DNA of 64,000 bases, taken from Nanohaloarchaea archaeon B1-Br10_U2g21. GTDB taxonomy: Archaea > Nanohalarchaeota > Nanosalinia > Nanosalinales > Nanosalinaceae. Below are positions 1 through 64,000 of this stretch, piece by piece. The stretch spans positions 32,001-96,000 of the forward strand of contig LKMP01000001.1 in NCBI GenBank assembly GCA_001563915.1, given 5' to 3'. The translations under genes were made by a program, and so were the position numbers. The notes below the pieces were generated by a model. The model had not been told where the DNA came from. It searched no databases and was given only the letters and a program-made list of their open reading frames with translations. The number at the start of each line of letters is the position of its first letter. The stretch's first letter is position 1.

Positions 1-267
1 CTAAAGAATTGTTTCGATTACTCCAGTTAGGTACCAAGATATTCCAATTATGATGATGGCTATTATGAGGTATACTGTCGATCCGATGGCTACAGGTTTC
101 CAGTCATTATTCTTTTTTCTTCTTTGGTCTAAAGGATTCAAAGCCCATATGACTCCTAGGAAAAATACTGCTGTCGATAATGTAGAAAAATTAAGATACC
201 CTAAACTTAGAGAAGCCGGTAGAAATAATGCTGTTCTGATAAAATACTTTCTCCAGTAAGCTTCCAT
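1..267 (-). CDS. Small hypothetical membrane protein (about 3 TM segments)
   Basis: 88-aa ORF with hydrophobic stretches; stop codon at window positions 1-3. Confidence 0.55.
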   Translation of the reverse strand: MEAYWRKYFIRTALFLPASLSLGYLNFSTLSTAVFFLGVIWALNPLDQRRKKNNDWKPVAIGSTVYLIIAIIIIGISWYLTGVIETIL

Positions 268-530
268 AATATCTAACTTTTTTACACTATTAAATAATTT
301 TTTTGAGCTAAATAAGCATTTAGCCGCATATAGGCGTTGTAATTGAGATTAAAAGCAACTTCAATACGATGTTTAATTTTCTCAAATACGTGCTACTGTA
401 TCAAAAAATAACTTCTAGGTTTTCGAATAAGTAATAATAGAGCATCTAGAAACGAAAAACTATCAATCATTAAATGATGGAGATTGTTATCATGAATTTA
501 GAGCGTATTAGAAATATAAAACGCGAATAT

Positions 531-1862
531 TTATTCAAAACATTGCTGTACATGCTTCTTATAATATGACTCAATCTTGTACTCTTTGCCACAGATTTCG
601 CATACAAAATTGTCATTTTCTTCGTTATTAGGTTCGCGTTTCTTAGCTTTTCTGAAGGCATAACTAACAGGATTACTAACTTTATTCTCCAAATTATCTC
701 CTTCATATACCTGCATATCCTTGTAGTATCCATTTGCATCATAATTAGGCGGAGGAACATTTTCGCTTCTATTCTGGTGCCAGCGCAGCTGTCCTTTTAC
801 GTAACTCTCACTCAGCTCTTCATTATTTCTTTCATTCCATTCCCAGATTTTTGATTCGATTTCAGCCCACCCATAACCAACGCAGCGGTAAAAATTGATT
901 AAGATAAAAAGACCTCTCTTTCTTCCGTCTTCTAATCCATTTAAAATATTCTTGATGGTTGGAGGGAAATATTGTTCCGGTATAGCGTCCTCAGGCCTTT
1001 CAAATTCTCTATTAACACGTTTCTCTCTTTTTTCTTCTTCTCGGTCCTGTATAAAGTCTAGAGCTTGAACCGCCAAGTTTGTAGCTTCATCATCTTCATA
1101 GCTGTCGAGAAAACCTGTTTCAAAATTAATTTTTTCTATTTCTGCGTCACGCTTTTCAAAACTGGAAATATCCTCGGGTTCTATTGGCAGAGACACTAGG
1201 CCTGATCCGTCGTGAAGACTATAAGGCATTCTAAAGAGATGACGTTGACCCCAGTCATTCTCAATATCTGCTACCTGATAAGGATTGAGTCCATCCTCAG
1301 TTTTCATTTCTTCATGGAGGCCTTCTTTTTTCACCTCTGCAATCATTTTCTCTCTCAACTGCTTTCTAAGGTAATTTACAATTCCTTGAGCTAGTCTTGG
1401 ATAGAGTTCTGAGAACTCTTTTTCGCCTATACGTTCAGGAAAACTTTCTCCTCTTATTCCTATGTGGAATCCTCTGTTACCTGAGAACTTTACTGATAGA
1501 TTTTCTATGCCGTGGTGCTGTAGTTCGCGGACGACTAACTCACATGTTTTTTTAGAGAGTTCAAAACTCTCATCACAGTCAATATCTATTACCATGTCCC
1601 AAGTTTCTCTTAATCGATCAAGACTTGATACTTGATCGATTAATAAGGGGTTTCTCCATTTCTCTACTGAAAAATGGAATGCTACTGCGCCGTTTTCTAC
1701 GAATTGCTGAAAGTCACCAGGAAAGTTTACTGCGTCAGGTCTCTTTCCATAACCTTTAGGGTATGTAGGTACTACTTCTCTGTACTCTGCAAGCTCCATC
1801 ACTTTCTCAATAAGCTCATCTTGTTCATAGTACTGTCTTACCTGCCAATTTTTCAGTTCCAC
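531..1862 (-). CDS. priSL: Fused (monomeric) archaeo-eukaryotic DNA primase PriS-PriL, DPANN type, with C-terminal zinc finger
   Basis: AEP motifs WDMVIDID, KFSGNRGFH and HLFRMPYSLH; PriL-CTD-like FPPTIKNIL..G...GRKR.LFIL and NPVSY; C-terminal CEICG..HVQQC; GTG start. Confidence 0.9.
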   Translation of the reverse strand: MELKNWQVRQYYEQDELIEKVMELAEYREVVPTYPKGYGKRPDAVNFPGDFQQFVENGAVAFHFSVEKWRNPLLIDQVSSLDRLRETWDMVIDIDCDESFELSKKTCELVVRELQHHGIENLSVKFSGNRGFHIGIRGESFPERIGEKEFSELYPRLAQGIVNYLRKQLREKMIAEVKKEGLHEEMKTEDGLNPYQVADIENDWGQRHLFRMPYSLHDGSGLVSLPIEPEDISSFEKRDAEIEKINFETGFLDSYEDDEATNLAVQALDFIQDREEEKREKRVNREFERPEDAIPEQYFPPTIKNILNGLEDGRKRGLFILINFYRCVGYGWAEIESKIWEWNERNNEELSESYVKGQLRWHQNRSENVPPPNYDANGYYKDMQVYEGDNLENKVSNPVSYAFRKAKKREPNNEENDNFVCEICGKEYKIESYYKKHVQQCFE

Positions 1863-1943
1863 GTATTAGTTACTATAGGTAACTCCTAAATTTACTCTGG
1901 TTATCTACGAATGTTTTTCAACTTCGTTACATAAGTTGAAAGT

Positions 1944-3041
1944 ATGTGTCAAGGTCTGAAAGCGCAGTCTGCGATTGAGTATTTGATGACTTATGGTTGG
2001 ATGTTGCTTGTGGTGGCTATAGCTGGAGGGGCTATATTCTCAATGGTAGGAAGTCAGAGTATTGAGAATGTTCAGGGCTTTGAATCACAGCATGTGAATG
2101 TTCAAGATTTTGGATTATCTGAGACACAAGGCCTCCAGTTTACAGTTCGAGATCCTGTTGGAAGAACAGAAGTTAAAGAAGTAAGAGTAAGAGATGAGGA
2201 TTCAAATTATATTGATTATGATTTATCGCAGGACTTATCCCAGAATGAATTATTAAGTTTACCTGGAATTGAGGAGTCTGGTGACATGGAAACGTTAGAG
2301 CTTGAGATTGTTTATAATTCTGGAAATTTACGGAACTTAACCTCTTCAGGTAGTGTACAGGGGCATATGAGTGTGGGCGAAGATTTTTCTGGTCGGCAGG
2401 TAAATATGGATGGACTAGTTGGTTATTGGGTTTTAACAGATGATTACTCAAGAAATGAAAGGTTAGACGATCTTTCAGCAGCACAAAATCACGGTTTTTT
2501 TGAGGGCGAGTATGATATAGGAGACGATTATTCTGATATAAGTGAAGGCGGAGCTACGATAGAATCGCCTACGTTTAATGTTAGTGAAGGCGGAGAGTTC
2601 ACGTTCCTTTTATCATTTAGATGGGATGGTCCTCAGGATGATGATACAAGCACTTCAGGAGGTATGGGTAGAGGCAACAACCCTGCTTATGCAATTGATA
2701 TTAGGCCTAGAGATGAAAACCTGAGAGCAGGAATCAGAACTACTGAAAACAATTTGTATATCACTAGAGATATGGAGATAGGGGAATGGTATCATAGTGT
2801 TTTTGTTTATGATGGTGAAGAAACAGGTAAACTGTACATAAATGGTAGTTTAGAAGATTCGAATACGCGGAGCGATATGGGAGAGTTTGTAACAACTGGA
2901 GATTTTCAGATTGGAGGATCGAGAGGTTTAAGTGGAAGTACTAGACATACTAATAGAAGCATGGCTCAAGCAAAAGTTTTTAATCGTGCTTTAACTGACT
3001 CAGAAGTGCAAGAACTGTATGAAACCTCTAATTTTTATTAG
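1944..3041 (+). CDS. Class III signal peptide (pilin-like) protein with C-terminal LamG/concanavalin-A-like domain
   Basis: N-terminus KAQSAIEYLMTYGWMLLVV; LamG-type motifs GLVGYW, GEWYHSVFVYDG, KLYING and KVFNRALTDSEVQELY. Confidence 0.8.
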   Translation: MCQGLKAQSAIEYLMTYGWMLLVVAIAGGAIFSMVGSQSIENVQGFESQHVNVQDFGLSETQGLQFTVRDPVGRTEVKEVRVRDEDSNYIDYDLSQDLSQNELLSLPGIEESGDMETLELEIVYNSGNLRNLTSSGSVQGHMSVGEDFSGRQVNMDGLVGYWVLTDDYSRNERLDDLSAAQNHGFFEGEYDIGDDYSDISEGGATIESPTFNVSEGGEFTFLLSFRWDGPQDDDTSTSGGMGRGNNPAYAIDIRPRDENLRAGIRTTENNLYITRDMEIGEWYHSVFVYDGEETGKLYINGSLEDSNTRSDMGEFVTTGDFQIGGSRGLSGSTRHTNRSMAQAKVFNRALTDSEVQELYETSNFY

Positions 3042-3085
3042 ACTTTGCTGGATATACAAGGTCAGTGTTTAGAAAAGTTAATATT

Positions 3086-3559
3086 TTATTTTTGAAAACT
3101 ATCTTCATAACTTGTTTCTAGGTTCCGTACATTCATCCTAAAAGGCAAATCATCATCCTTTCTATTTTCTAACTCTTTTTCGATATGTTTCTCGTCGTCT
3201 TTGAGCTCCTTTCTTATTAGAAGCCAGTCTTTTTCGGGTTCACAGTCCCAGACATAGGACCCGTCTTTAACAGATCCTGTTGCTCTGTAAATTGTTCTCA
3301 TCAGGCCCAAAAACTCTGCTATGTCTTCTTTTGGCATATCAGAGGATTCGCTGATTTTTTCGGTTGTGACTTCTTCATATGGTGTGGCTAAGAAATAGCC
3401 TATTACTGTATCTCTCAGTTCAGAATCAATGAGAAGTTCTAGTTCGTTTTTACTCCTGTGATCATAATTGTTCCAGGCTACGTCTTCTTCGTTAAAAGAG
3501 AAAAAATTCTTAGACTGGAATTTTGCTTCCGGGGGTTTTGGTCTTCTCCAGTTACTCAT
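3086..3559 (-). CDS. Hypothetical protein, possibly winged-helix
   Basis: 157-aa acidic ORF with ATGA overlap on the PCNA stop; VTTEKISESSDMPKEDIAEFLGLM resembles an HTH. Confidence 0.55.
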   Translation of the reverse strand: MSNWRRPKPPEAKFQSKNFFSFNEEDVAWNNYDHRSKNELELLIDSELRDTVIGYFLATPYEEVTTEKISESSDMPKEDIAEFLGLMRTIYRATGSVKDGSYVWDCEPEKDWLLIRKELKDDEKHIEKELENRKDDDLPFRMNVRNLETSYEDSFQK

Positions 3560-4302
3560 TCTTCTTCGATTCTAGGTGCGAGTACAAAGCTTAGATTGAC
3601 TTCATCAGGTACTGAGAATTCCATTCGCATAGGAAAGTCGTTTCCAAGCTTCATAGTCACATTGTTAGATAAATTTTTCCCGCCTATCATCTTGGAAAGA
3701 TAGTCTAATGAGAACATTGACTTTACTGAATCTCCAGACATGGATATTACGCCACTACTTTCCTCTGTGATAGTAAAGTCGGCGTTACTTTGATCTCCTT
3801 CAGCTGAAATATTCATTTGATTTTCATCAGCAGAAATTGTGACTGCGTCGCTTACAACCATGGCGTCTTTTACAGCGCCTTCAACTGTTGAAGCATCTAA
3901 TTCGGCTTCAAAATCAAACGATAGCTGATCGGTTTCAGGTATATCGTCTTCAGAAAGGTTCAGAATAGGTAGTGAAAAATTTCGTGTAGAGGAGTTCTCC
4001 ATTGTAATCTCAAAACGAGAATCGCCGAGTTCAAAGGTGATAGTGTCATCGGCGTTTGCTCTTCGTAGGATTGAGTAAAGATTTTCAATGTTTAGACCTA
4101 CTTTCGTTTCTTCGTCTAGATCATATTCTTCGAATACTTCTTCTTCTATTTTGAAGTCAACTAAGCCTACCATTGCTGGATCTGCGGCTATTAGTTTCAT
4201 GCTGTCTTCCTCTAGCTGGAAGATTCCCTCGCTAATAAGAGATGATATGGTTTTCATCGAATCTTTGAGGAGGCCTACTTCCGTTATTTCTGCTTTAAAC
4301 AA
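3556..4302 (-). CDS. pcn: DNA polymerase sliding clamp PCNA
   Basis: MFKAEI...AADPAMVGLVDF, SMFSLDYL and C-terminal FVLAPRIEEE; TTG start after GGTGA SD. Confidence 0.97.
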   Translation of the reverse strand: MFKAEITEVGLLKDSMKTISSLISEGIFQLEEDSMKLIAADPAMVGLVDFKIEEEVFEEYDLDEETKVGLNIENLYSILRRANADDTITFELGDSRFEITMENSSTRNFSLPILNLSEDDIPETDQLSFDFEAELDASTVEGAVKDAMVVSDAVTISADENQMNISAEGDQSNADFTITEESSGVISMSGDSVKSMFSLDYLSKMIGGKNLSNNVTMKLGNDFPMRMEFSVPDEVNLSFVLAPRIEEE

Positions 4303-4317
4303 AATATTTCACCTATG

Positions 4318-4650
4318 TTACTGTGAAGTGTTAACAACTTTTTTAACTCTGTCGCGGAGATTTGCATCCACTTTGTCGAAGTCTTGTAAGACTTCTCCTT
4401 GTAATTCAAAGCTGTCTGGAGTAGGAAGAACTCTGCCAAATACTCTTACTCTCTGTCCTTCTTCTATATCCTCCATATTATCTTCCTCTAAAAATACATC
4501 TACACTGCCAGTACCGTCATCTACGGCAATTGAGTCTTCGTCTACTGAAAGTACTGTGCCTAGTACTCTTACCCTTATGTCTGTTTGAGGTTCTATATCT
4601 TCGATTTTCTTAGGCTTTGCAGGCGCCCTTCTCATCTGTTGTTCAGCCAT
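4318..4650 (-). CDS. Single OB-fold protein, RPA small-subunit-like
   Basis: RVRVLGTV...VDDGTGSV...GQRVRVFGRV OB-fold pattern; adjacent to PCNA. Confidence 0.75.
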   Translation of the reverse strand: MAEQQMRRAPAKPKKIEDIEPQTDIRVRVLGTVLSVDEDSIAVDDGTGSVDVFLEEDNMEDIEEGQRVRVFGRVLPTPDSFELQGEVLQDFDKVDANLRDRVKKVVNTSQ

Positions 4651-4727
4651 ATTAAATTCTTAGAACTGAAATGTTTTAACTTCAGAGGTCAGGGAAAGTT
4701 CAAAAACCATCTTTACTAACTAGAACT

Positions 4728-5318
4728 ATGGGTCTATTCAGTAAAGATACGAGCGTAGAGGAAGAAAATGAGTCTGCTGAGTTAAGAGAAAGAGTTGAGG
4801 CCTTAGAATCTCATTTTAATGCATTAGATAGCGCAGTTCAACATCACGATATAGAGATACAAGAAATCGTTGACACAATAACTGCTGATGAACGCAATCT
4901 AAAGAAAGCAGTAGAAAAGAACAAGCGAAAACTTGATACATTACGAGATATATCTAGCAGATTTGCTGAAATGCAATCTGAAAATACTAGAAAGACGGAT
5001 ATACTGGATTCAGAAGTCGCAGATATAAAGCGAAACATGAAGAGAAAGATCATTAAAAAAGCGGGCGATATAAAAGAAACTCGCGAAAAACAAGAAGAAA
5101 TCATTGCCGACCTTGAGGGCTTAAAAGAAAAAGTAGATGATCTTGAGACCGAATTGATACTGGATATAAATAGTCAAGCTTGGGACGTAGATTCTAAACT
5201 TGATGAATCTCGGTTTGAAAATAGGAAAAAACGAGTTGATAAAGAACTCTCAAAACTTAGAGCTTCAATCAACGACATATCCGATAAGTTCGAAGGTAAT
5301 GATATCAGAACAGAATAG
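4728..5318 (+). CDS. Hypothetical coiled-coil protein
   Basis: 196 aa, heptad-rich, MGLFSK N-terminus. Confidence 0.65.
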   Translation: MGLFSKDTSVEEENESAELRERVEALESHFNALDSAVQHHDIEIQEIVDTITADERNLKKAVEKNKRKLDTLRDISSRFAEMQSENTRKTDILDSEVADIKRNMKRKIIKKAGDIKETREKQEEIIADLEGLKEKVDDLETELILDINSQAWDVDSKLDESRFENRKKRVDKELSKLRASINDISDKFEGNDIRTE

Positions 5319-5320
5319 AG

Positions 5321-5656
5321 CTAGTCATATTCTTTGTAGACATTACCACACTGTCTACATCTGTAAAATCTTGTAGGAGGTTCATCTGAAGCCCGGGTCT
5401 GTTCCATCCACCATTCCTGCTCAGTTTCTTCGCCACAAGACTTACATTCTTTCTGAGTTGTAGGCCTAGTTGCTTCTTCCTCTCCGTCTTCATTAACATT
5501 GAGGCGGTCCATAGGATCTTCTTCTTTCTCCTCAGTCACCTTAAATTCTTCGCTATCAACATCTTGGTATTCTCCACAGCTACGACACTTCATAGCGGTC
5601 TCGCCATTTTTCTTTTCTGAAACTAGCATTCCTCCGCATTCATCGCAAAACTCCAT
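5321..5656 (-). CDS. tfs: Transcription factor S (TFS/RpoM family)
   Basis: FCDECGGML, two Zn ribbons, QTRASDEPPTRFYRC with the acidic DE pair. Confidence 0.95.
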   Translation of the reverse strand: MEFCDECGGMLVSEKKNGETAMKCRSCGEYQDVDSEEFKVTEEKEEDPMDRLNVNEDGEEEATRPTTQKECKSCGEETEQEWWMEQTRASDEPPTRFYRCRQCGNVYKEYD

Positions 5657-5714
5657 ACCTATCAGTTTATACTGTCAAAGCTTAAAAATAGATGCCCAAA
5701 AATGGCAAAAATTA

Positions 5715-6383
5715 TTAGTCGGGACAAGGTCTATACTCATCAATGCTTAACGGTGACCCTTCTAGACCTACTAAATCCATAGCTATGAGTTTAACTGCTC
5801 CCACTTTTGGAATTCTAAACACTACTTGGCCATGTATCTGTTCTGGCCTGATTTCCTCCTCAAAATCAAGCTGCTCAGGATTAGCATCTCCTTTAGTAGC
5901 AATACTGTCGTTTCGTTTTTCTATCACTCGATGAACTACAGGAATAGATAGTCCTGAGACATCATTAACTCTAAAGCTTTGATCTCCGGAACTATATTCT
6001 CCGCCCTCTACTACGTCAACGTTACTGCGATCTATTCTAAACCGTGCAGACTGGTCCTCTACATAGGTTACATGAACATTTCCTAAAGAAGTTTCTACAG
6101 GCTCTTCTCCGAGATCATATGTATTGCCATCAACCTCAATTTCGGCTTCCATTGGAACTTGATATATAACAACCTGGCCTTCTTCAACACTGTCAAAATC
6201 TACTCCTCGAACCATAAGAATATCTCCACGATCCATTTCAGGATACATAGAACACGAAACAACAGAAACAACCGGTTTTTCTGTTGACAATGCTGTGCCT
6301 GTAGTCTGAAGTATTCCAAATGCTAATAACAATGCCAAACTGATAAAGTAGATTTCCTTACCAATAACTGAGTCGCTGTTCAT
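5715..6383 (-). CDS. sec11: Signal peptidase I, Sec11 type, with an internal insertion
   Basis: VVSCSMYP, RGDIL, VVHRV and TKGDAN motifs; N-terminal TM. Confidence 0.88.
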   Translation of the reverse strand: MNSDSVIGKEIYFISLALLLAFGILQTTGTALSTEKPVVSVVSCSMYPEMDRGDILMVRGVDFDSVEEGQVVIYQVPMEAEIEVDGNTYDLGEEPVETSLGNVHVTYVEDQSARFRIDRSNVDVVEGGEYSSGDQSFRVNDVSGLSIPVVHRVIEKRNDSIATKGDANPEQLDFEEEIRPEQIHGQVVFRIPKVGAVKLIAMDLVGLEGSPLSIDEYRPCPD

Positions 6384-6922
6384 TTAGAGATCACACCATT
6401 ATTTGTTAGCGCGCTCCCTATTATATCTGCGGCTCTTATACATTCAGGTACATTACCTTGTAAAGTGGATTTGTTTACTATATCCAATGCCTCTTTCCTA
6501 TCGCAACCAGAGAACTGAACGAAACATCTTCCTGTCGAGAGTTTGAACTTTGATACTGTAGGCAAGTTCTCAAAGGACTGAGAACTGGTCCCTGTCTTTT
6601 CAAGAGCATCAGAAAAACTTTTAGGATCGGGTTCATTTGATGTAACTGCTATTACCGGCCTATCTATTTTTTCAGAAACTTTTTCAATATTCACTATATT
6701 AAATCCTGAGAAGCTAATTCCATCGATGAGTACGGCTTCTATGTAGGCTTGAAATTTGCCATATAACTCTATAACTTTTTGCGTGCCCTCTCCTTGATCA
6801 GGCTCCGCCTCTATTATTTCTACTGACTCTATAAACTCAGTACCTCTGTAAAGTACTCCTACAAGTCTTTCTAGCTCTATAGGAGCATCGTCTATACCTA
6901 GAACTCTAGAACCTTCTTTCAT
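6380..6922 (-). CDS. DUF99 family protein (endonuclease V-like fold)
   Basis: RVLGIDDAP, LIDGISFSGFNIV and VPECIRAADII; usual neighbour of rpoL. Confidence 0.88.
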   Translation of the reverse strand: MKEGSRVLGIDDAPIELERLVGVLYRGTEFIESVEIIEAEPDQGEGTQKVIELYGKFQAYIEAVLIDGISFSGFNIVNIEKVSEKIDRPVIAVTSNEPDPKSFSDALEKTGTSSQSFENLPTVSKFKLSTGRCFVQFSGCDRKEALDIVNKSTLQGNVPECIRAADIIGSALTNNGVISK

Positions 6923-7161
6923 AAATCAGATTCTAGTTCTTCAAGCCATTCTCTGACGGTGTCTACTGCGTCCTGAAGAACCTGTTCGGGGTCGTCAGAG
7001 TCAATAATCAAAATGGATTCGTCTCCTAGCGGATGACCTTTATCATATCCAGATTCTCCGCCGTTTTCCCATACAGCTTTTCTCAGTAGGTTTGCCAATG
7101 CGTGATTCTGCTCCATGTCAACGAGCAGTCGTCCTTCTTTTTCCATTACGTCGAGATCCAT
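6919..7161 (-). CDS. rpoL: RNA polymerase subunit L (Rpo11)
   Basis: NHALANLLR...GYDKGHPL pattern; 80 aa; conserved gene context. Confidence 0.85.
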   Translation of the reverse strand: MDLDVMEKEGRLLVDMEQNHALANLLRKAVWENGGESGYDKGHPLGDESILIIDSDDPEQVLQDAVDTVREWLEELESDL

Positions 7162-7748
7162 TATTTTTTCCTCCTTGTAACATAAAGATCCACAGGAGTG
7201 CTTTTTGACTCCTCAGTGTGGAATTCATAGCTCGCAGGAAGCCCGATTTTATAGGCTTCACGCGCTATTAACTCATGATTATATTCGTCACACAAACGTT
7301 TTAAACGTGTACTGAACCCTTTCCCGGCCAATCCGTAGACGTTGTCACCGATTTCGAGCGCCTTTCTCCAGAATTTCAGGCCTTCGTCACTCTGAACATT
7401 GAATGGAGGATTCATAACTACGGCATCGAACTTTCCATTAAATGATGTTACATCTTTCCTCACGAAATTTGGAGATGCTCCAACTTTTGCAGCATTTTCT
7501 TCGGCTGTTGATAATGCATCTCGGTCTACTTCTACGGCAGTTACGTCCATGTTTAACAGGTCTGCCCCTATAGCTAATATTCCTGTTCCGGTTCCAAGAT
7601 CAACTACTGTTTTGTGTCCTTGCATGTAGCAAGTGTAGACTATATCTGCTGCGAGTTCGGCAGGAGTAAGGTACTGTTCAAGTTCTATTCTTGAGTTCTC
7701 AAACCCCTTGAGTTCTGATAGTTTTTGCTTTACAGCGGTTTTGTTCAT
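7161..7748 (-). CDS. METTL5-family SAM-dependent RNA methyltransferase
   Basis: LEQYLTP, DLGTGTG, MNPPF and YEFH motifs. Confidence 0.9.
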   Translation of the reverse strand: MNKTAVKQKLSELKGFENSRIELEQYLTPAELAADIVYTCYMQGHKTVVDLGTGTGILAIGADLLNMDVTAVEVDRDALSTAEENAAKVGASPNFVRKDVTSFNGKFDAVVMNPPFNVQSDEGLKFWRKALEIGDNVYGLAGKGFSTRLKRLCDEYNHELIAREAYKIGLPASYEFHTEESKSTPVDLYVTRRKK

Positions 7749-7802
7749 TTCGGTGGAACGCGTTGTTGAATGTTTTAAAGTTTATTGTCTATTAGTGACG
7801 GC

Positions 7803-9413
7803 ATGTCCTTGGAAGATAAACCGAAGGAAGAACTTATAGAGCAGTTGGAAAACCACGTGGTCTTTTTCGAGCCTCAGAGAGAAATAATACTTTCAAATCC
7901 TGATGCGGGAACGTTGAACGAAGTATCGTCGCTAGCACATATGGAGACTTCTTCGGGAGAGCATTACAAGTTCCAAGTTCGGGAAATGGATATATGGAAC
8001 TCTGATATGTCATTAGAAGAGATAAAAGAAGTATATACTAGAGTGCTTGGTAATTATCCAATTTTTCTTGAGTGGTTAGAAAGAACATACAAAAAACAGC
8101 AAGTATTCTCTATAGAGAACAAAGGTCATTACCACATCCTGAAATCTGAAGATGATGAAAGGATGGAGTGGGCTCGTAGTATAGATAAGGTCAGGCAGAA
8201 TCTGGCAGTAGATCTTTCCGACTCCGCTTCAAGAATTGCAATGGGTTCAAAGTCTCGCGCAGAAATCAAAGAGGCATTAGTCAGAAAAGGATACCCAGTA
8301 CAAGACAATTCTAAGTTTAGAGAAGTCGAAAAAAATATTGGGGCAGACCTACAAGGAATAGAACTCAGAGACTATCAAAAGGAATATGTGGATAAGGCCT
8401 ACAGCGAAAAAGCAGCTGTACTAGCAAATCCTGCAGGATCTGGAAAAACTGTTACAAGTATTGGATTAATGTGTGAAATCGATTCTCCAACATTGATACT
8501 TGTGCCGCAACGTAATCTAGTAAACCAGTGGAAGCGAGAGATACTTGATAAGACAACTATTACGGAGGATCAGATTGGAGAGTATCACGGTGAAGAAAAA
8601 GAGATGGGTGATGTAACAATCGCAACATATCATATTGCAGGAGGAAAAACTTCGCTTTTCAGAAAAGATTGGGGGCTTATTATTTTCGACGAAGTGCATC
8701 ACATACCTTCAAAGCTATTCAGGAAAACTGCGTCCCTACAGTCTACTAGGAGGCTAGGACTATCTGCATCGCCTGTTAGAGAGGACGCTAAAGAGAGAGA
8801 AATATTTGCTCTTATTGGTAGAGAGATTGGTGCAGACTGGGCTCGTTTCTTTAGTGAAGGTCATGTAGTCAAACCTGATGTCGAAATCAGAATGGTTGAA
8901 TGGGCGTCAGACTTCTATAGGCATAAGTACGATGAAGCATCAGGGATCAAAAAGGCTATCATAGCCTCAAAGAACCCTGCGAAAAAGCAAGTATTGGAAG
9001 ACTTGTTGGAAGAATACAATGGCAAGAAGACCTTAGTTTTCTGTGACTGGATTGATCAGGGAGAAGAACTATCAGAAGAGTATGATATTCCATTTATTTC
9101 TGGTGAAACTGACTATGATGAAAGGGAAGAATTTTTTGAGGAATTCCGTACAGGTGACCTGAACAAAATGATTATCTCCCGTATTGGAGATGAAGGCTTA
9201 GACCTTCCTAACGCAGAAGTAGGAATTGTGATGAGCGGGCAAGGAGGTTCTCGAAGGCAGGCTACGCAGAGGGCAGGCCGAGTAATGAGGCCTTTCGGAG
9301 ACGCACAAGTTTACATGGTTGCGACAAAGGCAAGTAATGAGGAAGATTTCGTAAAGAGGCAGGTGGAGTTACTGAAAGAAAAAGGAGTACCTGTAAAGGT
9401 TAGCGAACATTGA
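7803..9413 (+). CDS. xpb: XPB/Rad25-type superfamily 2 DNA helicase
   Basis: LRDYQ, PAGSGKT, DEVHH, LGLSASP, EGLDLP and QRAGRVMR; ATG 7803 preferred over TTG 7785 because a TATA-like TTTTAAAG lies at 7773-7780. Confidence 0.88.
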   Translation: MSLEDKPKEELIEQLENHVVFFEPQREIILSNPDAGTLNEVSSLAHMETSSGEHYKFQVREMDIWNSDMSLEEIKEVYTRVLGNYPIFLEWLERTYKKQQVFSIENKGHYHILKSEDDERMEWARSIDKVRQNLAVDLSDSASRIAMGSKSRAEIKEALVRKGYPVQDNSKFREVEKNIGADLQGIELRDYQKEYVDKAYSEKAAVLANPAGSGKTVTSIGLMCEIDSPTLILVPQRNLVNQWKREILDKTTITEDQIGEYHGEEKEMGDVTIATYHIAGGKTSLFRKDWGLIIFDEVHHIPSKLFRKTASLQSTRRLGLSASPVREDAKEREIFALIGREIGADWARFFSEGHVVKPDVEIRMVEWASDFYRHKYDEASGIKKAIIASKNPAKKQVLEDLLEEYNGKKTLVFCDWIDQGEELSEEYDIPFISGETDYDEREEFFEEFRTGDLNKMIISRIGDEGLDLPNAEVGIVMSGQGGSRRQATQRAGRVMRPFGDAQVYMVATKASNEEDFVKRQVELLKEKGVPVKVSEH

Positions 9414-9600
9414 GGGGAAATAGAGAGACTTTTGGATATTTCTCTCCATTGAAGATGTGCGAAGGGAGAAAAACCCACTCTTCCTTCCATTTGGCTTTAA
9501 CTCGGGTAGATAGTGGCTTTGCAGTTATGCGGTCAGAAACTAATTAAAGGAGTAACTAACTAGAAAATCAAGAAAGAAAAGAGAAATAGAAAAAGTTTTT

Positions 9601-10134
9601 TTACTCAAAGTTTTCCGAGTAAAGCTCCTGTGACTTTTCAATTGCTTCGAAAGCCTCTTCTTTTCCGCCCCATCCTTCGATTACTACTTCTTTTTTAGGT
9701 TCGAGATTCTTGTAAGTCTTGAAAAACTCGCTAATTTCTTTCTTTTGATGCTTGTTTACATCTTCGAGATCTTCAACTTTTGCCCATCTAGGATCTTCTG
9801 TAGGTACAGCGATGACATTGTCGTCTTGTTCTCCGCCATCGTCCATGTAAAGAATTCCTATAGGTCTGACTTCTAGAACGCATCCTGGGAAAGTCGGGTG
9901 TGTTGTAAGAACTAATATGTCCATAGGGTCTTCGTCTTCGTAGTAAGCCTGAGGAATAAATCCGTAGTCTCCCGGATAGTTGATAGAAGAGTAAAGTACT
10001 CGATCAAGTACAACGGATTCAAGATCTTTGTCATATTCGTATTTGTTCTGTGTTCCCTGAGGGTTTTCAATTACAGCATAGATTTTTTCAGGAGGGTTAG
10101 GCCCTGTATCGTAATCGTGCCACTTATTAACCAT
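9601..10134 (-). CDS. ppa: Inorganic pyrophosphatase, family I
   Basis: NKYEYDK, LDRVL, YPGDYGFIP, DEDPMDILVL and FFKTYKNLE. Confidence 0.97.
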   Translation of the reverse strand: MVNKWHDYDTGPNPPEKIYAVIENPQGTQNKYEYDKDLESVVLDRVLYSSINYPGDYGFIPQAYYEDEDPMDILVLTTHPTFPGCVLEVRPIGILYMDDGGEQDDNVIAVPTEDPRWAKVEDLEDVNKHQKKEISEFFKTYKNLEPKKEVVIEGWGGKEEAFEAIEKSQELYSENFE

Positions 10135-10229
10135 TGTTATTCAATTAACTATTCGAGCCGAGAATTTTTTATGTCCTTTGCGAAGGCTTTTCTACTGCAG
10201 TGAACCATTGAATGTGTTCTTCCAAGACT

Positions 10230-11207
10230 TTAGTTGTCTTTAAGAATAAAAGGACCCATAGCCAGAGTTCGTTTAGCTACAGTCGATATTCTTAGAAGGA
10301 AAGCTATGAATATAACAAATGGAGCTATTCCAATAGTAAAGCCTGCACTGGTGAGCAGTACTAGGTTATCAAGACCTAGAGTAGTTCCCGTAATCACGTT
10401 AGTATTGATATGTATTAGTAATGCTCCTATTACCATCAGAGAAAGAACAGATGCATACATGAGTGTTCTAGAGAGCTTAATTAATTCCCATTGAAAGTAT
10501 AAAGTCTTAAAATGTTCTCTTGTAGGACCGAAAAAAGTTAGCAGATCAAGTAGTTGGTCGATTGTTTCATTTTTATCTTTTGAAAGTTCTGTGTTGTAAT
10601 CTGCCTGTATTTGGCGTAGCTGGTTTATCTTCTCAGAATAATTGAAGTTTAGAGCAGCCCAAATAACCTGGAAGGTGCCGAACTGAGAACCTTCTAGTTT
10701 TCTGTTGACAAGCTGCGCGTTTTCAATTAAAGATGTAGTGTAGTCTTCAATTTCGTTTTTTAACTTCGTCGACTCTTGATTAGTAGTAGAGTTCAATATT
10801 TTTGCTTGTTCTTCAATCTCTTGAACTAGTTCAAGAATAAATGCAGAAGGTTCGGGAGAAGAAATCTTTTTGTCAAGATATTTTTCAACTTCCTGGCGGA
10901 AATCCATAGAGTTCTGCATACGCGACTGCTGTTTTCCTACTGCCCCAAGCTCTTGAGATAGCACCAGCTGGTTGATAGTTACAACTATTGATGTTCCTGT
11001 GATAATTGCGCCGATAAACGCTGAGAATATGAAATGAAGGCCTCCCTGGTTTTCAACTATGGATCTCAATGGAGAAGATTCTAGATAACTTAGTGAAACA
11101 AGTATTGTAAACACTATGGAAAGTATAACGCCTACTAGGATCCAGCGATTCATTGTGAGGAGAATTTTAGTGCTCAATGTTGAGGAGAATGAATCATTAA
11201 CTTCCAT
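10230..11207 (-). CDS. Multi-pass membrane protein of a haloarchaeal-type uncharacterised family
   Basis: About 4 TM; INQLVLSQELG, REHFKTLYFQWEL and RTLAMGPF resemble conserved haloarchaeal hypotheticals (recalled, not searched). Confidence 0.7.
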   Translation of the reverse strand: MEVNDSFSSTLSTKILLTMNRWILVGVILSIVFTILVSLSYLESSPLRSIVENQGGLHFIFSAFIGAIITGTSIVVTINQLVLSQELGAVGKQQSRMQNSMDFRQEVEKYLDKKISSPEPSAFILELVQEIEEQAKILNSTTNQESTKLKNEIEDYTTSLIENAQLVNRKLEGSQFGTFQVIWAALNFNYSEKINQLRQIQADYNTELSKDKNETIDQLLDLLTFFGPTREHFKTLYFQWELIKLSRTLMYASVLSLMVIGALLIHINTNVITGTTLGLDNLVLLTSAGFTIGIAPFVIFIAFLLRISTVAKRTLAMGPFILKDN

Positions 11208-11320
11208 TAAGAATATTTGGTTCTCTAAAGAAAAATAATTTTATTTCCTGCGTCACACGTGAAGTTTTTCTATAATAAAGAAAAAGAGGTTTTAACTTTC
11301 TGCTTAATGCACCATTTATA

Positions 11321-11470
11321 TTATTTATGCACTGTAGAAGAAAGCCTAATCATAGAAATGTCCTCCACTTGTCCGCAGTCGCTGCATACAACCTTCACCC
11401 AGTCCACGTTAGGTCTATCCACAGGGTTTACATGCAGATCGGAGCCACAGGATTTACAGTTTGGTGCCAC
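11321..11470 (-). CDS. Small zinc-ribbon protein (49 aa)
   Basis: CKSCG...CSDCG; GTG at 11470 chosen as start. Confidence 0.6.
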   Translation of the reverse strand: MAPNCKSCGSDLHVNPVDRPNVDWVKVVCSDCGQVEDISMIRLSSTVHK

Positions 11471-11558
11471 GGTAAAACAACTCGCAAATCTATTGGATGC
11501 TGATGTATTTAAGGATAACCAAACCAATCAAAAAATACGGAGACAGGCCTTTAAACAT

Positions 11559-11632
11559 GGGTTCGTGGTCTAGTTGGTTATGACACCGCCTTGACATGGC
11601 GGAGATCCCCGGTTCGAATCCGGGCGAACCCA
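11559..11632 (+). tRNA. tRNA-Val (GAC)
   Basis: Acceptor GGGTTCG/CGAACCC, anticodon arm CCGCC-TTGACAT-GGCGG, T-loop GGTTCGAATCC; no encoded CCA. Confidence 0.97.
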
Positions 11633-11766
11633 TACCCCTGTGGAAAAAAGAAAAGCTAGTGTAAAAATACTAAGGAATAATATCTTTGTCGATAAAAACA
11701 GGGAAAAAGAAGCGTGATATACCTTGCTTCTAAAAACGTTAGTCACTCAAACAATAATACTGAATA

Positions 11767-11910
11767 GGGAAAGTAGCTCAGGGGTTAGAGCGCTGCGCTC
11801 ATAACAATGATTATGAGCAATGAGGAGGTCTAAAAGCCTTCGATGATTAAAGTTCGTATCGCTTTATGTGAGATACGCAGAGGTCCCGGGTTCGATTCCC
11901 GGCTTTCCCA
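11767..11910 (+). tRNA. tRNA with CAU anticodon (probably elongator Met), 71-nt intron at 37/38 (11804-11874)
   Basis: Acceptor GGGAAAG/CTTTCCC, anticodon stem CTGCG/CGCAG, T-arm CCGGG-TTCGATT-CCCGG; BHB with central helix CTCA/TGAG and bulges TAA and ATA. Confidence 0.93.
11804..11874 (+). ncRNA. Intron-encoded C/D-box-like guide RNA, predicted target C34 of its own tRNA
   Basis: Guide TTATGAGC (11811-11818) is antisense to tRNA nt 31-38; D' ATGA 11820-11823; stem-loop; C' ATGATTA 11843-11849; D GTGA 11868-11871. Confidence 0.7.
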
Positions 11911-11992
11911 TTAATTTTCTGAAAGTATGTATTATAGTGAGCGTGTTCTTGCTTGAATAAACTTAGACTAGAAAAGAGAAGATAAGGGAGGC

Positions 11993-12130
11993 CTATAAGG
12001 CCTCTGCTTCTGCGATGCAGCTGTTATGGCAGTAGCCTTCAGTTGATTCAAGGTACTGATCGCTTGTGAATACTCTGTTGCCACATATGACGCAGATTCC
12101 AAGCTTGTTTGGATAATGTATCCTTTCCAT
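11993..12130 (-). CDS. Small CxxC...HxxC zinc-finger protein (45 aa, not in ORF track)
   Basis: Translates to MERIHYPNKLGICVICGNRVFTSDQYLESTEGYCHNSCIAEAEAL*; GGAGG SD upstream; TTATATAA further upstream. Confidence 0.75.
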   Translation of the reverse strand: MERIHYPNKLGICVICGNRVFTSDQYLESTEGYCHNSCIAEAEAL

Positions 12131-12236
12131 TCTTCTAGCCCCCTCCCAAAGAAGCTGTTTAAGTAATCGGATATCTCTTATATAATCATCCTTATGCTGT
12201 AGTAGATGTTCAAGATTGCGATATTACTTTCTGGTA

Positions 12237-13904
12237 CTAGCGATGAGTAAAGAAGAAGACATCTTCTGAGTCCTTTCTAGCGAAACCAAAGCGTTCGAAC
12301 TGCACTATTTCCCCTATTTCAAGATTTCCAGGTTCAATAAGACCTTCATAACTTTTTCCGGAAGGCATCTTTATTTCAGCTCTCTCAGAACTTTTTGGAA
12401 CCCAATGGATAAACTCTGCATCGTTCTCCAAGGCTTCCTTGTGGTCACCAAGACTATATGAGGCTTCTCCGTCTTTAATCTCAATATTACACAGACCTTT
12501 CAAGCGGAAAAAACCGTCTTTAAAATCATCTTCCTCAATGAAGATGCTTAACTGTCCGTCCCGAATATTAATTTCAGGGTTTCTGTTCCCTCGCTCGGGG
12601 AATTCAGGATGCACTGGGATCTCTGGCTCTAGATTTTCTGGAACTTCGCTGATGTCTAATTTAACTGGTTTTTTCACATAGAAATGTCTATCGACTTTTT
12701 CATCGAGGGCTCGTGTATTGGCTTTTTCTAGGCCTTCAATTGAAGCCTCCACATCGTTCTCAGTAACTCCCATTTCGATGAAGAACTCTCTGATAGCTCC
12801 TGGTTGGAAGCCTCGACGTCTTAGCGCTCGAAGAGTACCACAGCGAGGATCATCCCACCCTGCCAAGTCACCTTTATCCATTAGTTCTGCTATAGTTGAA
12901 GTCGACATAGGAGCATCAAAACCTGATACTTCTACAGTTCCCCAGTACATGACTTCAGGATAAGACCATCCAAAGTAATCGTAAATATATTTTTGTCGCT
13001 CAGTTGAAGCTCTAAGATCTTTTCCTCTAACAATATGAGTCGTACCCATTAAATGATCTTCAATAGCTCCTTGAAAATCTAAAAGAGGCCATACACAATA
13101 TTTGTTACCCGTAATCGGATGATCGGCGTTTTTAATTATTCTAAATGCTACAAAATCTCTTACAGCAGGGTTTTTATGATCAAGATCGGTCTTAATCTTG
13201 AGAACTGCTTCTCCCTCATCTAACTCACCACGTTTCATCTGCTTCCAGAGATCCATGTTTTCTTCAACTCTCTGAGTTCTATATTCTGAAGCGGTTCCGT
13301 CGCGGCGATGATTTTGCATTTCCTCTTGACTTGCCTTTGAAACATAGGCTTCGCCCATCTCAATAAGTTCCTCAGCGTATCTAATATAAACATCAAAGTT
13401 CTTAGAACTGTATCTTACCTCATCTACTGTGTACCCAAGCCATTCGTAGTCTTCTTGGTACATTTCATACGCTTCTTCCAGAGATCTTTTCGTTACAGGA
13501 TCAGTATCATCATATCTTAGAATTAGCTTTCCATTATACTTATCTCGCAGTTCGCCGTTAACAGTCATTCCTCTTGCATGTCCAAGATGAGGAGGGCCAT
13601 TAGGGTTCGGGGCAAAGCGTAAAATCACATCTCCATTATCGGCGTCCTGCAAATCAGGGATTGGATCGTGTTCCTCCACTTCTTTTTCTTCAAACTCATA
13701 GTTCTTTACTTCTTTTTCTTGTTCTTCTAGACTTAACTGGTTCACCTGTCCACATATCTTGCCTGCTACCTTACCTACTTCTGCCTTGTCGGTAAACTCA
13801 CCTTCTGCGAAAATTTTCCCAATTACTGCTCCGGAATTACATTCTCCTTCATGTTCTACAGCGTTTTTCAATGCATACTTTCTAGCGAGTTCTTCAAGAT
13901 TCAT
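12237..13904 (-). CDS. gltX: Glutamyl-tRNA synthetase (archaeal, non-discriminating)
   Basis: RFAPNPNGPPHLGH, LRYDDTDP, THIVRGKD, GWDDPR and QFERFGF. Confidence 0.97.
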   Translation of the reverse strand: MNLEELARKYALKNAVEHEGECNSGAVIGKIFAEGEFTDKAEVGKVAGKICGQVNQLSLEEQEKEVKNYEFEEKEVEEHDPIPDLQDADNGDVILRFAPNPNGPPHLGHARGMTVNGELRDKYNGKLILRYDDTDPVTKRSLEEAYEMYQEDYEWLGYTVDEVRYSSKNFDVYIRYAEELIEMGEAYVSKASQEEMQNHRRDGTASEYRTQRVEENMDLWKQMKRGELDEGEAVLKIKTDLDHKNPAVRDFVAFRIIKNADHPITGNKYCVWPLLDFQGAIEDHLMGTTHIVRGKDLRASTERQKYIYDYFGWSYPEVMYWGTVEVSGFDAPMSTSTIAELMDKGDLAGWDDPRCGTLRALRRRGFQPGAIREFFIEMGVTENDVEASIEGLEKANTRALDEKVDRHFYVKKPVKLDISEVPENLEPEIPVHPEFPERGNRNPEINIRDGQLSIFIEEDDFKDGFFRLKGLCNIEIKDGEASYSLGDHKEALENDAEFIHWVPKSSERAEIKMPSGKSYEGLIEPGNLEIGEIVQFERFGFARKDSEDVFFFTHR

Positions 13905-13953
13905 AAGGAAATATTGACGAAAAATTTCTATAAAGCAATAGGTAAGCTAAATT

Positions 13954-14424
13954 ATGTCCTCTTACTGGTACCTATTTCTAGTTGCTTTAATTCCATTCAC
14001 TTACCCTACTGCGGAGATCGACAACGCAGAATTTACACTAGAAGCTGCTATTACAGAAGAAGAAAAACAAATAGGTCTAATGAATCGTACCTATCTGCCA
14101 GAAAGAAAAGGTATGATATTCATCTATGATGATGAAGATGAAAGAAGTTTTTGGATGAAAAATACAGAAATTCCGCTTGATATAATATTCTTAGACTCGG
14201 ATAGAAAAGTCATTAATATAGAAGAGGCTAATCCTCAGCCGAATGCTTCAAAGAATGAACTTGAAAGCTACAATAGTGAAAGACCTGCGCAGTATGTGTT
14301 AGAAATTAATCAGGGTCTTTCAGAGGAAAAAGAATTGAAAAAAGGAGATGAAATAGAGCTTGATTACTCTATTCGGATTGTTCGTCCGTTTTCTCCGATA
14401 AATACGTCCTCTTCAAGAGAGTAG
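13954..14424 (+). CDS. DUF192 family exported protein
   Basis: GLMNR..L....GMIF, FWMKNT.IPLDIIF and YVLEIN; N-terminal hydrophobic signal. Confidence 0.9.
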   Translation: MSSYWYLFLVALIPFTYPTAEIDNAEFTLEAAITEEEKQIGLMNRTYLPERKGMIFIYDDEDERSFWMKNTEIPLDIIFLDSDRKVINIEEANPQPNASKNELESYNSERPAQYVLEINQGLSEEKELKKGDEIELDYSIRIVRPFSPINTSSSRE

Positions 14425-15674
14425 CCTTCTTCTCGGGCTAACTGTACGTAGCTGCCGAGCTTCTGGATGTGTCCATGTGAAGGGACAATATTCTCAGGCT
14501 GTAGAAAGGTGATAAAGTCTCTGTGATCTTCTTTCTTTGCATGCCCAGATGTGTGAACGTTCTTGTAGAGTCTTACTCCTTCATCCTTCAGTTTTTTCTC
14601 TAGCTGGTATCTGTTGGCTCTACTTGGAGGAGTAGGGATTGTTCGTGATGAGAAAATCACGTGGTCTCCTTTCTTGAATCGGAACGGATATTGCTGTGAT
14701 GCTAGCTTATCCATCTGGCTTCCCGGCTCACCTTGATTACCTGTTGCGATTACTAGCCACTCTTCACGCTCTCCTGCAATTCTATCCATTAGCTGCTCAC
14801 ATTCGTCGTAATAGGAAGCAACCTCTATTTCAGATAAATCTATAAGATCTAGTTCTTCAGCGGATTTAGTGTATTCTTTCAATGATCTGCCAACAAACGC
14901 AACTTTTCTTCTACCGTCATTAGCTTCAAGAATTGAATTTAATCTCTGAATTTGGCTCGAAAAAGTTGTTACGAATACTGCTCCGCCAGCGTTGTAGCAA
15001 TTCTGCAAAAGCTGATTTAACTCTACTTTAACTGCTTCTTCAGGCCTTACTCTTCCGGGCTCATCTACGCTTGTGGTTCCTGGAATCATAACTTTGATTC
15101 CTTCATTTCCAGCCTCTTTAAGTCGCTCAATATCAGTGTTCTCTCCTACTACGGGTTTACGGTCGAATTTCATGTCATTGCCGTAGATTACGCCGCCTTC
15201 AGGAGTTTTCAAGTATGACAGTGTGGAATCAGGAATGGAGTGGTTGTTTCTGATAAACTCTAATTCAAGCTTGTCAGAAATTGTATATGTTTCTCCGTTT
15301 TCTAATTCTATAATGTCGTTGTTAATATTCTTCCGATCACCTTCTAGTCCATTCTCCACAATCTTTTTTGTGAAAGGTGTGCAGATAATTGGACAGTCAT
15401 ATGCGCCTGCAAGCTTCGGAATTGCTCCTACGTGATCAAGGTGTCCGTGACCTATAACTATGGCTCGGACGTCCTTATCCATTAATTCTTTGTCTCTTGG
15501 AATTGCTCCTGTTTTAAGGGTTTGGTTTGTTGTTAATTCGTCTATTTGTTCATCGGATCCGATTACTTCTTCCATGTTATAACCCATATCAAAGATGACG
15601 GTCTCGCCTTCAACTTCGACAGCGGTCATATTCATGCCGATCTGTTCGTATCCTCCGACTGTATGTACTTTCAT
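14364..15674 (-). CDS. rnj: Ribonuclease J (beta-CASP metallo-beta-lactamase)
   Basis: GGYEQIGMNMT, HGHLDHVGA, HSIPD, TGNQGEP, HTSGHA and PSHG. Confidence 0.93.
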   Translation of the reverse strand: MKVHTVGGYEQIGMNMTAVEVEGETVIFDMGYNMEEVIGSDEQIDELTTNQTLKTGAIPRDKELMDKDVRAIVIGHGHLDHVGAIPKLAGAYDCPIICTPFTKKIVENGLEGDRKNINNDIIELENGETYTISDKLELEFIRNNHSIPDSTLSYLKTPEGGVIYGNDMKFDRKPVVGENTDIERLKEAGNEGIKVMIPGTTSVDEPGRVRPEEAVKVELNQLLQNCYNAGGAVFVTTFSSQIQRLNSILEANDGRRKVAFVGRSLKEYTKSAEELDLIDLSEIEVASYYDECEQLMDRIAGEREEWLVIATGNQGEPGSQMDKLASQQYPFRFKKGDHVIFSSRTIPTPPSRANRYQLEKKLKDEGVRLYKNVHTSGHAKKEDHRDFITFLQPENIVPSHGHIQKLGSYVQLAREEGYSLEEDVFIGENGRTIRIE

Positions 15675-15789
15675 AAATGAAAAACCTCGTGTTTTACAAG
15701 TGTTTATAGAAAACAGTCCGAAGCCTAACTTTTTAAATCAAGACTTGAGAGGTTTACATTCTTAAGACTTCCACCGAACCTTTTCATAC

Positions 15790-17082
15790 ATGTACTCAGA
15801 TAAACTCCAGCAAAAACTCCGAGAAAAAGGTGTGGAGATTGGTGATCGGGTCAAAACAGGCAGTAAGGAAGGAGTACTTATGCCTAAACCTAAAACCGGA
15901 GATCCTGATGTTATAGTGCTTAAGCTCAATAATGGATATAATATAGGCGTACAACCAAAAGAAATAGAGCTAGTGGAAAAGAAAAAAACATCTGAACAAT
16001 CAAAAACAGAAATAGAACATTCAGAAGATAAAGATGATATCCTAATTCTTCATACAGGAGGCACAATCGCATCCCGGGTTAGTTATGAAGAGGGAGGAGT
16101 GAAACCTGCTTTTAATCCAGAAGAGTTAGTAGAGATGTATCCGGAACTCGCTTCAGAGGTGAACATACATTCGGAAGTCGTTGCCCAGATGTTGAGTGAA
16201 GATATGGAGCCAGAACACTGGAAGGAAATCGCAGAGACAATTCATGATGTAAAAAATGATTACGATGGGATAATTGTGGGTCACGGAACAGATACAATGA
16301 GCTACACCGGCGCAGCACTTTCTCTAATGCTGAAAGGAATAGATACAGGAGTATTACTTGTTGGTGCACAAAGATCAAGTGACAGGCCTTCAAGCGATGC
16401 TTCAATGAATCTATACTGTGCTGCAAAATTCCTTAAAGAGACAGATTTCACCGGATTTGGAGTCTGCATGCACTCTTCAATAAACGACAAAGAATGCGAT
16501 ATTCTTCCAGCGCACAAAGTAAGAAAAATGCATACCTCTCGAAGAGAAGCCTTTGAAGCTATTAATGCAGATAAGATAGCTGAAATAAATTATCAATCTG
16601 GCGAAATAGAGTACAACTCTCAAGAAGAAAACAGAGACTACGAGAAAAGAACAGATATTAGCAGTAGAATTGGGGTAGTCAAATCAAGGCCAGGTATGAC
16701 GCCTGAAGAAATCGAGTTTGTTTTGGAAAATGATTATGAAGGATTAATTGTTGAAGGAACTGGTTTAGGACACTTACCAGTCAATAGCTTTGATGACAAA
16801 ACTGAACACCATGAAAAAATACTTGAAAAGTTGGAAGAAGTTGCTGAGAAAATGCCTGTAGTAATGGCCTCACAGTGTATTAAAGGCCGAGTTGATATGG
16901 ATGTCTATGATGCAGGGGTTAAGATTCAGAACGCCGGTGTTTTTTCCGCAAGAAATATGCATCCAGAACTAGCTTATGTCAAGCTTGCGTGGAGTATTGC
17001 CAATACAGATTCTAGGGAGGAGGCTTTGAAGCTTTTTCAAGAGGATGTTAATGGGGAGCTTACAGAGAGGTCGATGATATAG
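15790..17082 (+). CDS. gatD: Glu-tRNA(Gln) amidotransferase subunit D
   Basis: KLNNGYNIG, TGGTIASRV, HGTDTM, GAQRSSDRPSSD and RKMHTSRR. Confidence 0.96.
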   Translation: MYSDKLQQKLREKGVEIGDRVKTGSKEGVLMPKPKTGDPDVIVLKLNNGYNIGVQPKEIELVEKKKTSEQSKTEIEHSEDKDDILILHTGGTIASRVSYEEGGVKPAFNPEELVEMYPELASEVNIHSEVVAQMLSEDMEPEHWKEIAETIHDVKNDYDGIIVGHGTDTMSYTGAALSLMLKGIDTGVLLVGAQRSSDRPSSDASMNLYCAAKFLKETDFTGFGVCMHSSINDKECDILPAHKVRKMHTSRREAFEAINADKIAEINYQSGEIEYNSQEENRDYEKRTDISSRIGVVKSRPGMTPEEIEFVLENDYEGLIVEGTGLGHLPVNSFDDKTEHHEKILEKLEEVAEKMPVVMASQCIKGRVDMDVYDAGVKIQNAGVFSARNMHPELAYVKLAWSIANTDSREEALKLFQEDVNGELTERSMI

Positions 17083-17372
17083 TGGATAGAATACTCGATG
17101 AGTTTGATAAAAAAGCAAAAGAGTTCCTAGACAAGGGCAGGCCTGATAGGCTGAGAAATATTTTAAGAGAGTATGCTATGTGCGTAGCTTATGAAACAGG
17201 AGAAGAGCTTGAAAATCCGTCTCGGTTTCTTAGAATGACTGGTATAGACTTTGAAAACATTGACAACTTTACTGAGTATAGAGTAGCCAAATCTGTTATT
17301 AGATCAGAAATCAGAAAAAAGAAGGGCGATAGCTACTTCACAAAACTCAGAAAGAAGGTGTCAGATAGATGA
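17082..17372 (+). CDS. Hypothetical protein
   Basis: 96 aa, overlaps both neighbours (translational coupling). Confidence 0.65.
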   Translation: MDRILDEFDKKAKEFLDKGRPDRLRNILREYAMCVAYETGEELENPSRFLRMTGIDFENIDNFTEYRVAKSVIRSEIRKKKGDSYFTKLRKKVSDR

Positions 17373-17896
17373 AGATCTATGGGGTTACTGGAATGCCTTT
17401 AGCAGGTAAAACAACTGTAGCAGACATAATAGCTGTACGAGGTTTCCAAAAAATTGACATGGGTGATGTGGTGAGAAAAGAGATGAGCGATAGAAATATT
17501 TCTGCTGGCGAAACAGGAAAGTTTGTGAACCAGCAAAGAGAAAAACGAGGTAGAAGCGCTATAGCAAAGCTTACTGTGCCGTATATAGAACGAACAGATT
17601 CGGATGTCGTGATTACAGGGATGAGAGGTCTTTCTGAGAAAAAGCACTTTGAGAAAGATTTAGGTACAGAAATCGAAATGATAGCTGTATGGACATCTCC
17701 CAAAAAACGCAAAGAAAGAAGAGAAAAAAGAATGAGGGAGGAAGATAGAAAGGGTCAAGACTTTCACTCAAGAGATTTAAGAGAGCTGGAAAATGGGGTA
17801 GGAAAACTTATGGCATTAAGCGATCATGTTATTGTCAATGAAGATATTTCAATAGAAAAACTTGAGGAGAAAGTTGATCAATTACTTGAGGCATGA
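17369..17896 (+). CDS. P-loop nucleotide kinase (UPF0200 / dephospho-CoA kinase-like)
   Basis: GVTGMPLAGKTT, MGDVVR and RDLRELENGVG. Confidence 0.85.
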   Translation: MKIYGVTGMPLAGKTTVADIIAVRGFQKIDMGDVVRKEMSDRNISAGETGKFVNQQREKRGRSAIAKLTVPYIERTDSDVVITGMRGLSEKKHFEKDLGTEIEMIAVWTSPKKRKERREKRMREEDRKGQDFHSRDLRELENGVGKLMALSDHVIVNEDISIEKLEEKVDQLLEA

Positions 17897-19737
17897 GTAA
17901 AGAAATGGATTACAAAGAATTAGGATTCAAATGCGGTATAGAAATCCATCAGCAACTTGACACAGATAGGAAACTTTTCTGCCACTGTCCTGTAGATTTA
18001 GTAGATGAGAGCGCAGATGGGGCTTTTGAAAGATACCTCAATGTAGTAGCAGGAGAATCAGGAGAAAAAGATCGGGCGGCAGAACAAGAAATCCAGAAAT
18101 CAAGGAAGTACATCTACAAATATTACGACAGAAATAACTGTTTGGTTGAAGCTGATGAGGAACCGCCGCACTCAATGTCAGAGCAGGCTCTAGAAACAGC
18201 GTTAATCTTTGCAAGAATGGTGAATGCTGATATCGTTCCTGAGATACAAGTAATGCGTAAAATGGTGCTTGATGGTTCGAATACATCGGGTTTCCAGAGA
18301 ACGTCGATGATAGGTCTAAATGGAGAGATTGAAACAGAGACAGGTATTGTAAAGATAGAAGACATAGAACTGGAGGAAGAATCAGCAGGAATTCATGAAA
18401 AAGACTCTGAGAAAGCAGTTTATGATCTTAACAGATTAGGAGTGCCGTTAGTTGAAATAGGGACAGATGCATCTATTAGAACTCCGGAACATGCGAGAGA
18501 AGTTGCGCTAAGGCTAGGAATGCTTCTACGCTCAACAGGTAAAGCGCGGAGAGGGCTAGGAACAATCAGACAAGATGTCAACGTCTCGATTGAAGAAGGA
18601 GCTAGGGTCGAAATCAAGGGATTTCAGGATGTAAAAAATATTGATGAACTAATTAGACTGGAAGTTGAGAGACAGAAAAACCTTGTAGAGCTTGGTGAGG
18701 ATCTTGATGAAGCTGAATTGGTGGCTGATAATGTGACCCATCTATTTGAGAATACAGAAAATCAGATAATTTCTACAGTGCTTGAAAATAATGGCGCGGT
18801 ATATGCATTGAAACTTCCGGGCTTGACAGGGAAGATGAAACAGAAAATATCTGGTGAAAAGTATTTGGCACTGGAACTTGTTGACTACGCTAAGTCAAAA
18901 GGTGTAAAAGGGATATTACATACTGATGAAGACTTACAGAAATATGAGCTAGTTGATGAATTTGAAGAAGTTGCTAAAATGTTTGACAGAGACAAAGAAG
19001 ATGTTATTGCAGTTATTGCGGCTGAGAAAAATCAGGCTCGAGAAGCAGCGAAAGAAGTACAGAAGAGGGCAAAAATGCTTTATAATGGGGAAATACCTGA
19101 GGAAACACGGAGTGCAGAACAGGACTTTACTACGAGTTATATGAGGCCTTTACCTGGAGCAGCAAGAATGTATCCTGAAACTGATATTGCACCTATAAGA
19201 GTCACAGAGAGTAGGGTGAAAGAAATTGATCAAAATATTCCGGAAACGCTTGAAGAAAAGAAAGAGCGTCTAGAAGATGAAGTAGGGGAACAGATGGCGT
19301 CTCAGCTTGTCAGTTCAAGAAGAGTTGGGCTTTTTGACAAGTTTGAAGATTCTGCTGATCAGAAAGATTTAGCGAATTATATAGTCAATACTTTACCGAG
19401 AATAGAATCTGAAGGCTTTGAAGTCTCAGAAAATGCGATAGAGAAAATTCTACAGGCTTTTTCAGACTCAAAAATAGAAAAGGGTCAGCTGGAGAAAGCA
19501 TCTCGTCTCGCTGCAGAGGGGGAAGAAAGTCCTGTTGAAAAGATTTTGGAGTCACAGGTTTCAGAAAAAGATATTGAAGAAATAGTCAGGTTGGTCGTTG
19601 AGGAGAATTCTGAGATGGTGGGAGAGCAAGGTATGCGTGCTCAAGGACCCTTAATGGGGGATGTGTTGCAGAGAATTGACGCTGATGGTTCCCGAGTGGC
19701 GCCTGTGCTTCAAAAGGTTTTACAGGAGCATCTGTAG
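17893..19737 (+). CDS. gatE: Glu-tRNA(Gln) amidotransferase subunit E
   Basis: [43 protein letters not shown] and [14 protein letters not shown]. Confidence 0.97.
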
Positions 19738-19788
19738 AACATATTTAAATTTTTACTTATGTCATTAAAAAACAGGTGAATTACAACT

Positions 19789-21450
19789 ATGAGAGGATTA
19801 GGCGGAAGTCCGGTATTTATAATGTCTGAAGACGCAGAAAGACAGACTGGTGCAGACGCACAGGAAAACAATATAGCAGCATGTAAAACAGTTGCAAAAG
19901 CCGTAAGAACTACTCTAGGTCCTAAAGGAATGGATAAGATGATGGTGGATTCTGTAGGAGATCTAGTAGTAACGAATGATGGCGTAACTATACTTGAAGA
20001 AATGGATATTCAGCATCCAGCAGCCAAGATGATGGTTGAAGTCGCACAGACACAGGAAGAAGAGGTTGGAGATGGGACAACTACAGCAGTAGTACTTGCA
20101 GGAGAGCTATTGAAGCAGGCTGAAGGATTGCTTGAACAGGAAATCCACCCAACTGTAATAACTAGAGGTTACAGGCTTGCACGTGAAAAATCTGTAGACA
20201 TATTGGATGATATATCTGAAGAAGTAGATCTTGCAGATGAAGATACGCTTGAGAAAGTAGCCATGACTGCAATGACTGGTAAATCTGCTGAATCTGCACG
20301 AGATTATCTGGCAGAAATCGCGGTAAGCGCAGTAAGACAGGTTGCAGAAGAGGAAGGAGATTTACTTGTAATTGATAGAGATATGGTGAAACTTGAGAAA
20401 AAGGAAGGAGGCACTATTGATGAGACAGAACTTGTTCAAGGAGTAATTCTTGATAAGGAAAAAGTCCACGGTGGAATGCCTTCGAATATCTCTGATGCAA
20501 AGATTGCGTTACTAAATACGCCTATTGAAGTACGTGAGACTGAGACAGATGCAGAAATCAACATTTCTGATCCTTCTCAGCTTAAAGGATTTGTTGAAGA
20601 AGAGGAAAAACAGCTCAAAGAAATGGTGGAAGCATTGGATGATGCGGGAGCAAATGTAGTTCTATGTCAGAAAGGTATAGATGACATCGCACAACATTAC
20701 CTTGCAAAGAGAGGAATCTTTGCAGTAAGAAGAGTTTCCTCCAAAGATATGGATAAACTAGCAAAGGCAACAGGCGCAAATATTGTAACAAGTATTGAAG
20801 ACGTTTCAGAAGATGACTTAGGAGAAGCAGGAACTGTCAAAGAAAACAGAATTGGTGGAGATTCAATGACGTTCGTACAGGACTGTCCAGAAGCCAAATC
20901 TGTCTCAATCCTTATCAGAGGAGGAACAGAACACGTAGTTGACGAAATTGATAGGGCTATGGAAGATGCAATAGGAGGAGTAGCTTCAGCACTGCGTAAT
21001 GGAAAAGTCGTAGGCGGAGGTGGAGCAACAGAAGTAGAACTCGCACAACAGCTCAGAGATTATGCTGATAGTGTAGGAGGGCGAGAACAATTAGCGATTA
21101 ATGCATTTGCAGATGCATTAGAAGTTCTACCAAGAACACTTGCAGAAAATGCAGGATTTGATCCGATTGATGTGTTAGTAGACCTTAGAAATAAACACGA
21201 AAAGGGAGAAATTTGGGCAGGAATCGATGTGTCATCAGGTGAATCAGAAGGCCTATTTGATCAAGGAGTTGTAGAACCGCGGCAGACTAAGACTCAGGCA
21301 GTTCAGTCTGCATCAGAATCAGCAGAAATGATTTTGAGGATTGATGATGTGATTTCTGCGTCAGGATTTGATGGCGGAGGAGGAGATGCACCGGCGCCTG
21401 AAGGAGGAATGCCTGGTGGAGGAATGGGAGGAATGGGAGGCATGATGTAA
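19789..21450 (+). CDS. ths: Thermosome (group II chaperonin) subunit
   Basis: [16 protein letters not shown] and GGM-repeat tail; GGTGA SD. Confidence 0.98.
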
Positions 21451-21451
21451 G

Positions 21452-21472
21452 CCTCTTTTCTCCTCCTTCATA
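21452..21472 (+). terminator. Pyrimidine-rich archaeal terminator after thermosome
   Basis: CCTCTTTTCTCCTCCTT immediately after the stop. Confidence 0.45.
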
Positions 21473-21597
21473 TTATGTTTACGTTTTTAGATTGTTCTTT
21501 GAAGGAGATGTAGTTGAAATTTTCTTTTTCTATATCTATTTCCGTGGATTATAAATACCGGAGTTCCTCATTTCTTACTTAGAGGCGATTCAAAGCT

Positions 21598-22275
21598 ATG
21601 AATGACGAGGTTCAGCTTGGCTCTTCTGAAGGAGATGACTACGAGGTCGTTCCGATAGGACCGATTAGAAAACTGGAAAGAAGAATTGATAAGATTCATG
21701 AGGAAGCAGTTCAAAACTCATCAGGAGGCGGTAATTACGATGAACTTGTTAAAGATGTCTTAGATATAATGAAATCGAATCAGCGAATCGTCAATGACAT
21801 GACTGAATCAACTCATGAGCTTAAGAACTCTGTAGAAGATCTTACTCACAAAATGGATGAGGTAGTAGATAACATGAATACATTTATGGACTTGCTTACT
21901 GAAGCCTCTGAAATGGATATGGAAGGCGAAATTGTTGGGGATATTGAACATAGGATTGCTGATGCAATAGGAAATAAAATGGATAATGTAGCAGAGGGAA
22001 TGATGCAGTCCAATAAAGAAGTTGTAGACCAGTTAGAAGAAGTTAATCAAAGTTTAAGGAGATCTTATGCTTCAGGTTCTAGTCAGCAGATGAAGCCTCA
22101 ATCGAAGCCTCAATCTAGAACGGCTCAACAATCGAATAATTCTTCTGAATCTGTTCAGCGACCTACTTCTTCAGATCAGTCTCAGTCATCTCCACAGTCA
22201 ATGAATTTAGGTTCCGGGAGAGATGATAGAATGAAGAGGCTCAGGGAGAAGTTTGGAGATGTTAAAGACCAGTAA
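21598..22275 (+). CDS. Hypothetical coiled-coil protein with Q/S-rich linker, first gene of the pilus locus
   Basis: Heptad-rich core, low-complexity C-terminal linker; overlaps the following pilin gene. Confidence 0.7.
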   Translation: MNDEVQLGSSEGDDYEVVPIGPIRKLERRIDKIHEEAVQNSSGGGNYDELVKDVLDIMKSNQRIVNDMTESTHELKNSVEDLTHKMDEVVDNMNTFMDLLTEASEMDMEGEIVGDIEHRIADAIGNKMDNVAEGMMQSNKEVVDQLEEVNQSLRRSYASGSSQQMKPQSKPQSRTAQQSNNSSESVQRPTSSDQSQSSPQSMNLGSGRDDRMKRLREKFGDVKDQ

Positions 22276-22759
22276 AGGCCTTACTCCTGTTGTAGCAACT
22301 GTTTTACTTTTGATGATTGCTGTAGCTGCTGTAGGCTCTGCAGCAGTATTTTTGGATGATACTATTACAAGTATCGGCGACAGTATAGAGGAAGATTTGG
22401 CTTTGGAAGAACGGAGATCTGCAACAGATATCTCGATTGATTATGGATACCGTAGTTCTGGAAGTACTGAATATGTGATTATAGATGTTAGAAATACGGG
22501 TTCTGAAACTTTAGAAGTTCAACAGAATGGCGAAAAGCTTTGGAATATGTATATTGATGGGAGGCCTGAAGACTGGAGTTATGTTGATTCAGACCTTGAG
22601 TCAGAAGATGAAATCTTGAGAAATCCTAATGAGGTTATTTCAATAAATACTACTGAAGAATTCCCGGATAACGGTGAAATGATAGAGGTCTCATTAAATG
22701 CCCCTTATGAAAGTTCGGACTCTTACGTCTGCTTTAATGACGGAGGCAATAGCTGCTGA
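22259..22759 (+). CDS. Type IV pilin / archaellin-like N-terminal domain protein
   Basis: Class III signal SKG|LTPVVATVLLLMIAV; VRNTGS motif; ATG at 22259. Confidence 0.88.
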   Translation: MLKTSKGLTPVVATVLLLMIAVAAVGSAAVFLDDTITSIGDSIEEDLALEERRSATDISIDYGYRSSGSTEYVIIDVRNTGSETLEVQQNGEKLWNMYIDGRPEDWSYVDSDLESEDEILRNPNEVISINTTEEFPDNGEMIEVSLNAPYESSDSYVCFNDGGNSC

Positions 22760-22802
22760 GTTCAGAATCTTTATAAGGGAGCCACAGCAAATCTTACATA
22801 GT

Positions 22803-23342
22803 ATGTTTGGAACAAGCAAAGGTATTACTCCTGTAATCGCGATTGTTCTGTTATTACTTGTAACAGTTGGAGCGGTAGGAGTAGTTTATACACAGTTCCA
22901 AGGTTTAGTAGGAGATGGACCTGACGCAGATTTCTTAGATGCTGATGGAGTAGATATTAGTATGTCATCAACAGTTAGCCATGATCCCATTAATCTGACT
23001 TTAAGAAATAATGGTGATGATGAATATGACTTACAAGATGATTTTAGAGTCGATGTAAGCGTTCCTGGTGAGGGCAGAGTTCCATTAGAAGATGCAGTAG
23101 TCTTTGATGAATTCGAAGATGAGAGCCCGCAACAGTGTCTAGAAGAGGGTAACGAAGCCGAAGGCCATGATAGTGAAGATTATACGTCATTTGGTCCTGG
23201 TGACTCTATAGCATGTGAACCGGATATAGACGATCTTTCTGGTCCAGAAGAAGCTACATTCTACTTAGTCTTGGATAGTGCAGATGATGAAGTCACAGAT
23301 GTAACTTGTGATCCATCAACAAGCACTAGCGCAACTTGTTAA
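22803..23342 (+). CDS. Type IV pilin, probable major pilin
   Basis: SKG|ITPVIAIVLLLLVTVGAVG; own TATA-like TTTATAAG near 22770 and T-rich terminator after the stop; true start ATG 22803, not 22698. Confidence 0.88.
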   Translation: MFGTSKGITPVIAIVLLLLVTVGAVGVVYTQFQGLVGDGPDADFLDADGVDISMSSTVSHDPINLTLRNNGDDEYDLQDDFRVDVSVPGEGRVPLEDAVVFDEFEDESPQQCLEEGNEAEGHDSEDYTSFGPGDSIACEPDIDDLSGPEEATFYLVLDSADDEVTDVTCDPSTSTSATC

Positions 23343-23404
23343 AATTTTTCTTTTCACATATTTTCCCTTTATTTTATATTCAGGCCTTAATAATTGAGAA
23401 CTGT

Positions 23405-24052
23405 ATGAAGGGTCAAACTCAGGCAGTTACAGCTGTTATGATTACAGGTATAATGATAGGCACTATTGCCGCAGTTTATGTCTGGGGAACGCCTTTACTT
23501 GAGAAAAGAGAAAGCCAGGCGGCCTTAGGCCAAGTTGAAAGCGATGTTTTAAGCCTTAAAGACTCTGTAGATTCTGTCAGCCGAAGTGGAGAAGGTAGTG
23601 GTTCAGATAGTTCTATTAGGATTAGTGAGGGCGAGGTTGAAGTGAATGAGGATGAGAATTATATTCAAGTAACTACTTTTTCAGGAGCTTCAAGTTATCC
23701 TACAGGTACGTGGAGAATAATAGAAGGTAATAGTCTCCAAGGTCTTTCAATAGGTACAGGATACTACGGTATTTCGGGACAGGATAGTGATGGTGTAGTA
23801 GCCGCTAGATCGGATGAATCTGGGGGAGATGATAGAATCCGGTTCAGAGTCGAGTTTAGAGATATGTTAGATGATTCTGAAGCCCATTTAGTAGATTTGC
23901 AGTCTGTAGGTTCTCCCACATCCTCCGGAGAGACTACTGTCAATCTAAGAAATAGAGGTACTGAGTCTGATACAGGCTCAGAAGGTTTAGAGATTGGTAC
24001 TGATGAAATTATAGATAGAGAGAGAAGAATAATTGAGGTTGATTTACAGTGA
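23405..24052 (+). CDS. Class III signal peptide pilin-like protein
   Basis: MKG|QTQAVTAVMITGI...YVWG.P. Confidence 0.82.
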   Translation: MKGQTQAVTAVMITGIMIGTIAAVYVWGTPLLEKRESQAALGQVESDVLSLKDSVDSVSRSGEGSGSDSSIRISEGEVEVNEDENYIQVTTFSGASSYPTGTWRIIEGNSLQGLSIGTGYYGISGQDSDGVVAARSDESGGDDRIRFRVEFRDMLDDSEAHLVDLQSVGSPTSSGETTVNLRNRGTESDTGSEGLEIGTDEIIDRERRIIEVDLQ

Positions 24053-24441
24053 AAGGACAGTATCTTGCTGTGGAATCTGTTTTGACATTTGGGCTAGGTA
24101 TAATCGCAGCAGTAGGTATTATAGGTGTTTTTAGCAGTTACAGTAGTAATGTGTTTTCAACCGCCGAACAAGTAGATGTAAAAGTAGTTCAAAATGATAT
24201 AAAGAATAATCTAAATAGTTTAGACGTTATAAATGGTACTGCGCATAAAGATTTAGAATTACCGGATACAGTAGCTAATTCAGACTATACAGTATCGTTA
24301 TCAGATGATGAAATAGCTTTAGAGGCCAGAGGAGAAATATATAGATCTAGACTGCCGATTTCGGAGCCTGCCACAGGTTCAGGTTCAGGCGACGTAAGAA
24401 TCTATAAAACCGAACAAGGGTATGAGTTGACCGAAAGATGA
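24049..24441 (+). CDS. Class III signal peptide pilin-like protein
   Basis: MKG|QYLAVESVLTFGLG; GTGA overlap. Confidence 0.8.
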   Translation: MKGQYLAVESVLTFGLGIIAAVGIIGVFSSYSSNVFSTAEQVDVKVVQNDIKNNLNSLDVINGTAHKDLELPDTVANSDYTVSLSDDEIALEARGEIYRSRLPISEPATGSGSGDVRIYKTEQGYELTER

Positions 24442-26147
24442 GTGTCAAACTTAATAGTCTGATAAACAGGCTTAGGAAAGCTAAACACCCGGAATGGTAC
24501 GAAGAGGAAGAAACAAAAGAGGCAAATGAAAATGCAGATGGAGTTAAAATTCCATCTCCGGGCCGTTTTGATCCTGAAATGATCGAACAGTTTTCAGATG
24601 AGGATAAACTTACTGATGTTGATGTATCATATCCTTTAATGCCTGCAGATCCTGAAGATGGAGAGATGGTTTATGCATGGGCGCATATAACTTGGAACGA
24701 AGAAATGGGAGAATTAGTATACAGAGTAATAGAACCAGATATGAATAAGAGAACTGAGGCTGTTCTGAACAAGATTCATGATATAATGGAAAGAAGTTTC
24801 GATGTCACGTTATCAGACCTCGAATCAGGAGAAGCTGATGAATATCTCGAAGAAAAAATAGATATGATAGTGGATAAATATGATTTAAGTCTCACAGAAC
24901 AGCAAAGAGAAGTAGTCCGTTACTACACAAAAAGAGATTTTGCAGGTTTAGGTAAGCTACAACCACTAATGAATGATACAGAAGTAGAAGATATATCCTG
25001 TGATGGAATAGATATACCTGTTTATGCGTACCACAGAAACCCTAAGTTTGGGTCCATAAAGACAACTATAGAATGGGATAATCACGAAGAACTTGATAAA
25101 TTCGTTATGAAAATGGCTCAGAGATGCGGTAAATCTATTTCAGTCTCGACACCATTGCTTGATGGGGCGCTGCCTGACGGTTCCCGTGTACAGGCAACTT
25201 TAGCTACAGACATTGCGAGAAAGGGGTCAAATTTTACAATTCGACGTTTTACGTCAGATCCATTAACACCTATTCATATGATGGACTTTGAGACAGAGAA
25301 TGCGCAGATGCTATCATATCTTTGGACGCTTGTGGAACACGGTAAATCAACTCTAGTATGTGGAACTACAGGAGCAGGAAAAACATCTCAGTTGAACTCG
25401 CTTTCACTTTTCATCAGGCCAGAGAAGAAGATTGTGTCTATTGAGGACACGCCAGAACTTCGTCTACCTCATGATCACTGGGTGCCGGAAGTAGCGCGGT
25501 CAGGATTTGGATCAAGTGCTGATGAAGGAGGAGAAGTATCAATGGATCATTTATTGAAAGAGTCTCTGCGTCAGAGACCTGAATATATTATTGTCGGAGA
25601 GGTGCGTGGTGAAGAAGCATATATTTTGTTCCAGCAGATGGCTACAGGACACACGGGGCTATCAACGATTCACGCGGACAGTCTAGAGATGCTTATGGAT
25701 CGTCTGACTACACAGCCAATAGATCTCTCGCCGTCACTAATTGAGACATTAGACTGCATAATGCTAATTAAAAGGCTTAGAAGAGGAGGGAAGTATGTTA
25801 GAAGGATTACAGGTCTTTATGAGGTATTAGGGTATGATAAGAGAAAGGGTATTGATGCTAACAAAGTATTTGGATGGGAGCCAAGAAATGATGAATATAT
25901 CGTTGAGAACAACTCTATACTTCTCCAAGATATAGCTGAACAGAGCGGTATAGATAACGAAGATATACAAAAAGACCTCAGAAACAAGCAACACGTCCTA
26001 AATTATATGCAAGAAGAGCAGATAAAACACTACAGAGAAGTAGGAGATATTATTTCTCGTTACTACTCTGATCCGGAGTCTGTAATGGAAAAAGTAGGAC
26101 AAACATTTAATTCAGATCAAGGCCAATTAAAAGTTAGCGATGCTTAA
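24438..26147 (+). CDS. pilB: Type IV pilus / type II-IV secretion assembly ATPase (PilB/ArlI family)
   Basis: EDISCDG, GTTGAGKT, SIEDTPE, LRQRPEYIIVGEVRG and ATGHTGLSTIHA. Confidence 0.93.
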   Translation: MSVKLNSLINRLRKAKHPEWYEEEETKEANENADGVKIPSPGRFDPEMIEQFSDEDKLTDVDVSYPLMPADPEDGEMVYAWAHITWNEEMGELVYRVIEPDMNKRTEAVLNKIHDIMERSFDVTLSDLESGEADEYLEEKIDMIVDKYDLSLTEQQREVVRYYTKRDFAGLGKLQPLMNDTEVEDISCDGIDIPVYAYHRNPKFGSIKTTIEWDNHEELDKFVMKMAQRCGKSISVSTPLLDGALPDGSRVQATLATDIARKGSNFTIRRFTSDPLTPIHMMDFETENAQMLSYLWTLVEHGKSTLVCGTTGAGKTSQLNSLSLFIRPEKKIVSIEDTPELRLPHDHWVPEVARSGFGSSADEGGEVSMDHLLKESLRQRPEYIIVGEVRGEEAYILFQQMATGHTGLSTIHADSLEMLMDRLTTQPIDLSPSLIETLDCIMLIKRLRRGGKYVRRITGLYEVLGYDKRKGIDANKVFGWEPRNDEYIVENNSILLQDIAEQSGIDNEDIQKDLRNKQHVLNYMQEEQIKHYREVGDIISRYYSDPESVMEKVGQTFNSDQGQLKVSDA

Positions 26148-27015
26148 AGAATACTCAGAATTCTGCTATAATCAAGTAGGAAGTTATGCTTTGCAGGTTA
26201 TTCACTACTTTGAGGACTTGAGCCCGCAACTGGCAAAAGCTGGGCTGAATATCTCGCTACCTGAATACGTTAGTATGATGTTCTTCACAACAGGCCTTGT
26301 AGGGCTTTTGACTTTGACTTTAGGAGGCACTCTATTGACTATGTCTATGGGTGTTGGCGGAATTATTATGGCATTTATATTGACGCCTATATTCTCTTTG
26401 GGTACTGCCTTTGTGTTCTATCTTTATCCAGCGATAATGGTGAAAGATAGAGCATCAAGAATAAAAGATACTTTGCCTTTTGCTACAATGTATCTTTCTA
26501 CACTTGCAGGTACAGGTACTGCACTACCCCAGATTTTCAAAAATCTTGGTGAGGTGGATGAATATGGGGAAGTATCTAAAGAAGCAGAAAAAATTTCTAG
26601 AGACATAGAAACATTTGGAATGGACATAAGTGAAGCTCTAGAAAGATCAGCAAATAGAAGTCCTTCAGAAGATTATCAAGAGCTAATGTGGGGGATGAAT
26701 CACGTTATAACAACGGGAGGCTCTCTAAGAGAGTTTTTAAGGCAAAGATCTGAGGCCTTAATGAATGAGTATAAGAGAAGAATAGAAGAATTCTCTGAAC
26801 AATTATCGCTCCTCGTAGAAATGTATATTACCGTAGTTGTTGTAGGATCAATTATTTTCACATCAATGAGTGCAGTAATGAGTACTATATCTCAAGATTT
26901 ATCGGCTAACCAAATTGTAGGAATACAGCTAGTCGCTATTCTTTTCGGGTTACCAGTAATATCGGGCATGTTTATACTACTAGTACAGGGGATGTCTCCG
27001 GGTGGTATCCGATGA
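26140..27015 (+). CDS. pilC: Type II secretion F-domain platform protein (PilC/TadC-like)
   Basis: TM segments, LPFATMYLSTLA and follows the ATPase. Confidence 0.88.
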   Translation: MLKEYSEFCYNQVGSYALQVIHYFEDLSPQLAKAGLNISLPEYVSMMFFTTGLVGLLTLTLGGTLLTMSMGVGGIIMAFILTPIFSLGTAFVFYLYPAIMVKDRASRIKDTLPFATMYLSTLAGTGTALPQIFKNLGEVDEYGEVSKEAEKISRDIETFGMDISEALERSANRSPSEDYQELMWGMNHVITTGGSLREFLRQRSEALMNEYKRRIEEFSEQLSLLVEMYITVVVVGSIIFTSMSAVMSTISQDLSANQIVGIQLVAILFGLPVISGMFILLVQGMSPGGIR

Positions 27016-28043
27016 TAGATTTCTTCAAAGAAGAAGATTATGAGCCAGGTCTATCAACAGAAGACAAGATTGTCTTTGGTAGTCTAGCTGCTGGAGGAAT
27101 CCTTATGATTATAGGAATGCTTCTTTATACTTCAGTTTCAATTCAGTTAGGAGGATTGACAATTATAATGGGATTACTGGCAGCTGTATTGCCTTTTGGA
27201 ATAATATCATTTATGAAGAATCGAGCGATTACTGAGATGGAGCGACAGTTTCCTGCTTTTCTGAAAGATCTTGCAGAGTCGAAAAGAGGAGGAATGACTA
27301 TGCTAGATTCATTTGAATCAGCAAGAGAAACAGATTATGGCCGTATGAATAGTGAAATTGAAAAAGTTCACAGTCAGCTTTCATGGGGCATTCCATTTCC
27401 AGAAGTTATTGCAAGATTTTCCACTAGAATGAAAGATTCGGCAGTGATACAGCAATCTTTGTCTATTATTTTGCAGAGCTACAAGAGCGGGGGCGAAATA
27501 ACGAAAACTATTGAGTCCGTAGGAGACAGCGCTACAATGCTTAAGGAAGTCATTCAGAGTAAAAATTCCATGCTAAAACAGCAACTAGTGATTATGTATG
27601 TAATATATTTCCTTTTCATAGGAATAACTGTAGGAGTATACTTTCTAATGCAGCAATTACTTGGCTTAGGATCTCCGGAGCCTGGAACTCTTGAAAACGT
27701 TGGAGAGTTTCTAGGTGATGGGGATGATGAAGGAATAGCAAACTTTTGCGGGCCTGATGTGCCTTATGCAAGTCCTCTATGCAGTATTGCACAGGTATTT
27801 GGTTTTGTTCCAAGTAACGTTACTGATTTCACTAGTTCATATGCAGAACAATATGCATACGGGCAGATGGCGTACTATAAGTCAATCTTATTTACAATGC
27901 TTATGGTACAAGGGATGTGTAGTGCTGCAGTCGCAGGACAAATATCTGAAGGATCTCCGAGTGCAGGAATAAAACACGCTATAATTATGCTTCCAGCAGC
28001 GTTTATAGTGTTCATGCTGATAGTGAGGCCTATGGGCATATGA
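27012..28043 (+). CDS. pilC: Second type II secretion F-domain platform protein
   Basis: FPAFLKDLAES..GGM, DYG.M..E, SGG and AGIKH. Confidence 0.88.
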   Translation: MIDFFKEEDYEPGLSTEDKIVFGSLAAGGILMIIGMLLYTSVSIQLGGLTIIMGLLAAVLPFGIISFMKNRAITEMERQFPAFLKDLAESKRGGMTMLDSFESARETDYGRMNSEIEKVHSQLSWGIPFPEVIARFSTRMKDSAVIQQSLSIILQSYKSGGEITKTIESVGDSATMLKEVIQSKNSMLKQQLVIMYVIYFLFIGITVGVYFLMQQLLGLGSPEPGTLENVGEFLGDGDDEGIANFCGPDVPYASPLCSIAQVFGFVPSNVTDFTSSYAEQYAYGQMAYYKSILFTMLMVQGMCSAAVAGQISEGSPSAGIKHAIIMLPAAFIVFMLIVRPMGI

Positions 28044-28939
28044 AAAAGCAAATTAAAGGTCAGATAACGCTCGAATTTATAGGTAGCGCATTATTCTTTG
28101 TACTAGTGGTCATAGGCGTACTATCACTGACTACAGATGAAATACCTCAGTTTCATGATGATTCTGACGTTAAACTGAAAAATTTAGAGGCTAAACACGC
28201 AACCGATTATCTCTTAACATCTCAAGGAGAGCATAGCTATGAAGACGGAGGAACTAACTGGGAAAGTAGCCAAGAAACTCTTGAGAATATTGAAAGCCCG
28301 GGTATTGCAGGAGAAAATTATATGCATATAGAACGATCTAAACTTGAGACTATGGAAACAATAGGTACAGAAAGTGAGGGAGTGTATAATCATAGTGCGT
28401 TGATTGACTATCTAGAACTCGAACACAGTTACAGTTTTGCTTTTACATGGTATCCTATAGTTGAAACGTATAGAAGTTTTACAAGAACTAGTCCCCCTGA
28501 CTATATTGATCTAGAGGAGCCTGTTGACTGTGATGATAGCCCTAATGACATATACTGTAGTGCGGCTAATAGAGTCAATTATGGTCAAATAACATTGAAT
28601 GACAACGATATTTATTTTTTGACGGCAGCATACGATGGCGAATATAATACAACTTACGTATCTGATTCCTGGGATTTTGAAGATAGAAGTCCTTATGGAG
28701 AAGGAGAAGTGCCTTTTGAACTAGATGAAAATAGAGCAGAACAAGACTTTGAAATTAAAGAAATTCAGAACCGCGATAATACTCCTGGTGCAATCATAGT
28801 TTTAGAATCCCACCTTCATGAGTTTGGCTCTAATCCTGACTCAGCAACAGGAGATGTAAATAAATTGAACCGATATCCGATACTTGAAGATTCTTCAAGC
28901 AGTGAAGAACTAGTTAAAATGGAGGTCTTAGTCTGGTGA
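28040..28939 (+). CDS. Class III signal peptide minor pilin-like protein
   Basis: KG|QITLEFIGSALFF; acidic extracellular domain. Confidence 0.78.
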   Translation: MKKQIKGQITLEFIGSALFFVLVVIGVLSLTTDEIPQFHDDSDVKLKNLEAKHATDYLLTSQGEHSYEDGGTNWESSQETLENIESPGIAGENYMHIERSKLETMETIGTESEGVYNHSALIDYLELEHSYSFAFTWYPIVETYRSFTRTSPPDYIDLEEPVDCDDSPNDIYCSAANRVNYGQITLNDNDIYFLTAAYDGEYNTTYVSDSWDFEDRSPYGEGEVPFELDENRAEQDFEIKEIQNRDNTPGAIIVLESHLHEFGSNPDSATGDVNKLNRYPILEDSSSSEELVKMEVLVW

Positions 28940-30705
28940 AAGGTATAGGTTATGCGTTAGAAGCAATGGTGGCAACTATAACGATACTCATATTCTCTCT
29001 TGGAGCTATGCAGGTAGCTGGACCTAGTCAAGACTGGTCAGATTATCAAAGAGAGGTAGCCGCTCAGGATTTAACTTATTCACTTCAGGCTTCAGGCCAC
29101 CTTGAAAATTTTGTTCAGAGAGGTGAAACCGGTTCAATGCAAACAGCTCTTAAGACAATATCTGATAGAGACATGGAGGTAACAGGTCTAGTCTCAAACG
29201 TTCCTGTTTATGAAACAGATATAGGTTTTTACACTAAAGAAGATGACAGAATTACACAGACGTTGACTGATGATTTAGGCCAGTGTGAAGGCAGCATAGG
29301 AGAGCTTGAAGATTTTTCAGAAGATCCTGTTCTCAGAACTGATGGAGAGTATGAGGAAGAAAGCGAATACAATGTGACACTCTATTTTGGTAATACTAAT
29401 CCAACTCATAAAGACACGCCTTCGGGCTATGATACCTTATGGGTTGATAATGGAACTCAGAGATGCCAATTTGCTGAAGAAGATGGTCCTTTTTACACTA
29501 ATGAGATGTTTTTCTGGGGAGACTGGGAAAGCGAAGCAGATACTGACTTCTTCGACTTTAAGGAAGTTGAAGACGATGAAGAAGCCACTTTTTACAGAGC
29601 TACTCAACCACGCAATATTACGAATATGATTGATAGAGGAGTAAATGAAATACGTGCAGACATTTCTATGGATATGGTGGATTTCGAAGAGATTGAATCT
29701 GAAGATTATGATTTTCTAGTATTCAGAGAACGAGAGGTACTTTCAGACATCGAAAATAATAGAGAAATACTCGAAAATCATGTAGTTAATGGTCCTGCTC
29801 TCTTTATGATGAATCTGGAAGAAGATGACTTAGATGATTATAGTTTTATGGAAGATACAAATTTTGAATGGATGGATGCAGGCTATGAAGACGGATATGA
29901 TGGTGAAGCGACTAATGTGGCCTTTTCAGGTCATTCGGAATCAAGTCAGATAGAGACATATTTTGAAGGTTTAGGAGGTACAACTTCAGAAGTATCTATG
30001 AAACCTCCAGGCAAATTAGTTTCAAATGCTGAAGGTACTCTTGAGCCGTCAAGACATACGGTGTATACACCAGGAGAGTCTTATGATATCTCTGATATGG
30101 AAGTTGTAGTAGAAGATATGGATGAGGTTGAGGAAGATGATGTAAATGGAGAGCCTGAAAGCGAATGTTATGGAGAAGACTATGCTATTACAGAATATGA
30201 AGGTGTTGACTTTCCGGACTATGGACAAGTCAATGTGATAAATGTGCGTCTTGGTTCAGACTCGGAATCATGTAATTTAGATGAAAGAGGAGTGAAAATA
30301 GATACTACTCAATCAGGAGAATATGACTCTGACTTGATTCTAAACGGTGAAGAAATTGAACTTGGAGGGAGAAATTATATTATGAATACTCAGGAAATTG
30401 ATGACTGTGATGGAAGACATGAATGCATTGAGTTCCTGAGCGGCGCAGAGTCATTTATTGAAATAGCTCCTTATCGTGAAACATTTAGTGATTTCAGAGG
30501 TCAAAAAATAATGTTTACGGGATATAAGGAAGAATACCAAGAACATGATCTTAAACTGCTAGGCGCGATGATATATTGGCTAAGAGGAGATCAGTACAGT
30601 TTTCAAGGCGATGAAGATCCAGAAGGAGTATCCACAACAGCATACGGCAGTGTAGAAGAAGAGGTATATCTGCCTTATTCTATCAATCTAAGGTGGTCTG
30701 AATAA
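28936..30705 (+). CDS. Large acidic pilin-like surface protein
   Basis: MKG|IGYALEAMVA hydrophobic N-terminus; several Cys; GTGA overlap. Confidence 0.75.
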   Translation: MKGIGYALEAMVATITILIFSLGAMQVAGPSQDWSDYQREVAAQDLTYSLQASGHLENFVQRGETGSMQTALKTISDRDMEVTGLVSNVPVYETDIGFYTKEDDRITQTLTDDLGQCEGSIGELEDFSEDPVLRTDGEYEEESEYNVTLYFGNTNPTHKDTPSGYDTLWVDNGTQRCQFAEEDGPFYTNEMFFWGDWESEADTDFFDFKEVEDDEEATFYRATQPRNITNMIDRGVNEIRADISMDMVDFEEIESEDYDFLVFREREVLSDIENNREILENHVVNGPALFMMNLEEDDLDDYSFMEDTNFEWMDAGYEDGYDGEATNVAFSGHSESSQIETYFEGLGGTTSEVSMKPPGKLVSNAEGTLEPSRHTVYTPGESYDISDMEVVVEDMDEVEEDDVNGEPESECYGEDYAITEYEGVDFPDYGQVNVINVRLGSDSESCNLDERGVKIDTTQSGEYDSDLILNGEEIELGGRNYIMNTQEIDDCDGRHECIEFLSGAESFIEIAPYRETFSDFRGQKIMFTGYKEEYQEHDLKLLGAMIYWLRGDQYSFQGDEDPEGVSTTAYGSVEEEVYLPYSINLRWSE

Positions 30706-31028
30706 AAGCACAATTTATGCTTATATCCGCTGTAATAGCAGGATTACTCATGATAACTGTAGGTTCAGTTATATCTGACATACAAGACAGGACTTTTCAT
30801 CCGGAAGATACATCTTATGAAGTGCGATATATAGAGGAAGAAGCCTCGAAAATAACTTCAGGGGGTAGTGTATCTCAGCTAGAGAGACAAAATTATGAGA
30901 ATTTAATTTCAAAAATGGATTATAGTAGTGATGTAGAGTACTGGGACAGAGAAGATTATACGTGCATAAATGTGACATTAACGTCTCCTGATGGTCAAAT
31001 AGAGCTTCCATGTATGGGAAGAAATTGA
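30702..31028 (+). CDS. Small class III signal peptide pilin-like protein, probable ATA start
   Basis: In-frame ATA AAA GCA CAA TTT ATG gives (M)KA|QFMLISAVIAG; ORF track starts at 30717. Confidence 0.7.
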   Translation: MKAQFMLISAVIAGLLMITVGSVISDIQDRTFHPEDTSYEVRYIEEEASKITSGGSVSQLERQNYENLISKMDYSSDVEYWDREDYTCINVTLTSPDGQIELPCMGRN

Positions 31029-31030
31029 AA

Positions 31031-32209
31031 CTAGAAATCCATTATGAAATCTACTTCATCTTCATCAAGATCTAGCTGTCCAGCTAAATTCGGATTAGAT
31101 GCTAAAATACGAGAATAAAGCCTCAAGTCATTTTTTGCATCGTCTTTTGAAATATGGAGTTTTCCGCCAAGCTTTGAGCTAATGTTATCGAGCTTATTTC
31201 TTGAAGCCCGAGAAGAGCCCATAACTCTAAGCTTTGAAGGATACTGGTAGCGCGTCCAACCCTCATATCGTTCGTCTTTACTCAAAGCCACTCCAATAGT
31301 TGAGAAGTCATAAACATACTTCAGTAAATTCCATGACATTCTTTTACGAATCCGTCCATTAAACAAATCTGCTAAAGATAACCAGTAATAGGCTTCAGCA
31401 ACATCCTCTGGTTTTTTGTACTCGCGAGGAATGTTCTCTCTGATCCACTGAACTAAAGTATCGACGTCCTCATCTAAATTGTTTGAAGCCTGACGAGCAT
31501 TATCAGCGCTAGAAGTTTTGAACACTACTTTCAAAGTATCGAATATTTCTTGCTCAGAATCTCTCTGGCCCAATCCTTTAACGTCGTTTTTTCCCAGTTT
31601 TTCTCTTCCTAGAGCTACAGATTCTAAATCATTTATGGCAGACCTCATTTGCCCTCCAGAAAGACGAGCAATACGTTTTACAGCACCCTCATCGTAATCA
31701 ATACCTTCTTGATCTAAAATCCATTTCAAGTGAGCATTAATTGAGTTAGTATGGACAGAATCAAGCTTTATTTCCTCTGCTATATTCCGTAGAGGTCTAA
31801 TCTTCTTATTATAGGCATCATTAGCAGTCATCACGACAGGAAACTTGCTGCCTTCAATTATTGACTTAAGTTCTCTTATTCCTCCGCGATCTCTGCCAGA
31901 CATTCCATCTACTTCATCAATTAAAATCAATTTTTCTCCGCCAAAAAACGAGGCTTGGCGCGTAGCTTCGAGTAACTCCTCCTTTAGCTGTCCTTTAGTT
32001 CTTACATCAGAAGCATTAGTCTCTACTAGTTCAAAACCTAGGTCATTCGCCAAGGCTTCAACCAAAGAGGTTTTACCTGTCCCAGCTTGACCATGAAGAA
32101 GAACGGGTTTACCATTCCAGTCTTCAACATGGGTCTTCAACTTTTTCTTCTGTTTAGAAGCTCCGCGATAGTCTTCTAAACTTTTAGGCCTATACTTCTG
32201 AACCCACAT
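31031..32209 (-). CDS. rfcL: Replication factor C large subunit
   Basis: WVQKYRPK, GQAGTGKT, ETNASDVRT, ILIDEVDG and WIRENIP. Confidence 0.95.
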   Translation of the reverse strand: MWVQKYRPKSLEDYRGASKQKKKLKTHVEDWNGKPVLLHGQAGTGKTSLVEALANDLGFELVETNASDVRTKGQLKEELLEATRQASFFGGEKLILIDEVDGMSGRDRGGIRELKSIIEGSKFPVVMTANDAYNKKIRPLRNIAEEIKLDSVHTNSINAHLKWILDQEGIDYDEGAVKRIARLSGGQMRSAINDLESVALGREKLGKNDVKGLGQRDSEQEIFDTLKVVFKTSSADNARQASNNLDEDVDTLVQWIRENIPREYKKPEDVAEAYYWLSLADLFNGRIRKRMSWNLLKYVYDFSTIGVALSKDERYEGWTRYQYPSKLRVMGSSRASRNKLDNISSKLGGKLHISKDDAKNDLRLYSRILASNPNLAGQLDLDEDEVDFIMDF

Positions 32210-32211
32210 GG

Positions 32212-33159
32212 TTACTCCTCCAAAGCAGCCATTTTAGCTAGTAAAGCTTCAATCTGTATATCAGGACTGGCTCCTTCTGTAATCCTAAAATCAAAATCTC
32301 CTAGAGATTCTACTACTTCTAACTTGGATTTGTCGTCAAGATCTAGATTATAGAGTTCTCTATGAATTGACTTAAGGATATCTTGCCCATCAAGACCTCT
32401 CTCAATCATTAAGTCCATCAAGCTATCTCGTGCATCCATAAACTCGCCTTCCAAGGATTTTTCTAGTATTTCGCTTATCTCTTCGGGTCTTAGTGATGCG
32501 GCGACACTGTAAACATCCTTTTCTTCTATCTCAGTAGTGGATATGGCTGCTGTTTGTAATATATTTGTAACTCTTCTAAGATCTCCGTTGGCAACGCGCA
32601 TAACTGCTTTTACAGCGTCTTCAGAGATTTTAAACTCTTCAGATTCTCCTAAACGAGTTATATAAGCTTTAACGTCTTCTTGTTCAAGCTGATTGAATCT
32701 GAAAACGGCACAACGTGACTGAATAGGATCTATTATTTTTGAAGAATAGTTACAGGACATTATGAATCGGCAGTTTTCTGAAAACTGCTCCATTGTTCTT
32801 CGTAAAGCTTGTTGAGCGTCACTAGTTAAGGAATCGGCTTCGTCAAGAAAAATAATTTTGTAATCGGCATCAATTGGCTTTGTTCTTGCAAAATCCTTTA
32901 TTTTCTCTCTTACAACATTTATGCCTCTCTCATCGGAGGCATTAGTCTCCATAAAGTTCTGCTTCCAGCTATCGCCATATAAATCCTTCGCTAGTGCAAT
33001 TGCTGAAGTAGTTTTACCAGTTCCTGGAGGGCCAGCAAAGAGCATGTGCGGAATAGATTCATTTTCGACAAAGGCGTTTAGTCTATTCGTTATGGCGTCT
33101 TGCCCTACTACTTCGTCCAGTGTAGAAGGTCTGTGCTTCTCAGTCCAAACATCTATCAT
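32212..33159 (-). CDS. rfcS: Replication factor C small subunit
   Basis: WTEKHRP, GPPGTGKT, NASDERG, DEAD, LRRTME and IQSRC; true start ATG 33159. Confidence 0.97.
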   Translation of the reverse strand: MIDVWTEKHRPSTLDEVVGQDAITNRLNAFVENESIPHMLFAGPPGTGKTTSAIALAKDLYGDSWKQNFMETNASDERGINVVREKIKDFARTKPIDADYKIIFLDEADSLTSDAQQALRRTMEQFSENCRFIMSCNYSSKIIDPIQSRCAVFRFNQLEQEDVKAYITRLGESEEFKISEDAVKAVMRVANGDLRRVTNILQTAAISTTEIEEKDVYSVAASLRPEEISEILEKSLEGEFMDARDSLMDLMIERGLDGQDILKSIHRELYNLDLDDKSKLEVVESLGDFDFRITEGASPDIQIEALLAKMAALEE

Positions 33160-33210
33160 AGAAGAAAATGAGTAGATGAAGCTTTTATTCCTTTCAAATA
33201 CATCCTTGGT

Positions 33211-33678
33211 ATGAAGGTAGGTATAACTGGAACGCCTGGCACTGGTAAGACTTCGGTAGCAAAAAAACTTGATAGAGATATAATTGACTTGAAAGAATTT
33301 GCTAAAGTAAAAGGGCTGGGTGAGCAAAAGAAAGACTTCGAAGTCGATGTTGAGTCATTAAAAAAAGAGCTGCCAGAAAATTACTGGATAGAAGGCCATT
33401 TAGCTCATGAATTGCCGCTGGACTATTGTATCGTTCTACGCACAAGCCCTAGCATATTGAGAGAAAGACTGGAAAAACGAGACTATAATGATGGGAAAAT
33501 CAGCGAAAATATTGAAGCTGAGGCCATGGATCTTATTTTAAGTCAGGCGTCACACCTGAAGGTTTATGAAATAGATACTACGAATAAAGAAGCTGAAGAT
33601 GTGGCTGAGGAAATTGAGAGAGCATTTGGAGAGAAAAAGGAGAGAAAAGGTATAGTTGACTGGACAGAGTACCTTTAG
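33211..33678 (+). CDS. Adenylate kinase, AK6/Fap7 type
   Basis: ITGTPGTGKT, EGHLAH, LRERLEKRDY...K..EN..AE and IDTT. Confidence 0.9.
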   Translation: MKVGITGTPGTGKTSVAKKLDRDIIDLKEFAKVKGLGEQKKDFEVDVESLKKELPENYWIEGHLAHELPLDYCIVLRTSPSILRERLEKRDYNDGKISENIEAEAMDLILSQASHLKVYEIDTTNKEAEDVAEEIERAFGEKKERKGIVDWTEYL

Positions 33679-33983
33679 GCTTTTTCTTTTACCCATTGCT
33701 TAAGTTGCGGTTCTGTCATTGCACCAGTCTGTCTAGCTGTTTCTTGTCCATCCTTAATTATTAGAAGAGTTGGTAGCGCTCGAACCCCCATTTTTCCACC
33801 AATCTGTTGGTGTTCCTCCATATCAACTTTTCCAAAGTTGATGTCTTCGAATTCTTCACTGACTTTTTCATAGATTGGTGCTAGTTGCTTACATGGTCCG
33901 CACCAAGAGGCCCAGAAGTCTAGGATCCATGTCTCATTGGAATTCATTATTTCGTTTAGTTTTTCGGCATCTACTTCTTTCAT
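33675..33983 (-). CDS. trxA: Thioredoxin
   Basis: DFWASWCGPCK. Confidence 0.96.
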   Translation of the reverse strand: MKEVDAEKLNEIMNSNETWILDFWASWCGPCKQLAPIYEKVSEEFEDINFGKVDMEEHQQIGGKMGVRALPTLLIIKDGQETARQTGAMTEPQLKQWVKEKA

Positions 33984-34765
33984 TAATTTTCATCCTCCAT
34001 AAATACAGTTCTGATTGGGTAAGGTATATCAATTCCTTCCTCATCGTAATACTCTTTAACTCGTTGAGTTACTTCTGATGTCGCTCCTAGAAGGTTTGCG
34101 CGAGAAGGTTTAGTCCATCCTCTCAAAGTCAAGTCTACTGAAGAGTCATTAAGGTCTGAAACTAGAACCATTACGTCGTGCTCTTTAGAAACTTTTTCAG
34201 AGTCGTTTAATGCTTCTAAAGCAAGCTCTTTTGCTTTTTCTATATTTTCCTCATAACCGATTCCTACCAGTACGTCAAACCGTCTTTCGTCGTAAGCTGT
34301 ATTGTTGATAACGGTGTCGTTGTAGAGCTTTGAATTTGGTACTATGATCTTCCTTCCATCATAAGTTTTGACATCTGTAGCCATTATGTTGATGTCTTTC
34401 ACAGTTCCTGCTAGACCTTCGAATTCTATCTGGTCGTTAATTTTGAAGGGCTTGTTAATCATTATTAGTATGCCTGAGAAAAAGTTTGCAATTACATCTC
34501 TCAATGCAAAAGATATTCCTAGTCCTATAAGCCCTAAGGCAGTACCTAGATGTGATAAAGGTAGTCCAAAAACTCCTAGTGCTAATATAGCAGTTAGCGG
34601 ATAAATTATATAGGTTGTAAGTTTTTTAGCAGTCTTTGCTGCATGTTTATCGCCATCCCTACGCTCTACGGCTCTATCAATCATTAAATTTGAGGCTTTA
34701 TTCGCCAAAACTCCGGCCACAAGCACTGAAAATGCAAATAACAACGTTAACGTTGTTATCTCCAA
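33983..34765 (-). CDS. mscS: Small-conductance mechanosensitive channel
   Basis: GISFALRDVIANFFSG, KPFKIND, VPNS and GIDIPYP. Confidence 0.93.
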   Translation of the reverse strand: MEITTLTLLFAFSVLVAGVLANKASNLMIDRAVERRDGDKHAAKTAKKLTTYIIYPLTAILALGVFGLPLSHLGTALGLIGLGISFALRDVIANFFSGILIMINKPFKINDQIEFEGLAGTVKDINIMATDVKTYDGRKIIVPNSKLYNDTVINNTAYDERRFDVLVGIGYEENIEKAKELALEALNDSEKVSKEHDVMVLVSDLNDSSVDLTLRGWTKPSRANLLGATSEVTQRVKEYYDEEGIDIPYPIRTVFMEDEN

Positions 34766-34888
34766 TCCAAGGCTTGCTACTACGGCTTCTATTTCTCCAT
34801 TTAAGTTGTTTAGAGGGATAAAATAAACACCTATACAAGTTAAACACGGAATGTATTTTATTAAAAGATTCGATAACTAAAACCCGAC

Positions 34889-35764
34889 ATGCACTCTCGG
34901 TATAATGCACTACAAAACCGCGAAATAAAAGATTTGCATAACAAGACGGCTGTAGTAATAGGTCTAGGTGCTACAGGGTCGGTTATAGCAGAACACCTTG
35001 CGCGATATGGGGTAAAATTGTGCTTAGTTGACCGAGATTATCTCGAAATAAAAGATCTTTATACTTCGAATATATACACTAAAAAACAGTGCAAGAAAGC
35101 ATTGCCTAAAGCTATTGCAGCACAAAAGAAATTGCAAGGACTAACAGAAACAAAGGCTGTGGTTAAAAATGTTGAACAAGTTTCAGATATTCCGGAGTCT
35201 GATATAGTAATTGACGGAACTGACAATATTGAAACAAGAAAAATCATAGATGAGGCATCAAAAAATAGAAATAAGCCATGGATATTCTCTTCTGCTTTAG
35301 GAGAGAGAGGAATTTCAATGTTTATCGATGAGGCTTGCTTCAACTGCATGACTCAAGGTCTTAATCCTAGAGATAGTTGTGAAACTTATGGTGTTATGCG
35401 AGAGATATCTTCAATTACAGCGTCCTGTTCAAGCCTGAAAGCGGTGGATTATCTCTCAGGAGTCAATGTGGAGGAAAAGTTAGAATTAATTCCATCTATG
35501 AAGTCTTTTACTCCAAAAAAATGTGAATGTAGTGAAGAAAGAGTTTTTAAGACTTCAAATGTGTGCGGAGATAATAAATATCAGGTTTTTGGAGACTCAA
35601 AGCCCGAGGATATAAGAGGGAAAACACTAGCTGAGAATAAATACCTGAAAAGAGTTGAGTTTAATAATTCTAAATTAACGCTTTTTAAATCCGGAAGAGC
35701 TATAATTGAGGCAGAAAGTCAGGAGTCTGCTGAAAGACTGTACAGAGAAGCCACTTCTATATAA
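34889..35764 (+). CDS. ThiF/MoeB/E1-like adenylyltransferase
   Basis: IGLGATGS, LVDRD, DGTDN..TR, CFNC and SCETYGV. Confidence 0.88.
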   Translation: MHSRYNALQNREIKDLHNKTAVVIGLGATGSVIAEHLARYGVKLCLVDRDYLEIKDLYTSNIYTKKQCKKALPKAIAAQKKLQGLTETKAVVKNVEQVSDIPESDIVIDGTDNIETRKIIDEASKNRNKPWIFSSALGERGISMFIDEACFNCMTQGLNPRDSCETYGVMREISSITASCSSLKAVDYLSGVNVEEKLELIPSMKSFTPKKCECSEERVFKTSNVCGDNKYQVFGDSKPEDIRGKTLAENKYLKRVEFNNSKLTLFKSGRAIIEAESQESAERLYREATSI

Positions 35765-35787
35765 ACGAGACTAATTCAGTATCTTTT

Positions 35788-36633
35788 ATGTTGGATGATG
35801 CTGACTACATAGATTACGGTTTGCAGTTAGCATTTACAGTGCTTGCAATGGCAAGCACTCTTCTAGTAGAGCCATCAAAACCCACCACATTCATATTCGC
35901 TATGGGTATACCTGTTCTATTTGGGCATACAGCCTATATATCTAGAAACAATTTTTCAAAGGCCTCATCGGCATCTATTATTGCATTGGTTTTTGCACCT
36001 ATAGGGATTATAACTGCATTATTAGCTGTGTTGTTGATATCTGCAAATTTACTCGTATCTATATTTTCATCAGGAGAATCATTTAGAGGATTTTATGGCT
36101 CAACTTCAATTCCGCTAATAATTATTGGTGTTCTAATAGGGTCAGTTCTTACTGTTTCGATGGCGCTGGACCCGGCTTTTGAAGAACAGGTAGAAGAAGA
36201 ATTTTCAGAGTTCATGACATGGAAGACAGGTATAATGATAGAGCAATCAGGAATTATAGATAGTCAACAAGAAGTTCAACAAGAGCCAATGCAAGATTTA
36301 CAGCAGAGTATGGTTTCATCTCTCCAATCAGAAGTCACGAATCATTACATGAATGAAGGTGGAGAGGATGCAGAGATTTTAGAGGAAGCTTTTGATTATG
36401 CAGACCAAGAATTACAGCGAGACTTGGAGGAAGAAGCCTCAGAAGAGTTAAACGAATCTGAAGATGTTGAGAGGCAAGTAGAATCGATGACCTCTAACGT
36501 GATAGAAGATAGGATGATATATATCATCATACCTTTACTTGTACTAGGCTTATATGCATTCCAGCCCTTGTTAGGGCTTTTAACTGCATTTTCAGCAGTA
36601 TTTTTCAGCCTAGTATATCACGAATTCTCTTGA
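35788..36633 (+). CDS. Hypothetical membrane protein
   Basis: Multiple TM segments with an acidic loop. Confidence 0.7.
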   Translation: MLDDADYIDYGLQLAFTVLAMASTLLVEPSKPTTFIFAMGIPVLFGHTAYISRNNFSKASSASIIALVFAPIGIITALLAVLLISANLLVSIFSSGESFRGFYGSTSIPLIIIGVLIGSVLTVSMALDPAFEEQVEEEFSEFMTWKTGIMIEQSGIIDSQQEVQQEPMQDLQQSMVSSLQSEVTNHYMNEGGEDAEILEEAFDYADQELQRDLEEEASEELNESEDVERQVESMTSNVIEDRMIYIIIPLLVLGLYAFQPLLGLLTAFSAVFFSLVYHEFS

Positions 36634-36665
36634 AAGCTTTAAGATTACACGTATTGAGTTAATTC

Positions 36666-39347
36666 ATGACTATTGAACTGGTAGAAGGGGATGGTCAGGA
36701 TAGGTTGCCTGAAGAGTTCAGACCTTATGTAAAGGAGTGGTTCAATTCGGAGTTCGAAAATTTGAGTCCTCCGCAAAAACATTCATTTCAACTTATACAC
36801 GAAAAAGAGAACTCATTAATTTGTGCTCCTACCGGATCTGGAAAAACGCTTTCAGCATTCCTCTCCGCCCTAAATAATCTTTTTGAGAAGGGTGAGAAAA
36901 AAGAGCTAGAGGACAAAATATATACCGTGTATGTATCTCCTTTAAGAGCACTAAATAATGACATAAAGAGGAATCTTGAGGCGCCTCTACAAGGAATACT
37001 TGAAAAAGCAGAGGAAATGGGATATGAAGTTCCCGAAGTACGAAGTGCAGTAAGAACAGGCGATACAACTGATGCAGAAAAAGCTGCAATGCGGAAAAAA
37101 CCACCTCATATACTAATCACTACGCCTGAGTCTCTAGGAATTGTGCTTAGCTCACCAAAATTCAGAGAAAACCTTAAAGATGCAGAATATATGATAGTAG
37201 ACGAAATTCACTCGCTTTCAGAAAATAAGAGAGGCGTACATCTTTCACTATCGATGGAGAGGCTTCAAGAACTTTCTGAAAATAATCTAACGAGGATAGG
37301 TCTATCAGCTACACAAGCTCCTATAAAGGATATAGCAAGTTATCTTGTAGGATTTGATGTTGAGGAGGAAAATTGGGATTATGAGACTGATTATGGCACT
37401 ATAGTAGATATGGCCGAGGAGGCCTCAAAGGATGAGTTTGATACAAGAGGATGTAAAATTGTAGATGTTTCTGCATCAAAAGAGATTGATATTGAAACTA
37501 TTTCGCCTGTTAGAGATCTAATCTATACGGAGAGTGGAGAAGTACATGAAGCGATGTATGACAAGATAAATAATTTGATTCAAACTCATGAATCTACTCT
37601 AATATTTACTAACACAAGGAGCGCCACTGAAAGAGTTGTAAACAACTTAAAAGAGCGCTTCGATGACTACAACGATAATATAGGAGCACACCACTCTTCA
37701 ATGTCTAGAGAGGAAAGACTTGAAGTAGAAGAAAAACTGAAGAAGGGGGAGATGAAGGTGGGGGTCACTTCAACGTCACTGGAATTAGGAGTAGATATAG
37801 GAGCTGTAGATCTCGTTATACAGATAGGATCGCCTAAAGGGGTAGCTAGAGGAATTCAGAGAATAGGGCGGTCGGGACATCAGATAGGAAAAAAAGCAAA
37901 AGGAAAAATGCTGGTGGTTGATAGAGATGAAGCTTTAGAATGCTCAGTACTAACAAAATGCGCGAGAGAAGATGACCTTGACAGAATTCAAATACCGGAA
38001 AATTGTTTAGATGTTTTAGCGCAGCAAATTGTGGGTATGGCATGTGATCACAGATGGAGTATTGATCACGCCTACAATATCATAAGAAAGAGCCACTGCT
38101 ATAGAAATCTGACAAGGGAGGACTATGACTCAGTGCTACAGTATCTAGGAGGAGAGTTTGAACTAGAAGATCAGAATGTCTACAGGAAGATATGGCTCAA
38201 CAGAGAGAAAGGTCTTTTAGGGCGTTCAGGAAAAATGACACGGGTAATATACATGACTAACATTGGTACAATTCCTGATGAGACAGGATATGAAGTTGTT
38301 ACTCGTGGAAGCAAGAACTTTGTTGGTAGTCTAGATGAAGAATTTCTTGACCGGCTGACAAAAGGAGATATATTCACGCTTGGGGGAAATACTTACCAAT
38401 TCAGCTATGCTCGCGGAATGAAAGTGTATGTCGATCCTAAACCTAAAAGCAGACCTACAGTACCATCATGGTACTCCGAACGCCTGCCTTTAAGCTACGA
38501 CTTAGGCATCAGAATAGGAGAATTCCGTGAAAAAATTGCAAAACAGCTTAAGATGAATGCTTCAAGAGATGAGATTATTCAATGGATTATGCATAACTAC
38601 TATCTTGATGAGTATACTGCTGAGGCAGTCTATAGCTATATAGGAGAACAATACCGATTTGCTGGCACAGTAGCCACGCACAATAGTATAACAGTAGAAA
38701 AATATATTGATGAAGATAACAGGCAAAACTTGATATTTCACACTATTTATGGGAGAAGAGTTCATGATGCGCTAGCACGTATAATGGCTCATATACTCCA
38801 GAAAAAGTACGGGTCGAATATTGGAATGGTGATTGATGATAATGGATTCATACTGAGGACTCCCAGAAGGCCTGTAGACCTTGATTCGCTTTTTGAAGAG
38901 CTCCAGAAGTGCGATCCGTATAAAGAACTGAAAGAAGCAGTAGGTAAAACTGAACTTATGAAGAGAAGATTTAGACATGTGGCAGGCAGGTCATTGATGA
39001 TACTGAGGAGCTATAAGGGTGACTCAAAGACTGTTGGTCAACAACAGATGAAAGGCCATTTTTTGATTTCAACTATCAGAAACCGGTATTCGGAAGAGTT
39101 TCCGATGATAAAAGAAACTTATAGAGAAATTATGGAAGACGCGATGGATTTGAATAATGCGGAAAAAGTGATTCAAGGCCTTAGGGAAGATGAGGTAAAA
39201 TGGACTCGATTTGAACCTGAAGTACCGTCGCCTTTCAGTCACAACTTATTGTTGCAAGGGAGTACTGATGTGATAAAGATAGAGGATAGGCAAGAAAGAC
39301 TGAGAAAACTTCACGAACAAGTGATGGAGAGAATACAACAACAATAA
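36666..39347 (+). CDS. lhr: Lhr-family ATP-dependent helicase
   Basis: APTGSGKT, SPLRALNNDI, RTGDT, DEIH, GLSAT, SLELGVD, QRIGRSGH and GTIPD. Confidence 0.95.
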   Translation: MTIELVEGDGQDRLPEEFRPYVKEWFNSEFENLSPPQKHSFQLIHEKENSLICAPTGSGKTLSAFLSALNNLFEKGEKKELEDKIYTVYVSPLRALNNDIKRNLEAPLQGILEKAEEMGYEVPEVRSAVRTGDTTDAEKAAMRKKPPHILITTPESLGIVLSSPKFRENLKDAEYMIVDEIHSLSENKRGVHLSLSMERLQELSENNLTRIGLSATQAPIKDIASYLVGFDVEEENWDYETDYGTIVDMAEEASKDEFDTRGCKIVDVSASKEIDIETISPVRDLIYTESGEVHEAMYDKINNLIQTHESTLIFTNTRSATERVVNNLKERFDDYNDNIGAHHSSMSREERLEVEEKLKKGEMKVGVTSTSLELGVDIGAVDLVIQIGSPKGVARGIQRIGRSGHQIGKKAKGKMLVVDRDEALECSVLTKCAREDDLDRIQIPENCLDVLAQQIVGMACDHRWSIDHAYNIIRKSHCYRNLTREDYDSVLQYLGGEFELEDQNVYRKIWLNREKGLLGRSGKMTRVIYMTNIGTIPDETGYEVVTRGSKNFVGSLDEEFLDRLTKGDIFTLGGNTYQFSYARGMKVYVDPKPKSRPTVPSWYSERLPLSYDLGIRIGEFREKIAKQLKMNASRDEIIQWIMHNYYLDEYTAEAVYSYIGEQYRFAGTVATHNSITVEKYIDEDNRQNLIFHTIYGRRVHDALARIMAHILQKKYGSNIGMVIDDNGFILRTPRRPVDLDSLFEELQKCDPYKELKEAVGKTELMKRRFRHVAGRSLMILRSYKGDSKTVGQQQMKGHFLISTIRNRYSEEFPMIKETYREIMEDAMDLNNAEKVIQGLREDEVKWTRFEPEVPSPFSHNLLLQGSTDVIKIEDRQERLRKLHEQVMERIQQQ

Positions 39348-39377
39348 ATTCATGCCTTACAAAATCAAATTAAGAGA

Positions 39378-40886
39378 ATGATAGATGCAGTGACATCTTT
39401 GTTGGCTAATGCATTTCTAAACCCTATAGGCCTACTAGCCTTGCTAACATTGATACCTCTAGCTTATTTTTATCTGACGAAACCAGAGCCAGACAGACTG
39501 GTTATGCCGTCTATAGATTTCTTTATGGAGGATGAAAAAGAGGGAAAACTTAACCATGCGTTTAACACACTTCGGAAAAATATTGTTCTGATATTAAATA
39601 TTTTATTTATCATCTTAGCGGCTTCGGCTGTAGCAGGTTTGCATACTAGTTCTTCCGGAACAGATGAAACAGTGATAATATATGACAGATCGGCGTCAAT
39701 GCATGAAGAACATGCTGAATCAGTATCTACAGTTCTTGAGAATGCTGGATCAGAAAATGTGATAGTAGATACTGGAGAGCAAATACATGTTGAAGAAGGC
39801 CTCAACAGGCAAGATGCAGCAGACTATATCAGAAATAATCCTCCTGAAAATGAGGGTTCCGATCTCAGAACTGCTCTTCAGCGAGCAGAGGCGTATGAAG
39901 GACAGATAATACTTTTATCTAATCTAGATGAAGATCAAAGTTTGATAGAAGATTTTGAACTACTTGCAGAGAATAGAGGCCTTGAACAGATTGATTACAG
40001 TTCTGAAAACCATTGGGGATTTGTAGATATATCAGAAGATTATGCAGAAATCAGAAACTATCGTAATACTGAGGTATCTATTGATTTACAAATCAATTCC
40101 GATCAACAGGAGGTAGAAATACCTGCTAGAGAGACTAGAAGGATTGATTTGGAACTTGATGAAGGAGAAAATATTCTAGAATTACCTCAAGATGGATTTT
40201 CTCTCGATAATACTGCATATGTATACGTTCCTGAGGATGAAGTGGCGTCTGTAGAAATAAAAGGCCCTGAAAATCCTTATATTGAAACAGCGATTGATTT
40301 AATGGATAATTTTGAGAATTCTAATGAAGGAGATATATTAATTATGAATGAGGATGCAGATATGCCTGATAGGCCTGCAGTATTTATGCAGGGAAGTAGT
40401 GATGCATGGTCTTCTGGAAGTTCTGAAACGAAAGAAGTACAAGTAGAGGGAGATATCAATTTCATAGTTGAAACAGAAGTTTATGAGGCTAATGAAACCG
40501 ATGAAACATTTTCTGAGCCAGAACACGCACTTTTTAGGGATGGTGACAAGTTTTACTACAATATTGACGATGAAGACTTTAGACAGGAATTTGTATACCC
40601 TGTATTCTGGCAAAATATGTTAGAACAGATAACAGAAAGAAATTCGTTTGAAGATGCTAACTTTGATCTAAATTCTGTTGAAGAAACAGAGCCAGGATTC
40701 TATAATAATGAATATGCAGTAAACTTTCTCGATGAACAGCAGGCCGACTTAGAATTTAATGAAATCGAAACTTCTGATACAGAATTTCAAACTCCGTTAA
40801 ACCAGGCAAGCATACTAGCTATGTTATTGCTGGTGCTTATAGGTCTTGAAACGATATTACTACTTGATAGAGGGGTATATGAATGA
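39378..40886 (+). CDS. BatA-domain plus vWA membrane-anchored protein
   Basis: FLNPIGLLALL..IPL...Y...P.....PS BatA N-terminus; DRSASM MIDAS; C-terminal TM. Confidence 0.85.
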   Translation: MIDAVTSLLANAFLNPIGLLALLTLIPLAYFYLTKPEPDRLVMPSIDFFMEDEKEGKLNHAFNTLRKNIVLILNILFIILAASAVAGLHTSSSGTDETVIIYDRSASMHEEHAESVSTVLENAGSENVIVDTGEQIHVEEGLNRQDAADYIRNNPPENEGSDLRTALQRAEAYEGQIILLSNLDEDQSLIEDFELLAENRGLEQIDYSSENHWGFVDISEDYAEIRNYRNTEVSIDLQINSDQQEVEIPARETRRIDLELDEGENILELPQDGFSLDNTAYVYVPEDEVASVEIKGPENPYIETAIDLMDNFENSNEGDILIMNEDADMPDRPAVFMQGSSDAWSSGSSETKEVQVEGDINFIVETEVYEANETDETFSEPEHALFRDGDKFYYNIDDEDFRQEFVYPVFWQNMLEQITERNSFEDANFDLNSVEETEPGFYNNEYAVNFLDEQQADLEFNEIETSDTEFQTPLNQASILAMLLLVLIGLETILLLDRGVYE

Positions 40887-43072
40887 TAGGTTTTGAAAAT
40901 CCTGAACTAATGTTGTTATCGCTTTTGTTACTGCCTCTAATAGTCCGATCGCTTAAATTCAGGCCTTTGAAGAGAATTATAGCTATTTTAACAGTTTTAG
41001 CTGCTTTTTCGCTTATAACTGCTGCAGCAGGGATGGGTATAAGCGCTGAAGAAACTGGCAGCGAAGTAGCTGAGTTAGTTTTGGTTGAAGATCAGTCTAT
41101 GTCCTCACAGCTCATAAATAAAGAAGATCTTGAAGCTGAAGATGTAGTTTTTGATCGCCGAACAGTAAATTCAGATAGAGAAAATTTTGATAGCCAAGTA
41201 GAAAATCTTTTAGAACCTAATGAAACTTATCTGTTTGTATCAGATCTTCAAACAGATATTAATGGCATTGACCAGTCTTTTGAAGAAAAAAATGCATCAG
41301 TCAATCTATTGAGAGAAGAAATGGAAGAAGAACATTCAATAGTTATTGAAGGGCCTGATGAAGCAGTTATAGGTGCAGAAAATAGTTATACAGCGCAGGT
41401 AAGTTCTACAAATGGTACTACTTCAATGACAGTAGGTAAAGGAGAGGAGGTAATATATAGTGGTACGGAGGAAGAATACGAGTTTGATCTTACTTTTGAT
41501 GAGCCTGGATATGAACAGATATGGGCGGAAATAGAGGCTGATGATGTTTATGGAGAAAACAATGAATATTTCAAAACTGTAAAGATAAGAGAAAAACCTG
41601 AGCTACTTGTAATAGGTGGAGAAGGCTCACTTGAGACAGAGCTAGAAGAATTCTATGAGATAGATTATGCATCCACAGCTCCAGAATACGTAGAAGAGTA
41701 CGATACTGTCTTGATGAAAGAGTCACAGGATAATCAGGAGCTCAGAAATTACCTAATAGAGGGAGGAGGACTAGTATATACTGGAAATGACTACAATGCG
41801 GATTATATTCCGGTAAATGATGCGGAGATGGAAGAAGAAACAGATGCTGCTACACTAATAGTCCTTATAGATATCTCGGTTGGTGCGGGCGAATATGGGG
41901 CGGCGGAGGCTGCAAAAAGTATATCTCATGAATTAGTTGATAGCTTGCCATCAAATACTAGATTAGGAGTTGTGGCATACAATGATTATTCGTATGATGT
42001 GATTGATCCAGTTCTATTATCTGAAGGAAGAGAAGAAGCTAAAGATAAGATATCTAGGCTAGAACCAGGAGGCCCAACGTTCCATGATAGAGGTATGAGA
42101 GGGGCCAATTCTATGATAAGAAATAATGATATTGAAGACGGAAATATTGTGATGTTAACAGACGGAAAAATTTCAGATCTTGCAGAGAGAAGAAATGTGG
42201 CTCGAGAAACACAGCGAGAGGTGTCGCGTTCGTCTGCTCGTCTCATAACAGTAGGAGTAGGAGAGGAATTTCCAAGAGAGCTTGAAGAAGAAGACCGAGA
42301 ATTTCTCACTGATTTAGCTGAGAGAACAGAAGGAGGGTTCTATGTAGAAGGCCATTCTGCAGAACAATTAGAATTTACATTTGATGCAGGAGACGGAGCC
42401 GGCGAAATGAATCCATTGGCTATAACCGACTCCACACATTTCATAACTAGAGGACACACTACAGAAGCATCTATTATAGATATGGATGGTTCAGAAACTA
42501 AGTCGGGAGCTAATGAATTGGTAGAAACTGTAGAAGGACAACCATTTCTCACAACTTGGCGATATGGTACAGGACGAGTAGCAGCATTTTCAGGGGATAA
42601 CCAAGATATGGAAGAGCTCATGGATCAAGATCCAGGTCTGGCGGGCAGAACTTTTTCTTGGACTACTGGTCCAATGGAACGTGATAAGTGGATTGAGGGA
42701 GAGACAGTACGAGATGACTTCAGGATATACTCTCGAGAACAGGAAGAAGGATTTGTAAGACAGTCAGAAGAAAGGTATTATAATGAACTTAGTCATAACG
42801 AAACAGGATTTTATGAAGAGTCAGGCGTAGAATATTCGGTCAACTATAGGCCCGAACTACAACAACTTGGTTATAACGAGGAGGTGTTCTCAGAGTTTAC
42901 TGTAAATGGCCAGGTATATCAGCCAAACCAGATTGAAACTCTCTATGAGCAGCTGGATACGCAAGAGCAGACTTCAGATAACAGAATTGATCTAAGGCCT
43001 TATCTATTACTGGCAGCTTTAGTATTTTACCTATCTGCTGTAAGTATAAGAAAAAGAAAAGGTCTTGCATAA
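40883..43072 (+). CDS. vWA-domain membrane-anchored protein
   Basis: FENP N-terminus; DQSMS and DISVG MIDAS-like motifs, GGPT, LTDG and WRYGTGRVAAF; C-terminal TM plus basic tail. Confidence 0.85.
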   Translation: MIGFENPELMLLSLLLLPLIVRSLKFRPLKRIIAILTVLAAFSLITAAAGMGISAEETGSEVAELVLVEDQSMSSQLINKEDLEAEDVVFDRRTVNSDRENFDSQVENLLEPNETYLFVSDLQTDINGIDQSFEEKNASVNLLREEMEEEHSIVIEGPDEAVIGAENSYTAQVSSTNGTTSMTVGKGEEVIYSGTEEEYEFDLTFDEPGYEQIWAEIEADDVYGENNEYFKTVKIREKPELLVIGGEGSLETELEEFYEIDYASTAPEYVEEYDTVLMKESQDNQELRNYLIEGGGLVYTGNDYNADYIPVNDAEMEEETDAATLIVLIDISVGAGEYGAAEAAKSISHELVDSLPSNTRLGVVAYNDYSYDVIDPVLLSEGREEAKDKISRLEPGGPTFHDRGMRGANSMIRNNDIEDGNIVMLTDGKISDLAERRNVARETQREVSRSSARLITVGVGEEFPRELEEEDREFLTDLAERTEGGFYVEGHSAEQLEFTFDAGDGAGEMNPLAITDSTHFITRGHTTEASIIDMDGSETKSGANELVETVEGQPFLTTWRYGTGRVAAFSGDNQDMEELMDQDPGLAGRTFSWTTGPMERDKWIEGETVRDDFRIYSREQEEGFVRQSEERYYNELSHNETGFYEESGVEYSVNYRPELQQLGYNEEVFSEFTVNGQVYQPNQIETLYEQLDTQEQTSDNRIDLRPYLLLAALVFYLSAVSIRKRKGLA

Positions 43073-43113
43073 CTGTCCTAAACGTTAAAACCAAGCTCTC
43101 TAAAAACATGTAT

Positions 43114-43629
43114 ATGGGAGTTTTTGATGATATAAAGGACTCTGTCACTAGTTCTGAGAAAAATGATTCTAGAGAAGGCCAACGTAAAACTAAGAGTTTC
43201 ACTGATACAGATTTCGATAGCTCTTCAAACTTTCAAGCTGATTCTTTAGACTCTCAACTAAGGGATAATACAGGCCCTTCTAATCAGAAAACTAGGCCGC
43301 AGCAGCGCCAACAGCAAGGACAACGAAATCGGAAAAACCCGCAACGAGGAGGTAATAGATCTCCTAATGCTCAAGCGGGTAGGCCTCAAACGGGGAGCGA
43401 TCAGCCTCAGCTCAGTCAGAGTACTCAGAAGAAGATGGAGAACGCAGGTATTGGGCCTTCTCGTAATCAGAATCAAGACCCAGGTCGTATTAGTAACAAC
43501 GCTATTGGCGGTGAAAAGAAGCAATCTGTATCAGCGTCTAGAGATGAATTTGAAGAATTAAAGGCGCAAAATGAGCAAATAATAGAAATTTTGAAGAGAA
43601 TTAACAGTTCTTTACAAAGACTAGGCTAA
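43114..43629 (+). CDS. Hypothetical protein: N-terminal helix, long Q/N/R/S disordered linker, C-terminal coiled coil
   Basis: MGVFDDIKDSV..., low-complexity middle, FEELKAQNEQIIEILKRIN; alternative start 43108. Confidence 0.7.
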   Translation: MGVFDDIKDSVTSSEKNDSREGQRKTKSFTDTDFDSSSNFQADSLDSQLRDNTGPSNQKTRPQQRQQQGQRNRKNPQRGGNRSPNAQAGRPQTGSDQPQLSQSTQKKMENAGIGPSRNQNQDPGRISNNAIGGEKKQSVSASRDEFEELKAQNEQIIEILKRINSSLQRLG

Positions 43630-43941
43630 ATAATTAAGAATGGTGCTCATTCCCCAAAGACCCTTCAAGAAAAGTAATGCAGCTATCCAGTTTTGATAAT
43701 CTACAAGTATGGCTGGGTCGCCTGTAAACAGAATTGCGGCGCTTAGAATGTCTGCCATAGATCCTAAAAGGTTTAGGGGAGGCCAAGGAATGAAGTTAAT
43801 TGAAATAAATGAATAAATGCCTTTGAAGTAGAGAAATCCTGCATGATAATGTAGAAAAGTTTCTGGTAGTGATGATGCTGTAAAAAGAATAAGAGTGGCT
43901 GATAAAATGTCTATCAGCCCTAAAGGATCAAATCTGAACAT
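43621..43941 (-). CDS. Small membrane protein
   Basis: Internal repeat DILSA(T/A)...L(Y/F).KG..S/G; coupled to the NYN gene. Confidence 0.7.
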   Translation of the reverse strand: MFRFDPLGLIDILSATLILFTASSLPETFLHYHAGFLYFKGIYSFISINFIPWPPLNLLGSMADILSAAILFTGDPAILVDYQNWIAALLFLKGLWGMSTILNYLA

Positions 43942-44405
43942 TATTCAAGTTCTACTACGCGGTCCGCGGCGTTTTTTAGGGCTGTAGAGAAGCCAGGCTC
44001 CATCCCCATAATCACTGTTTCTTTACCATGCTCTTTAGCCTTCTGGATTACAGGCAAAAAGTCTGTGTCTCGGCTTACGAGTACAACAATGTCTATATCG
44101 TCATTGAAGACTGCTTCCATTGCATTCACAGCCATGTAGACATCTACATCACTTTCTTTAGCTTTTTCGCCCCCTAATCCCAGAGAAGCTTCAAATCCTT
44201 GTGAAACGATTGCTTCTATAAGTTTGTCGGATGCATATTGATTCAAAAAGACTTTACCAACTTTTATGTTTCCAAGTTCTTCTACAGTCTCTCTTAAACC
44301 ATCTAAATCTAAATCAAACTCTTTTCTAACAACGTTAGGTCCATCAACGTAGACAGCCACGTTAGGCGATGTGTTAACACTTTCTTTAATTCTCTTTAAA
44401 ACCAT
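43941..44405 (-). CDS. NYN domain protein (archaeal TIGR00288-like)
   Basis: VYVDGPN, DVDV, SRDTDF.P and [11 protein letters not shown]. Confidence 0.9.
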
Positions 44406-44471
44406 TTTTGTAACACTGGATAAACAAGCGAACCTTACACATTTAACATTATAACAAACAAGATTGAAATT

Positions 44472-45203
44472 CTAAATCGTATAAAATTTTGATGCATTAT
44501 CAGTACATTTATTTGAAAGTTCTTTTAATGGAACATTCAAGAGTTGTGATGCCTTTTCAGCTATTTTAAAAGTATAGAGAGGGGTATTAGGCATTTGTTC
44601 CCCAAGGTAGGGAGAATCAGTCTCTAATAACAAATTATCTAATGAAACAATATCTAAAATATTTTGTACGTCTTTAGAATTAATTAATTGTCCTGTAACT
44701 CCAATAAAATGATTTGAATTAACTATCTCTTTAGCTAAATTGGTAGAACCATTAAAACAGTGGAAAAAAGCATGTACATCATACTCTGAGACTATTTCAA
44801 ACGACTTTCTCTCGGCCTCCCGAGAATGCACTACTACAGGCAAACTCATATCCTCAGCTAAACTCAGCATCTCTCTAAAAACTTTTTTCTGATTTTCTCT
44901 GATAGCTCTATCTTTTACGTGATAATGATCAAGACCTATTTCTCCAACAGCCAAAACATCTTTACGCCTTATCTGATTTTTTATTCGTTCAATTTCTGAA
45001 AATTTTTCTATACTGCAAGGATGCACTCCCATACAATAACCAAGTTTTTCAGATGTTTCGGCAATCTCCAAGGCCTTCAAATTGTCTTCGGGACCACATC
45101 CTGCCAAAACAGCAAAATCCATTCTCTGCTCAATATCTTCAATTACCTTATTTCTGAACCCATCAAAATTATCAAAATGAAGGTGGCAGTGAGAATCAAT
45201 CAT
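44472..45203 (-). CDS. tatD: TatD-family nuclease
   Basis: IDSHCHL, GVHP, GEIGLD, HSR, FHCF and ETDSPY. Confidence 0.95.
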   Translation of the reverse strand: MIDSHCHLHFDNFDGFRNKVIEDIEQRMDFAVLAGCGPEDNLKALEIAETSEKLGYCMGVHPCSIEKFSEIERIKNQIRRKDVLAVGEIGLDHYHVKDRAIRENQKKVFREMLSLAEDMSLPVVVHSREAERKSFEIVSEYDVHAFFHCFNGSTNLAKEIVNSNHFIGVTGQLINSKDVQNILDIVSLDNLLLETDSPYLGEQMPNTPLYTFKIAEKASQLLNVPLKELSNKCTDNASKFYTI

Positions 45204-45784
45204 CTTTTCTCTTTTTCCAGTCGAGCCTCTGTAGCTCCACGCTGACCCATATATTTTGCATCCATTTTTTCTCCATAAGGTCTATCTGCGTCAGAAGTCA
45301 TATTTTCAACCGCCATCTGACAAATTCTATCTTCAGGATAGATGGTTATAGGCACATTTCCCAGATTCTGAATTTCTAATGTGATTTGGCCCTCAAAACC
45401 AGCATCCACAAAGCCTCCTGCGGCATGAGGGATCAGGCCCAAACGCGCATAACTTGAACGACCTTCAATTCTTGCTACCTTGTCTGTAGGTATATTGACT
45501 GTTTCTAAAGTTGTACCAATTACGAATTCTCCTGGATGTATTACTACGCCTTCCTCTGCAGACCGAGTCATTTTACGCTGCAAATTAGAGAAAGAATCCA
45601 TATCTTTAGTATCAATTGCCTTTACCTTTCTAGTCTCAAGAAACCCGAACTCATATCCGAGTCTTAGATCAATAGATGATGGTCCTATCTGAAGATCGTG
45701 GTCAACTTTAGGTCCATTCTCAGTATATACAAGCTTTTCATTGTTTACGAGCCTGAGCAGGTCTTTGTCGGAAAGTATGCTCAT
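45200..45784 (-). CDS. dcd: dCTP deaminase
   Basis: PSSIDLRL, EGRSSYARLG, DAGFEGQITLE and ICQ. Confidence 0.95.
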   Translation of the reverse strand: MSILSDKDLLRLVNNEKLVYTENGPKVDHDLQIGPSSIDLRLGYEFGFLETRKVKAIDTKDMDSFSNLQRKMTRSAEEGVVIHPGEFVIGTTLETVNIPTDKVARIEGRSSYARLGLIPHAAGGFVDAGFEGQITLEIQNLGNVPITIYPEDRICQMAVENMTSDADRPYGEKMDAKYMGQRGATEARLEKEKR

Positions 45785-45837
45785 GTACAGAAATTAACAA
45801 TCATATCTTTTATTCCTTCAACTTCTAAACAGTTTAC

Positions 45838-47280
45838 ATGAATCTTAACTTGTCATTAAAAACTCTCTTAACTTTCTTTATCATAGTTTTAATTGCTTCA
45901 ACAGCATATGCTACAGCAACGCATGAGTTAGAACTCTCAGAGGACTATGTAAGTGCTAATACTACTTTAAAACTAGATTGTCAGTCTAACTGTCCATTAA
46001 ATCTTTGGAATATTAATTACAACCTTCCTGAAGATTCTGAACTCATATACATAGGAGACTCAATAGGACAAATAGATGAATATAGCGTACAGAATGGGGT
46101 TGTGGATGCTTCTACTAATTCGGGCCCAGCTAGAGAAGAAGAGTACGTAGAAATATATTACAAAATTAATGAGCCTTCAGAAAAAGTAGTAGAAGAGCTT
46201 AAAACTTACGAATTATCTTTTTCAGGCTTTGAAGATCAAGAAACAGCAGGAACTATAGAAAGCAGTGAGATTATATCTGCTTGGATTGCTCCGGGTTTTG
46301 AGGTTTCCTATCAGGAAGATGTACGTTTCAATGGTGAAGGGCCTTTGTCTATCAGTCTAAATGTGGGAGAGGGAAATAGAACAGAGTATTATGAAGTCTT
46401 TGGAGATAAACCTGAAGCTGACCTTGATAAAGCATACGAAATGGCTTTAGGTACTGTTGGGCATCAACAAAACTTCGAAAGATTTCCAATAGTATTTTAT
46501 TCAAGTATTGACTATAGGAATGAAGTTTCTGAGTGGAGTGCTGGAGAGTATGGCGGAGGGCTTATCAAAATCAAGGAATCGGATGAATTGAAGCCTGTAG
46601 TAGTTCATGAAACTGTTCATGGCTTAAACCATGATTTATTGAGCTGGGATCAGACAGATAGCGCCTGGTTTGATGAGGGAGTTGCAACCCATGCTGAAGA
46701 TTTGACAAGAGTAAGTTTAGAGGGAAGAAATAGGACTTCTGAACTTTTTGGAGATGACGTAAGTTTTCAAGATGAGGGGTATATCTATACAATTCCTCCG
46801 AGGGGAGATAGAGAGGAATTATGGGAGTATTATCAGTCAGAAGAAGACTCAATGAAACACTGGGCTCCTTCAAAGGGAAATCGAGAGTTTGGATACGCTT
46901 ATTCTGAACTTATAGTCAAAAAATATGTCAAAAACGGAGGAGAACTAACTGAAATTTATGAAGAAGTAGACCCCGGAGTACAAATTGATAGTAATGAAGA
47001 AAAATGGGATTTATACGGCAAACATCTCGACTTAAGGCCTTGTGAGAGAGAAAACAGAGCCGATTTTGACCATTGTCTTGATGAGATAAACCAGCATGAA
47101 TTTGAAGTCCAAGCAGCATCACGCGTAAATGAAACAGATGAATTAGAGATTGAAAAAGTTGAAGTACCAGAAAGACAGGCTTTAGAAAACCCTGGAATAG
47201 CTCAGCAAATCATGCAAGAACTAAACCTGTTTTTGAACGCGTTCACAGATCTAGTGTCTAATTTAGGTGATAAAATCTGA
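45838..47280 (+). CDS. Secreted zinc metallopeptidase (gluzincin, HEXXH...E)
   Basis: Signal peptide; VVHETVH...WFDEGVA; YAYS. Confidence 0.8.
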   Translation: MNLNLSLKTLLTFFIIVLIASTAYATATHELELSEDYVSANTTLKLDCQSNCPLNLWNINYNLPEDSELIYIGDSIGQIDEYSVQNGVVDASTNSGPAREEEYVEIYYKINEPSEKVVEELKTYELSFSGFEDQETAGTIESSEIISAWIAPGFEVSYQEDVRFNGEGPLSISLNVGEGNRTEYYEVFGDKPEADLDKAYEMALGTVGHQQNFERFPIVFYSSIDYRNEVSEWSAGEYGGGLIKIKESDELKPVVVHETVHGLNHDLLSWDQTDSAWFDEGVATHAEDLTRVSLEGRNRTSELFGDDVSFQDEGYIYTIPPRGDREELWEYYQSEEDSMKHWAPSKGNREFGYAYSELIVKKYVKNGGELTEIYEEVDPGVQIDSNEEKWDLYGKHLDLRPCERENRADFDHCLDEINQHEFEVQAASRVNETDELEIEKVEVPERQALENPGIAQQIMQELNLFLNAFTDLVSNLGDKI

Positions 47281-47918
47281 TAGAACATGTAATAGCTAAT
47301 ATAGAAGTCTATGGTCCGGTAGCAGTCATACTATGGATGTTTCTTGAAGAATTTATTCCGATTCCCTCAGCTGTAGCACCTATGGCCGCAGGCTTCATAC
47401 TTATACCTGCAAACGAGCCATTACAGGCTTTCTTAATGGTATTTTTATTTATTGCCGTGGTTGGTTCAGCGGCTTCAGTCCTCAGCTCTTATGTTCTTTA
47501 CGGTCTCGGTTTTTATGGCGGCAAACCTGTTTTAGAACGAATAGGAAAGTATTTCAGCATTACTTGGCCTCAAATAAAGGCATTTGAAACCCATTTTACA
47601 TCTGACAGAGAACATCTATATCTTATGATTTTCAGAGCTATTCCATTAATTCCTCTTTCAGTTATCTCAGCATCAGCAGGATTTTTCCGAATAGATTGGA
47701 AGACGTATGGAATATGGAGTTTTATAGGAATGATTCCTAGAAATCTATCTTTAGGCATGATAGGCTGGTATCTCAGAGATGACTTTGCCTCAGCCGCTAT
47801 AATTCTTGGAAAAATTTCTACAGTAGCATTTGTTCTAATGGCTACTGCAGCAAGTGTTTATTTTTTCTATAACAGGCATAAATTTGCAGAGAAAGGTAAA
47901 GGAATGCTGATGGCATAA
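47277..47918 (+). CDS. dedA: DedA/VTT family membrane protein, probable CTG start
   Basis: YG...I.WMFLEE..PIPS, YGLG..GG and FRAIP..P...IS..AG; frame open upstream to CTG 47277 after GGTGA. Confidence 0.85.
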   Translation: MIEHVIANIEVYGPVAVILWMFLEEFIPIPSAVAPMAAGFILIPANEPLQAFLMVFLFIAVVGSAASVLSSYVLYGLGFYGGKPVLERIGKYFSITWPQIKAFETHFTSDREHLYLMIFRAIPLIPLSVISASAGFFRIDWKTYGIWSFIGMIPRNLSLGMIGWYLRDDFASAAIILGKISTVAFVLMATAASVYFFYNRHKFAEKGKGMLMA

Positions 47919-47954
47919 AACTCTGATAAAAATGGATGTGAAAATTTCTAGATA

Positions 47955-48488
47955 ATGACTGAACTAAGAAAATTTATTGAAGAATATCTAGATTTTTATT
48001 CTGAAACACAGGGTCTGCTCCCGGAAGTGCTAGAAAATTATAGGGCTAAATTTTCTAAACAAGGATTTTTAGAGAGACAGGATCTATATGACCTTGCATA
48101 TGAGTCTTCAACTCGTAGTGCACATCACGTCAATCGTAACTCAAAAGAACTTTGTCGAGAAGTTACGTTAAATCTTTACAATATTGAAGGAGATTTTTCT
48201 CAGATAGCTATTTTAACAGCGCTTAAAGGATTCAAAGCTCCTACTGCTTCAGTAATATTAGCCGTAAAAAATCCTGAACGACATGCAGTTGTGGATACAA
48301 GAGTGTGGGCATCATTAGAAAGACTGAACTATCTTAACGGAAGAAGGGAAACTTTTGGCCCAAGACATTATGTAAAAATGATTGAGCCTATCAGAGAGAT
48401 CTCCAAAAAAACAGGTTATACTACAGAAGAAGTAGGTTATGCTCTTTTCGCATATGATGTTGATAAAAGAAAAGGAACATTACATTAA
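47955..48488 (+). CDS. Hypothetical protein with HhH-GPD glycosylase-like motif
   Basis: LTALKGFKAPTASVIL....P....VVDTRVW. Confidence 0.65.
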   Translation: MTELRKFIEEYLDFYSETQGLLPEVLENYRAKFSKQGFLERQDLYDLAYESSTRSAHHVNRNSKELCREVTLNLYNIEGDFSQIAILTALKGFKAPTASVILAVKNPERHAVVDTRVWASLERLNYLNGRRETFGPRHYVKMIEPIREISKKTGYTTEEVGYALFAYDVDKRKGTLH

Positions 48489-49514
48489 GTTCTTAAGCAG
48501 GATTTTTTCTTTCTTTAAATTCCACATATAGGCCTTACGTACAATGTCTTTACAGTATCTAAACACAAGGCTTTTACGTGAGTTTCCATTTCGTATAAAC
48601 ATCCCTGTCCTACCTAAAGATATCAGAAATCCAGGAGAAAACTCGCCAACAAGCTCAAGATTTTCATAATCTTCTTTAGAAATATTTTTTGCGGCTACTT
48701 TGGCTTCTTTCAAAGACTGGTGAGCAGAATTTCCTTCTCTGTTATTACACATGCCAATACCGAAAATATTGTCATATTCTATAGAACATAGGCCTTTATT
48801 GACTTTCAAACCTTCAGAACCAAAAGATTCTCTAATAACTTCTACGGGTTCTACTCCGCCACACCATACAATTCTGTCAAAGGTAAGGTGAGGTCCATCA
48901 ACAAACTCTGCAATGCCATTTTCAGAAACTGTTAACTCTTTACCTCCTGTAAAACCAATCTCGTAACGGTTAAGATAATCTAAAACTTTTAGTGATACGT
49001 TTTCTGAAAAACTTGGTAAGGGCCGAGTCATAGAGTCATAAATGTGGACGTCTAGTCCTTTAGCTTCGAGTTCTGCAGCATATTCGATACCTGTATAGCC
49101 AGAACCAATAATAGCTACCGATCCTTTAGTATTTGCTAATTTAAAGGATTCATCAATAGAATAAGGATGTATAATATCTTCACTATCAATTTTTGTCTTT
49201 GGAGATCCTCCAAGTGCTAAAACAAGATAATCGTACTCAATTTCTCCCTTTTCAAGCTCAACAATAGATTCTTTGGGCCTAAAACCTGTGATTTCTTCTC
49301 TTGATGTCTTTATAGTTGTCCCTGAAAACAGTTTTTCAACATCAATTGTTAAGTCATCTTTACTTACTCTCTTACGAACTAAGTCTATTAAGCCTGGCTT
49401 GTAAACGTGTTCAAGATCTTTATCAACGATTTCGACATCAAATCCCTTTCTATGAAGGTCTATAGCTGCTCTAATTCCTCCGAAACCGGATCCAGCAACT
49501 AAAACTTTCTCCAT
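48480..49514 (-). CDS. FAD-dependent pyridine nucleotide-disulfide oxidoreductase (NDH-2/SQR-like)
   Basis: VLVAGSGFGG, YDYLVLALG and IIGSGYTGIE. Confidence 0.85.
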   Translation of the reverse strand: MEKVLVAGSGFGGIRAAIDLHRKGFDVEIVDKDLEHVYKPGLIDLVRKRVSKDDLTIDVEKLFSGTTIKTSREEITGFRPKESIVELEKGEIEYDYLVLALGGSPKTKIDSEDIIHPYSIDESFKLANTKGSVAIIGSGYTGIEYAAELEAKGLDVHIYDSMTRPLPSFSENVSLKVLDYLNRYEIGFTGGKELTVSENGIAEFVDGPHLTFDRIVWCGGVEPVEVIRESFGSEGLKVNKGLCSIEYDNIFGIGMCNNREGNSAHQSLKEAKVAAKNISKEDYENLELVGEFSPGFLISLGRTGMFIRNGNSRKSLVFRYCKDIVRKAYMWNLKKEKILLKNLM

Positions 49515-49515
49515 A

Positions 49516-50028
49516 TTAATCTACAAAATTGAAACCATGTTGCACATGTTTAGAAACAGGTTTTTTACCTTCATAGCTCTCTGAAAGCTCATGGAATAGG
49601 CCTTCAAAATTAGCAGGAACGCGATGTTCTACAGCTCTTCCTAACCCTAAGAAGAAGTCATGTACAAGCATTTCGGATATTGTCGCCACGCCTTCAGCGT
49701 TGAAGTATGATTTACAATAATTTTCAAGGAATGTCCCAAAATGTACAGGCACATCAGGATTAAATCCTAACTCTGATACCCAAAGATTTCTCCAAACATC
49801 AATAAGATAAGAATAATTCACATCATACAGCTGAGGGTCAGTATTTTCAACCGCATATAAAAAACCGGCACTATTTAAATTTTCAATAATTTCTTGGGCT
49901 TGATTTTCGTCAAAACCTGCTTTCAAATTTAACTGAGTGGCATAACTGCCACCATCGCTCAAATGGATTTGTCTCAAGATTTTATATGGCAAGGGCCTCT
50001 CCAAGATATTCTCTTCATCATAATCCAT
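49516..50028 (-). CDS. Winged-helix domain protein
   Basis: SYATQLN...FDENQAQEIIENLNSAGFL wHTH pattern. Confidence 0.65.
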   Translation of the reverse strand: MDYDEENILERPLPYKILRQIHLSDGGSYATQLNLKAGFDENQAQEIIENLNSAGFLYAVENTDPQLYDVNYSYLIDVWRNLWVSELGFNPDVPVHFGTFLENYCKSYFNAEGVATISEMLVHDFFLGLGRAVEHRVPANFEGLFHELSESYEGKKPVSKHVQHGFNFVD

Positions 50029-50120
50029 TGTAACTAAAAATTACAAGCGCCGACTTAATACGTTTACCCTTTAATCCTTATACCAAAGCGCATTTCAACT
50101 TTAGTACCTAAAATCTGAAT

Positions 50121-50780
50121 ATGTTAAAAGAAGAAGAAGTGTCTCAGCTTAGAACTAAGCTTCGAGAAGTATTTTCTGATTACATAGAGCTTGCAGGCGG
50201 TAAAGACTATCGGTATTTCCACCTTGTCAGCGCACATAAATATGCTAAAAAACTGATGGAGACTGAAGAAATCTCAGAATTAGAGTTTGATGTTAAAGTT
50301 GTAGAGGTAGCAGTATTGTTTCACGATATAGGAAGGTCCTTGGACATAAATGATGGGTATATGGACCCTTTTGAAGGCAATAAAGGTCATGATGAGAGAG
50401 GAGCAGAAATAGTATCTGACTATGTAAAAGATTATCTCTCCCAAGCTCAGATGAAAAAAGTTGAGAAAATTATACTCAATCACCATTCAAAACCTCGGAC
50501 AGTTGAAGGCAAAATAGTTCAGGATGCTGATGAATTATTCAAGTTTGGAGTTCATGACTTTTGGAGAATGTTCCATTATTCTGCTAAAAAACAGAGAACA
50601 ATGCCCGAAATGATAGAGTACTTTCATGGAACAGCAGTTGAAGAATTAGAGGAGCGGCTTGAAGAATTCCATTTTAGAGTGTCAAGAAGAACAGCAGAAC
50701 AAAGAATGCAGAACGAAAAAATGTACTTAGAAAGATTTGAAGCTGAACTAGAAGGGGAAGATATTCTAGAAGTCGGTTAG
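50121..50780 (+). CDS. HD-domain phosphohydrolase
   Basis: H...LFHDIGR, GH...GA, HH and VQDAD.L. Confidence 0.9.
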   Translation: MLKEEEVSQLRTKLREVFSDYIELAGGKDYRYFHLVSAHKYAKKLMETEEISELEFDVKVVEVAVLFHDIGRSLDINDGYMDPFEGNKGHDERGAEIVSDYVKDYLSQAQMKKVEKIILNHHSKPRTVEGKIVQDADELFKFGVHDFWRMFHYSAKKQRTMPEMIEYFHGTAVEELEERLEEFHFRVSRRTAEQRMQNEKMYLERFEAELEGEDILEVG

Positions 50781-51731
50781 AGATGTCTGATTTGTCTTTA
50801 GAGATCTTGCATTAAAACCTTCTTCACGCTTTAGATAAGAAGCAAACTCTGCGTCAAAGCCGTGGTGAGTATAGACTTTTTCAGGATTTACATCTCTAAC
50901 TAGATTAACTAATTCACCAAAGTCACAGTGATCGCTAAAGGGAAAGCTTTTATCGTAACGTCCGTAACCGTAAGCTCCTGTTATGCACCATCCGGAAAAA
51001 CCGGCTTTTAATCCATTAGAATTTTTTACTAAGTTGTTTAAAAAATCTTTATTAGAAAAACTTGTGGGCCCTACAAAAATTCCTTCTCCACTTTTCAAAA
51101 GATTTTTGTTCTCTTTGTAAGGTTTTACATTAAATTCCAGGCTAGTATGTTTCTCAATTATGTCGTTCATTTTTTTTACCGAACCATGAACAATTAGGGG
51201 TCTGTTAACAGCTTTTTTTACTAGATACTGGATTTTTTGAGCTTTTCCTAGAGAATAGGCTGATAAATAAAGAGGTCTATTTTTGTTGTCTTGAATCCAG
51301 TCGATTATTTCGCGCTCAATCTCTTTTTGATCAGGAAATAGATAGGGTGGGAGTCCATAAGTTGATTCTGTGATTAGTATATCAGCTTTAACAGGTTTAA
51401 AACCTTTTATATATGCTCTGTCTCTAGTTGAGACGTCTCCTGTATAAAGTACTCTCTTTCCATCGGTTTTAATCAATGCCGCGGAAGATCCTAGGATATG
51501 GCCTGAGTCTAGTAACCTGACATTAGAATGTTTGACAGTTTCTATTTTTATTCCGGTTCTAGCCTCAGCTAACTTTGCCGTCAAATCTGAACATATGACT
51601 GGATTTGGAGCCTTATGCACGTGATCCATATGAGCATGGCTGACAATATTCGCATCGCCTTTTTCTTTCCGAGAATCAGCAATAAAGTTTTTTTCCCGTC
51701 CGATATGGATTCCGTCCTTCTGCTTTATCAC
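50766..51731 (-). CDS. Metallo-beta-lactamase / beta-CASP exonuclease
   Basis: SHAHMDH, GHILGS, YTGD, ESTYG, YSLGKAQ and SDHCDF; GTG start. Confidence 0.88.
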   Translation of the reverse strand: MIKQKDGIHIGREKNFIADSRKEKGDANIVSHAHMDHVHKAPNPVICSDLTAKLAEARTGIKIETVKHSNVRLLDSGHILGSSAALIKTDGKRVLYTGDVSTRDRAYIKGFKPVKADILITESTYGLPPYLFPDQKEIEREIIDWIQDNKNRPLYLSAYSLGKAQKIQYLVKKAVNRPLIVHGSVKKMNDIIEKHTSLEFNVKPYKENKNLLKSGEGIFVGPTSFSNKDFLNNLVKNSNGLKAGFSGWCITGAYGYGRYDKSFPFSDHCDFGELVNLVRDVNPEKVYTHHGFDAEFASYLKREEGFNARSLKTNQTSLTDF

Positions 51732-51810
51732 AGCCTAGAAGTTGATAAGTAGCTTTTTTTACCTGCTTCATATAAAAAAATAGTTTACTACTTCAAGGAT
51801 AGAGAGCTGA

Positions 51811-52044
51811 GGGGGTGTAGCTCAGTTTGGGAGAGCGACCGCCTCCAGTAACTGCAGCCAGTGGTTAACAGTGACTGACATTATCCAAAGTGTCTCTGTT
51901 AGAGCTGACTGATCTGGAGGGATGAGGCATTAAAGCCGATGATTAAACCTTTAGAGACATTCTTAGAATGTCTCGTGATAACTAAACTCTTAGGAGTTTG
52001 TTGGAGATAGCGGTAGGTCGCAGGTTCAAATCCTGTCGCCCCCA
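51811..52044 (+). tRNA. tRNA-Trp (CCA), 160-nt intron at 37/38 (51849-52008)
   Basis: Acceptor GGGGGTG/CGCCCCC, anticodon stem ACCGC/GCGGT, T-loop GGTTCAAATCC; BHB central helix CTCC/GGAG with outer AAC/GTT. Confidence 0.94.
51849..52008 (+). ncRNA. Intron-encoded C/D-box-like guide RNA, predicted target C34 of tRNA-Trp
   Basis: Guide TCTGGAGG 51913-51920; D' ATGA 51922-51925; GGC/GCC stem; C' ATGATTA 51939-51945; D GTGA 51975-51978. Confidence 0.75.
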
Positions 52045-52262
52045 TTTTCTCAGCTTTTTTGAAACTTCAAATTAGGCTGCCAATGTTCTCTCTTGATTTT
52101 GAACAATTTAAGAAGAAAGTTTGAGTCATGTTAGAAGAGGATAGTAAGATATCTTTTCTAGAGGTCTCAAGCATTCTTTAGTGTATTGGGCGTTGTTTTA
52201 GGGTGTAGTAGCTCCAAATTTGGGCCTAATTTTGCGTGAGGTTTTAAAAGATTCTTAAGCAG

Positions 52263-53003
52263 ATGATAGATATGAGCCAAGACATCGATTTGGATGCTAC
52301 TGTGGATGATGTAAAGAAGCAGGTCAGGGATGCAGAAAACCCTGATTTCGAGGCTCTTCTTGAGGCTGAAGAAGCCGGCAAGGACAGGAAAACGGTCAAA
52401 GACTTCCTACAGAGTAAAATTGATAGTGAAGAAGTGGAAGTAGAGGACGTCGAAGATGACATAGTAGAGCAGATAGAAGAAGATACCCGTGGAGGCCTAT
52501 TAGGAGGTTTCTCACGTGAAGCTTTACTTGCTGCAGGACTAGCAGGAGGCCTATTAGTGGGCTTGATGTTTGGTCTTGTGATTGATTTCTATCAGGCTGA
52601 TGCAGAAATTTCTTCTAGTGAAGCACAGGATAGAGTTGAGAGTATTGTAGAGCTTCAGGCAGAAGAATATGAGTTCACTGAAGATCCAGAGATCAGAAGT
52701 GGGATGTACTATGTGCCTATGGAACTGACTCAGACCTTTGAAGAAGGTAATGAGACTCAGACTGAAGATTTCGAACAGGCCTTTTACTTGACTACTGATG
52801 GAGTTTACTTGTTCCCAGAACAACAAGACTTCACAGGACAGGTAATCTCGCCTATTGATATCGACGCTGAGCTTGAGATGATGGAGCAGCAACCTGCGCC
52901 AGAAGAAATGCCTGAAGAAGGCGAAGTACCTGAAGAAGGAGCACAAGAAGAACTTCCTGATGACCTTGAAGAAGAGCTTGAAGGCGAAATAGAAGTAGAA
53001 TAG
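52263..53003 (+). CDS. Highly acidic single-pass membrane protein
   Basis: N-terminal E..GKDRKTV module, one TM, FYLTTDG.YLFP segment, PEE-repeat tail. Confidence 0.75.
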   Translation: MIDMSQDIDLDATVDDVKKQVRDAENPDFEALLEAEEAGKDRKTVKDFLQSKIDSEEVEVEDVEDDIVEQIEEDTRGGLLGGFSREALLAAGLAGGLLVGLMFGLVIDFYQADAEISSSEAQDRVESIVELQAEEYEFTEDPEIRSGMYYVPMELTQTFEEGNETQTEDFEQAFYLTTDGVYLFPEQQDFTGQVISPIDIDAELEMMEQQPAPEEMPEEGEVPEEGAQEELPDDLEEELEGEIEVE

Positions 53004-53103
53004 ATTCTGCTTTATTTCGCTGACAACTTATTTCTTTTTCTTTTTATTAAAAATCACAAAATGATTTAGGCTTGGAATTGAAAACTTGTATTAGGTGAAT
53101 TAA

Positions 53104-53694
53104 ATGGAATTAATCGAATTACCTTACGAATACGATGCGCTTGAACCTTGGCTATCTGAACAAGTATTGACATGGCATCACGATACACACCATCAAGGCT
53201 ATGTAGACGGATGGAATAAGGCTGAAGAAAAACTTGAGCAGCAAAGATCTGAAGGAGATTACTCTAGCACTGGAACTATACTCAGAAACTTTACACACAA
53301 CTACTGTGGAACTGTGCTACACAACAGATTCTGGAATAACCTTTCTCCAAACGGAGGAGGTAAGCCTGAAGGAAAGCTTTTAAAGAAAATTGAGGAGGAC
53401 TTCGGAAGTTTTGAAAGATGGAGAGAAGAATTCAAGGCTGCTGCATCTGCAGCTGGAGGATGGGCTTTGCTTGTCTATATGCCAGTAACTGACGAGCTGC
53501 ACAATGTTGTAGTAGACAAACATGATCAAAACGCCGTATGGGGCGCACACCCTGTACTGGCCCTAGATGTCTGGGAACATAGCTACTATCACGATTATGG
53601 CCCTAACCGCGGAGAGTTTGTAGAGAATTTCTTCAAATATGTGGACTGGGAAGACGTTCAAAAAAAGTTTGATGAGATAAGTTCAAACTTCTAA
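53104..53694 (+). CDS. sod: Fe/Mn superoxide dismutase
   Basis: LPYEYDALEP, WHHDTHHQGYV and LDVWEHSYY. Confidence 0.97.
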   Translation: MELIELPYEYDALEPWLSEQVLTWHHDTHHQGYVDGWNKAEEKLEQQRSEGDYSSTGTILRNFTHNYCGTVLHNRFWNNLSPNGGGKPEGKLLKKIEEDFGSFERWREEFKAAASAAGGWALLVYMPVTDELHNVVVDKHDQNAVWGAHPVLALDVWEHSYYHDYGPNRGEFVENFFKYVDWEDVQKKFDEISSNF

Positions 53695-53761
53695 GCCTAA
53701 AATTTCTTTTTCTTTCTTTTCTTTCCGAAATTATTTAACCAAGCTATCAGATTTGAATGGT

Positions 53762-54133
53762 ATGGAATACAAACCTGGAAGCTGTAATATAGGAATGCGG
53801 GAGAGAAGAAATCGAGCGGTTCTCGGAGCATCAGGCCTTCTAGCTGCATCACTCTTGGTAGGAGCCACAGTATACTTGCAGTTGCCTGAATACATCTATA
53901 TTTTCAGCTTCATACCATTCTTCCTAGGCTTTGAAGGAGCACTTCAAGCGCTTTATGGGTTCTGCGCACACTATGGTCAAAAGGGAGTGTTCGAAAAAGA
54001 TGGTAATCTTGTGGAGATAGGAGATCCTGATCATTTAGAAGCCGACCACAAAATGGCGATGAAAATACATGCTTACTCTCTGATTTCAGCTGGAATAGCT
54101 ACAACAATAGTTTACGTAGCTTTGCAGATATAG
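53762..54133 (+). CDS. Small membrane protein
   Basis: Y.PG.CNIG..ER..R and QA..GFC motifs; 3 TM. Confidence 0.7.
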   Translation: MEYKPGSCNIGMRERRNRAVLGASGLLAASLLVGATVYLQLPEYIYIFSFIPFFLGFEGALQALYGFCAHYGQKGVFEKDGNLVEIGDPDHLEADHKMAMKIHAYSLISAGIATTIVYVALQI

Positions 54134-54138
54134 TGAGC

Positions 54139-54999
54139 TCAAATCTTAACCCAGTAAGTATCTTTGCTTGTAGGTCTTACAATTCCATAAGGAACTAGTT
54201 CCTCTATTTTCTCTCTTTCTTCTGCAGATGTTGGTTCAAGTATTCTATCGCCTATTACTGAGTAAACTATTTCATTTCTGACATCAAACGCTGTACCTTC
54301 TTGCTCCCATTTATCTAGATAGTCGCCTAACAATGTATCAAACTTCTCTCTAGCTAGACAGGCTTCTTCAAGAGCTAATCTTTGCTCCGTAGGATTTCCG
54401 GGTAGTAAGGGTTCGTTCCTATTAACGCCGTCTACTTCTTTATTGATACAGTACTCTGTAAACTGTTCAATATCTAGGTTGTCATAAATTGGTTGTTTTC
54501 CTGTCCGTTCATATATGTCAAAATTTATTGTTGGATTATTGTTGAATTCTCGCTTAAAGTACTCAAATAGGGTTTTATAACCTTGTTCTGGAATCCATCT
54601 GTCTTCGTTTCGATAATTTGAGAAACTTGCTCTATCGAATCCTGTTAAACTCTCTATCAGCTCTTCATTAAGTGGATCAAACATTCTGCGTCCGAACAAA
54701 AACTCTCTAAAATCAGAGTCAAGCTTGATCCTACCACTACCCCATCCATCTTCTTCAGGAACATCTATGTAATCTTCAGCATCATCAAACTGAAACCGCG
54801 GTTCAGATAAATGCACGACTTTTGTGAGATTTACTGCATGATCGAGATCCATCATATCTGCTCTACCGTTTAAATGGGCATAAAAGGTGCTTTGATCCAT
54901 GTCAATGACATCTAGCATGTGATCTAGGGATTCAAAATACATGCTCGCAACATGCATCAGCTCCTCCTTACCATTGATATCTACTATTTCGTCGACCAC
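54139..54999 (-). CDS. Hypothetical protein with two XRE-like HTH repeats
   Basis: MLDVIDMDQSTFYAHLNG and LIESLTGFDRASFSNYRN; GTG start with TTTTATAA about 22-30 nt upstream. Confidence 0.65.
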   Translation of the reverse strand: MVDEIVDINGKEELMHVASMYFESLDHMLDVIDMDQSTFYAHLNGRADMMDLDHAVNLTKVVHLSEPRFQFDDAEDYIDVPEEDGWGSGRIKLDSDFREFLFGRRMFDPLNEELIESLTGFDRASFSNYRNEDRWIPEQGYKTLFEYFKREFNNNPTINFDIYERTGKQPIYDNLDIEQFTEYCINKEVDGVNRNEPLLPGNPTEQRLALEEACLAREKFDTLLGDYLDKWEQEGTAFDVRNEIVYSVIGDRILEPTSAEEREKIEELVPYGIVRPTSKDTYWVKI

Positions 55000-55082
55000 A
55001 GTAAATGTGCTATCTTATAGTTATAAAATATTGTATGTGTTTTGCCCATAGCTCCTTATATCTTGCACTATAGCTCTAAAAC

Positions 55083-55640
55083 ATGAGAGACGTAATCATA
55101 ATTGGAGGAGGTCTTGCAGGTCTACAGGCTGCCGTATTCACTGCAAAAGCAGGAGAAGAAACATTATTACTCGATACTGAGGAATCGCTAGTACTCAATA
55201 CTGCAAATATCCAGAACCTGATAGGTTTTGATTCTGTAAGCGGACAAGAACTTTTGAGGAGCGGAAAAGAAAAACTAAGAGAATTTAATGGAGAAATAAA
55301 AAACGAAGAAGTAACTGCTCTAGCAAGAACGGACTCAGGTCTTAAAGTAACCACGGATACTGGAGACTACGAAGCAGAGTACATTGTGCTGGCTTCGGCA
55401 GGGATTCATGACTATGCAGAAGATCTCGTTGAGTTCGAAGAAGGAGTTGAAGGCCCTTACATGATGGAGAGGCATGTCAAGACGGATCAAGCAAACAAGG
55501 CGGCTAATAGAATTTATGCAGCAGGCCTAGCTAACACGTGGGAATATCAAAGTTCCGTGGCGATTGGTGAGGGCGCTAAAGCTGCGGTTAATTTACTCAC
55601 GGATAAATACGGCGAACCATATACAGACCATGATACTTAG
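55083..55640 (+). CDS. Short thioredoxin-reductase-like FAD-dependent oxidoreductase
   Basis: DVIIIGGGLAGLQAA, IYAAG and AIGEGAKAA; no CxxC. Confidence 0.85.
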   Translation: MRDVIIIGGGLAGLQAAVFTAKAGEETLLLDTEESLVLNTANIQNLIGFDSVSGQELLRSGKEKLREFNGEIKNEEVTALARTDSGLKVTTDTGDYEAEYIVLASAGIHDYAEDLVEFEEGVEGPYMMERHVKTDQANKAANRIYAAGLANTWEYQSSVAIGEGAKAAVNLLTDKYGEPYTDHDT

Positions 55641-55870
55641 GCAGAGTAAATTTCGTTTACTCTATAATAATCAATCACGCCATCATATTCAGTAAATCGC
55701 TCTACTACATCTTCATCCTCTAACCGATTTAGAGCTTTTACTATTCCAATCCACGTCAAATCATTTTCAAGGCAATTATCAACTACCTGGTCTCGTGAAC
55801 GCCATCCTTCGCCGATTTCAGAAACAACTCTATTGTAGAAAGGTCCTAAACTTTTATCTTCAAGATCCAT
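55637..55870 (-). CDS. Small winged-helix-like protein
   Basis: IVKALNRLEDEDVVER...YYRV pattern. Confidence 0.6.
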   Translation of the reverse strand: MDLEDKSLGPFYNRVVSEIGEGWRSRDQVVDNCLENDLTWIGIVKALNRLEDEDVVERFTEYDGVIDYYRVNEIYSA

Positions 55871-55884
55871 CCTATAAACACACG

Positions 55885-56634
55885 TTAAACTAGATTTTTA
55901 TTAGCTTTACTTATCAAAGAATCTATTTTCTCAAGGCCCTTTACAAGGCGAGGCCCAGGCCTATTCAAGAGAGCATCATCTATAACGTACACGTTCCTGT
56001 TTTTTACAGCTTTTACACTTTGCCAATCGTCTCTAGAGTAAATCTTCGATGTGTCAATATTCTTTCCGGCACCACAGACATTCAAGAAAATAAATTCTGG
56101 GTTAAAGTCCTTTAACTTAGATAATTTAAATTCTTGGCTTCTACCTTCATCGATAAAGTACTTTCCATTTGCGTTTCTGATTAGATGAGGTATCCAATTG
56201 CCTGAAACCATTGGAGGATCCATCCACTCTTCACAGTAAATTCTTTTATGCCGTAAATCAAATTTTTTTATCTCTTTCTTCATGTCCGAAACTAAATCAA
56301 GAGCCTCAGATTCTTTATCGAACTTCTGCCCTATATCCAATATGCTTTCAAAAACTTCCTCTAGACTTCCAGGACAGACTTGAAAGACTTCAAAATCTTT
56401 TTTATCGAGTTTCAAGGCCTGCTCATTTTGTAGCGGGTCACTAAGCAAAATGACATCGGGCTCAAGCTCATCAATCTTACTATAGTTAAGGCCTTGACTC
56501 CAACCGCCCACACTAGGTTTTTCTACGGCATCTGGAGGATAATTGCAGAGAGAAGTCGTACCTACTATTGAATCTTCAAGACCCAGCTCATAAAGTATTT
56601 CAGTGTTTGAAGGTGCGCCTGAGACTATATTCAT
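55885..56634 (-). CDS. BtuF-like cobalamin/iron-siderophore binding protein without signal peptide
   Basis: IVSGAPSNTEILYELG, C.YP, EEWMDPPMVSGNW.P and NRPGPRL; start ATG 56634. Confidence 0.85.
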   Translation of the reverse strand: MNIVSGAPSNTEILYELGLEDSIVGTTSLCNYPPDAVEKPSVGGWSQGLNYSKIDELEPDVILLSDPLQNEQALKLDKKDFEVFQVCPGSLEEVFESILDIGQKFDKESEALDLVSDMKKEIKKFDLRHKRIYCEEWMDPPMVSGNWIPHLIRNANGKYFIDEGRSQEFKLSKLKDFNPEFIFLNVCGAGKNIDTSKIYSRDDWQSVKAVKNRNVYVIDDALLNRPGPRLVKGLEKIDSLISKANKNLV

Positions 56635-56668
56635 TACAGTTAACAAGTTTAGGTTTTGGTTATTAAGT

Positions 56669-57505
56669 ATGACTTTCAGAGTTGGAGCACACGTATCAAC
56701 TTCAGGCGGAGCACAAAAAGCAATTCAAAGACAGGAAGACGTTGGAGGCAACTGTGGGCAGATATTTGCAGGATCTCCAAGGACATGGAAAGTAGCAGAA
56801 TATACAGATGAAGAGGGGAAAGCCTTCGAAGAAGCTGCTGAAGGAAAAAATCAAGGACCATATGTTATTCATTCGACATACATGGTGAATCTTGCTACTC
56901 CGAAAGATGACTTATTCAAGAAATCGCTGAATTGTCTCCAGTCAGAACTCGATGCAGCAGAAACTTTGGGGGTTAAATATGTCGTATTCCATCCGGGCGC
57001 GCACACAGGCAGCGGGAGAGAAAACGGGATAGCAAGAATAATTGAAGGCCTTGACTCATTAGATATACCAGAAAACGTGACTTTATTGTTAGAGAATACT
57101 GCTGGTAAAGGAACTACATTAGGAAGAAGTTTTGGTGAGCTTAGAGAAATGCTTGAAGGTACAGAACAGGACAGTATTGGAGTATGTATTGACTCATGTC
57201 ACGCTCACGCTGCAGGCTACAACCTAAAAGATGAAGACGGATTTGAGGATATGCTGCAGGAACTTCGAGAAGACTTAGGTTTTGAAAATGTAAAAGTCCT
57301 ACACCTTAATGATTCAAAGGATCCAAGAGGCAGCGAAAAAGACAATCATGAGCATATCGGAGAAGGAGAAATAGGTGTAGAAGGTTTCAAAAATTTGGTT
57401 AACTGTGAAGAGTTACGAGACCTGCCGATGGTATTGGAAACACCCAATTCTGATGAAAAGGGTTACGCTGAGAATATTGAGAAGATTAGAGAGATCAGAG
57501 AGTAG
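56669..57505 (+). CDS. nfo: Endonuclease IV (AP endonuclease family 2)
   Basis: GAHVS, FHPG, LENTAG, DSCH..AAGY, HLNDSK, HEHIGEG and LETP; true start ATG 56669. Confidence 0.96.
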   Translation: MTFRVGAHVSTSGGAQKAIQRQEDVGGNCGQIFAGSPRTWKVAEYTDEEGKAFEEAAEGKNQGPYVIHSTYMVNLATPKDDLFKKSLNCLQSELDAAETLGVKYVVFHPGAHTGSGRENGIARIIEGLDSLDIPENVTLLLENTAGKGTTLGRSFGELREMLEGTEQDSIGVCIDSCHAHAAGYNLKDEDGFEDMLQELREDLGFENVKVLHLNDSKDPRGSEKDNHEHIGEGEIGVEGFKNLVNCEELRDLPMVLETPNSDEKGYAENIEKIREIRE

Positions 57506-57644
57506 GCCTTGCCGGTAAGCCTCTACTTTTTTATCTTCTTTTCGCAATCTCAGAGGACGCATCAATTTTAAAGATAGCTCAATCAATTTTCTGTAGAGAG
57601 TAAAATTACTCATTAAAGCTTTTTACAGATGTGAAAATTGAAAA

Positions 57645-58145
57645 ATGGCAGAAATACATTCAAATCAGAAAGTAGGCGTCTTTGTAGACGTCCAAAATAT
57701 GTACTATAGCGCAAAAAACCTTTACCAATCAAAAGTAGACTTCAAAAAAGTACTAGAGGCCGCAGTAGTTGACAGAAAGCTATTAAGAGCATCAGCATAT
57801 GTTATAAAGGCAGATACTCCTGACGAAAATAACTTCTTCTCAGCTTTGAGAAAAATAGGGTATGAAGTCAAGATTAAAGAACTAAAAGAGTTCTATGGTG
57901 GCCAAAAAAAGGGCGACTGGGACCTTGGAATGACCGTGGACATGGTTCAGCAGGCTAAAAAACTTGACACAGTAGTCCTTGTAACCGGGGACGGAGATTT
58001 TGCAGTTCTTGTTGATCACTTGAAATCAATGGGATGTAGGGTAGAAGTCATGAGCTTTGGAAAAAGTTCGGCTAAAGAAATCCGCGAAGCAGCAGATAAT
58101 TTCATAGACATGGACGAAAACCATGACAAATACTTGGTGAAATAA
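57645..58145 (+). CDS. NYN domain protein (LabA/DUF88 type)
   Basis: VFVDVQNMYY, KGDWD, VTGDGDF and G.RVEV. Confidence 0.92.
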   Translation: MAEIHSNQKVGVFVDVQNMYYSAKNLYQSKVDFKKVLEAAVVDRKLLRASAYVIKADTPDENNFFSALRKIGYEVKIKELKEFYGGQKKGDWDLGMTVDMVQQAKKLDTVVLVTGDGDFAVLVDHLKSMGCRVEVMSFGKSSAKEIREAADNFIDMDENHDKYLVK

Positions 58146-58147
58146 AA

Positions 58148-59305
58148 ATGAATTCTATGCACGACGTTAAGGCTTCAGACGTAATGAACGAAAACTTTCC
58201 GAAAGTCTCTAAAGATGACTCTATAGGTAGCGTAAGAGATTTTATGGAGAATAAAGGTCTTAGAGCAGTTGTAGTTGTTGATGGAGATAATCTTGAAGGA
58301 GCGATTAGTTATAGAGATCTTGTAAGACATACTCAATACAATGAATCAACAAATCTTTCGAAAGTTATCCATATGCCTCCAGAATTCAATAAAGAAGACT
58401 CACTAGTAGAATTAGCAGATCTCAGAGTTGAATCTGGTAAAAAACTGATGGTTTATACAGAAGGAGGCAGTAATCTAAAGGCTGTTGTGTCTGATGAAGA
58501 ATTTGTTGAAGCATGTACTATGGTAAAAGAGTTTGAAAACTATTCAACAAGAAATCTAGCGTCTCATGAGCTAATAGAAGTGTTTGAAGACGATCCTATT
58601 GATAAAGCACGAAATTTGATGCTGGATAACAATATATCTCGACTCCCTGTACTTGATTCTGAAGGAGAGCTTACAGGCATCTTAAGATCTACAGATTTGT
58701 TAAAGATGCTTGTTCCTCGAGAATCTCCAGACAAAGGAGGTACTTCTGGTCGTTCACTTGAAGACACTCAGATTTCTGGAGGTGTAGAGAAAGAATCTAT
58801 GTCTGACATTACAGTTGGCGAAATACATAATCCTAATTTGTTAACAGTCAACGGTTTTGGAGACAGCATTAAGGCAGCAGAGAAAATGATTGAAAATAAC
58901 TCAACAGATCTTATAATTTCGGATTCGGGTTATCCTAAAGCTATCTTAACAGTAAAAGACTATGTAGACTATCTTGAAGATCATTCATACCAAGATATGG
59001 TGCTGGTTAACCTTGTGGGTCTAGAGGTAGAAGAAGAGAAAGCTGCAGTACATCAGAAAATTGCAACTCAGCTCAGAGGTTCTTTAGGTAGAAAAATGAA
59101 GAGGCCTGAGGAACTTTCTATACATGTAAAGAAGCATGATAAGGATGGTAAGAGGCATCGTTATGAGTTGATTGCCAAGCTTCATTCGGAGTATGGAATG
59201 ATTACAACGACTGTTGAAGCTTGGGATTTGCTTGAAGCTGTTGATAAAGCTTTAGACGAGCTTAATACGCTAGTTCGTAAGAAAAAAGAGAAGTCGAGTC
59301 AATAA
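58148..59305 (+). CDS. Tandem CBS-domain protein with C-terminal HPF/RaiA-like domain
   Basis: Four CBS repeats (e.g. ISRLPVLD..G.L.GIL...DLL); C-terminal LSIHVKK......RYEL.A.L.......EAWDLLEAVDKALDEL. Confidence 0.82.
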   Translation: MNSMHDVKASDVMNENFPKVSKDDSIGSVRDFMENKGLRAVVVVDGDNLEGAISYRDLVRHTQYNESTNLSKVIHMPPEFNKEDSLVELADLRVESGKKLMVYTEGGSNLKAVVSDEEFVEACTMVKEFENYSTRNLASHELIEVFEDDPIDKARNLMLDNNISRLPVLDSEGELTGILRSTDLLKMLVPRESPDKGGTSGRSLEDTQISGGVEKESMSDITVGEIHNPNLLTVNGFGDSIKAAEKMIENNSTDLIISDSGYPKAILTVKDYVDYLEDHSYQDMVLVNLVGLEVEEEKAAVHQKIATQLRGSLGRKMKRPEELSIHVKKHDKDGKRHRYELIAKLHSEYGMITTTVEAWDLLEAVDKALDELNTLVRKKKEKSSQ

Positions 59306-59643
59306 GTCTCGTCTTCATTCATTTTTTCTATTTTACTTTCTGTTGAGAGACATAGTTTTCTGAAGGAAAGTGTATTCCACATCAGGTAGATGAATACAAA
59401 TATTAGAGCTAGGAATAGCGGGTATTGTGCAAAAGGTACTTCAGTGAGCGCAGCCATATAATAAGCCCAATAAGAAAGGAAAAGCATCATTACTCCAATT
59501 AATATAAGCAGACGCTGTGAGAATTCTTTAACAATCTGGTCTTCTATTCTTTGAGAAGTGTTGTAGACAATAAAAAAACTGATAATGCCAATACTTACTG
59601 TAACAGAAGTACTTATGGCAAAGAGCGTCTGGTCAATACTCAT
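59299..59643 (-). CDS. Small membrane protein
   Basis: Three hydrophobic segments. Confidence 0.65.
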   Translation of the reverse strand: MSIDQTLFAISTSVTVSIGIISFFIVYNTSQRIEDQIVKEFSQRLLILIGVMMLFLSYWAYYMAALTEVPFAQYPLFLALIFVFIYLMWNTLSFRKLCLSTESKIEKMNEDETY

Positions 59644-59713
59644 AGAAGTAAATCAGAAAAGGTTTTATATAAAAACTTGTAAAAATGCGAAATTATAGCA
59701 GTCCTTCATATGA

Positions 59714-61495
59714 TTAGGAACGGACCTCTAGACTTTCAGACCTAAATGAGCCAAGTACACGGCCTGCAAGATCACTGTCTTTTGTCAAAGAAACTTCTCC
59801 AGATTTACCAACTGTTGCTGTGAAAAGAAACTCTTCTCCATCATATACGTCTATATCTAAGCCTGCATACTTATTGCCCAAATCAATTACTACAGAGTTA
59901 CCTCTTTCTCTTACCTCGAAATCTATTGCAGATTTCAAAGTCTTCTTTGCGGGCTCTACATTTATGTTAAGTCCTAGATCTTTCTCCAGTCTATCAATGT
60001 TCTCTCCGCCTTTACCGATTACGTAAGGGATTTCTTCTTCGTCGACGTATAGTGTGATACTATCGCTAGAAATGAATTCAATTTTAGGATTGTTTACTTT
60101 GCCTGCTAAAAAATGTTCTATTTGTTTTCTAGCTAGTTTTTCTGCGCCAGATTCGTCATGGTCATCTATAGGTATTACTACAGTCTCTTCACCGTAAGTA
60201 TAAATTTCATAGACTGGTGTGGCGTTCTCAAAACGTCTAATTTGGATTACTGGTCTAGCTAAATCTTCTTCAACCATTCCTTCTGGAACTTTTACAACCA
60301 TTTCTAGTTCATAAACTTCTGCGACTTCAGCGTTTTCGATAAATACTACTGTATCGCAGACTTGAGGGATCATTCCTAGTTCTACGCGGCCAATCAAACG
60401 CTGAACTGCATCTACTGCTTCAGAAGCATGAACAATACCAATCATTCCTACTCCGGCCATACGCATATCGCTGAAGACTTCAAAATCGCTGGTTCTCCGA
60501 ACCTCATCAAAAACAGTGAAGTCAGGTCTTACTAGTAACAGAAAATCTCCGGTGTTCTCCATTGAGTCATCGAGAGCAGTATATTGTGTGATATCAGCGC
60601 TCACATCTAAATCGCGGGGTTTCTCCATTGTCTTCACTACACGTTGTTGGCCTTCATAGTGTTCCGCTAGAGCTTGTGCAAAAGTAGACTTACCATGTCC
60701 TGGTGCGCCAGCCACTAGTATACCTTCTGCATTATCATCCAGTCTTTCTATCAGTTCATCAGAGAGATTATAATCATCTAGCCCTACTTTAGCCACCGGC
60801 CTCACTGCTGTTATCTCCGCTGCTTCTGAGAATGGAGGCCTACTAATTGCGATTCTGTATTCTCCATACTGTATCACTGTAGCTCCGCGGCCTTCCATCT
60901 CGATAAGTCCTAGCTCAGAACTTTCTGATGCTTCCACAGTCTCGTGGATAAGATTTTCTAAATTTTCTTTACTGAGTTCCTCTTCACTAATTTCTTCAAG
61001 CTTAAATGCGCCAGGCATCCCTCTCTTTGCTTTAGGTCTTGAACCCTGTTTTAAGTGGATGCTCATAGTTTCATCATCAAAAAATTCTTCGAGCGGGAAT
61101 TCTACTTCTCTTACCGTTTCAAAAAGTTTTACATCAATTCCTTTCGCTTCCGCTACTTTGGCCTGGACTATATCTCCAGTATAAAGTTTAGCATCAAGTT
61201 CCTCCGCTATATCTCTTATTAAGGCGTCTATTCGGCCATTTCTGGCGAGTTCGATTTCCTCCAAAGTAGGTTTTCGCCCAGTGAAACTTAGTTTAACCTC
61301 TTCGGATTCTAAATTTTTAAGTTCTTTAATTTCTTTTATGCCTGTGAAACCTGTCTCTCTGCCGTTATTGGCTTGATTTTCAAGTTCATCAACTACAAAC
61401 TCTGGTATAATTATTTCTCCTTCAAAAGCATTGTTTTCTATCAAAGAGGAAATTTTTCCGTCAATGATGGCGGAGGTGTCAGGTACTACTTTCAC
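59714..61495 (-). CDS. PIN-domain ATPase with KH domain (PINA family)
   Basis: VPDTS, ELENQAN.G, GAPGHGKSTFAQALA, LLVRPD, DEVR, GRVELG and VIGKGG. Confidence 0.93.
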   Translation of the reverse strand: MKVVPDTSAIIDGKISSLIENNAFEGEIIIPEFVVDELENQANNGRETGFTGIKEIKELKNLESEEVKLSFTGRKPTLEEIELARNGRIDALIRDIAEELDAKLYTGDIVQAKVAEAKGIDVKLFETVREVEFPLEEFFDDETMSIHLKQGSRPKAKRGMPGAFKLEEISEEELSKENLENLIHETVEASESSELGLIEMEGRGATVIQYGEYRIAISRPPFSEAAEITAVRPVAKVGLDDYNLSDELIERLDDNAEGILVAGAPGHGKSTFAQALAEHYEGQQRVVKTMEKPRDLDVSADITQYTALDDSMENTGDFLLLVRPDFTVFDEVRRTSDFEVFSDMRMAGVGMIGIVHASEAVDAVQRLIGRVELGMIPQVCDTVVFIENAEVAEVYELEMVVKVPEGMVEEDLARPVIQIRRFENATPVYEIYTYGEETVVIPIDDHDESGAEKLARKQIEHFLAGKVNNPKIEFISSDSITLYVDEEEIPYVIGKGGENIDRLEKDLGLNINVEPAKKTLKSAIDFEVRERGNSVVIDLGNKYAGLDIDVYDGEEFLFTATVGKSGEVSLTKDSDLAGRVLGSFRSESLEVRS

Positions 61496-61530
61496 GTCTT
61501 AAATAAGAATGGATAGTTTGAAAAACATAC

Positions 61531-62238
61531 TCAAATCTTTTCCACATCATCTAAGTAGTTGAGATGATTAACAACGGTGTTGTAAGCATCAAACCCTACT
61601 GCAGTAAGTCGAGTATCGCCTCCGTTCACTAGTCCGAGTTCGCGTAAATCTTGTGTTGTCTGTCTTACTGATTCGTAGGGTAGGTCTACAAGCTCGTTTA
61701 CCTGTGTTGTACTCATGCCTGAGCCATATAGGAGAAAAGTCTCAATTTTTTCGCCGCTGTTTTGTCCTGCTGCACTGTCAGATGTAGTGCGCAGTACTCT
61801 GTACATCTCACCAGGGTCAAAAGATAGCTCTGTACTGGAATGATTTAGGAAAAATTCTCCTTGACTCGTTAAGTTATCGTTTTCATCTGTAAGACCGGCA
61901 TCTCGATACTGATTTCTCCATCTCCACCATGTAGAACCAGTTTTTGGAGGTTTTGAGTTAGAAGCTAGTGCTTCTAGACCTTCAATACGGCTTGAACCTC
62001 TCTGCGTTTTCAAAGAGTCATAGATGCAGTCTAGCTCTTCGAATACAAGAGTGTCTGGAAGTTCTTTATCTCCAGAGAGTTCGAGATTTTCTAAGTCAAT
62101 TTCTCCTGAATTCCATTCTAGAGATCCTGGAATAGTTTCTTGCTTGAAGTTTTCTGAATCATCTATGTTAAAGGCCTGCGCGTAGGATTTCATTAAGTAA
62201 TCTTGAACGGTATCTGCGCAGTGAGGGCCTTTTGCCAT
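61531..62238 (-). CDS. Hypothetical protein with tandem winged-helix-like repeats
   Basis: YRDAGLTDENDNLTSQG and LRELGLV...TRLTAVG; start uncertain (62238 preferred from TATA-like spacing; 62319 or 62358 possible). Confidence 0.6.
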   Translation of the reverse strand: MAKGPHCADTVQDYLMKSYAQAFNIDDSENFKQETIPGSLEWNSGEIDLENLELSGDKELPDTLVFEELDCIYDSLKTQRGSSRIEGLEALASNSKPPKTGSTWWRWRNQYRDAGLTDENDNLTSQGEFFLNHSSTELSFDPGEMYRVLRTTSDSAAGQNSGEKIETFLLYGSGMSTTQVNELVDLPYESVRQTTQDLRELGLVNGGDTRLTAVGFDAYNTVVNHLNYLDDVEKI

Positions 62239-62362
62239 ATAGATGAGAGCGGGCGGAAGTATTAAGTGTGTTGCATGTTTTGTTACTGAGGAGTAACCTT
62301 GTTCTGCATTATTCAACATAGAAGGGTATAAAAGGCATGTGTTGTAATTGATAGCCAAAAGG

Positions 62363-62410
62363 CTACGATATGTAGTGGGGAGGGGAGAGAATTCTCCCTA
62401 TATGTAGTGC
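62363..62410. promoter_or_regulatory. Tandem NrdR boxes
   Basis: CTACGATATGTAGTGG (62363-62378) and TCCCTATATGTAGTGC (62395-62410), 32 bp apart, fit the consensus acaCwAtATaTwGtgt; downstream of TATAAAAG at 62327. Confidence 0.8.
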
Positions 62411-62437
62411 ACTATTCAAATAGAGGCAAAGCTATCC

Positions 62438-62875
62438 ATGAAATGTCATTACTGTGAAGAAGGCGAAACTAGAGTAGTTGACACTCGCGAAAGAAAAGAT
62501 AAGATAAAAAGAAGAAGAGAGTGCAAGAACTGCGGCAAACGCTTCACTACATACGAAACAGTTGAGAGCATTAACACCAAAGTAGAAAAAGATAGAGGAG
62601 ACATAGAAAAGTTCAAAGAAGACAAAATAAGAGCAGGTCTCAAAAAAGCTGTCCAAAAAACGCCTGTCACATCCGACGATATTGAAGAAATCGTTGAAGA
62701 AGTAAAAGCGCAAATTAAACAAAAAGAAAAAGTCTCTTCCAAACACATAGGAGATATAGTAAAATCAGAACTCCGCTCTCGAAACAAAGTAGCCTATATC
62801 CGTTTTGCCTCAGTCTATGACTCATTTGAAGATGTAGAAATGTTCCAAAAAGAAGTTGAGGCCCTAAAAGAATAA
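62438..62875 (+). CDS. nrdR: Transcriptional repressor NrdR
   Basis: MKCHYC, VVDTR, RRRECKNCGKRFTTYE, ATP cone and VAYIRFASVY. Confidence 0.97.
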   Translation: MKCHYCEEGETRVVDTRERKDKIKRRRECKNCGKRFTTYETVESINTKVEKDRGDIEKFKEDKIRAGLKKAVQKTPVTSDDIEEIVEEVKAQIKQKEKVSSKHIGDIVKSELRSRNKVAYIRFASVYDSFEDVEMFQKEVEALKE

Positions 62876-62901
62876 CTTAATCCTATATTAAAGGTGACAA
62901 A

Positions 62902-64000
62902 ATGCCAAACACACTAGAACAACGTACGGACTTCAAACTACCTGTAAAAAAAGTTACAGGCGAAACAGTCAAAGAAAGACTGACAGAGAACGCCTACGAG
63001 CGAATATTGCCTGCAAGATATCTTCTCAAAGACAAAAAAGGAGAAGTAATCGAAACAGTAGAGGAAATGTTTGAAAGGGTAGCGAAGAACGTAGCGCAAC
63101 CAGACAAAGAATACGACGATGTAGATTATGAAGAATCTTGGAAAGAGTTCTTCGACTTAATGACTCATCAGGCCTTCATGCCTAACTCTCCAACACTTAT
63201 GAATGCAGGCGCAGATCTACAGCAGCTATCAGCTTGTTTTGTCGCACATCCAGAAGACGACATGGACTCAATTTTCAACTGCGTACACGACGCTGCAAAA
63301 ATTTTCCAATCTGGAGGGGGCATGGGATATCCATTCCATCTACTAAGACCTAAAGGAGACCAAGTCAAATCCACAGGCGGAATTGCATCAGGCCCAATGA
63401 CATTCCAGCAAGTTTTCGACACAATGTGCGGCACTATTAAGCAGGGAGGTAAGAGACGAGGAGCACAGATGGGCATTATGCGAGTCGACCATCCGGATGT
63501 ACTCAGATTTATTGTTTCTAAGAGAAAAGAAGGAAACCTCTCAAATTTCAACATTTCCGTAGGATTAACAGAAGAATTCATGGAGGCAGTCAAAAATGAC
63601 GAAGATTACACTTTGATCAATCCAAGAACTGAGGAGCCTCATATTGTCAACGACAAGACTGCAGAGTTCTACAATACAGACGAAGAATGGCATCCACAAG
63701 CTGCAGGAAGCGACACCGGAAAAGATGATAACTTCTGGAGAGATTTCGCAACAAGTTTCGGAGATGAAATCAAAGAATTTGATATTAGCCTAGAACCAGG
63801 GGAGGAAATGACACTTCCGGCACGATTTATCTGGGAAACGCTCGTAGATGGGGCATGGAGAAATGGAGAACCAGGCCTGTTCATGTACGATGAAACTAAC
63901 GAAATGCACAGCTTTGACATTGAAAAACATCCAGAACACAAGGTAGAAGCCACAAATCCATGTGTTACAGGAGATACTCTGATCTATACGCGTACAGGAG
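62902..64000 (+). CDS. nrdJ: Adenosylcobalamin-dependent (class II) ribonucleotide reductase, 5' part, runs off window
   Basis: Not in ORF track because it has no stop; [46 protein letters not shown] and EATNPC. Confidence 0.93.
63961..64000 (+). mobile_element. Intein N-terminus in ribonucleotide reductase
   Basis: After ATNP the frame reads [13 protein letters not shown] (intein block A) instead of the expected CGE. Confidence 0.85.

Follow-up and report, generated by a model that had tools for sequence, protein, structure and literature searches.

From archaea to humans, guide RNAs direct the formation of Cm34 in elongator tRNA-Met. The textbook example of an intron that brings about modification of its host tRNA is that of tRNA-Trp, whose guide was recognised in 2001. 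To our knowledge, every characterised natural box C/D guide contains two kink-turns. In Haloferax volcanii, Cm34 is reported for exactly tRNA-Met and tRNA-Trp, and its formation is assigned to fibrillarin and guide RNAs (PMC2584109, PMC4033218).

The euryarchaeal pre-tRNA-Trp guide sR50 (Haloferax volcanii, Pyrococcus) lies in a 37/38 intron, is antisense to its own anticodon loop and targets C34. It acts with L7Ae, Nop5 and fibrillarin, and guide pairing competes with the splice structure (PMC11408192, PMC4090602, PMC7994747, PMC2584109). As its boxes are presented in reviews, sR50 has both a C/D and a C'/D' motif and serves two sites, Cm34 and Um39. C34 of the intron-bearing tRNA-Met is the target of stand-alone guides, which are known as sR49 in Pyrococcus and sR-tMet in haloarchaea (PMC2584109, PMC4033218). 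These are described as separate genes and not as intronic (PMC2584109). In haloarchaea, their boxes are degenerate and D' lies far from C', at 19–21 nt (PMC2584109, PMC4033218).

Two further introns and one engineered complex are relevant. The tRNA-Trp intron of Sulfolobus solfataricus forms a stable circle, lacks consensus C and D boxes and has 7-bp complementarity to positions 34 and 39 of its own tRNA (Danan 2012, PMC3326292). The 66-nt elongator tRNA-Met intron of Nanoarchaeum equitans gives rise to a stable, abundant C/D-like RNA with one box D, an altered box C and a strong hairpin (Randau 2012, PMC3491384). The caution attached to the original prediction for the present locus, that intronic guides might already be on record in DPANN, was therefore justified; a literature search for intronic tRNA-Met guides or nanohaloarchaeal intron guides brought up this report only. 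The words "anticodon" and "wobble" are absent from its main text, so no such target is named there (PMC3491384). Finally, an engineered complex built from a single C/D motif and a single guide was inactive unless monovalent salt approached 3 M, and its choice of site was non-specific; its authors describe the two-motif architecture of natural guides as absolutely conserved (Hardin and Batey 2006, PMC1635284).

The locus described here lies in a 64,000-nt stretch of the genome of Nanohaloarchaea archaeon B1-Br10_U2g21 (the window). In contrast to sR50, the nanohaloarchaeal unit has one conserved kink-turn motif, the boxes AUGA/AUGAUUA and a guide of 7–10 nt, and position 39 of its tRNA-Trp is G. 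Unlike sR49 and sR-tMet, the guide for tRNA-Met sits inside the intron of its own target. The RNA of N. equitans shares with it a DPANN host, the same tRNA and the same site, and as described it resembles the box-hairpin-box layout of the present unit. The 2012 report, in its main text, leaves the target open, draws no link to tRNA-Trp and contains no comparative survey (PMC3491384). The S. solfataricus intron differs in having two antisense stretches instead of one, and no kink-turn unit is described for it (PMC3326292).

The elongator tRNA-Met gene and its intron

The gene is recognised by the Rfam tRNA model, with a 73-base insertion inside the anticodon loop, and by ARAGORN (introns allowed), which returns tRNA-Met(cat) with a 71-nt intron. 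It encodes the elongator: the initiator tRNA is another CAU tRNA, which is intronless and located on contig C4. A tRNA-Ile(UAU) is present on contig C24, and TiaS was looked for in the genome and not found. The features of the locus, in window coordinates, are as follows.

11767–11910, forward strand: elongator tRNA-Met(CAU) gene (Rfam RF00005, 58.3 bits; ARAGORN concordant), with exon 1 at 11767–11803 and exon 2 at 11875–11910
11804–11874, forward strand: intron of 71 nt at the canonical 37/38 site (Rfam, ARAGORN)
11797–11804, forward strand: target, G31–A37 together with the first base of the intron, read from the sequence; wobble C34 is 11800
11806–11813, forward strand: outer C-like box AATGATTA, letters present, not supported as a functional part
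11811–11818, forward strand: guide TTATGAGC, exact reverse complement of 11797–11804
11820–11823, forward strand: D'-type box AUGA, putative non-bulged kink-turn strand, one base after the guide
11824–11841, forward strand: putative canonical stem of the kink-turn, 6 bp, GGAGGU (11824–11829), loop CUAAAA, GCCUUC (11836–11841)
11842–11851, forward strand: three-base bulge GAU, then C'-type box GAUUA(AA); read as AUGAUUA, 11843–11849
11868–11871, forward strand: outer D-like box GTGA, letters present, overlapping UGAG at 11869–11872
11869–11875, forward strand: 3' strand of the splice helix, UGAG, then the three-base bulge AUA with the 3' splice site

The original prediction held that the intron contains an exact complement of its own anticodon loop, and the letters bear this out for nucleotides 31–37 plus the first intron base. 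This pairing is present in the minimum-energy fold and in the RNAalifold consensus. As the ATGA box occupies 11820–11823, G11815 holds the fifth position upstream of it and is the partner of C34 (11800), again as had been proposed. The sequence AUGAUUA matches six of the seven positions of box C (RUGAUGA), and AUGA matches three of the four positions of box D (CUGA). For comparison, a canonical C/D sRNA of the same genome (C4:19177-19250) has the box UGAUGA and 12 bases between box C and D', and its C'/D' motif is closed by a like stem with the three-base-bulge design. The guide of tRNA-Met measures 8 nt and thus falls short of the usual guide of about 10–12 nt and spacer of about 12 nt, a shortness that had been noted from the start.

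The anticodon loop is also engaged in a second structure. Here, C32–A35 (CUCA) pair with UGAG at 11869–11872, the bulge AUA follows, and a bulge-helix-bulge results, the inner helix of which, past the 5' bulge, is weak with two to three pairs by eye. The two folds are nearly equal in computed energy, at -49.9 kcal/mol for the guide-bound form versus -49.3 kcal/mol for the splice-ready form.

Arrangements of this kind are rare in shuffled sequence. Among 200,000 dinucleotide shuffles of the tRNA-Met intron in which the last six bases were kept fixed, 0.32% contained an 8-mer complement, and 0.023% contained a 7-mer complement in the required register, separated by a single base from NTGA downstream. 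The pattern ATGAG.{6,60}[CT][AG]ATGATTAA occurs at two sites on both strands of the 815,638-bp genome, and these are the tRNA-Met and tRNA-Trp introns.

The outer boxes of the original prediction, which had drawn a full C, D', C', D layout, were not upheld. The C-like box at 11806–11813 is not supported: it is only six bases from D' and, by eye, is peculiar to the studied genome, the corresponding stretch reading, among the nearest relatives, ACAAAGAATTATGAGC in L005 (88% identity) and ACAACTTTATGAGC in L006 and L075. Nor is the 3' GTGA supported as a D box, as the UGAG that it overlaps must pair with C32–A35 for the bulge-helix-bulge. A pair of C/D and C'/D' motifs is thus not supported for the intron, and a search for a terminal stem of at least 4 bp found none. 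In a loose scan for extra kink-turns (GA, GA, 4-bp stem), 176 motifs turned up in 60 introns, or 2.9 each versus 1.4 in shuffled introns; none was fixed in position, and the scan is too noisy to prove that a second kink-turn is lacking.

Other roles and copies were also looked for. A target search with the 3' tail of the intron returned only its own locus on the opposite strand, in an assembly that lacks SSU rRNA, and by eye these tails are not conserved among relatives. No stand-alone copy of the guide with a matching C' box was seen in a loose genome scan inspected by eye. In a search of sequencing runs, none contained at least 50% of the sampled words, and the shares were 0.04 and 0.07 in the two entries recorded as RNA.

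The sister unit in the tRNA-Trp intron

That the tRNA-Trp intron carries a like unit, fitted to the CCA anticodon, was also part of the original prediction and proved correct. The gene was missed by the Rfam tRNA model.

51811–52044, forward strand: tRNA-Trp(CCA) gene with a 160-nt intron at 51849–52008 (ARAGORN with introns allowed, and sequence); C34 is 51845
51914–51948, forward strand: guide and putative kink-turn unit of the tRNA-Trp intron, CTGGAGG (51914–51920), G, ATGA (51922–51925), GGC-ATTAAA-GCC, GAT, GATTAAA

Here, the base at the fifth position upstream of ATGA is G51917, the partner of C34 (51845). At its 3' end, the intron is ordered like that of tRNA-Met, with GGAG followed by AU. 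The two anticodon loops differ at positions 31, 35, 36 and 37, and each guide matches its own loop at all four. Position 39 of this tRNA-Trp is G, and in the tRNA-Trp introns no second conserved antisense stretch, of the kind used for Um39, was seen by eye.

Conservation in Nanohaloarchaeota

The comparative set consisted of distinct tRNA-Met and tRNA-Trp precursors drawn from a collection of 70 genomes of one phylum, Nanohaloarchaeota. The unit was detected by script in 40 of 41 distinct tRNA-Met introns and in all 20 distinct tRNA-Trp introns; the 41st tRNA-Met intron (L028) also has it, with one stem mismatch, as judged by eye. The unit is conserved over five families. Since the distance from the guide core to the box is constant in all 60 parsed units, the fifth upstream base always stands opposite C34, and the register expected from the fifth-position rule of box C/D guides is identical in 60/60.

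Guides of tRNA-Met introns pair with positions 31–37 in 40/40 cases, and those of tRNA-Trp introns pair with positions 31–36 in 20/20 and with position 37 in 18/20. Past nucleotide 37, pairing is incomplete, and the first base of the intron has a partner in 30/40 tRNA-Met and 11/20 tRNA-Trp units. Since the intron and exon 2 both begin with AC, these counts do not distinguish a precursor from a spliced target. In 56 of the 60 units the guide is 7–10 nt long; two units have 6 nt, 10 have 7, 20 have 8, 18 have 9, 8 have 10, one has 11 and one has 13.

The inner boxes vary within limits. The D'-type box is ATGA in 49 units, CTGA in 10 and CCGA in 1, and the kink-turn bulge is GAT in 54, AAT in 5 and TAT in 1. 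After the bulge, GATTA is found in 49/60 units and GATC in 9/60. The proposal that an A-U pair replaces the usual C-G box pair holds for 49/60 units, which have A with U at this place, but not as a strict need: C stands opposite C in 9/60, from sister families, so a compensated box pair is not required. With the unit defined strictly as NYGA, a stem of at least 3 bp, [AGT]AT and GA[TC], it is present in 60/60 parsed introns, which is true by selection, and in 153 of 12,000 shuffled introns (1.3%). By sequence, the potential to form a kink-turn (tandem G-A, three-base bulge and flanking stem) was detected by script in 60 of 61 distinct introns.

The hairpin is conserved as a structure. Its sequence varies freely and its insert ranges from 2 to 154 nt among relatives while the pairing is kept, and stem positions 2 and 3 show five to six distinct pair types. 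RNAalifold on 11 short tRNA-Met introns returned the guide helix together with the kink-turn stem, with two-sided changes in 3 of 16 pairs. The alignment thus sustains the guide and inner boxes of the original prediction and not its outer C box. Its guide/target covariation is narrower than supposed: within either tRNA the anticodon loop does not vary, so covariation rests on one contrast between tRNA-Met and tRNA-Trp that is inherited by kin. The idea of a cassette used on two tRNAs stands, and phylum-wide, although "portable" is too broad, as all hairpin-forming copies found lie in tRNA-Met or tRNA-Trp introns.

Protein machinery

Profile searches found fibrillarin (224 bits), the Nop domain (172.5 bits) and L7Ae (93.7 bits), all encoded on the contig of the window, and the fibrillarin gene adjoins that of Nop5. 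All three proteins on which the original prediction depends are thus encoded, Nop5 in a shortened form. It has 246 aa, of which residues 15–245 align with residues 130–375 of chain 3id5_A. The Nop5 of the studied family is without the N-terminal domain of about 130 residues that holds fibrillarin in solved complexes.

A structure model suggests that residues 1–23 of the short Nop5 contact fibrillarin, with a score of 0.71 versus 0.00 for the best of three controls; 95% or more of the contacts recur between model runs, and the partner has a pLDDT of 91 or higher. The mark used for this score is attained by 58/80 solved complexes and by 2/110 mismatched pairs, a calibration that holds only roughly as the alignments were home-made. 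Complexes of Nop5 with fibrillarin are already solved, so the predicted contact may reflect likeness to them.

A missing domain was searched for in several ways. The Pfam NOP5NT model gave no match even in control genomes and is therefore uninformative, and the N-terminal 134 aa of a sister-family Nop5 gave no match to the studied genome in a search run without a positive control. Neither Pfam nor the PDB gave a match to the 123-aa ORF that directly precedes Nop5, and no ORF suited as the missing Nop5 domain lies in the gap before fibrillarin.

Proposed mechanism and alternative explanations

The outer C box is not conserved and GTGA serves as the partner in the splice helix, which makes a guide with a single kink-turn the best reading. 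We put the probability at roughly two in three that the tRNA-Met intron is a minimal box C/D-type guide, with one kink-turn instead of two, for Cm34. The nascent precursor would fold such that the guide (11811–11818) pairs with nucleotides 31–37 and the first intron base. A kink-turn with tandem G-A pairs, a U-U pair and then a U-A pair would arise one base further downstream, from AUGA and GAU-GAUUA held together by the 6-bp hairpin. L7Ae would bind this kink-turn, and Nop5 and fibrillarin would dock. Fibrillarin would then produce Cm34 by methylating the ribose of C34, the base opposite the fifth guide position counted upstream from the box. We infer that refolding comes last, with the precursor adopting the bulge-helix-bulge (C32–A35 with UGAG 11869–11872) and then being spliced. 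The tRNA-Trp intron would be a sister unit aimed at its own C34.

A quite different view is that the intron is a device for folding or splicing, in which the antisense stretch masks the anticodon loop and the kink-turn recruits L7Ae, either to stabilise or time the fold or to keep the excised intron, and no methylation takes place. L7Ae is known to bind kink-turns in other RNAs, the two folds are close in energy, the unit has a single kink-turn only and Nop5 is truncated in the studied family. In addition, single-motif complexes are poor and unspecific in vitro (PMC1635284). A mask, however, needs no fixed one-base spacer that places C34 fifth in 60/60 units on two tRNAs, and the unit was found only in those two tRNAs that undergo guided methylation of C34 in other archaea (PMC2584109). 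Fibrillarin, moreover, is retained beside Nop5, and we regard such a device as unlikely.

A complete two-motif C/D sRNA is considerably less probable still. It would consist of C AAUGAUUA (11806–11813), D' AUGA, C' AUGAUUA and D GUGA (11868–11871), with a very short D' guide overlapping C. The letters are all present in the tRNA-Met intron, a U-G or U-A pair could stand in for the usual G-C box pair, and the tRNA-Trp intron has CUGAUC right before its guide and GUGA downstream. Against this, the outer C-like box is absent, by eye, not only from L005, L006 and L075 but also from most other tRNA-Met introns, and the six bases from C to D' compare with 12 in the canonical sRNA of this genome. The GUGA overlaps the UGAG of the splice helix, the form [G/A]UGAG is explained by pairing with CUCA(U), and no closing terminal stem of 4 bp or longer was found. 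Mere chance in an AT-rich intron, which the short guide and off-consensus boxes might suggest, is rejected by the comparative data and has a negligible probability: the shuffles reach only 0.023% for guide with spacing and 1.3% for the kink-turn unit, the only two sites of the motif in the genome are these introns, and it is conserved over five families.

If the intron is indeed a single-kink-turn guide, it follows a design regarded until now as absent from nature and known from the engineered complex alone. That complex likewise combines a lone motif with a lone guide and works at about 3 M monovalent salt, the kind of milieu that presumably prevails inside a hypersaline organism. It is artificial, has a monomeric Nop5 and has lost site specificity (PMC1635284), whereas the natural unit may regain it in either of two ways. 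Specificity could come from pairing within one molecule, beside the anticodon stem, or one Nop5 dimer could carry a pair of half-units on separate RNAs (Met/Met or Met/Trp), so that the two-motif architecture is rebuilt. The near-equal folds would act as a switch that enforces methylation ahead of splicing. Taken as one joint claim, that Nanohaloarchaeota possess natural single-kink-turn guides with restored specificity, a reduced Nop5 and a fold switch, this is tentative, and we hold it to be somewhat less probable than its failure.

Significance

Novelty is reduced by the 2012 report on N. equitans and by the tRNA-Trp guide known since 2001. New are a putative tRNA-Met guide that is located within the tRNA-Met intron throughout a phylum, a like unit that would serve tRNA-Trp and the single kink-turn. 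Should the unit be active, it would allow a direct test of whether the second motif provides site specificity or spacing, of whether high salt relaxes the need for two motifs and of how far the C/D machine can be reduced in a 0.8-Mb genome. It would also give the stable tRNA-Met intron RNA of N. equitans its missing target. If the joint claim is true, a single kink-turn with a Nop5 that is without its N-terminal domain would be the most reduced guide-methylation machine described.

The neighbouring phylum

A neighbouring phylum was reached via a relative of the fibrillarin. The tRNA-Met intron pattern was found in 0/17 of its genomes, using a pattern that recovers only 24/44 known positives. 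As a separate observation, one genome of this phylum (L092) has an intronless tRNA-Met.

The putative guide and kink-turn unit

Comparative evidence strongly supports the core of the original prediction, namely that the introns of tRNA-Met and tRNA-Trp have in common a unit that would direct wobble methylation of the very tRNA carrying it. The underlying observation is confirmed, as every cited letter of the tRNA(CAU) intron is in place. The features of the window are as follows.

Features of the tRNA-Met and tRNA-Trp genes (window positions)
11767-11910, + strand: elongator tRNA-Met(CAU) gene (Rfam tRNA model; ARAGORN with introns)
11804-11874, + strand: tRNA-Met intron, 71 nt, at the canonical 37/38 site (ARAGORN, Rfam)
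11797-11804, + strand: target, G31-A37 and the first intron base (read from the sequence)
11811-11818, + strand: guide TTATGAGC, the exact complement of G31-A37 and the first intron base
11820-11823, + strand: D'-type box ATGA (read from the sequence)
51811-52044: tRNA-Trp gene with a 160-nt intron (51849-52008)

In the Met intron, C34 (11800) pairs with G11815, the fifth base upstream of ATGA, and the box is followed by a 6-bp hairpin (GGAGGT / GCCTTC) and then GAT-GATTAAA. The Trp intron has the same layout, as had been claimed, with the unit CTGGAGG-G-ATGA-GGC-ATTAAA-GCC-GAT-GATTAAA and a guide fitted to its own anticodon loop: here, G51917, again the fifth base upstream of ATGA, lies opposite C34 (51845). 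In 200,000 dinucleotide shuffles, the 8-mer complement arose in 0.32% and a 7-mer with a correctly spaced NTGA in 0.023%. As these rates are low and the combined motif occurs at two sites in the entire genome, which are the Met and Trp introns, a chance origin of the unit is excluded.

The gene at 11767-11910 scores 58.3 bits with the Rfam tRNA model, with an insertion of 73 bases, and ARAGORN calls it solely in the intron-allowing mode. The source assembly (815,638 bp, 24 contigs, 92% complete, 39.4% G+C; the window is C16:32001-96000) has a second CAU tRNA on contig C4, which is intronless, with an A1-U72 pair and an anticodon stem containing three G-C pairs, and which we take from these marks to be the initiator. 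It also has an isoleucine tRNA:

C24:18966-19092: tRNA-Ile(UAU) with a 54-nt intron (ARAGORN)

TiaS, which is required for converting a CAU tRNA to an isoleucine tRNA, was not found in the source genome by a search that was positive in four archaeal control genomes. Because of the separate initiator-type tRNA, the tRNA-Ile(UAU) and the lack of a TiaS match, the CAU tRNA of the window is the elongator tRNA-Met. The latter two findings also suggest that AUA is decoded by a UAU tRNA in this genome, as reported for Nanoarchaeum.

In its minimum-energy fold, the Met precursor has the guide bound to the anticodon loop, at -49.9 kcal/mol and a z-score of -2.34, which 4 of 200 shuffles match; forcing the anticodon stem and splice helix gives -49.3 kcal/mol. 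The guide-bound and splice-ready states are mutually exclusive and about equal in energy, which fits methylation preceding splicing. This order is described for pre-tRNA-Trp in passages of reviews (PMC11408192, PMC7994747).

Conservation across the phylum

BLAST with the Met precursor matched 40 of 41 relatives' genomes at E <= 0.01 and 54 of 70 phylum genomes at E <= 1e-5. Among the first 30 loci, ARAGORN gave an intron-bearing tRNA-Met at 26; of the other four, two were cut by contig ends and two were mis-called. With the copies from later loci, the deduplicated set held 41 distinct Met and 20 distinct Trp precursors. The script looked for a guide core spaced invariably from NYGA, then at least 3 bp of stem, a three-base bulge and GA[TC], and this unit was found in 40/41 Met and 20/20 Trp precursors; by eye, the remaining Met precursor (locus L028) failed from one stem mismatch only. 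The strict unit appeared in 153 of 12,000 shuffled introns. Introns are 42-292 nt long and hairpin inserts 2-154 nt, yet the spacer between guide and box is constant.

Box and bulge sequences in the 60 units
D' box: ATGA 49, CTGA 10, CCGA 1
Bulge: GAT 54, AAT 5, TAT 1
Post-bulge box: GATTA 49, GATC 9, GACGA 1, GATTT 1

The stem shows five pair types at position 2 and six at position 3 across these units. RNAalifold on 11 short Met introns independently returned both the guide/anticodon-loop helix and the hairpin stem, with two-sided changes in 3 of 16 pairs. The Met guide pairs with nt 31-37 in 40/40 units and the Trp guide with nt 31-36 in 20/20, extending to nt 37 in 18. The proposed covariation of guide and target holds in that the guides are changed to match at all four positions where the Met and Trp loops are unlike, 31, 35, 36 and 37. 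Since neither anticodon loop varies, this amounts to a single contrast between two sister units that many kin have inherited, and not to many independent events.

In a phylum-wide pattern search, every hairpin-forming copy lay within a Met or Trp intron, counting one wrongly labelled Arg by ARAGORN that has the Trp guide and one at a contig end that has the Met guide. Outside tRNAs there were six hits, all without hairpin and without guide.

One kink-turn and the outer boxes

The original prediction drew a four-box C/D'/C'/D layout, and its outer boxes are not supported. By eye, the outer C box AATGATTA (11806-11813) is unconserved, reading ACAAAGAATTATGAGC in an 88%-identity relative and ACAACTTTATGAGC in the next two, and it lies merely 6 bases from D', as against the 12-nt spacer in the genome's canonical C/D sRNA. 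The 3' GTGA taken for a D box overlaps UGAG (11869-11872), which pairs with C32-A35 as the central helix of the bulge-helix-bulge, with the three-base bulge AUA next; the Trp intron likewise ends in GGAG-AU. With AATGATTA unconserved and GTGA accounted for by the splice helix, the conserved device appears to be a guide with one kink-turn and not a two-motif sRNA.

One canonical-looking box C/D sRNA was found in the genome, outside the window:

C4:19177-19250, + strand: box C/D sRNA with GUGAUGA, 12-nt spacer, CUGA, stem-closed C'/D' kink-turn, UGAUGA, second spacer, CUGA and terminal stem CGG/CCG

Its C'/D' motif is closed by a stem and three-base bulge (CUGA-GCUU-GAAA-GAGC-AGU-GAUGA), which supports a D'/C'-type kink-turn in the intron. 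The assembly has no rRNA genes in which targets of this sRNA could lie. The stem sets the kink-turn register of AUGA against GAUUA as G-A, A-G, U-U and then U-A; canonical boxes have G-C at this fourth position. Of the 60 units, 49 have A with U, 9 have C opposite C, and C-G and C opposite U occur once each. The suggested compensation between boxes is real in the window's family, though not a general rule.

Relation to known systems

Reviews and the Haloferax 'modomics' paper assign Cm34 and Um39 of tRNA-Trp to a C/D RNA within that tRNA's own intron, and Cm34 of intron-bearing tRNA-Met to a separate sRNA that is not intronic, namely sR49 in Pyrococcus and sR-tMet in haloarchaea (PMC2584109, PMC4033218, PMC7994747, PMC11408192, PMC4090602). 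The nanohaloarchaeal unit resembles the guides of Halobacteria, for which sections of the Haloferax paper give degenerate boxes and a D'-C' distance of 19-21 nt (PMC2584109). The closest precedent, which reduces novelty, comes from Nanoarchaeum equitans. There, elongator tRNA-Met has a 66-nt intron that is reported as a stable and abundant RNA; its box D matches the consensus, its box C is altered, it has a six-pair GC hairpin, and it is proposed to be a C/D sRNA (Randau 2012, PMC3491384). The words anticodon and wobble are absent from the main text of that paper. For the Sulfolobus tRNA-Trp intron, a passage of Danan 2012 (PMC3326292) describes 7-bp antisense stretches without consensus boxes.

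The main interest lies in the single-motif architecture together with a truncated Nop5. According to parts of Hardin and Batey 2006 (PMC1635284), the two-motif design is absolutely conserved in nature, and a constructed single-motif complex was active only near 3 M monovalent salt, with site specificity lost. Should a single-motif guide occur naturally in a hypersaline organism, it would depart from this rule in a way worth testing.

Guide-methylation proteins

Fibrillarin (224 bits), a Nop-domain protein (172.5 bits) and L7Ae (93.7 bits), whose presence the original prediction had left to be checked, are all encoded on C16, the contig of the window. The relatives of the fibrillarin are MAGs labelled Nanohaloarchaea (best, 86% identity). 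The Nop protein lies outside the window:

C16:11914-12651 (1408-2148 of locus L002): Nop5, 246 aa

Pfam places its Nop domain at residues 32-242. As residues 15-245 align to 130-375 of the 388-aa Sulfolobus chain 3id5_A, this Nop5 lacks the N-terminal domain to which fibrillarin is bound in solved complexes. The frames are 247-284 aa in 23/23 window-family genomes at least 90% complete, 327-352 aa in a sister family (four genomes) and 297 aa in another (one genome); short Nop5 is a trait of the window's family.

A structure model of short Nop5 with fibrillarin places the contact at Nop5 residues 1-23, with a score of 0.71 against 0.00 for the best of three controls; the score mark is attained by 58/80 solved complexes and 2/110 mismatched pairs. 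Contacts agreed at 95% or more between runs and partner pLDDT was at least 91. The model supports predicted binding of fibrillarin by residues 1-23, as a likeness and not a proof, because it was run on our own alignments and solved Nop5-fibrillarin complexes exist. The family with short Nop5 is also that with AUGA and GAUUA units in place of CUGA and GAUC, a single clade-level coincidence and not a test.

Other features of the introns and tRNA genes

ARAGORN calls further intron-bearing tRNAs in the source genome, Lys(CUU) (61 nt), Asn (18 nt) and Thr(UGU) (14 nt); by eye, GAUGA is absent from the printed Lys(CUU) and Ile(UAU) introns. Two intron-mode calls outside the window, 'tRNA-Stop(tta)' (C3:20337-20443, - strand, 34-nt intron) and 'tRNA-Ile(aat)' (C16:25734-26215, + strand, 391-nt intron), are likely mis-calls. 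A tRNA-Val(GAC) at 11558-11633 lies 134 bases 5' of tRNA-Met. Of the 26 relatives' loci in which tRNA-Met was called, 15 keep the pair, every one of them from the window's family, and in three relatives the tRNA-Val itself has an intron (63-111 nt).

The Trp intron has more hairpins around the unit, such as GAGACAUUC-UUA-GAAUGUCUC at about 51954-51974, and CUGA repeats directly 5' of the guide; near relatives have UGAUGG and CUGAUGAUC upstream of the guide. By eye, a convincing second kink-turn was not found in the window's Trp intron.

Also by eye, relatives' Met introns (for example, loci L007, L008, L012, L014, L077, L080, L081, L082 and L085) have the kink-turn hairpin loop UUCUGGA and the 3' tail UCCAGAA, and in L009 the two are swapped. 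This complementary placement suggests a conserved loop-to-tail pseudoknot, which is absent in the window's own short Met hairpin. A shared branched insert, approximately CACYGNCUCG...UGCGUG...GUUCGAGAAG, then a small hairpin and CGA, enlarges many of the kink-turn hairpins, as seen by eye in Met (e.g. L017, L020, L022, L033) and Trp (e.g. L035, L039, L042, L048) introns of different genera.

Follow-up and report, generated by a model that had tools for sequence, protein, structure and literature searches.

The classic example of a functional intron comes from tRNA-Trp genes, where the intron can guide methylation of the very tRNA that it interrupts. How small can such a guide become, and what else may an intron of this kind carry? 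The question is raised by a tRNA-Trp(CCA) gene at positions 51811-52044 of the window, a 64,000-nucleotide stretch of contig LKMP01000001.1 from Nanohaloarchaea archaeon B1-Br10_U2g21. Its 160-nt bulge-helix-bulge intron (51849-52008) lies between tRNA positions 37 and 38. The reading that we favour, and hold to be likely from the sequence and its relatives, is that the only tRNA-Trp of this salt-lake nanohaloarchaeon houses in its intron a methylation guide of box C/D type, self-targeting and cut down to one K-turn.

The tRNA-Trp gene and its splice motif

The gene and its flanks are composed as follows.

51770..51781, + strand: A/T-rich TATA-like stretch about 30-40 nt 5′ of the tRNA start, a possible archaeal promoter (from reading the sequence)
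51811..51848, + strand: tRNA-Trp(CCA) exon 1, whose 3′ end is C32 U33 C34 C35 A36 G37 (sequence reading, ARAGORN)
51849..52008, + strand: intron of 160 nt at the canonical 37/38 site (sequence reading, ARAGORN i(39,160))
52000..52008, + strand: 3′ strand of the splice motif (sequence reading, constrained fold)
52009..52044, + strand: tRNA-Trp exon 2, A38 G39 to A73 (sequence reading, ARAGORN)
52047..52061, + strand: two T runs directly 3′ of the gene, terminator-like (from reading the sequence)

When introns are allowed, ARAGORN returns tRNA-Trp(cca) i(39,160) with exactly matching coordinates, in agreement with the intron first proposed from the sequence alone (the original prediction). It is the single tRNA-Trp among the 34 tRNAs that this search finds in the genome, and it goes undetected by default ARAGORN and by the Rfam tRNA model. 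The genome's sole tRNA-Trp gene escapes standard tRNA finders, a point relevant to the annotation of similar genomes. A look-up of sequencing runs lists 12 of DNA and none of RNA.

The end of exon 1, CCUCCAG, does not vary in any of 62 relatives. The splice motif has the form of a bulge-helix-bulge, with a 4-bp CUCC/GGAG helix, bulges AG/U and AU/A (the slash marking the splice site), and outer helices provided by the anticodon stem and AAC/GUU. On its 3′ strand, GUU pairs with AAC 51850-52 and GGAG with C32-C35, while AU and A38 form the 3′ bulge. An alternative partner for GUUGGA of this strand is GAUAAC 51977-82, and a UAAC/GUUG extension is predicted by the constrained fold. The proteins for splicing are encoded as well, as an EndA domain in a 173-aa frame and as RtcB. 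Among the nanohaloarchaeal relatives, tRNA-Trp introns measure 55-268 nt (n = 62 distinct). Excerpts of a 2014 review put archaeal tRNA introns at 11-129 nt, with 65 nt as the median (PMC4090602), a range that the 160-nt intron, like relatives of up to 268 nt, exceeds.

The K-turn and its guide register in two tRNAs

The core of the intron is a guide placed directly beside a K-turn, and a sister module is found in a second tRNA gene of the window.

51913..51921, + strand: guide UCUGGAGG(G), with N+2 to N+8 on C31-G37 and N+9 on A38 of the spliced tRNA
51922..51925, + strand: D′-like box AUGA, the non-bulged strand of K-turn 1 (conservation)
51926..51937, + strand: C stem of K-turn 1, GGC/GCC, with loop AUUAAA (covariation)
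51938..51945, + strand: bulge GAU of K-turn 1 and C′-like box GAUUA (AUGAUUA), its geometry read from the sequence
51946..51953, + strand: spacer, 8 nt as annotated, whose terminal UAGA (51952-51955) runs into the foot of hairpin X
11767..11910, + strand: tRNA-Met(CAU) with a 71-nt intron that holds the same K-turn module (ARAGORN, covariance model, sequence reading)

The guide UCUGGAGG (51913-51920) can form 8/8 pairs with C31-A38 once the tRNA is spliced but 7/8 before splicing, and G51917, five bases 5′ of AUGA (51922-51925) and hence at N+5, stands opposite C34, the first base of the anticodon. These pairings had been proposed at the outset, and reading the sequence anew confirms them; so does the wider family for the claim of a single-guide module facing C34, since N+5 is opposite C34 in 34/34 Trp introns tested and likewise in Met introns. 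The guide core GGAGG is constant in 62/62 introns. The duplex spans 7-8 bp in the window and 6-12 bp among relatives, its conserved part being only N+2 to N+8 (C31-G37).

The K-turn is equally stable in evolution. Its D′-like box is AUGA in 60/62 introns and CCGA in 2/62, where it is paired with GAUGACGA, and in these variants C-G takes the place of A-U in the box stem. On the C′ side, the 62 introns carry GAUGAUUA (54), AAUGAUUA (5), UAUGAUUA (1) or GAUGACGA (2). The three basal pairs of the C stem are paired in 62/62 introns; in alignment A3, 98.3% of the cells of the K-turn stem are paired, with compensatory changes in 5/5 pairs and a score reached by 0/500 shuffles. Read from the sequence, the geometry is that of a 3-nt bulge followed by tandem G.A, U.U and U-A. 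The boxes AUGA and AUGAUUA depart from consensus, with A-U where the consensus has C-G. The internal C′/D′ K-turn of archaeal box C/D sRNAs is present in 62/62 introns, stem and box pair covarying, and AUGA, the 3-bp hairpin and GAUGAUUA together read as a single K-turn box C′/D′-type guide that would place C34 at N+5.

The terminal boxes and the second guide of a canonical guide RNA are missing. No C box (RUGAUGA) is conserved 5′ of the guide to form a terminal pair with a D box (CUGA), the only C-like heptamer (51975-81) lying 3′ of the internal motif, and relatives of 55-66 nt do without any. There is no room for a second guide because the spacer between the C′-like box and hairpin X is too short, 3-7 nt across introns (8 nt as annotated above). 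Nor is there a complementary element for position 39, which is G in 62/62 introns (A38-G39), and the absence of the classical Um39 target, as originally noted, extends to all of them.

The core module occurs in 34/34 family introns and in 28/28 additional distinct metagenome introns. A covariance model of guide and K-turn, run against the whole genome, gives the Trp intron 47.1 bits (E 6e-9) and the K-turn part of the Met intron 18.9 bits, the genome otherwise yielding noise only; it matches 43/70 genomes of the phylum. It supersedes a loose genome-wide regular expression, ‘xUGA-stem-GAU.A’, whose 153 matches were mostly coding. By pattern match only, some MAGs of Woesearchaeota and Nanoarchaeota also match the module. 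Outside DPANN, archaeal pattern matches (12 loci in Methanobrevibacter, Bathyarchaeia, Thorarchaeota and others) proved on inspection to be coding or due to chance. In relatives, the K-turn stem can hold a large three-way insert; a K-junction was considered for it and rejected, the linker GA being unconserved. No Rfam family covers the intron; the best C/D match reaches 17.6 bits (E 7.4; gathering score 75), and partial matches to tmRNA and HPnc0260 correspond to the tRNA-like 3′ half.

The 71-nt Met intron carries its own guide, UUAUGAGC, whose N+5 is again C34. The motif UU[A/G]UGAGC, which pairs with G31-A37/38, is found in 24/24 recovered tRNA-Met(CAU) introns, in keeping with the guide module first proposed to be shared with the CAU intron. 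Two host tRNAs are thereby held in one register, the Trp guide on C31-G37 and the Met guide on G31-A37/38, with C34 at N+5 in both.

Accessory hairpins and the C-box-like heptamer

What, then, fills the rest of the 160 nt? Four hairpins, two on either side of the core, and a heptamer between the last two.

51849..51867, + strand: hairpin V, UAACUGC/GUGGUUA with a 5-nt loop, its first bases doubling as the AAC arm of the splice motif
51868..51899, + strand: hairpin W, with base ACAG/CUGU, an internal loop, apical helix GACAUU/AGUGUC and loop AUCCAA (alignment A2)
51900..51912, + strand: linker with UGAU and a GCUG arm, largely an insertion (10-column gap in L002, L003 and L005, alignment A2)
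51954..51974, + strand: hairpin X, GAGACAUUC/GAAUGUCUC, loop UUA (alignment A1)
51975..51983, + strand: C-box-like heptamer GUGAUAA (followed by CU), homologous to RUGAUGR of relatives
51984..51999, + strand: hairpin Y, AAACUC/GAGUUU, loop UUAG (alignment A1)

The minimum-free-energy fold, at -46.9 kcal/mol (z -2.84), is equalled by 2/200 shuffles. It contains all three hairpins of the original prediction, and relatives keep them, but the CAGC/GCTG arm of the long one is found in this window alone. There it competes with hairpin V, which holds two G-U pairs in the window and which the long hairpin beats by ~10 kcal/mol in the energy model. In alignment A2 (9 sequences), hairpin V is 98.4% paired and its 2 outer pairs covary (UA/CG/AU; AU/GC). 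The apical helix of hairpin W has compensatory changes in 4/6 pairs, and its base ACAG/CUGU was seen by eye in genera g1 and g19; V and W jointly are 96.6% paired, with compensatory changes in 6/13 pairs. In alignment A1 (11 sequences, 5 genera), such changes affect 6/8 pairs of hairpin X and 5/7 pairs of hairpin Y, the latter with 100% of its cells paired. Taken jointly, X and Y are 92.5% paired, with 11/15 pairs compensatory, which 0/500 shuffles reached. Judging by these alignments, hairpins V, W, X and Y are not specific to the window and have been retained with compensatory changes across 5-6 genera. Hairpin W was also considered as a K-turn and set aside, its UGAUGG having no GA on the facing strand.

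An internal duplication had been suspected on the grounds that two hairpins share GACATT and TGTCTC (51877-82/51891-96; 51956-61/51969-74). The likeness of W and X is real here and in relative L007, but it is not general in relatives. The region after the K-turn had likewise been described as a hairpin standing in the place of the second guide; that guide is indeed absent, but the region is better seen as one conserved cassette, in which the C-like box lies between hairpins X and Y. The finding that would have told against the original prediction, extra hairpins and GUGA without conservation, was not made: the hairpins are conserved, and so is the GUGA site, but as part of the C-box-like heptamer.

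A box containing UGAU lies between X and Y in 15/18 introns with the cassette and is absent from 3/18, its aligned forms being CUGAUGA, AUGAUGA, GUGAUGA and GUGAUGG. The GAU adjoins hairpin Y in 14/18 cassettes. In 11/18 it faces, with a bulge of at most 1 nt, an NGA of the splice strand, an arrangement that fails in 3/18 (splice strand GGGG). The pair next to this GA motif varies (G-C, G.U, and A-U in the window), and there is no regular C stem. The same cassette is present in one tRNA-Met intron (L226), with the GA-motif pairing GAUCG/CGUGA. These patterns suggest that the C-like heptamer may form a second K-turn-like GA motif, for which there are two candidate partners. GA at the foot of hairpin X could serve in about 12/18 cassettes, including the canonical CUGA...CUGAUGA of L005 and L259, at the cost of a 4-nt bulge and two opened Watson-Crick pairs. 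We prefer, though at less than even odds, a pairing of the heptamer with GGA of the 3′ splice-site strand, which would keep that strand off the anticodon during methylation.

A bolder version of this proposal would make the cassette a protein-operated switch, in which hairpin Y clamps heptamer 51975-81 and GGA 52003-05 into a second site for L7Ae; L7Ae would force the methylation fold and its release would license splicing. We think this rather unlikely. If it were true, the site would seize the very strand that the bulge-helix-bulge motif needs.

Alternatively, hairpins V to Y and the C-like box could lack any function of their own, being tolerated insertions in a region of free length that are inherited and whose stable stems are merely harmless to splicing. 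Lengths of 55-268 nt around the same core would fit this, as would the 6/34 family introns (55-66 nt) that lack all extras, among them the 62-nt intron of L006, a species of the window's own genus. The 3′ cassettes are moreover of at least 2 unrelated types (18 and 5 of 23 long tails), and the C-like box is lost in three of them. Insertions free of constraint would, however, hardly maintain their helices by compensatory changes across 5-6 genera, nor conserve internal motifs beyond the needs of pairing (GAUGG...CCAUCUC, CAUUC...GAAUG, UGAUGAU and the UCAG loop), and the recurrence of the X-box-Y cassette in the Met intron speaks in the same direction. An absence of function thus appears unlikely, and the conserved accessory hairpins are better seen as candidate elements coupling methylation to splicing.

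A proposed pathway and its relation to known systems

From these features we infer the following sequence of events for a self-targeting guide. L7Ae would bind the K-turn of the pre-tRNA, made up of AUGA 51922-25, the GGC/GCC stem and GAU-GAUUA 51938-45, and Nop5 and fibrillarin would then be recruited. The 7-8 nt guide beside AUGA would pair with C31-G37, and fibrillarin would 2′-O-methylate C34 according to the five-base rule. Guide pairing would block the bulge-helix-bulge fold, which commits C32-C35 to a helix with GGAG 52003-06. Both folds need C32-C35 and are thus mutually exclusive; constrained folds give -80.8 kcal/mol for the splice motif and -82.2 kcal/mol for the guide, and the unconstrained optimum includes the guide duplex. 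As the guide duplex excludes the bulge-helix-bulge fold, a fold switch would therefore be required before EndA cleavage. EndA would then cut, and RtcB would join the exons and probably circularise the intron. The four hairpins would act as a lineage-conserved scaffold, with V and W lying after the 5′ splice site and before the guide, and X and Y in the interval from the K-turn to the 3′ splice site.

L7Ae, Nop5 and fibrillarin are all encoded in the genome, the fibrillarin gene being conserved and adjacent to nop5. Aligned with the Sulfolobus protein, the Nop5 of the family covers residues 130-375 only and lacks the N-terminal fibrillarin-binding domain. Its frames are 248-284 aa long in each of the 24 family genomes where it was matched; in other families of the order, 14/16 matches measure 297-357 aa, the other two 258 and 676 aa. 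The Pfam model of the domain, PF08156, falls below cut-off even in archaeal control genomes, so that its miss is uninformative. Upstream of nop5, an ORF of 123 aa gives no match in Pfam and looks unrelated by eye, and no ORF of at least 50 aa is present in the 300 nt that separate nop5 from the fibrillarin gene. The RNP may be unusual or impaired because the family's Nop5 lacks this domain. A complex model of Nop5 and fibrillarin nevertheless scores 0.75 (best control 0.02), with contact through the first 16 Nop5 residues, at least 93% contact agreement between runs and partner pLDDT of at least 91; the mark is passed by 116/157 solved pairs and by 2/215 mismatched pairs. The model supports binding, but for a pair as well known as this one the high score may come from resemblance to complexes already solved. 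Were the switch described above real, it would combine with the family-wide loss of the Nop5 N-terminus in a non-canonical, asymmetric C/D particle on a tRNA intron.

These proteins bear on whether the module methylates at all. It could instead be an L7Ae-binding and antisense element that controls folding or the timing of splicing, perhaps by covering the anticodon loop and the splice motif while the tRNA body matures, or that keeps the excised or circular intron stable for some other role. The competition of guide and splice strand for the same exon bases, in folds of near-equal energy, would suit such a role; so would the duplex of 7 bp, shorter than usual guides, the lost fibrillarin-binding domain of Nop5, and the dispensable intron of the H. 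volcanii gene, as stated in excerpts of PMC4090602. Across two tRNAs and 86 introns, however, the five-base register to C34 is exact, which simple masking would not require, and fibrillarin is retained, conserved and next to nop5, its binding by the first 16 Nop5 residues being supported by the complex model with the reservation just given. A module without methylation therefore seems quite improbable to us.

Highly improbable is the architecture of the original prediction, a two-K-turn box C/D RNA whose terminal K-turn would join UGAUC (51910-14) to GUGA (51975-78), acting mainly in trans on spliced tRNA-Trp with a hairpin where the second guide had been: the window's guide does form 8 bp with the spliced and 7 bp with the precursor tRNA, UGAU and GUGA could in principle give tandem G.A, U.U and C-G, and excerpts of PMC4090602 describe trans action of the Haloferax intron RNP, but UGAUC is unconserved (GUGAC, GUAGC, GGAUC, UUUAA and others at the aligned sites of 9 sequences) and lies in a stretch of ~10 nt missing from three congeners, GUGA aligns with the 7-mer C-box consensus RUGAUGR and not with a D box, no terminal stem is seen by eye around the two boxes, introns of 55-66 nt lack outer boxes, and extension of the guide favours the spliced tRNA in 8, the pre-tRNA in 6 and neither in 20 of 34 introns, with the window's preference reversed in congeners L002, L003 and L005. 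In the CAU intron, GUGA simply belongs to the strand that lies opposite the anticodon loop in the splice motif and is paired with it.

Read as a self-targeting guide, the one-kink intron is a variant of the known tRNA-Trp intron guide of Haloferax and Pyrococcus. The box order of the Haloferax volcanii and Pyrococcus sR50 intron guides is taken here as the primary papers reportedly give it. According to excerpts of two reviews, nested within the tRNA-Trp intron is a box C/D RNA that guides C34 and U39 (PMC4090602, PMC7994747). As far as those excerpts go, the systems are alike in host gene, in the 37/38 site, in a D′-adjacent guide with C34 at N+5, in mutually exclusive guide and splice folds, and in encoding the same three core proteins; the known intron has C/D and C′/D′ with two guides, whereas here there are one clear K-turn, one guide and G39. 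The boxes also differ, CUGA/UGAUGA there and AUGA/AUGAUUA here, and a true stem stands where the known intron has a K-loop.

For the elongator tRNA-Met, Haloferax volcanii uses sR-tMet, a stand-alone box C/D RNA for Cm34. The target nucleotide is the same and there is likewise one functional guide, but sR-tMet has a gene of its own and works in trans on the precursor, whereas here the guide lies within the tRNA-Met and tRNA-Trp introns. Closer in layout is Nanoarchaeum equitans, whose elongator tRNA-Met has a 66-nt intron that, in excerpts of Randau (2012; PMC3491384), gives a stable C/D-like RNA. Likened by that description, it is a DPANN intron that combines single D and C boxes with a stable hairpin, a layout shared by the window's Met and Trp introns; those excerpts assign it no target, and the present family adds a defined C34 register, noncanonical boxes and large accessory hairpins. 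Literature searches of limited extent, on nanohaloarchaeal tRNA introns and on K-turn tRNA introns in DPANN, found no description of the design. A counterpart in form is found in box C/D RNAs of the half-mer kind, for which excerpts on crystal structures report that one K-turn and one guide suffice for a substrate-bound particle in vitro (PMC6239191). Those RNAs are engineered, whereas the one-K-turn, one-guide form found across the Nanohaloarchaeota in two tRNAs would be a natural, conserved half-mer, and as such may inform both the minimal parts of the C/D particle and the movement of guides between introns.

The putative guide module and its conservation

The intron of the tRNA-Trp gene carries what is, judged by sequence, a natural one-K-turn, one-guide form of the known tRNA-Trp intron guide, expanded here to 160 nt. 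As originally described, gene and intron are borne out by the sequence and by ARAGORN, and the guide module by the sequence.

51811-52044, plus strand: tRNA-Trp(CCA) gene (sequence reading; ARAGORN with long introns)
51849-52008, plus strand: 160-nt intron at the canonical 37/38 position (sequence reading; ARAGORN)
51913-51920, plus strand: guide UCUGGAGG, followed by G (sequence reading)
51922-51925, plus strand: D'-like box AUGA (sequence reading)
Between AUGA and GAU-GAUUA, plus strand: C stem GGC/GCC with loop AUUAAA (sequence reading)
51938-51945, plus strand: K-turn bulge and C'-like box, GAU-GAUUA (sequence reading)
11767-11910, plus strand: tRNA-Met(CAU) with a 71-nt intron and an AUGA-stem-GAUGAUUA module (sequence reading; covariance model)

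With long introns permitted, ARAGORN calls tRNA-Trp (cca) i(39,160) at exactly 51811-52044, the single tRNA-Trp among the 34 tRNAs of this 0.82-Mb genome (92% complete), whose DNA is also found in salt-lake metagenome runs. Neither default ARAGORN nor Rfam RF00005 at its gathering score calls this gene, because its intron is 160 nt long, and genomes of this kind would thus be annotated as lacking tRNA-Trp. No credible ORF overlaps the region, which holds just a 48-aa frame on the opposite strand. The splice sites lie within a bulge-helix-bulge in which C32-C35 pair with GGAG (52003-52006), the bulges being A36 G37/U and A U/A38, and the outer helices being the anticodon stem on one side and AAC (51850-51852) with GUU (52000-52002) on the other. 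An EndA domain, within a frame of 173 aa, and RtcB are both encoded in the genome. Its intron-bearing tRNA calls number seven, one of them a doubtful "tRNA-Stop," and the module occurs in Trp and Met only.

Compared letter by letter, the module matches K-turn geometry, with a Watson-Crick C stem, a 3-base bulge (GAU), tandem G.A/A.G and U.U, and with a U-A pair at the site of the G-C of canonical C/D boxes. G51917, the fifth base upstream of AUGA (N+5), faces C34, in agreement with the predicted single guide aimed at this nucleotide; the claimed loss of the U39 target also stands.

Of 37 loci surveyed in the family, 34 are tRNA-Trp genes with introns of 55-268 nt (the other three are T-arm matches from other families), and all 34 introns contain the core, that is, guide, D'-like box, stem and C'-like box. 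A metagenome scan with a pattern from the start of exon 2 returned 39 loci; the gene could be recovered at 36 of them, which added 28 new distinct introns, again all with the core. In the resulting 62 distinct introns the three basal stem pairs are always paired. The D'-like box is AUGA in 60 and CCGA in two; the C'-like box is GAUGAUUA in 54, AAUGAUUA in five, UAUGAUUA in one and GAUGACGA in the two with CCGA, so that A-U is replaced by C-G. An alignment of guide and stem-loop, restricted to the 24 of 34 family introns having the short stem-loop, pairs in 98.3% of cells and shows compensatory changes at 5/5 pairs, with a covariation score equalled by 0/500 shuffles. Searched against the genome, the derived covariance model finds the tRNA-Trp intron (47.1 bits, E 6e-9), the K-turn part of the tRNA-Met intron (18.9 bits) and nothing further above noise; within the phylum, itself a single order, 43 of 70 genomes have a hit to the model.

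An exact-pattern scan of species genomes gave at least 119 loci. Among the matches listed, 24 sit inside a tRNA-Trp intron, 19 of these in nanohaloarchaeal or plain archaeal records and five, with introns of 40-50 nt, in records titled Woesearchaeota, Nanoarchaeota or "uncultured Methanosarcinales." Twelve further archaeal matches proved to be coding or chance. In five MAGs titled Woesearchaeota or Nanoarchaeota (L097, L100, L110, L162, L164), with tRNA-Trp introns of 40-50 nt, the guide begins just 3-6 nt past the 5' splice site, so that guide and target would make a simple hairpin.

Could the complementarity to the anticodon loop be fortuitous? The Met intron guide, UUAUGAGC, pairs with G31-A38 and again places C34 at N+5; tRNA-Met introns were recovered from 24 of 30 loci of the family, and all 24 have the module and a Met-specific guide. 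That one module carries two guides, each fitted to the anticodon loop of its host and in identical register, argues most strongly for a putative guide over chance complementarity.

Several other observations concern these tRNA genes. A tRNA-Val(GAC) lies at 11558-11633, 130 nt upstream of tRNA-Met(CAU). The module is absent from the 61-nt intron of tRNA-Lys(CUU) (C22:48151-48286, minus strand) and from the 54-nt intron of a tRNA read as Ile(UAU) (C24:18966-19092, plus strand). The K-turn stem, a minimal 3 bp in the window, carries a 50-60-nt three-way insert in tRNA-Trp of L002, L007, L034, L035, L008, L010, L025 and L012 and in tRNA-Met of L215, L219, L221, L224, L225 and L213. The part common to both, ...UUGAGAAG-hairpin-CUUCG..., suggests that Trp and Met introns exchange sequence or share ancestry. 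In 12 of the 24 Met introns (L202, L203, L205, L207, L209-L211, L215, L219, L221, L224, L225) the K-turn hairpin insert has 7-11 nt of perfect complementarity to the 3' tail, mostly UUCUGGA/UCCAGAA, the two halves being swapped in L207; the pairing may form a pseudoknot or act as a pseudo-target in cis. A thirteenth match of at least 6 nt, in L226, is no better than shuffles (45/200).

Accessory hairpins and the C-box-like heptamer

In its expanded form the intron has, besides four accessory hairpins that are conserved, an element resembling box C that may belong to a second L7Ae site.

51849-51867, plus strand: hairpin V, 98.4% paired, outer pairs UA/CG/AU and AU/GC
51877-51894, plus strand: apical helix of hairpin W, compensatory changes at 4/6 pairs
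51954-51974, plus strand: hairpin X, 6/8 pairs compensatory
51984-51999, plus strand: hairpin Y, 100% paired, 5/7 pairs compensatory

V and W, 5' of the guide, were aligned in nine sequences from genera g1, g19, g21, g4 and g8 (a tenth, L034, was excluded for a 100-nt extra insertion), with 96.6% of cells paired. X and Y, 3' of the K-turn and flanking the heptamer, were aligned in 11 sequences from g1, g19, g21, g18 and g10, with 92.5% of cells paired and 11/15 pairs compensatory. Each score was equalled by 0/500 shuffles. The extra hairpins are thus real and shared with relatives rather than peculiar to the window. Tails of at least 55 nt occur 3' of the module in 23 of the 62 introns, 18 with the X-box-Y cassette and five with an unrelated two-hairpin tail; the cassette is also found in one tRNA-Met intron (L226). 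A species of the window's own genus (L006) has a 62-nt intron without the extras, which are therefore dispensable for core function.

The long hairpin first described is the thermodynamic optimum of the window sequence. Its outer CAGC/GCUG arm, which competes with hairpin V, relies on a ~10-nt insertion (about 51900-51912) missing from three congeners. As to the suggested internal duplication, GACAUU and UGUCUC are common to W (51877-51896) and X (51956-51974), and L007 has a comparable pair (GCAUUC/GAAUGC twice), but the common strands are swapped in L002 and L005 and g19 shows no likeness. The likeness could stem from duplication or gene conversion, or from selection for cross-pairing of W with X.

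The proposed outer boxes, UGAUC and GUGA, proved wrong. UGAUC (51910-51914) lies inside a window-specific insertion, and the aligned positions of relatives form no box; GUGA (51975-51978) is the start of GUGAUAA, which aligns with CUGAUGA, AUGAUGA, GUGAUGA or GUGAUGG between X and Y, a heptamer present in 15/18 cassettes and a possible second L7Ae site.

Two candidate pairings of this heptamer were read off tables of cassette sequences, and a regular two-strand C stem is absent from both. In the first, GAU, which adjoins Y in 14/18 cassettes, is able to face the splice-strand NGA immediately downstream of Y (G.A and A.G, followed by U.G), with a bulge of at most one base in 11/18. The neighbouring pair is G-C in at least six cassettes, G.U in L016 and A-U in the window, where GAUAAC (51977-51982) lies opposite GUUGGA (52000-52005) with U51983 bulged; the L226 Met intron has GAUCG/CGUGA with a canonical U.U. 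This pairing fails in L002, L005 and L259, whose splice strand is GGGG, and, if formed, would tie up the very strand on which the splice motif depends. In the second, X could act as C stem and a GA at its 5' foot as D box, which in a circular intron would be the canonical topology. This GA stands in CUGA (L005, L259), CCGA (L002, L007) or UAGA (the window, L230, L256). A 4-base bulge is required, and the GA is Watson-Crick paired to a conserved UC within X.

Substrate, competing folds and candidate protein partners

The conserved duplex consists of 7 bp between N+2 to N+8 and C31-G37. In the window the guide forms 8 bp with the spliced tRNA vs. 7 bp with the precursor, as first noted, but this preference is not conserved: of the 34 introns, eight pair over a longer run with the spliced form, six with the precursor and 20 equally with both, and the congeners L002, L003 and L005 show the reverse (8 bp precursor, 7 bp spliced). 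Action in trans on spliced tRNA is thus unsupported as a specific claim; the guide may act in cis or in trans. C32-C35 are needed by both guide pairing and splice motif. Constrained folds of the whole pre-tRNA reach -80.8 kcal/mol with the splice motif and -82.2 kcal/mol with the guide; the unconstrained optimum (-85.4 kcal/mol) includes the guide duplex.

Genes for the candidate protein partners lie on the window's contig, upstream of the window itself: L7Ae, fibrillarin (215 aa) and Nop5 (246 aa; C16 11914-12654, L032:1408-2148). Nop5 aligns with just residues 130-375 of the Sulfolobus and 134-376 of the Pyrococcus protein, and therefore lacks the fibrillarin-binding N-terminal domain. A match was obtained in 24 genomes of the family, all with an open frame of 248-284 aa (ORF of 247-255 aa in 14 relatives). 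The remaining families of the order gave 16 matches: 14 have frames of 297-357 aa, and two depart from this, at 258 aa (G037) and 676 aa (G039). Complex prediction with family alignments places fibrillarin on the first 16 residues of the short Nop5 (score 0.75, best control 0.02), a mark reached by 116/157 solved and 2/215 mismatched pairs; at least 93% of contacts are consistent between runs, with partner pLDDT of at least 91. This supports a predicted binding to residues 1-16. Since the pair is a textbook one, the favourable score may stem from resemblance to solved complexes, and binding by this particular copy stays a prediction. An unusual 300-nt non-coding gap separates nop5 from the fibrillarin gene (C16 about 12655-12950, L032:2149-2444) and contains UGAUGA and a GAUCU/AGAUC hairpin; several relatives (e.g., L269, L272, L273) have the two genes directly adjacent.

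Comparison with known intron guides

In the limited collection of literature searched, no account of nanohaloarchaeal or DPANN one-K-turn intron guides was found. In N. equitans, the tRNA-Met intron of 66 nt is described as a stable RNA with box D, a GC hairpin and box C (PMC3491384). According to two reviews, a box C/D RNA guiding C34 and U39 lies within the tRNA-Trp intron of H. volcanii (PMC4090602, PMC7994747), whereas the window intron has the C34 guide alone, its U39 target being lost. As the same reviews describe, euryarchaeal pre-tRNA-Trp likewise sets a guide fold against a splice fold; a short cis-held guide and two near-isoenergetic folds, as calculated for the window, fit this known behaviour.
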